A DNA stretch of 26,412 nucleotides. Source: Asterionella formosa (taxonomy: Eukaryota). Shown here in pieces: positions 1 to 26,412 of the stretch. The notes under the pieces were generated by a model. That model did no database searches and was not told where the DNA came from. It was given only the letters and a program-made list of their open reading frames with translations. How positions within the stretch are numbered: position 1 is the first letter of the stretch; each line of letters opens with the position of its first letter. The position numbers and the translations under genes are program-made. Where the stretch lies: contig NKIB01011728.1 of assembly GCA_002256025.1 (NCBI GenBank), positions 62,001-88,412 on the forward strand. The letters run 5' to 3'.

Positions 1-3000
1 GTTGAGACTGTTGCTCCAGGGGCGGGTCGATGCATTCCTCTGAACGAAAGAATCGCGACCAAAGACTATTTCTCAGTTCGGCAAATGAAGAATGATTCCC
101 TTCCTTTCCAGATAAACTTTTCCCTATGAGGGTGACAGTATCATCTGCTTTTGACATCATGGTTTCCAAAGATTTCAATTGTTGAGACTTATCGGAAGTT
201 CGGGATATAACTTCTTTCGTAACCGCGTCGACGAGTACACCAGCTTCAAATGGCAACATCGTGACAACGATCATTAATCGTCGCAGTTGCTCAGGAGAAA
301 ATTCTATAACCTTTCCCGCTGCTTCATCTGTTGCAGACACGAGAATTCTTTGAGTAAGAGCGAGGATTTCTGCTTTTATGATTTCAACCTCTGAAGTACT
401 TGCAATGACGAATTCTTCGACAGTATCTTCAGAGATTTGGGGAAGGGAATCAGCTTCTTTTTCACTACATAATGTAAGGGCAATGTCAACGAGTTTTTCG
501 CTGTCTTGAACTAATCTCCTGGCCTTTGCAAGGATTTCAATCAGATTGCAGAGTTCAGAATGCTCCAAGCTTGCGAGTTCTCGAGTTTCAAATGAAGTTA
601 ACACGCGAACCACAAACGAAGGGTTACTGCTTAAAAAGTCCATTGATATCACTCCAATAAGGAATTTTGTGAGCGACGTGGTCGAAAGTGTTGAAATCTG
701 GTCATCTGAAAGAAGAATTTTATCGGTGACGAGGTGGAGTTTGCGATGAGCTGACAGTAAGTTGTCGTCCTTATTTTCATGATGCACTCCGAGCTCACCA
801 AGGGACCAAATCAAATTGGATAAATCCCAAGGCGAGACTTTCAACAAGGACAGCACATCTGGCACATTATCATTGGAAACACCAAGAATTTCGTTCAGTA
901 GTTGAACGACCCGTCTTGCGTAGAGTTTTGTCACTGTTTCCCTTCCATATCCGGGGATCTTGTTACTGGCACATGCCATGCAGAGACGGATAATGTCTTT
1001 CATTGATGTTTCTTTCATCAGGGTTCCATGCCTCGATACAAGCAGTCTGACAGCGATTCGTGCAACTGTCCAAGCCCCCTTGATCTCAGGGTGATTAGCT
1101 GCAAACTTGGCTAAACCAGAAGCAAGTTTGCAAAGGGTTGCGGGGTCTGTAGACAAATCGCGAAGCAGCGGCAACGACGTTTTCTCTGGCACAACTGACA
1201 ACAAATCGTCGTCAATGTCAAACTCGCCCACCCGTTGGTCAAGGAGAGCAGGGTACAATACTCTTGGTCGGCCAAGGAATGACGAGTATCGAATAGAATC
1301 TTCAGCATGAGAGCTGTCGTGGGATGATGTAGCCCCTGACTTTCCACTTTCCCATCTCAACAGGGAAGCGTCTAAGATTGAAAGTATCCGACCAAGCGGC
1401 TCTGCTAGTGTCGGATCCATTCTTGTATCATCTTTATGGTAGAGAATCAGAAAAGCCCATGCAACTCTTGCCTGGTCATTTTTTAGCAGCGCAAATAATG
1501 GTCAGAACACGCAATACTGAAATAAGTTTGATAGAATGATTCATTCTGGAAAAACGTACCAGATCTTCTGATCCAAAAACTGGGAGGTTTGTAGCTGCTA
1601 TTCGCAAGCAAAGGGCAGCTAATCGACTTGCTTCGGGCGAGGACCGGGTCGAGGAGTCCAGCAATATTGTTGTTGTCAAAGCAATGGACCATGTCAAGCG
1701 ACCTATTTCAGGAGGTTGGAAATGATGAAGCAGTGTCGATCTTTCATTATCGTTGCTATGATTGTCTCCTAGCGAAAGCGCTTCCCGTGCAATCAAGTCG
1801 GTAATGGTCAAGCATGATGTTGAATTTAAGGCACCTCCTTCTGAGCTTCCAATGTCTGCCCTTCTTGCTATCGCCCAAGCCAGGTTGGCCAGATCACCTC
1901 CGACGAGACCTGAAGCACGATCGTTTCCTCGGGTCATGAAGATATCTAGAACTAAGTCAACAATTCTCACTCGCAATGAGTCGTTGAGCTCGGTGGCGGC
2001 CCAAACAATTGCGCAAAGGTTGTGTGGTGAGAATATTATGTCTGATTTGGGATGTGCAAGTGAATCTAGCTGAGTATATGGAACAGCATTTTGACGGCTA
2101 CTTCTTCCACTCGTAGAAGAACCAACCTCTGTTTCAATCTCTGGATGTCCCTCAAATAATGCTGCGGCACCTTTCACTTGGAGCATTTCCACTTTCTCGT
2201 TCACACCATTTCTGATAGGTGTGTCTGTCATGGTGATGTTTTCCACGGAAGTGACAATTGAGTCGCTACATCGTTCCATAGCCATGATAACTGCAGCATC
2301 GACGACTTCGATCACCATGGAGTCATGATCTTGTTCCCAAACTGACTCATCACGTCCAGCATAAAGGTCCGACTCCAAATAGGCATTTTCTGAAGACCTA
2401 TTTTGCTGAAGAACATGGATATCTTCTTCGAGACATTCTAAAAGCCTGTCAAATGCAACCTCTCGAAATGTCGCAGACGTTTCAGAAAGTTTTTTGTGGT
2501 GCAAAAGTCTAATATCATTTGTACTCCCATGCAAGGCAAGAGACCAGATTGCATCGGTGAGCTCACTTGGAGATAGCCAGTCAATGAGAGTACCCCGCTC
2601 GTCGAGCTTTCCTTGCCAGTCTGCCGCTTCAGATATGACTGTGTTGATGGGGATACTTTTTTCCGTCTCACTTTGTGACCGTGCTAACCTTTCAACAACA
2701 TCATTCACTTCGAAATTTGCGTCGTCAAATCCTGTTTTTTTTAATTGAGCCCTTATTCTCAACTCTGTCGGATTCTGGCACAAGATGGAGCAGCAAGTTT
2801 CAAACAAAGCGACACTTCGTATACCAGTGCATGCTTTTACGCATGCAAAAGTCCACATTGCTGCTGCTGCGTCTTCAGCAAGAATTTCGGCATCTCGGTC
2901 AAATCTTTCTGCCATCGACATTGCTTGAGTCGCATCAGACTCAACGTCTCCGAGACGAAGTTTCTGGAGGCGGGCAAGTAGCAAATCTCGTATTCGCAGG

Positions 3001-3917
3001 GATAATGCAATTATTATATCTTGAGCATTTTCACCGCCAAAGGACTCCAAATTGTACCCACCAAGAATTGAAAGTCCCCATGCAGCTCTACATGAATCAG
3101 TTACTGTTAGACCTTCGTCAACTTTAGAGTCTTCGCCATCTAGAATGGCTTCGATATCTTGTGAGTCGTCATCCGTCAGCCTTCCCATTTCAAGTGCTTC
3201 TTGTCTTCTCTTCTTCACGTCAACACCACAGAGGACACACTCAACAAGTTGTTCAAACCGCCTGTCTTTGATAACAAGCGAGCCTGTCGATTTCTTAATT
3301 TGTCCCTCACTTGAAATTTTCTTGTCATACAGTTCACATAGACGAGCTATCACTCCAATCGTGCATGCAGCAGTACCTGCATCGATATCAGGCGTCGCCG
3401 ACGTAATCCGAAGCATGAAATTCGGAGAGTGCTTAATGGCTGGAATTTTGGGACTCACACTGTGCAGCACTCCTAAAGGATCAGGTATTCTTCTTTCGTT
3501 TGTAGCCATTGCTAAATCCTCCAAGTATTCTTGTGCCCTTTCCATGATAACTTGCCGCAGCTCGTACGATTCGTCTTGGACAACATGCTTTTCATCAAGC
3601 AATGACCAAATCATGTCAGGGGTGTGCCACGATTTCTTGGGTCTTTGAAAGGATTTTATTCTATCGTATTCTTCTTTGGACTTGAAACGCTGCGGTTCAT
3701 CGCCACGTGGAGGAGATGTACTCGCCTCGGCTACAACAGTGTGGGATTCCTCGTCGTGTTCGCTGAAGTCTGATGTCTCGGCACTACTACCTCCTCTGCA
3801 CATGATCGTCGGAAACTGCAGCGTTCTAAATACTGCAGGGATGTATTTTGTTAGCTGATAATGTTCGGCAGATGCCAGCGTCGCGATCACTCCAAACAAT
3901 AAAAGTCGAAACAACAT
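1..3917 (-). CDS. Large (>1270 aa, 3' end outside window) alpha-helical repeat protein with OPR/FASTK-like motifs and an N-terminal signal peptide; exon 1 3917-1560, intron 1559-1472, exon 2 1471-<1
   Basis: Probable start MLFRLLLFGVIATLASA (ATG 3917), signal-peptide-like and followed by an RGG motif. The 88-nt phase-0 intron GTACGT...GACCAG joins EDL|ARVAWAFLILY, and exon 2 stays open by manual translation to base 1. Repeated motifs: SPSELTDAIWSLA, SPHNLCAIVWAA, DLANLAWAIA, PPEIGRLTWSIA, DLARVAWAF, SPWDLSNLIWSLGELG. Gene model is firm; family call is moderate. Confidence 0.8.
1472..1559 (-). other. Spliceosomal GT-AG intron (88 nt)
   Basis: Donor GTACGT at 1559, acceptor CAG at 1474-1472. 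Splicing removes the stop that ends the 857-aa ORF and restores a repeat motif across the junction. Confidence 0.85.
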
Positions 3918-4804
3918 TTTCTGTTGAGAACCCCTTTGGTATTTGTTCCGGAACGATACATGCACTTGCGGCATTCGGAAAGCTATGTATGGCCAGCAAG
4001 AATCTGAACAATGGCCAATTGTTTCGTTCTCTCCTTTGCGATGAGGCAAGACCCCTCTATGCCCACATCACGACAACGACAATGAGAGGATGATGTGAGG
4101 TGTGATGGTGATGATTTCAGTCAGATGTGAAGCAACAATCATTCCTTCGTTTTGTGAAATGTGGAACCCGGTCTTCATGCTAGATACGAAACCTCTATGT
4201 ATGATAGTTAGTATGTAGCTGTAAAAAGAATAGACTACATAGACAACCTGTTGTCACCTATTTATTACTACTGTAAGCAACACAGAAAGATAAACACCAA
4301 TTCGTCACATTTAGCTACCGCTATGAATATCTACATGAGACATAGGCTGTACAGCACTATTTATGGCTCTGAATATTCCGATATGTATATGTGGTGAGGA
4401 CCGGTGTACTCGTACCGGTACTGGTAGTGTTGCTTGTTTGACGGGAATGCGCTGCCTCACGCACGGGGCCCTAAGTGGTCATACATAGCTAGCAACCAGT
4501 ATATTTCTAGCAAGTACTACCATATCTGTCCTGTAGAGTCTACTCGACTACCGGTACTGTTACATATCATTCAAGAAAGGTGCATGAAAAGACACCAATA
4601 TATTAGCATAGATATACATCGTGGCAAACATCAATAAAATGTACTCGCCTTTTTCGGTCGGTGCGCCTGCATGCATTTCTTCGTTCATGATACAAATCAC
4701 CATTTAGGAGGGATTCATATTGGCTGACATGAAAACAAATCATCCCACTCTCACAACAATGCTAAAGCTCATCTAACTTCATAGTTGCCCTACTACCTAT
4801 CTGC
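3918..4804. promoter_or_regulatory. Divergent intergenic region / probable bidirectional promoter between the OPR-like gene and FKBP
   Basis: Head-to-head gene geometry; ACCGGT/GTAC cluster at ~4399-4425 and TACCGGTA at ~4549. Confidence 0.5.
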
Positions 4805-5278
4805 ATGATGTACAACTCACTCTTCCTTCGTCTCCTGCAAATCCTTGCATTCTTTATGATGATCATGACAACGATAAGTGCTGAAAAAAATGTCGTCGTG
4901 GTAGACATCATAACTGCTGCTCCCGCTGATAGTCCCATGGTGACAAGCAAGCATTACTATTCTTCCATGGTGACACTGTACATTGAACACGAAGACGGTA
5001 GCAAAATCCCTTCTGGTTGGTCCACCCGAAAAGAACATGGTGCACTCATAGACGCCCCTTTTAAATTTAAACCAGGTTTGAATTTGATTGTCGGGTGGAC
5101 CGAAGGTGTCTTGCAAATGAAGGAAGGGGAACGTGCGCTTCTGCACATTCCTTCAGCAAAGGGGTATGGTGGAAAGGCCATGGGACAAAAGGGAGGGGTA
5201 TTTTTCATTCCGGAAAATTCCAATTTATTGTTTGATATTGAAATTTTGGGAAAGGCTGGTATGAATTCTGAATTCTAG
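4805..5278 (+). CDS. FKBP-type peptidyl-prolyl cis-trans isomerase, secretory/ER-targeted
   Basis: Hydrophobic signal peptide; FKBP motifs PFKF..G..LIVGWTEGVLQMKEGERALLHIPSAKGYG and IPENSNLLFDIEIL; C-terminal NSEF resembles an ER-retrieval signal; single exon. Confidence 0.9.
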   Translation: MMYNSLFLRLLQILAFFMMIMTTISAEKNVVVVDIITAAPADSPMVTSKHYYSSMVTLYIEHEDGSKIPSGWSTRKEHGALIDAPFKFKPGLNLIVGWTEGVLQMKEGERALLHIPSAKGYGGKAMGQKGGVFFIPENSNLLFDIEILGKAGMNSEF

Positions 5279-5723
5279 GATGATGCATATCACACCTCAT
5301 CACCCAATTTTGTTGTGAACGGACAGAATGTAGACCGGCGAGTTCGATTCTGGGGAGCTAAGAAGAGAAAATCAATGACTTAGACAGAAGTCTTAGTCTA
5401 CCATGACGTGACTATATCTGTGTGATGTAGTGCCTAGATTTATGGTGGTACAATCGCGAAAAAGACTTTACCTCAGAAACAATAATTGGAATGAGCAGGG
5501 AGAAATAATTGTACCGCTATTTGAAGAATTTTTTTAAAACTGAAGTCATCAGTTCACTTTAAGCTCCTTTCGCTTGGCTGACGGGCGGGCAGATAAACAT
5601 TGTAAAGGTAATAGTCAAGGTCCATGACTGTCTATTTAATCTGAATAAAGGGATGTATCTAGCACTCCTCATGAAATGATTCTACCATGTCTCCATAAAT
5701 CAGAGGGAGTGAAGATTCCGATA

Positions 5724-6215
5724 TTATTTGTCCCACGGGAACTTGAATGGTTGTCTATTTCTTTCCTTCTCTAGGTCTTCATCAGAAACCCAACCACTCT
5801 CGAAATACGGCATTTTTGTTTGTTTGGATTCTCCATTCTATAGTTGTGGAGAGGAATTGCGTCAGTAAGTTTTGAAACTTCGTAGAAAGTCGCGATATGA
5901 AATCAAAATAATATGACATACCTCGTCGACAAGATTGTTGGCTTCCAGAGAAAAATACATTTTCCCAGTTTCTGGGTCGGTTCCTTCGTAGTCTCCCAGA
6001 AACGGCGATCCCGCACCAGCAGTGATTAGTTGAACAAGACCTTTTAGGCCAATCTTTTCTTTCGGCACAGTATCGGCCTTATTCTTGTCCTCTTTGGATC
6101 CAAACGACGGTAAGCCGAAATAACGTTGCGTTTTTTGTCGACCGGCTGCTTGAGGAGCAAATGAGTCGCTTCCTACAAAGATTGCTAACAGGCATGTAAT
6201 AAATCGTTGGTTCAT
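5724..6215 (-). CDS. Small (135 aa) plastid-targeted protein of unknown function; exons 6215-5922 and 5837-5724
   Basis: Signal peptide followed by SDS|FAP (ASAFAP-type plastid motif). The 84-nt intron 5921-5838 (GTATGT...TACTGAC...TAG) yields ...LEANNLVDE|NGESKQTKMPYFESGWVSDEDLEKERNRQPFKFPWDK*. Confidence 0.85.
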
Positions 6216-6822
6216 TGCGGTATTGATGAGCAGCAGGCAGGTGAAGACAACGAAGTGATAAATTGTCTCACGAGAAACAAGTGTGCTGAGTGTACGTCCA
6301 GATAGATGCCATATGTAGGATTTAGTTCAAAGGCTACGGTACCTGGTGAAGTAGCCGGTCCAAAGCCAAGCGTGGAGTACCTGGTACCAGGTACCTACAG
6401 TAGGGCGGTTGCCTTGAAAACAACTCGTTGATTTGATGTCGTGGATAGCTGTTGCTTGAGGAATCTGGATCTGATCATGATGATACAGAATGTGGCAAGA
6501 AGAAACAACCACACCAACGCACGTCAATTGCTTTGCAGAAGACCCGGAAAAATGGGACTGTCAACAACACGTCACCGTCGACGTCAGCGCCGGGCTGAGC
6601 TGAGCACGTACAGCACGCCGATGACGAGGACATGGTTGAAATATCAGTATGCAGACATGTACCAGGTACCTGGTGAGCAAAATGAGGAGATGGAGTGCCA
6701 ACAACATGACGACTACATACCCATACCGGTATTTTGTACATAAAATACATTTATGTACGCCATACAAGCCCGGGGAAAAGCACACAATCTTTCTAACTTC
6801 CTTCGACAACAAGAAATTCGTC
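6216..6822. promoter_or_regulatory. Probable bidirectional promoter shared by PGR5 and the unknown plastid gene, with palindromic TACCWGGTA motifs
   Basis: 607-bp head-to-head spacer; perfect palindromes GTACCTGGTACCAGGTAC (6377-6394) and ACCAGGTACCTGGT (6661-6674). Confidence 0.55.
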
Positions 6823-7350
6823 ATGCGTTCATTCACGATCATTCTTATCATTGCCATCGCCATATCGACCGTTAGCGGATTTGGTGTCACATCGGCCCGA
6901 ATGTCCCTTTCCGGCATTTCTGGAGGTGAGAGACAACAAACGCGGGAATATTAGATCAGCACTAACGTTCGACCGCCATCCTGTGAAAATTCTGCATGTC
7001 CTGTTACCGCAACGTTACAATTACTAATCAATCACTTTTATCCGTAAGGTTCTGCCTTTGTCGTCTCCCAAAGACCTGTCGTTGAGGTTAACATCCCTAC
7101 CCGGCGAACGAACGGATCATCCAGCCTTCAAATGGGCTCAATGGCCAAATTTGGAATCTTTTCTCCTGCAGTCTATGGAGCCAAGATAATTTTGGGAACT
7201 GAGAAGCTCAACAAGATCCGTGGAAAGGCTATTAGTTTGCATTCACAGTATATCGGTGACTTTTGCACCTGGGCCGGAGCGTACCATCTTCGTACCCAGC
7301 TCATTAAGAAGGCCAAGACCAATGGAGATATTCTAGGTTTCCTTGTCTAG
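6823..7350 (+). CDS. PGR5: Proton gradient regulation 5 (cyclic electron flow), 134 aa with bipartite plastid presequence; exons 6823-6925 and 7049-7350
   Basis: Mature part GIFSPAVYGAKIILGTEKLNKIRGKAISLHSQYIGDFC...LIKKAKTNGDILGFLV matches the plant PGR5 pattern (LRGKAIALHSQVI.EFC...LIRLAKKNGERLGFL). Signal peptide ends VSG|F. The 123-nt intron 6926-7048 (GTGAGA...TACTAAT...AAG) keeps the frame. Confidence 0.95.
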
Positions 7351-7874
7351 GAATATGTTTTAACATGGTTTGAATTTTTGTGAAGGGCACCGTCGGGAGG
7401 AGGCAGATGTAGAAATTTTGGATTTCAAAGGGAAAAGTAGTACTTTCGTTGCTAGATAACTGCTTCATTCTGACCCAGGTGAATGTTCAATCTAGGCAAA
7501 CTTGAATGGACGAGTTCTTAAGTAGCAGAGTATTGTAAGCGTCAAGTGTTTGTGTCTGGCTTGAATCAAATTGAATGAGCAAATAAACTTCACACAATTC
7601 TTGTTGATGTCTTTTAAGTACAATTCCATATATTGGTCTTTGTAGTCAGAATCACATGACAATTTTACAACAGGCCTATATGCAACTATCGAACTTCACT
7701 AGAATCTGGAGATATCATGATGGAACCTATTGGCAGTGATATTGGTAATCTGTCTCGTCATTAAACAGCATCAAACGGAAAAGCATTTTTTGCCAAAACA
7801 TTTTAACTGCACTTTTGCAGTTTTTACATGTTCAAGTTTCAACCCTGCTTATTTAGGGGCTATATAAACAAAGC

Positions 7875-7940
7875 AGGTGGAGAATGTGGGAATCAAACCT
7901 GCCACCTTGGAAGGTGAGCTAACCAACTGAGCTATTCCAC
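7875..7940 (-). pseudogene. Degenerate tRNA-Ala-like sequence (tRNA pseudogene or SINE head)
   Basis: Minus strand reads GTGGAATAGCTCAGTTGGTTAGCTCACCTTCCAAGGTGGCAGGTTTGATTCCCACATTCTCCA(CCT). A-box TAGCTCAGTTGG, B-box-like GGTTTGATTCC, acceptor ends like tRNA-Ala with G3:U70. Only 63 nt to the discriminator base, no proper anticodon loop. Confidence 0.6.
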
Positions 7941-8579
7941 AGTAAATTGGGCTCTAATTAATCAGGCCTCAGCAGAATTAGCGGGATTGCAAAACAAAAG
8001 TGCAACAATCGCAAAAGAATGAAGGCATGACAATGCCCATTCGGATACCATGTTCCATATGGCTGAGTATTTGGCTGCTTGGAGTAGACTGGTAGATAGA
8101 ATGAAAAAAGTATTACCATTACATCATAGTTGCAGTGAAGAAATGCAACACACAGTCACAAGCTTCAATGAATCAGAACAAATCGCAGTTTCCACCTGCC
8201 TCCAAATATGAAACTATTAACAAAACACCAGAAGACCATCTCTCCAAGACATCCGAACGCTTGCTACTAAGAACACTGAGATAGCGAAGTTTAATACTAC
8301 TACTACATTTTTATTAACTGAATTTATTAAGCGCTTTAACCCTACTCTATATTTGGCAGAGGAGACTGTGTAGCTCTTCCTGGCAAACTAAGCCTGGGTT
8401 TAGAATAAGAAAAAGTCACCCTGTGTTAGCCCAACATACACGGTGACTCTAGATGCTAGTCCACAGGGATCATACTATTACGCGCTAGCTACTACTACAA
8501 TTTCGATAGATCTGACTGAAATTTCCAACGGAGAGCACACAGAAGGAGATAATCACACACTACTAGCTACAGTGACAAC

Positions 8580-9330
8580 AATGGCAACAGTAATGCAACG
8601 AGGCGACACTCCGAACATCAAAAACCTTTGGAACCTATATAATGTAAGAATGAGAACAAGATACTCATTGCTGTTTTCACTGAGAGGAAAAATCTCCTAG
8701 CTATCCTTTAAAAAGAATCAACAAGAAGAAAAGCAGAAGAAGCAACCCGACCAAGCTCATTTGGACATGGCCACCAATGACGTAAAGCAGAAAACTATGG
8801 ACAAAAAGTTGATAATACAGCATCAGATAATTTTATCAAATCTATGGCGAGGGAAATGTTCAAGGCAATCTTGAAATTGTAAGCATCACAAGTAATAAGT
8901 CATCCTCCAGATACAGAAAACACTTTTCCACTTCGTACTTGTATAAACGGAACAGTTCCAGTCGCAATGAAAGTATACTCAGAAGGAAGTTATGACAAGT
9001 TTAATGCGTTATAAGCCTCTATTGCGAATGAAGATCGAAAAACATAAGCTCATGATCATATTACCAGCAAATTTCAACTGTTTGTACCCAATAGAATTAC
9101 ACTGGTAAATGCAAGCTGGTGCAGGATATATGGAACTCATGACAACGAATTTTTTGCTACTCTTTGATGGCGTTAATGAGAATCTATGGGCCAGAGAATG
9201 CGAATCCATGTCATCAATCATTAAGAGGTTTGATCCAACAATCCCCTTCCCAGCACCAATCCCAATGTCAGGTACCAGCAATTTGCAGTAATTTTCTTCT
9301 TCATATTGTTCATTCCCAGAACCAATAGAT
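8580..9330 (+). pseudogene. Decayed coding remnant of unknown family, probably TE-derived
   Basis: One frame reads as plausible protein broken by scattered stops (KAENYGQKVDNTASDNFIKSMAREMFKAILKL*ASQVISHPPDTENTFPLRTCINGTVPVAMKVYSEGSYDKFNAL*). No recognisable motif; boundaries approximate. Confidence 0.3.
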
Positions 9331-9427
9331 ATTTCCCAAGTCAGGAGGCATTGATAAATCAAAGTTTGAAACTTTAACGGTTTGCGCCCGCTGGCCGAAA
9401 TAAACACGACAGGACAAAATTCGTTAA

Positions 9428-9526
9428 CATTGAGCAGAATTGATACTTTAAGCAAACCAACCTTGAGCAAAACAACTTTAAGCAAAATGGTCAAACATTA
9501 AGCAAAGCCCCTAGTAGTAGGGAGGC
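9428..9526. repeat. Imperfect ~15-bp tandem repeat (core TTRAGCAAA, 4-5 copies) followed by a small hairpin
   Basis: ctttaagcaaaccaa (9446), ccttgagcaaaacaa (9461), ctttaagcaaaatgg (9476), cattaagcaaagccc (9496); hairpin CCCTA-gtag-TAGGG at 9509-9522. Confidence 0.6.
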
Positions 9527-10973
9527 AAATGGCAGAATAAGCCATTTGGATTGATCTTAATAAATTAGGCTAAATCAGTAAAGCTAAATATGATTCGAAG
9601 CAACAAGCCGGCTCGGTTCTTGGTTTATTAAACGGAAGTCAAAAAGATACACATGTATCAATCTGGAATTGGAATCACTATTGTTGGCACAAAGACTTAT
9701 GAAGCACTGTTGATAAAGCAAAATTACCACAACTTGCAGATATTGACCACAACTTTGCTAGTATTAATAAACCCATTATCATGTAATGGGCGTGTTACAG
9801 GAGAAATACCGGTGAAAACAAATAAAAGCATGGTAGATGAACTAGCAAAAAATTTAAAACAGTAGATTCATATGGTAATATATAGTCTAGTAGTGTGCAT
9901 GAACTCCTCTCAACTCTAGTTTAGTATTTTAAACTGTTGATAACTTCATTTCTCAAGCGCCTTAAAACTACCCAACTATGAATAGTGCAGGTTGAGTGGT
10001 ACTTCCTGGCATCGCTTGCCAGTAGTTTAAACTGTTGCTATGGGGGTTTAAGCAGCCCTCTCCTCTCTACAGACACCAACAGATGCTTTAACAGCATTGT
10101 ATTTATCAATACCTCTTTGTCCAATTTCATAACATTCACTGGTCAAGGTTCAGTGAAATATCTCATCATTTCCTGGAGCTGCTTGTTTGTCCACATATGT
10201 ATACTCATTTTGTATGGCTGCATGAATCAGAGGATTTATATGGCTGAGGCACAATTGGAAACTTCCTCTGCTCCAATGATGCTATTGCTGCCACCTTCTT
10301 TCTCTCCTTATGCATCCTGGTTCTCAACTTGCAATTGAACTTGCTTCCTTTGCATGTGCCAGCAGCATTTGAAATCATTTTATAATCATGAAGAAATATG
10401 CTTGAATGTATGAACTAAAAAGAGTACTAGTTCCTACATACGGAAGTTTTAAACTGGGGTGTACCACAAGCTCAAATCCAAAATTGGTCGGGGCGCCCTC
10501 AAGTCCGGGGTGCTTCATATTGTCCGATTCCGCAAATGACCGCATCTTGCTAGAACTTGAACTTACTAGGTGCCAAAGCGTCTCTTCCACGCTGAACTTC
10601 GTGGAATACAATACTATCGAAGATATTTGAGGTTTGATGTCATCGAAATGCTTTTTCACTATTACCGAGTAGCAAACAAAAAGTATGGAGGCATTTGGTG
10701 GGACATTCTTCATCCCGTCACAAGCAGTCCTGCCGGTCATCGTGGAAATATAAATGCATCTTGTGCCGCAACATGTCGGTACCAGCTATTCTCTGCTTCC
10801 TATGCACATCCTGGAACATCGAGTGCTCAGGTAAGGGATGGTTAAATGTAAAAAAGGATCGTAGGAATTTACATGTTGTTTGTTACCGGAATGATAAATG
10901 TCGTTTCCTGCACTTAGTAGGGACTAGTTTTTACCATACAATGTATATCCTGGAACATCGAGGGCGTCGGGGC

Positions 10974-11370
10974 GGGTACCAGGTACCCACTACCAGGTAG
11001 CTAGTTTGCATGTGGTCTACCCCGGCGGTGCTTCAATGTACGACAAATCCTTCAAGTCCTGACGCAAGCACAGATATTACTTATCTGCACAATTCACGTA
11101 CATGCCTACAGAAAGTATCATTGATCCTTCTCCCTCACTTGTCGCCTCTCATCGATAGGGCCCCAGTCAAGTACCAGGTAGTTTTTGTTCAGATAAAGAC
11201 CCCGAGTGCACAAGTGCGACTCGCTCATAAAAAACCTTTTGACAGGTACCAGGTACTCGCTGGGGGGCCAACCCTGGTACCATACCAGGTACGGGGTAAC
11301 CGGGTACTTGAAAAGGAGTCATGTATTTACATATTACTTTACTCCAATACCGGTAGTCTACTACCGGTAT
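10974..11370. promoter_or_regulatory. Putative promoter of the hybrid kinase with a dense TACCAGGTA/TACCGGTA cluster
   Basis: Motifs at 10974-10988, 10990-11000, 11171-11180, 11243-11256, 11273-11292, 11348 and 11362, all upstream of the kinase ATG. Confidence 0.5.
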
Positions 11371-11523
11371 CTGAAATGATATTTCTGTGTTGTTTGACCA
11401 GGCGTTTTACCATTTGTCGAACGCTGCCTTCATACTATCTCTCATCAACCGGTATATTCTTGTCTATTGTCTTCCATCTCTATCGGCGCTATGATTCCTT
11501 TCCCGACCACTGTCGGCTCCAAC

Positions 11524-13677
11524 ATGGCGAATGCGTTTTCCTATCTTTCGGTTGGACCATTGTGTATGGTAGCCCTCGACCCAGAGACTGATGTAGCTGT
11601 GCACATCAACGAGATGTTTGAAAATACCATAGGACAGATGTTCAAGATATCAGGGATGAAATTTAGTGCTCTGGCCACGGTGGGAGACCAGGATCGGACA
11701 TTGCTTGAAGGCGCTATCGAAGCGGTCAAGAGTGGAAAGACTGATAGGTCCAGGGCACGCAACGTTGAAATGATTACACTGGCAGGGGCTGGCTTGCCTA
11801 TCAAGAAACACTTTGACTGGACCGTGGGAAGAAGTTCAGAAGGCGACGTACTTTTGTTTGGCGACCCTTGCACTGATCAGGACATGGAACAACGGGCCAA
11901 GGATTGCGAGCTTGTAGACTTTTTCCAGAATGCGCCCATAGCTTTGCACTGGCTCAGCGGCGATGGAATCGTTTTGTGGGCCAATCAAAGGGAGCTCGAA
12001 GTATTGGGATATACGGCGGAGGAATACATTGGTCAGCCCATAATGAAGTTCTGCCCTGACGACGAAGAGATCGTCTTAGAGATTTTCAAGCAGCTGGGAA
12101 GCGGGAACACTATAAGAGATGTGCCCGTTCGATTCCGGGCGAAAGATGGGCATGTGGTAGACTTACTCATTGATAGCAACGTCAAGTATGACGTTAACGG
12201 CAAATTTGAACACACGCGATGCTTCATTCGCGACGATACGAAACGAAAGATTTCGGAGGCTAGAGCCAAGCTTCTTTTGGATGAAACCAAGCGCTCACTC
12301 AAGATGTTAGACAACTTTATGAGTCGTTCGCTACACCATTTGCGAACTCCACTTCATGTGCTTCAATGTACGCTAGACATTGTCTCGTCTAACCTATCCA
12401 AGCTCGCTACACGCCCAGGGGATGCAAAGTTGGCCACAGAGATCTTCGAAGAGAGTGTATCCTTGATGCAACAGGCTGGTATTCATATTGACAATGCAGT
12501 TGTCATGATCGATGATATAACCGATCTTGCTCGACTCGACCAAGGGGGAGTTTTCAATCTCAATGAGGAAATTATTCATCTAAAAGACCTTGGAAAGCAA
12601 GTGTTGGGTATGGTGTCTCCGCCAGCGACTTCTAGTGTCGAAGTAGCTTTGGAATTGATTGGCGGTGGTCCGGCCTTTCTATATACAGACGCGAATGTTC
12701 TCAAAAAGGTTTTACGTCACTTGCTTGAAAATGCCGTGCATGTGACGGAGCGCGGAAATATTACCCTGAAGATTGCCCACGAAGGCGACCGGTGTGTGTT
12801 CACAATCATTGATTCAGGGTCGGGCATCACAATATACAAACCTCCTTTAGGTGTCGGTAAAAACCTTCCCCCAATCTTCCAACGCTATCATCAAGAGCTG
12901 GTTCCAGAAGAAACGCAAGACTTTGAGCAAGCGACAACTCTTCGGGATAAGATCGAAAAAGGAATCAACAGCCATCGCCAAGATGGTATCGGCATTGGCC
13001 TCAGTCTAACATATCATCTCGTTAGGGCATTGGGAGGAGAGCTTTGTTATTCATCTGAACCTGGGCTAACACAGTTTTGGTTTTCTGTTCCACACGCTTT
13101 AGAGCAGCTTGCTTCTGAGAGAATCGTTCGCAAGGGCCCTCAAAAAAGGGAAATACCAAAAACCTCTGGAAATCGAGGATCTCTGGATTCTGCACCACTG
13201 AAAAAAGCCCATGTGATTCGAGAATCTGTTGTGCCTGACACATTAGTTTCAAAGCCAGACATCGTATGCAATGGGGTATGTTCATTGTATCCTCCATCGG
13301 TTCTGGTTGTTGAAGACGTTACTACCTGTGCAAAACTGCTTTGTATGTCATTGCGAAAAGCCAACTGCTCACCAACCTGGGTGGAGAATGGGCAACTAGC
13401 TATTGATCATCTCCGATCAAGCGCACCTGGAATGTACAGTCTCATTCTGATGGACTTGAGGATGCCAGTGATGGATGGACTCACTGCAACGAAAATCATC
13501 AAAGAAGAGCTTAAAATTACCATCCCAATTGTTGCGCTCACTGGTGATGCTGGGGAAGATACGAAAGCACAATGCATGGAAATTGGCTTTGATGAGTACT
13601 GCAATAAGCCTTTGAAGAGAGCTGATCTCCTTCGTGTCATTAAGCAGTATACTGGGTACAACCCTGGTTGTATATGA
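11524..13677 (+). CDS. Soluble hybrid sensor histidine kinase: degenerate PAS-like, PAS, HisKA, HATPase_c, receiver (717 aa from ATG 11524; alternative ATG 11491)
   Basis: PAS: DFFQNAPIALHWLSGDGIVLWANQRELEVLGYTAEEYIG...TRCFIRD. H-box FMSRSLHHLRTPL; N-box HLLENAVHVT; G1 IDSGSGI; G2 GIGIGLSL..LVRALGG. REC: LVVED, LMDLRMPVMDG, ALTG, NKP. No transmembrane segment seen; uninterrupted ORF. Confidence 0.93.
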   Translation: MANAFSYLSVGPLCMVALDPETDVAVHINEMFENTIGQMFKISGMKFSALATVGDQDRTLLEGAIEAVKSGKTDRSRARNVEMITLAGAGLPIKKHFDWTVGRSSEGDVLLFGDPCTDQDMEQRAKDCELVDFFQNAPIALHWLSGDGIVLWANQRELEVLGYTAEEYIGQPIMKFCPDDEEIVLEIFKQLGSGNTIRDVPVRFRAKDGHVVDLLIDSNVKYDVNGKFEHTRCFIRDDTKRKISEARAKLLLDETKRSLKMLDNFMSRSLHHLRTPLHVLQCTLDIVSSNLSKLATRPGDAKLATEIFEESVSLMQQAGIHIDNAVVMIDDITDLARLDQGGVFNLNEEIIHLKDLGKQVLGMVSPPATSSVEVALELIGGGPAFLYTDANVLKKVLRHLLENAVHVTERGNITLKIAHEGDRCVFTIIDSGSGITIYKPPLGVGKNLPPIFQRYHQELVPEETQDFEQATTLRDKIEKGINSHRQDGIGIGLSLTYHLVRALGGELCYSSEPGLTQFWFSVPHALEQLASERIVRKGPQKREIPKTSGNRGSLDSAPLKKAHVIRESVVPDTLVSKPDIVCNGVCSLYPPSVLVVEDVTTCAKLLCMSLRKANCSPTWVENGQLAIDHLRSSAPGMYSLILMDLRMPVMDGLTATKIIKEELKITIPIVALTGDAGEDTKAQCMEIGFDEYCNKPLKRADLLRVIKQYTGYNPGCI

Positions 13678-14071
13678 CAAGAACGAAATTTTTTTTGATT
13701 GTAGGAGCAGGCAAAGGAGGAATGTCAACTGCAAGAATCAAATCTAAATTGCACTTTTTATTCGACATCCATTGCCAACAAAATCTAAGAGCTGCGTGAG
13801 AAAACTCTTAACAGTTCAAATTTTAAGAATACTTTAGTTCAGTTATGTCATATCTGATGAAATCTAAATCAGCAGAATTTACTAGTAAAATCTGCAAAAT
13901 TATTTAGTTTTCTGGGTTTTTCCATTCATCAGATTTGAATCGTTGAGTCTCAGTATCTATATAGGAGCGCTTGTTATGTGAATAGACAATACTGTCACAA
14001 ACATCTTTAATGAGTTGTGGATAAAAATTTAAAGGTAATTCGAAGGCAATTGAACTTTAATTAAATGTTTT

Positions 14072-15835
14072 CTATACTAAGAAAAGCATCATCCTGACCC
14101 CTGGTACAGGGGTGGTTCCAATACATCTACGAAAACTGGTAGTACTAGGATGCATAATACCAATGAAAATTATATCAGATAGACCATACCACCTTGACCC
14201 TTCACCTAATTCCAATGCGTCTTTAACTGATAAGTCATTTCTTCTCCTTGTTTTCATTGTCCTTTTTCTTGTTTGCGGAGGAACTGCAATGATTTCATAA
14301 CTTATACAATCTCCATCCTGCTCTTTTCCTTTTGTGTTGCAATTGGCAGAAGATTGCAGCATGTTGTTTGCGCCTTTGACTGAGTTGCTTGTGGAAGAAG
14401 ACGGCAGCAAGTTGTCTGTTGCACAATCAAGCTGTAGCTGTTGAAACAAGTGATTACCCAGATTATCATTTTGATGCAGAACTTCATCTCCTGTATTGTG
14501 GCAGTAGATGTGGAAAGTCTGCTCTTTTCTCTCAGGTTTTTCATCATTGCTGCTGCTGATATCATAGTCACTGGCTTCCTCATTATCATTTGTTTGAGCT
14601 TGAGCACTGTCGCTAACATCAAGTCCTTCCAAAATTTCAGCATAACATTGTGAGAGGTCACAGCCACTGAAAGTGGTGTCACAGACATTGTCAACCTATG
14701 ACAATGACAAATCCATGAAGACAGAATCATTGGAGTCACTGGGATTAAGGGTCAAGTCATACATGGATTCCACAACAGCACGGAATCTACTGCTAGCTGC
14801 CACATCCATGCGCTCTTGGATAGTTGTGCACCTGCAGATGCTGTCCCTGGTATCTGGCATAATGGAATCAAAATCAACCCCAAAAACGGTTCTTATGCAG
14901 AAACGTCATTTTTGGCCCAACCACATTGTCGGTTCAGAATTTAATAAACTTCTCCGAGGTATTTGGTCCAGTTTGGACTTACTCTCCCTTTTGAACTTCA
15001 CTTGCTTGCAAGTACACTGTTCATTACACGTTTCACAGGTCTGTTGATGATTTCGACTGAACCCTGATCACTGGGCTTTTGGGGCCTACCAGTGACTGTT
15101 AGTATTTTTTGATTCCACCTTTTCAACATGCCTACAAGTTGTTCAGCTGTGAACTTAGAACCATTGTCTGTGTGAAAGATGTGTGAATATCCAATCATTC
15201 CAAAGAGAGAATTTATTTCAAAGCAGATGTGCTTTGTATTTTGTTTGGAACAGCTTAAATTGCATAAACCAGTGAATTTCACAACCATAATCAATTGCAT
15301 GAGCGACCTGACCATAAACTCTGCATCTTTCATTGGAGCGATAATCAATTAAATCAATTTGCATGCAATCACAAAATTCACCAGAATTTATATAACCACA
15401 TTGGGCTGCCTTAGATTTCAGAATTTGAGGATGGCCATGAATACAGCCACACAGGACACACACTGATAACTACATTCACGTGCTGTATTGTGATATTGTG
15501 AACTTGACGCTTCACCTCTCTCCTTGTAACAGGCAGATGATTTCAAGTGGCGAAGACTGCAGTGAGCATCATATATGGCATCGAACAATTCCTTGTGTCG
15601 AAGAATCTTTCTCCCCAATTTATCTCCTGCTTTCTCACCTTTTCTCCTCATAACATGGAGACTTCTTAACATATTGCCTTCTGTATCTTTCTTTGATCGC
15701 ACTGCATACTTTTTTACAAGCGAATAACCAATTTGATGTTGTCGCCATATCTCTGGATTATCCCAGTTTTCAATTATATACATAGCTTCATTGTATTTCT
15801 AATCAGTCATGTCACATGATCTAGCTTTTCCTGTT
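14072..15835 (-). mobile_element. Decayed Ginger-like (KRBA2/SCAND3-type) DDE integrase DNA transposon
   Basis: Successive frameshifted minus-strand ORFs carry an H2C2-like zinc region (DAIYDAHCSLRHLK...CP), D (MQIDLID), D (FHTDNGSKF) and E (GRPQKPSDQGSVE), then a low-complexity acidic tail. No RT, protease or LTR seen; termini not found. Confidence 0.8.
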
Positions 15836-16510
15836 TAAGGTTGTGGCCCCGGCTTAACCCTAGTTCGGAGAAAACATCAAAAGGGTTGTATAAACGGCAG
15901 GGAACAATGAGTTTCCAACTATGAATTCCCATTATTCGAGTGTCCATTTGAATATTTGAATTAAATAGGAATCAGTGCCAGATTGATAGAGTTCCATTTT
16001 AAAAAACGAAAAATGATATTTAAACGTTTATGATTTTTCTTCGTTGCTGAATATCGACATAAATTTGCTCAAAGCCAAACACATATAAATGTCAACGTGC
16101 ATGCTTATGGCTCTTGGTTATACGTTAATATTGAATCTGTGTTGCTGTATGTAGTTTCAATATCACTCCACGTACAAAGGTATTTACCGGTATGTAAATC
16201 AGTACCGGAGTCCCAGAGTAATGGTATATTGGTACTCGGAGTACCAGTTAGTACATTATCTTGGTTCATCATGATGGAGGACAAAATGTACTTCCGGTGG
16301 TACCGGTATTGATTTTACCAACCATTATTCAGGACATCTAATATGTGTGATTCAAGTGTGGCTGGCGAGATTTTACAAGGCCGGGATACTTCAGTCAATC
16401 TGGACAAGGTGAATAGATTCAATTCGACCAATCAGAATATGTTTAGTGACATGGTAATTTACCCAAGCAGTCTTTTCGGACTGAGAATTATTCAGCAAAG
16501 CATACCTACG

Positions 16511-16900
16511 CAAGACTCTAAGTATACGAGAATGCTTTTGCACGAACAAATTCTGATTCCAATATTTTGGCAATTGTTGAAAAAGCCGATCTGGTCGACT
16601 TTTTGGAGGATGATTCCTCTACATCTACAGGGTTTCATGAAGAAAATAAGAGATAGCCATGTACTCTATAACGTCAGCACTTAACTTCTGTAGAGAAGTA
16701 GCAGGTATCCCTCGTAGATTTTTTAAAAATCTTGATGGTCCCCTTTTTGACTATTCTTTGGATAGTTATGATTCCAAAAGGAATCACTGCCACTTCTCTC
16801 CAGAAATGAGGTCCTTACCATATCTGATTGTAGATCATACCCCTATGTCGAGGAATGACTGTATCTAAGCATATGCAAGGTGGTTGTATTGGTGAAAGCT
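16511..16900 (+). pseudogene. Copy 1 of an unknown small gene remnant (paralog at 25594-25996)
   Basis: NILAIVEKADLVDFLEDDSST aligns with DILEMVEKADFVEFSDNDSST in copy 2; downstream NFCREVA/DFWRETA and FSPE..HTP..NDCI/FSPD..YTP..EDCM also align. Confidence 0.6.
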
Positions 16901-17129
16901 AATTTTACCTTTAACTTTTTATTTAGTTGTTCATACTGCGTAGATTGAAGTACATAAGAAAATTAATTTGGAAGAAAACAGACCACCTCGCGATGTGCAA
17001 CCGCAGGGCCGCTACCTTAAGTTGTTCTTTGCTCAATTTCATTGTATTCCTGATCAGTTTCCGCATTTTGAGTGTTTCGTTGTAGTATCGCCTTTTTGTT
17101 CCTTGTTCTAGTCATTCTATCTTGTTGAT

Positions 17130-17853
17130 GCAGTGGTGGCTCCGGTTTCCACATCGACTGGAGTTTTCCTGGTGCTACTGTCCTCCCATTGTCATCATCA
17201 TTCCTTGTTGCACTTGTTGCTCCGGTTTCCGCATCGACTAGAGTTATAGTACCTGTGGTATCCTTTTAATTTGTTGTTGCCGTCGTTGCTCTTGTTTCTG
17301 CATTGACTAGAGGTATGCCTGTGGTCTCCTTCTCATTTGTTGTTGCTGTTGTGATTGCTCCGGTTTCCACATCGACTGGAGTTGTGCCTTTGGTCTCCTT
17401 TTCATTTGTTCTTGCCGTCGTTGCTCCGGTTTCCGCATAGACTGGAGTTGTGCCTGCGGCCTCCTTTTCATTTGTTGCTGCTGTCGTTGCTCCGGTTTCC
17501 ACATTGACTGAAGTTGTGCCACCAGCAACCACCTTATCATTCCATGTTTCCGTCGTTGCTCCGGTTTCCACATAGACTGAAGTTGTGCCACCAGCAACCA
17601 CCTTTTCATTCCTTGTTGCAGTTGTTGCCCCACCGATTTTGGTATTTCAAGGTATAACTGCAGCAGCATTTTCATTTAAATACCCAAAAGCTACAGTGAT
17701 GAAATGTGTAAGAAAGGATTCTCTCATTCTCTGTGCGCCACCACTGCTGCTGACAGTGGTTTTGCCATCATTGGGTGTAGAGGCACTAGAAACACAGGAG
17801 AATTCACTCGCCACATACTCTTCATTGCGATTCTTTTTCTTCGAAGAACTCAT
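17130..17853 (-). pseudogene. Disrupted gene encoding Thr-rich 22-23-aa tandem repeats
   Basis: ORFs 17853-17647 and 17601-17266 share a frame and are separated by one TGA. Repeat unit VETGATTxxxNEKxxxGTTPVD; decays further toward 17130. Confidence 0.6.
17135..17630. repeat. Coding minisatellite, ~7 units mostly of 66-69 bp
   Basis: Core tccggtttcc(a/g)cat.gact.(g/a)agtt recurs at ~17141, 17221, 17290 (degenerate), 17359, 17425, 17491 and 17560. Confidence 0.9.
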
Positions 17854-18218
17854 GTCAAATCAGAGGTGCCTTTCCGGTATACAAGTACAAGATAAACAAC
17901 TGCAATCAATCAACAGATTTGGTTGTGCATTGACTTCTATTGAAGATTCACTGCATCTAGGTACATGTGCGTGGCTACAGGGAAGCATTTGATGAAGCTT
18001 GATAGGTTTCTGGTACCTTATAGCCCTGTTGCACACATTACAGACTTTGGATTTTACTCGTTTAGCCACCAATACAGAATGTATGTCCACTTACACACGT
18101 AGTTGTACTTATTCCCACTGTATCATTCCTGTCAGCCCATATTGTAACTAATGGCGAGTCACAGCATTTTGAGTACTGACAATCGTTCTGTACCAGATAG
18201 AGTGTTCCACTCTAAATC

Positions 18219-18954
18219 TTGTCTTTTGTCAGCCCAATCACCTCTTTCATGCCCATTGAGTATTTGATGTATATCTTCCCAAAAAGCCTCTTCCATACCT
18301 ATGAAGAAATTGTTTTGATTGGCGGATCTACAAAGGGACGCAATAACCTAAATGGAAACAGTTCATGCCAAGTCAATGGGTTGACGTTTTTCTGGAATGA
18401 TGAAACACTGAAGTACTACAGAGAGCTTCTTGTTGATTTTGAACAACAGAACGCAATCATAAAGGAACGAGTATCAAACAGTGAGGGTAAGCCTGACATT
18501 GAAGGTAGGCAAGACTATTTTCGTTATTAAGAGTTGACAACGCATGACTGGGATAATTACAATCAAGAACATAAAAAGTTTGTAAGGAATGATCCCATAC
18601 ATTTGGATACATCCAAGATCGTAAATTCTACCAACCTCCTTCTTGACTTTGAAGAAGAGGATGAGGAACTTGGCGATAGTAGTTGGCAGCCATTCAAACA
18701 TTTCAGAAAATAAAAAGATGTTATCTTATAAATAGCAATTAATAGCATTCAGTTACATATAAAACATTCCTTATCTGAACCTTCAATCAAAAATTTCATA
18801 AATTAGTCCATCCTGTTCGATCAGGTTGCACTAAGAACGACGAAAACTTTTGACTATGACCACAACAGTGCCTCCAACCAAAAACCCAGAAACTGAACAA
18901 GAACTTAGATGGTCTGAATGGCTGGAGTCACTTAGAAAAGATGTGGAAAGTACA
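18219..18954 (+). mobile_element. PIF/Harbinger transposase remnant, internally deleted and 3'-truncated
   Basis: 18856-18954 translates MTTTVPPTKNPETEQELRWSEWLESLRKDVEST, matching the Harbinger motif (ES.RKDVEC.FG.LK) that carries the catalytic E. Upstream acidic frame 18219-18713 with stops is inferred to be the N-terminus; the two catalytic Asp motifs were not seen. Confidence 0.65.
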
Positions 18955-19618
18955 TCTACAACGCCGATTATTGGTACAGCCGCCACAAAAAAGCTAGTCA
19001 AATATGATCACCCAAATTAAATTTTTAGGTGGCCCACTATGACAAATTGGGCTATACTGCTATACATAATTTAAAGGTATGATACTATCAAAAAAATGTG
19101 ATGCATCATTGAATATTTATGATAGGAGTGAACTAAAATATTTTCAACAACTTCCTAAATTTTTTATAAACCCACATAAATTTTGGGGCAAACTAACAAT
19201 ATTTTTGTAAGGCCGATCATTTAATTTCTGTATCAACAACCGCAATTATTGTTTTGCAGCAATCAACTATAATTTCTATGAAGAGCAAAGTAAAATGGGA
19301 ATGCTATTGTGAAATTAATATTGTTGTCATATCATTCAAACTATATTTACATTATTTGACTATAGCTATTGCAACCAATATAGTTGTAAAAATCGCTGAG
19401 CAGCATGCCGAGCTGCTCTGCTTGTTGCTTTGGTAACCTTCAATCAATTTTCTAGAAACAATCATCATAACACAACCTGTTTTGAAGCATTTCCTAATGA
19501 AATGTACCAGACTCCTCTAATTTAATAAAACGAACACGCAAACAACTGGCGCAGTCTATAGTGTTGTACGAGTGTGCCATGAGGACCTCCAATTTTACCA
19601 CCATTTCACAACCAAGTA

Positions 19619-19808
19619 CCTGGTACCAGGCGCATTCCAGGATTAAAAAGGTACATGAGGAAGAAAGCAAGGTTGCTGGTACCAGCAAGATGTGGTAATT
19701 TTGCTGAAACTAAAGATTTAGCTATCTTTATCCCAGATAAAAATGTTAGTTTAAGCAAAATGATCGCAACTTGCAAGGTATCAGGTAGCTGTTACCTGGT
19801 ACCAGGTA
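19619..19808. promoter_or_regulatory. Cluster of CTGGTACCAG-core palindromes inside the TE island
   Basis: CCTGGTACCAGG (19619-19630), TTGCTGGTACCAGCAA (19673-19688), TACCTGGTACCAGGTA (19793-19808). The palindromes are certain; regulatory function is inferred. Confidence 0.45.
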
Positions 19809-20183
19809 CTAGGTAATGGAGGGTGGCCCTCGCAATCGCTACAAGGTAAATTTTTATTTAGCTGAGATACTGCGATTCTTTTGACTATACAAAAACCTAG
19901 AATGTAGTTGTTGTGATCATCTGAAGCATCCTGCATCATGTCGTCTCAACCTTGACCATGACGAAAATAGCGGAAATCTCTACGAAAATTGAGAACGACG
20001 CTTACCTATTAGAAACATATATCAATCACAACAAAGGCAATACAACCGTAAGAGAATAGTTGCAATGGCACTGATATTGACAGCGAAAACTGCAATCGCT
20101 GATGGCACAATTTTTCTACATAATCTATTCCTGCTCAAATCAAAAAGACGCTGTTGCGAAGAGATTTGACATTTTTGCAGTTG

Positions 20184-20448
20184 CTATTACTACACTGGTA
20201 CTGTGAAACTGTAGGTTTGCCCTACCAGCATTTTCCTTCTTCCCCTTGTCTCAAGACACGGTCAGAACATGACGTGACTACGGTGAAACTGTACCTATTA
20301 CTACACTGGTACTGTGAAACTGTAGGTTTGCCCTACCAGCATTCCCTTTTTCCCCTTCTCTCAATACCCGGTCGTAACATGACATGGCTACAGTGAAACT
20401 GTACCTATTTCTAAGATGGTACTATGAAACTGTAGCTTTGCGCTACCA
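20184..20448 (+). repeat. Tandem repeat, ~2.4 units of 110-111 bp, core GGTACTGTGAAACTGTAGGTTTGCCCTACCAGCA
   Basis: Units start at 20184, 20295 and 20405; GTGAAACTGTA occurs twice per full unit. Confidence 0.95.
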
Positions 20449-20619
20449 ATCTAATGTCTGTCACTGAGTATGTTGGTGCTGCATTGCTTCCGATCCAGCA
20501 TATAGTAGTTGACAGACCATTATCCTTTTCTGCTTCCTTTTTCTGCTACAGTCACGTTTCTCTTGACTATTTGATATTGCTTCGCACGCTATCGATAGTG
20601 CAATATATCACTTGTTATC

Positions 20620-21923
20620 TTGAATGGCAAACGTTCCGAGTACTTCAAGGAATGGAACGATCTTGGTTGTGAAGTGGATACCGATAGCAGATTTTTCAAT
20701 CAGGAAAAACCTGTTTCTATGGTTATTTCATGTTTGTTCAAGAGACAACGGAAGAGCAAGGAACGACTCTTACCGGTTAGATACTTTGATCATGATGACA
20801 AAGGCAAGGAGACAAGACTAGATGACAGTGTCCTGGATTTTTTCTCATCAAACTCTACGTGGTCCTAGTAGAGTCTGGCTTGTTTAACAAAACATCATTT
20901 GAAATTTCAAGGAAATTTCAGAAACACATAGGACCAGCGATGATTTTTATGGAAAACTCACTTTCCTTGAGATTTTAGACTACATCAGATAGACAACAAT
21001 ATGCCACCAAATGCAGCAGAAATAGACGATTTCCTACGTTTCATCACCGATTCATTACGGTTAATCAAAACAGTTCTGAGAACCAATGACTTCCTTTGTG
21101 TTATTGACGGAATTGAACAAGAACGTGTGTTTTCCTTAATTTATCTTTCCTTCCAGATGAGTTTTTTGGAACAGAAGAAAAAGGCAATCCATTTTTACAT
21201 GTGGCGAAATCTTTTTCTTCCGAGAAAATCTATAGCCCTCCTATTCATCTGTCAAAACAAACATTCAAAACAACTGCAACATATAAAGCACTTGCAAATA
21301 CCATGGAAGGAAAAGCCATGCAAGTGTTTCCTTTCAAGGATTATACTGACAGCTTAAAATATTCAAAGCTGGATCTGCCAAATGTAAAGACATTTTGGCA
21401 TATGATAAAGTGCTTGTTAATACCAGGTTCTATTGATGTCTCCAGCAATAGCGACAGAGTTATGCTACACACTGCCACTATGTTGTTCACCAATTCTGGA
21501 AAGAATGGCTACCCAAAACCTCAGAAACCACACCAAGATTATACACCGACAGAATGCAAAAGGGAAACTCCTATGCCTTGGAGAATGATAATGTCCTTGT
21601 CTTTAGGAGGGAACTGCTTAAATATATGGGATAATTGTGCGGATGAGAAGCATGCAATACATTTGTCCATACCGTTCAAATTCATCTTTCTCATGCGTGG
21701 AGATATAGTCCATGGAGGAGCTTTGGATAATAGTTTAAAAAATGATGCTCTGCGGATTCATTTCTATTTGTCGCCAGCTATAAAGCAAAGAAATGGACAC
21801 TCTGTCGCCAAACTGAAACGACAGGATAACAACAAACACACTGATGGATCAATATGTGGTCATGACCAGAAATTCTCGTCATTCTTATTGCAACATGGCG
21901 GAAGAGGGTGGTCTAACTTATGA
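20620..21923 (+). pseudogene. 2OG-Fe(II) dioxygenase (PhyH-like double-stranded beta-helix) gene; 5' part disrupted, catalytic domain ORF (21201-21923) open
   Basis: PQKPHQDY (HxD, His codon 21531), MRGDIVHGG (His codon 21711), LRIHFYL (Arg codon 21753). Frame stays open upstream to ~21117; a frameshift near 21115-21122 links it to ORF 21001, and ORF 20620-20868 may be the N-terminus. Confidence 0.75.
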
Positions 21924-22047
21924 TCTAATTTCAAAAAAAATCCAAAAATAAGTTTTTGGGTTTTGGTTTGGATCAACGGTTAGTAACGGCTGTAAAGTAA
22001 CAGTCTAAAACGTAAGAAATTCATCGATGGCTTGAGGAATACCACAA

Positions 22048-22081
22048 TACTGGTAGGGCAAACCTACTGTTCGAGAGTACC
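22048..22081 (-). repeat. Inverted copy of the tandem-repeat core
   Basis: Reverse complement matches 20197-20230 at 29/34 positions, including an exact 18-mer (22050-22067 vs 20211-20228 and 20322-20339). Confidence 0.9.
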
Positions 22082-22202
22082 GACAAAGTATACAGTATTC
22101 TCACATGAATTTTTAGTTGGTACCAATGCGTATCATCATGAAACTTAGTTACTAATGAAGACGAAGTCATTTCATTCGATGACTGATGGTATTGGTTGAC
22201 AA

Positions 22203-25060
22203 ATGTTATCAGGTGCTACACAAAGGATCTATAACTGGTGTCCACTATGTGACTACAAAGTGAGGAAAAATCGGAAACCATCGAGATTGCATCACAATAT
22301 TTGCTCGAATCGTTCTTTCGTACCATTTGGTTGGTGTCGTGTTTGTTATCAAGAACACCAGCTAGATCCCTTCATCGTTGCATCTTCGGAATTCTGTTTC
22401 AAAACATCCTCTGAACACCTTAGCACGAGCAGACAAACATTGGAAGGCATTCAGCAACCAGCCTGTGATGTTTCTTTCCCCGAAGGAAATAATAGTTTCC
22501 AAGATGACGGTGACATTATCTCGACAGAGGACCGAGAAGAGACAATACAGTTTGAATCGATATCCGTAAAAACATACAATATTTTGAAAACAATGAACAA
22601 AGAAGGACTTTTAATGGATCAATCAAAGCATATTCCTCTGCCATACAACTTGTCTATCCCCAGTAGAGAAACAATAGCAATGGACCCAATCGAGTTAGAG
22701 GTAATGTTATTTATCAACGAACATTTCTTGCCACCATCATACTTTGATCTTATAATGAATTGGGCTTTCAAGGCTCGTGATGATGGCTATTTCCAGAAAA
22801 AGCAACGTGCACCATCCCATCAGACATTAAAAAAATTTAATGCATCATTTCCTCCAACTCTTAAAGGGGGGAAGTTTTTGTTAAAACAATGGCGAAGTGA
22901 ACCTAATTTAGGATTTTAACTACCCTGAACTCTGCATTATTTCGATCCTGTTGGTTCCATGCTACAAGATACTGACGTGATGCAACATTTTGTGTACTAC
23001 CCGCAAGAGAAACTCACAACTTGCGGAAAATGCATCTACGATGAAACTACTTCTGTAGAATGGTTTCACTCGGCTTTTAATGAATCCAACGCTTCAGAGG
23101 ATGGGAAACTAAAAGCTGTCCACCTATTTGTAGAAATTGGACTTTTCAGTGATGAATCCGCAATCGACAAAATGAAGAAACATTCTGAAAATCCATTGTT
23201 AATAACAATGCTCAATTTGTCTATCAAGTGCAGGAAAAAGGTGAAAGCATGGCAATTGGTGCCGTTGCTACATGATATAGAAGTTAGTGACATATACAAA
23301 AATTCAAATATATCAGATTTGAGTAAGGAACGGTTAGCTCAAAATCATTGGTCTACGGGATTTTTATTGGAACCATTTCGTGATCCAAACAAATGTTATG
23401 AATTGTTTGTTCATGGATTGGGTAAAACGAAAGTTTTCTTTCAAATTGGCATGATCATTGGTGATACAGATGAACACAACAAAATATGCAGTTTTCGAGG
23501 AGGGAATGGAAAATACAGACTACATACCTGTAGAGACTGTATAGTTACTACTCCGAACTCTGATAATCCATATGCAAAATTCGAACCACGCCTCGTGAGC
23601 TACACTAAACCATATCTGGAATGGGTTTTGAAAAACATTCATCATTCAGATGGAAAGTTACCAAATTTACCTGATTCCTTTGATATAAAGCAAAATCGCA
23701 GATATGCAACCAAAGATGAATGGTGTCGACAAATATCACAAAACACAGTTATTCCAGCCCTTTTCTACCACGATTTTGGTGGTGATAAGCAGGGAGTCCA
23801 TGATGCTACCTCTTTCGAAACTCTACAGCGATTTCTCATAGGAATGTTGACATAAATTCTAGAATCTCTGTACAATTACAGAGCAGTCACTGAAGTTTGG
23901 AAACAATTTAAGTGGAGTCCGATTTTACTATATTATTATGGTTAAGTATTTCATTGAATGACAATCTGAATATGGGTGTATACACCGAAGAATGAATAGG
24001 CATCATAGACAAACAAATTCGGAGGTATCTTGCTGTGACAAAAGCTATAACTGGTGAACAACGTGAATTGGTTTCTTCTCTTGCATACCGTATACCCAAG
24101 TTCCATGGAATGACTCATTATCCTCATTTGATTAAAAAATTTGGAACACCTATCAACTTCTTTGGTGGTATCCTGGAATCATTCTTGAACAAGAAATTAA
24201 AAGGGCCAAGTAAACAAGTCAATGGTCATGCACATCGTCTCCAACATGATATATTATTGAGGAGTTTTGAAGGAAGACAATATTCACTTGCCAGGAAAGT
24301 TCTCTTCCCCAGTGTTTACACCATGTCACTGTTGGTGAGCGACGGAGTTACTGATACAGTTCAATCAGATGAATCTGAATTTGAAGATACAGATTCGATA
24401 AATACTAGAAAGGAAGCAGAGGCATCCATTGTTGTGAAACCTAAACAATTATCTTTCTCAGCGGAGAAAGACCAATGTTAAATTTGGTACATTTCCGGCG
24501 GTATTAAGCAACTGTGTACACAACGAAAACGCTCAGATGGGACAGTATACTACAGTTTGTTTCACCCAGACAACGAACATGGTAAACCTGCCGTTTAGAA
24601 ACTTGTAAATTCTGCCGTACAGCGGTGCAAGGACAAAAATTCTACTGGAACTACATCTGTAGAGATAGATCGGATCAATTTCTATTATCATGTTACTGTA
24701 GTCTCCAAAGATGACGGTACGAAAACAATTTTAAGATGTAATCCAAAATAAAACAAACAGGACAAGAATCTTCATCAATTAAATTCTTGGTTTGATTCGG
24801 TTGAAGTGAATTGGGAAAGTCGAAATGGGAAAAATTACAGTGTACCAGAAAAATTACTTCTATCAATGGAGTAAAACTGATTTGAACCAAAAAACGTCGA
24901 CAGCCACTTTTGGTCCACTATAACTAAAGAACTAGTATGAGATTGCAATGTACAAGTTCAAACATTTCTTTCCTTTAATGCCAAGAAAGAACTATGTTTA
25001 AAAAGCAGATTTGTTATCAAATTACGAATGATCATCTCGAACCGTGTGATTACCCCATTT
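22203..25060 (+). mobile_element. Plavaka-type (CMC/CACTA-related) transposase pseudogene
   Basis: N-terminal CxxC..H zinc-finger-like motifs; IYDETTSVEWF; IGLFSDES (D); PLLITMLNL...R....AW; IIGDTDEH..IC (D); CRDC; RIPKFHGMTHYPHLIKKFG..NFFGGILES (E); C-terminal LRCNP...WFDSVEVNW...VPEK. In-frame stops at 22917, 22926, 23853 and 24479, plus a frameshift at ~23.9-24.0 kb. 3' limit approximate. Confidence 0.8.
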
Positions 25061-25593
25061 TTTTTAAGGTTGCTGTCTGTCAACCCCAAGGCAAAAATTA
25101 AAATATTGCTTAGGGTTGCCGAAATTCCCTGGAACTAAGAATTTATATGAGCTATTTTCGAATGACATGATTCCATTTGAAATATTCAGATAAGTGGAAT
25201 TTTGCGCATACGTACATAGATTCCTTTTCGAATTCGCTAAATATACATCTAGACATTGTACATCGCTAAATATACATGTATCAACAATTTTGTTTCTTGA
25301 ATACAACCCGGCAGCTAGGCAAATATTTGAAAGTGCACTCAAAGAATGGTACATGTATGATGTCCAATGATGATCATCTACTGGTACCCGTAGTAGATAT
25401 AGTACTGGCCTACCGGAACAATCAAGGAAATGTTACATGTGTATTCAATGTGGCTGCCGGTGTGGGTTTGCAATTCCTCGCACAATCAGACAGTGGTAAG
25501 TATTTCGCAATAGCCAATCATTACATATATAATATTCGCGCACTTACAATAAAATTTTTGGTACTGGAAATTTTGTGACTAAATATTGCATCA

Positions 25594-25996
25594 CAAGACT
25601 CTGATTCAGATGATGACATTTCAGTGATAAGTGGTTCTGATTCTGATATTTTGGAGATGGTAGAAAAGGCCGATTTTGTCGAATTTTCGGACAATGATAG
25701 CTCAACGTTCGCTGAGTCTGAAGGCGATTTAGATAAATAGGTAAGTTTCAAATAGCATCAATATATGACTTCTGGCGAGAAACTGCAGAAAGGAACTTCG
25801 GTTTTTATACTATGCCAAATTAAGTGATTTTCCCCCGAATTTTCGTGTCTTTTTAGCATAGTTAAGAAACCGAAGATCCTTTCTACAGTTTCTCGCCAGA
25901 TCCTATCTCCTGAAGATATATAGTGTTGACCTATACCCCTACTTTGTCCGAAGACTGTATGTAAGCATATGGAAAGGTTGTGTATTGGTGAAAGCT
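25594..25996 (+). pseudogene. Copy 2 of the unknown small gene remnant (paralog at 16511-16900)
   Basis: Protein-level alignment with synonymous-type differences; the last 44 nt (25953-25996) are 37/44 identical to 16857-16900. Confidence 0.6.
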
Positions 25997-26067
25997 CCGT
26001 TGAGCGTTATACATCTTGATTTTCTACGTAAATAGTAGCTGTTTGATTAGTCTGACTCAATATTTCT

Positions 26068-26098
26068 TTTCAACCCTACCTCAAGCTAGGGGTTGAAA
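26068..26098. repeat. Hairpin TTTCAACCC-N13-GGGTTGAAA
   Basis: Perfect 9-bp inverted repeat, 26068-26076 / 26090-26098. Confidence 0.6.
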
Positions 26099-26412
26099 TG
26101 CAGCAACCTCAAAGTTTTTTAAAGGTATTGCGTAAGAAAAGGCGAGGGAGGACATGAGACAGCATTCAAAGACAGACTCATGAATTCTTCGTCATGATAG
26201 GACAGTGATTCATAACATTATTACCGGTAATTATTTCTTTCTCTGATCGTGTCTGTGAATTTTTTGTCGGAATGACATACGCCTTAGGGTCGTTCTTATC
26301 ATTTTCGATTTGGTATCATTTTTTTTGAAAAAGTATCATGTAACGGCTACTCGATTTAAACCGAAAAAATCCATTCTCCACAAAAATAAAAATGAAATTG
26401 TATCACCAAAAA

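Follow-up and report, generated by a model that had tools for sequence, protein, structure and literature searches.

A dioxygenase-like orphan gene beside a decayed Plavaka-family transposase probably belongs to a three-gene Harbinger-type repeat family

Introduction

The window analysed here is a stretch of 26,412 nucleotides from Asterionella formosa (contig NKIB01011728.1, positions 62,001 to 88,412), in which two decayed mobile-element genes adjoin on the forward strand. On our best reading, the adjoining Plavaka transposase is a neighbour only, and the upstream, dioxygenase-like gene comes from a repeat family of Harbinger type that has three genes. The stretch is probably a mosaic of transposon remnants rather than one element, the dioxygenase-like gene coming from a Harbinger-type unit and the Plavaka copy from another family. 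Positions 20184-21936 would be a fragment of a multi-copy unit, of which better-preserved copies measure about 5.7 kb and appear to carry three genes in the order PIF/Harbinger DDE transposase, 110-nt array with a 433-residue orphan gene, and a convergent orphan gene of about 410 residues. Nothing more of that unit seems to be left in the window than a 30-residue stretch of the transposase (18868-18954), the array and the 433-residue gene in frameshifted form, while 21933-24862 would be a decayed Plavaka-family transposase copy from a different repeat family. Both families are cut short where they join, at 21932-21936, and the adjacency of the two genes therefore appears to be secondary, the product of a deletion or rearrangement.

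An earlier note on this DNA had proposed a Plavaka-type transposon carrying a 2OG-Fe(II) dioxygenase. The general idea of a transposon with an oxygenase-like accessory gene survives with a Harbinger-type carrier; Plavaka as the carrier is not supported, and the oxygenase fold is a hypothesis. In fungi (TET/JBP) and, as found very recently, in red algae (PAG3), some transposons carry anti-silencing enzymes of their own. A PhyH-like orphan candidate from a further algal lineage, in a Harbinger-type unit, would widen this theme.

Results

Features of the window

The following features were recognised, with the evidence for each in brackets.

18796-18864, reverse strand: 69-nt piece, inverted, from the 3' end of the dioxygenase-like gene, P0173 residues 411-433 (blastn, 77% to 21855-21923; tblastn)
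18868-18954, forward strand: 30-residue remnant of a PIF/Harbinger DDE transposase, C-terminal part of DDE_Tnp_4 (tblastn, 87% to L002:1312-1584)
20184-20448, forward strand: 110-nt unit repeated in tandem, 2.4 copies, upstream of the dioxygenase-like gene (repeat search)
20624-21923, forward strand: frameshifted copy of the 433-residue orphan gene, dioxygenase-like (tblastn with intact P0173; indels against other copies; dN/dS)
21932-21936, no strand: breakpoint between two repeat families (blastn of loci; contig loose ends at 21932, 'before', and 21933, 'behind')
22046-22081, reverse strand: single copy of the array motif in inverted orientation, to the Plavaka side of the breakpoint (repeat search)
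22203-24862, forward strand: probable Plavaka-family (EnSpm/CACTA-related) transposase pseudogene (HMMER relatives and Pfam scan of the relatives)
25062-26114, no strand: distinct element of about 1.05 kb, high in copy number and ending in inverted repeats, after the Plavaka remnant (depth jump; loose ends at 25082)

The last of these has an internal hairpin at 25737-25934 and marks the right limit of the finding. The inverted 3'-end fragment at 18796-18864 has a counterpart in locus L006.

The dioxygenase-like gene

The open frame at 21117-21923 (forward strand, 268 residues) is the only open part of a longer gene. Comparison by tblastn with the intact 433-residue protein P0173 placed the real start at 20624, with at least three frame changes before 21117, and contig comparison located indels separating other copies from the window at 20724, 20841, 20944 and 21129. 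The frame shows a signature of purifying selection: dN/dS was 0.33 against both L001 (p=6e-5) and L002 (p=5e-5), and 0.86-1.05 in the other two frames.

Three slightly different intact 433-residue versions (P0173, P0175 and P0179) were found within a 90% cluster of 82 members, and many copies of the gene are frameshifted (L002-L005 and the window). In one DNA run, the number of distinct contigs with a variant at a single window position rises to 88. Contigs of polyA RNA cover 20680-21831, and such cover is absent from 19240-19527 and 25576-26151, stretches with equal or higher DNA depth. These observations support a real, multi-copy, transposon-associated gene. All protein-search matches to its family stood at 73-89% identity, except a frameshifted fragment (P0165) at 48%, and no homologues beyond this narrow family were found among the 5.8 billion proteins searched.

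Is the 433-residue protein an oxygenase?

The complete HxD...H...R pattern reported earlier for the open frame is present, as HQD at residues 139-141, His 199 (of DIVHGG) and Arg 213 (of RIHFY), and these residues are kept in the intact copies. Its interpretation as a dioxygenase domain did not stand: the bare pattern occurs in 1476 of 5000 composition-matched shuffles (30%), and profile and structural tests gave no support for the fold. When all of Pfam-A was searched with hmmscan, no family was matched by the window frame at E<=1, by P0001 at E<=0.1 or by intact P0173 at E<=10; Tet_JBP was thus matched by none of the three, and PhyH (PF05721) was not matched by P0173. Searches of NCBIfam, PHROG and PDB with the protein returned no match, and no ParB-like domain was detected in it by Pfam and PDB sequence searches. 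AlphaFold2 models reached a mean pLDDT of 28 with 5 sequences and 41 with 20. Alignment by hhalign with 15 PhyH domains from 5 bacterial genomes scored 16.2 (P=0.2), with unrelated controls at 15.0 and 19.8, in a test without power, given that true superfamily pairs scored only 12-21. Of the best local hhalign matches, neither of them significant, one laid the HQD on the HQD of the PhyH consensus and another the DIVHGG region on the C-terminal part of the PhyH profile.

Only language-model features point the protein to PhyH/2OG oxygenases. In a first look-up in an atlas of such features, scores of 0.95 were obtained to clusters among which are one named '2OG-Fe(II) oxygenase family protein' and a set with PhyH in 51% of its members, and all ten best family-bearing matches agreed on family or clan; recognition was 2852, and a top score of 0.95 is reached by about 1 in 100 shuffled proteins. 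A look-up with P0001 gave weaker matches, to PhyH, 2OG-FeII_Oxy_3 and HalD clusters, at a recognition of 2178, below the tool's mark of 2300. The functional hints are PhyH/2OG-oxygenase-like rather than TET/JBP-like, as the earlier note had suggested from the motifs.

It is quite possible that the protein is a real transposon gene product without being an oxygenase, the HxD...H...R residues being there by chance and the protein acting, for instance, alongside the Harbinger transposase in DNA binding or in a structural role. Such a role would agree with the frequency of the pattern among shuffles, with the lack of support from profiles, PDB and fold tests and with the low recognition of P0001, and canonical Harbinger elements do require a second, DNA-binding protein (PMC12730594, in the part cited). 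It sits less well with two look-ups that agree on PhyH and 2OG-oxygenase clusters, the first at high recognition, or with local hhalign matches that place both motifs on PhyH counterparts (neither significantly); moreover, the third gene of the unit could already be the DNA-binding partner. We take the enzyme identity as a hypothesis, under which the 433-residue protein would be an Fe(II)/2OG oxygenase of PhyH-like type, encoded by an accessory gene of the Harbinger-type unit.

A Harbinger-type unit in metagenome loci

A PIF/Harbinger DDE transposase lies upstream of the 433-residue gene in L002-L004. The segment L002:1312-1584 matched PF13359 at 2.7e-10 (profile positions 97-158) and L002:561-1304 did so weakly, at 0.032 (positions 2-88); as related loci, L002 and L004 have C-terminal ORFs that match both DDE_Tnp_4 (PF13359, 2.7e-10) and Plant_tran (PF04827, 9e-8). 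A convergent third gene follows the stop of the 433-residue gene in L001, L002, L003, L004 and L007, which are all five loci that reach the 3' end of the gene. These five comprise just two sequence types; L002-L005 and L007, which are 97-99% alike, could be repeated samplings of a single locus. The third gene encodes an orphan protein of about 410 residues (P0187 and P0167, in clusters of 46 and 78 members), in which no Pfam domain was found. The window, L006 and the L002 type, as three diverged versions, all preserve the order of the gene with a Harbinger transposase or a remnant of one.

Hallmarks of PIF/Harbinger elements are terminal inverted repeats, a 3-bp (or TA) target-site duplication and a second protein of Myb/SANT type. 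An inverted repeat of about 95 nt pairs L002 148-241 with L007 2009-2102 and so brackets the three genes of the unit, which may be mobile as a whole. The unit, at about 5.7 kb, was stitched from overlapping metagenome contigs, and neither true termini nor target-site duplications were seen in those contigs.

Each 110-nt unit of the array carries the 18-mer GTAGGTTTGCCCTACCAG, exact or diverged. A 36-nt stretch at 20197-20232 and 20308-20343, within the array, has an inverted counterpart at 22046-22081, which is 86% complementary and contains an exact 18-mer core. With four matches found against 0.01 expected, the repeat motif said earlier to be shared by the two genes is real. There are four array units in each of L002-L005, and the motif was not found in L001, L006 or L007. 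Were the two families unrelated, the inverted copy on the Plavaka side would lack an explanation, and this counts against the mosaic reading.

The Plavaka-family copy and the breakpoint

The downstream frame opens with an ATG at 22203, on the same strand as the dioxygenase-like gene and 279 nt after its stop at 21923, in keeping with the arrangement first described. Over about 700 residues, the region 22203-24862 can be aligned with proteins 640-1190 residues long, at 21-36% identity. It contains in-frame stops at 22917, 22926, 23853, 23993, 24479, 24596 and 24749 and one frame change near 23912, where about 100 residues of the relatives are missing; both genes are thus decayed, as had been claimed. 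From 148 HMMER matches to the window transposase, 22 long ones were chosen by hand and scanned against Pfam: 15 passed the cut-off of the Plavaka family (PF18759), one fell below it (21.4 bits) and six were without a match. The gene is probably a genuine but distant Plavaka-family transposase pseudogene, an assignment that is transitive only, through these relatives; the Plavaka label given earlier holds to that extent, although the ORFs of the window itself matched no Pfam family at E<=1. An unspliced RNA contig is identical to the window over 22580-24334. The 5' end of the copy is cut at 21932, and its 3' end was not identified within the window; the Plavaka termini given in the cited part of PMC12730594 are TGT..ACA or CATCA..TGATG, with target-site duplications of 2-3 bp. 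The family has already been reported, in the portions of the literature drawn on here, from red and green algae.

Homology to the window in blastn stops at or before 21936 in all seven loci (L001-L007). At 21933 an RNA contig runs on exactly as L001 does, and at 21932 two RNA contigs and one DNA contig, the latter from another study, match the right side and differ on the left. The two left-hand consensus sequences at this point agree at 21 of 30 positions, and the right-hand (Plavaka) family therefore extends further left elsewhere; an 18-nt piece of the alternative left flank has no match anywhere in the window when up to three mismatches are allowed. Summed contig depth in run X1 was 200-700k on the left and 27-94k on the right, which is weak evidence, depth not being copy number; it was higher on the left in X3 and X4 too, with a 5-10 fold difference across the three DNA runs. 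On these weak grounds, the Plavaka-side family is less abundant than the left family in DNA contigs. An RNA contig of 494 nt, with 25 differences (about 95% identity), covers 21878-22368 and with it the junction, which is therefore present in one further copy, allele or strain at the least. A minority composite form joining both genes is possible.

The reading of the earlier note, in which the dioxygenase-like gene is a native accessory of a Plavaka element and the window holds one decayed composite copy, is in our judgement improbable. The common strand, the short spacer, the inverted 36-nt motif just upstream of the transposase gene and the second contig across the junction would all be expected of such an element, and there are precedents in the red-algal Plavaka elements with PAG3 and in some fungal Plavaka elements with TET/JBP (PMC12730594; bioRxiv 10.1101/2025.02.11.637652; both in the parts cited). 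It is contradicted by the five loci, all of which run from the 3' end of the gene into another gene, by the absence of Plavaka homology within 3.2 kb upstream (L002) and 1.9 kb downstream (L007) of the gene, by the different and mutually related left flanks of other Plavaka-side copies, which part from the window at 21932-21933, and by the difference in contig depth between the two sides. An ordinary host gene family with coincidental insertions as neighbours would account for the intact copies, the selection on the frame and the RNA cover, but is highly improbable in view of the dozens of distinct contigs at each site in one run, the many frameshifted copies, the conserved order with the Harbinger transposase and the lack of homologues outside the narrow family.

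Discussion

If the Harbinger-type reading of the dioxygenase-like gene is followed through, the N-terminal part of the 433-residue protein may bind the adjacent tandem array, and its C-terminal part might modify the DNA or chromatin of the element and so counter silencing. The fullest version of this model is speculative, and we think it rather unlikely to hold in every part: a three-gene transposon of Harbinger type, lineage-restricted and still intact and transcribed in a freshwater alga, would encode a PhyH-like Fe(II)/2OG oxygenase that docks on its own upstream array and removes or alters a silencing mark on the element. Since the same 18-mer lies beside the Plavaka transposase gene, the enzyme might even protect a second, unrelated transposon family in trans. 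The protein is small and expressible, and with a candidate binding array at hand it would allow what such enzymes act on to be tested.

Three known systems invite comparison, besides the Plavaka transposases themselves (PF18759), from which the window copy differs in being a pseudogene below Pfam significance. With PhyH and PHYHD1-type oxygenases (PF05721) the 433-residue protein shares an HQD followed further on by a His, with an Arg 14 residues beyond it, together with language-model matches to PhyH-containing clusters; it departs from them in leaving PF05721 unmatched at E<=10, and the hhalign comparison with bacterial domains had no power to separate the two.

Fungal families bearing TET include a three-gene Harbinger (the PHISTA lineage) and PlavakaB (Kojima 2025, PMC12730594, in the part cited). 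Like these, as far as that part describes them, the unit here would be a DNA transposon with a transposase, a candidate 2OG-oxygenase-type accessory gene and a third protein without a Myb/SANT domain, and the presumed role of the fungal systems, escape from silencing (PMC12730594), is likened to that of the unit here. Unlike them, the 433-residue protein has no Pfam match, Tet_JBP included, its motifs look PhyH-like, and the host, rather than a fungus, is an alga-like eukaryote present in freshwater samples.

PAG3, Plavaka-associated gene 3 of the giant Plavaka elements of red algae, is described in the cited part of the preprint (bioRxiv 10.1101/2025.02.11.637652) as combining a ParB-like N-terminus with a PhyH-like 2OG oxygenase domain, as lying beside tandem arrays and as moving between transposon superfamilies; it too is without an InterPro domain, its C-terminal part being weakly PhyH-like (HHpred E=0.016 to 2OPW_A). 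By description, the 433-residue protein resembles it as a transposon accessory protein with an extra N-terminal part and an adjoining tandem array, and the occurrence of PAG3 in several transposon superfamilies, as given in that source, is likened to the situation of the gene here. It differs in that the carrier is apparently a PIF/Harbinger-type unit, the neighbouring Plavaka being a separate fragment, and that neither PAG1 nor PAG2 partners were seen. If the oxygenase reading is true, the gene would represent a third independent recruitment of 2OG oxygenases by transposons, after fungal TET/JBP and red-algal PAG3, or else a distant relative of PAG3.

Results

Layout of the two genes

The earlier note had described two decayed genes on one strand, a dioxygenase and a Plavaka-type transposase, linked by a shared repeat motif; this observation is partly confirmed, and the interpretation given to it is likewise supported in part. 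The following features of the window are concerned.

18868-18954: PIF/Harbinger transposase remnant, 30 residues kept
20184-20448: tandem array, 110-nt unit, 2.4 copies
21117-21923, + strand: upstream ORF, 268 aa, stop-to-stop in the standard code
22200-22919, 22929-23855 and 23996-24481, + strand (same as the upstream ORF): pieces of the downstream gene, stop-to-stop ORFs

Coordinates, strand and spacing are real, the first ATG of the downstream frame being at 22203 and the upstream stop 279 nt before it. The upstream ORF carries HQD at residues 139-141, the histidine of DIVHGG at 199 and the arginine of RIHFY at 213. The shared motif is also real: a 36-nt part of the array unit, with an exact 18-mer core, lies inverted at 22046-22081 (four matches against 0.01 expected).

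The downstream gene

The window ORFs matched no Pfam family at E<=1, and the transposase was recognised through its relatives. A HMMER search with 22929-23855 against 1.84 billion representatives gave 148 matches at E<=1e-3, 55 at <=1e-10 and five at <=1e-30; when 22 chosen long matches (575-1399 aa) were compared with Pfam, 15 exceeded the Plavaka (PF18759) cut-off, one fell below it and six were blank. Alignment of 11 relatives by tblastn split the homology between two frames, a first part spanning 22473/22680 to about 23915 and a second 23912 to 24820/24862, with some 100 residues of the relatives missing between them and seven in-frame stops within the homologous stretches. A polyA-RNA contig of 1755 nt, identical to window 22580-24334, runs unspliced through the stops and the change of frame, which is thus not restored by introns. 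Judged by this homology, the downstream gene is a Plavaka-family pseudogene, and the earlier naming of the transposase holds by way of these relatives.

A repeated orphan gene with a conserved reading frame

Word-indexed searches of 5.8 billion proteins with the dioxygenase-like protein returned a single narrow family, at identities of 73-89% together with a frameshifted fragment at 48%, and no distant relatives beyond it. The 90% cluster of one relative, P0001, has 82 members, among them three slightly different intact proteins of 433 aa (P0173, P0175 and P0179); P0173 had no match among viral contigs. Aligned with P0173, the window gene extends over 20624-21923 with at least three frame changes before 21117, and single-base indels at 20724, 20841, 20944 and 21129 separate other copies from the window. 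Between the window and either of two homologous metagenome loci (L001 or L002), Nei-Gojobori dN/dS was 0.33 (p about 5e-5) in the gene frame and 0.86-1.05 in the other two, and we conclude from this difference that the reading frame is real.

The gene family is highly repeated: at a single site, as many as 88 different contigs from one DNA run carry a variant. In the same sample polyA-RNA contigs extend over 20680-21831, with contig depth giving no expression level for the gene, and are absent from two window stretches of equal or higher DNA depth, which argues against simple DNA carry-over.

Oxygenase identity

Of the earlier reading as a decayed 2OG-Fe(II) dioxygenase, the decay and the HxD..H..R residues stand, but the bare pattern HxD..(40-120)..H..(8-20)..R also arose when the ORF was shuffled (1476 of 5000 shuffles), and profile searches were blank. 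Scans of the window ORF, P0001, P0004 and the intact P0173 against Pfam, PHROGs and NCBIfam gave no meaningful match. Searches of PDB sequences, run with single queries as well as with a profile of 20 sequences, gave chance-level aminotransferase matches only, and two AlphaFold2 runs reached pLDDT 28 and 41, values too low to support a fold search. Using hhalign, we compared the family profile with PhyH, 2OG-FeII_Oxy_3, AlkB and TauD domain sets from five bacterial genomes, taking Cupin_2, adh_short and Abhydrolase_1 domains of the same genomes as controls. The score against PhyH was 16.2 (P=0.2), that of unrelated controls 15.0 and 19.8, and that of known superfamily pairs just 12-21; oxygenases did no better than controls for the query, in a comparison that lacks power, as known superfamily pairs also failed.

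The sole positive evidence for oxygenase identity lies in features from a language model. For the window ORF the score was 0.95 with recognition 2852, its clusters including one that bears the name 2OG-Fe(II) oxygenase family protein and a set with PhyH on 51% of members; all 10 of its family-bearing best feature matches agreed on family or clan. P0001 gave weaker matches to PhyH, 2OG-FeII_Oxy_3 and HalD clusters. We regard the oxygenase reading of the 433-aa protein as moderately probable.

Neighbours in other copies

A metagenome scan gave seven real loci (L001-L007) homologous to the gene region; an eighth, L008, was dropped as an 18-residue chance match. By blastn, the main homology of all seven to the window is confined to 20183-21936, with extra matches further left at 18862-18953 (short; L002-L004) and 18392-18952 (L006). 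The 3' end of the gene is reached by L001, L002, L003, L004 and L007, L005 and L006 stopping earlier, and all five go on with one shared sequence foreign to the window. On the available copies, then, the claim that a Plavaka element carries the dioxygenase fails. The continuation encodes a convergent orphan gene whose intact forms have 408-418 aa (P0167, P0187 and others), whose proteins belong to clusters with 46 and 78 members, and in which Pfam identified no domain.

Upstream of the dioxygenase-like gene, and on the same strand, L002-L004 encode a PIF/Harbinger transposase (DDE_Tnp_4, 2.7e-10 for profile positions 97-158, weak for 2-88). A search of the window for the third gene and for further Harbinger transposase recovered no more than the 30-residue piece. 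An inverted repeat, imperfect and about 95 nt long (L002 148-241 against L007 2009-2102), with one arm upstream of the transposase and the other upstream of the third gene, brackets about 5.7 kb. This unit is stitched from overlapping contigs, with termini and target-site duplications not seen, and L002-L005 and L007, 97-99% alike, may be one locus, making two sequence types with L001 (about 90%).

The window is rearranged further left: 18392-18864, shared with L006 1-467 at 92.7%, closes with 69 nt copied in inverted orientation from the 3' end of the dioxygenase-like gene, which abut the Harbinger remnant, a structure absent from L002-L004.

The junction at 21932-21936

Contigs placed on window 17800-26412 break between the two genes. 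At 21933 one RNA contig continues as L001 does, and a 1163-nt DNA contig from another study matches the window in its first 282 nt only (21652-21933). Three contigs at 21932, two of RNA and one of DNA from a further study, match on the right and differ on the left; their left-hand sequences agree mutually at 21 of 30 positions, which indicates that the right-hand family extends further left in other copies. These loose ends imply that both families are truncated at 21932-21936. The whole window lacks an 18-nt piece of the alternative left flank, and blastn and tblastx found no continuation of the dioxygenase unit beyond the Plavaka remnant. Summed contig depth in three DNA runs is several-fold higher left than right of the junction, which is weak evidence.

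The two genes could instead be linked in one element of a composite Plavaka subfamily. The stretch 21878-22368 is bridged by a 494-nt RNA contig showing 25 differences, which places this junction in a further copy, allele or strain; an inverted copy of the array motif lies on the Plavaka side, and searches of L001, L006 and L007 did not find the motif; and there are published examples of oxygenases that transposons carry next to Plavaka transposases. Against this, the five loci that reach the 3' end of the gene all run into the convergent orphan gene, and we regard a composite element as rather improbable.

One RNA run and one DNA run also have contigs that follow the window as far as 20185 and depart from it there (junction 20183-20185), so the left edge of the array is a junction between repeat families too.

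Other repeats and genes in the window

An element of about 200 nt at 19611-19814, with 20-nt terminal inverted repeats (95% complementary) around the palindrome CCTGGTACCAGG, forms a contig depth peak in four of four runs, RNA included, and looks like a high-copy MITE. Palindromes centred on GGTACC (TGGTACCA) occur six times against 0.34 expected (window 6382, 11275, 19621, 19677, 19797 and 22118), and again upstream of the Harbinger transposase in L002 (194-211); they could mark the ends or a binding site of a transposon family in this genome. A further high-copy element of about 1.05 kb (25062-26114) has inverted termini, contains an 83-nt hairpin (25737-25934) and is partly repeated at 16551-16622 and 16837-16900. 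A possible 8-bp target-site duplication around it was dropped, as the T-run may belong to the terminal repeat, and an Rfam scan of 17800-26412 gave sub-threshold plant-miRNA-like matches only, on the hairpin at 25771-25900.

ORF translations at 14998-15798 (- strand) resemble a retroelement integrase core and neighbouring parts, probably of a decayed LTR retrotransposon. The 759-aa open frame at 11398-13677 (+ strand) resembles a hybrid sensor with PAS, histidine-kinase and receiver parts and is presumably a host gene, and 17266-17675 (- strand) holds overlapping ORFs with tandem Thr/Ala/Glu-rich repeats in a region of strong AT skew.

Discussion

The locus is better read as a Harbinger-type unit that has a tandem array and an oxygenase-like accessory gene than as a Plavaka-borne dioxygenase, and the 433-aa protein is most likely the accessory gene product of such a unit. 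By analogy, binding of the adjacent array would fall to the first 170 residues of the protein, and oxidation of a mark on the DNA or chromatin of the element to a putative PhyH-like domain at its C-terminus. Each array unit contains the heptamer GTGAAAC twice, which we take to resemble a half-site of bacterial parS, a lead only; folded as single-stranded DNA, one unit has z-scores of -0.6 to -1.0 and no special hairpin.

In the retrieved excerpts of literature on Plavaka or Harbinger with diatoms or oxygenases, no such element is described from diatoms or other stramenopiles. A query on diatom Harbinger transposon oxygenases gave a single paper, unrelated by its title and abstract, and one combining Plavaka, dioxygenase and transposon gave Kojima 2025 (PMC12730594) only. 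Plavaka itself was previously reported from red and green algae. Four papers name both Plavaka and diatoms; the two listed mention Plavaka a single time, and one of them concerns the green alga Auxenochlorella.

Known systems offer two comparisons. The excerpted text of Kojima 2025 (PMC12730594) describes TET/JBP-bearing transposons of fungi, including PlavakaB families and a three-gene Harbinger lineage whose third protein lacks Myb/SANT. The closest analogue, likened by its description in parts of a preprint on Bostrychia (10.1101/2025.02.11.637652), is PAG3, which is carried by red-algal Plavaka elements and also occurs in Zisupton, Mutator and Fanzor-encoding elements; it has no InterPro domain, is weakly ParB-like and PhyH-like by HHpred (2OPW_A, E=0.016), and is adjoined by tandem arrays. 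An oxygenase-like accessory gene in a Harbinger-type unit would extend this known theme of transposon and oxygenase.
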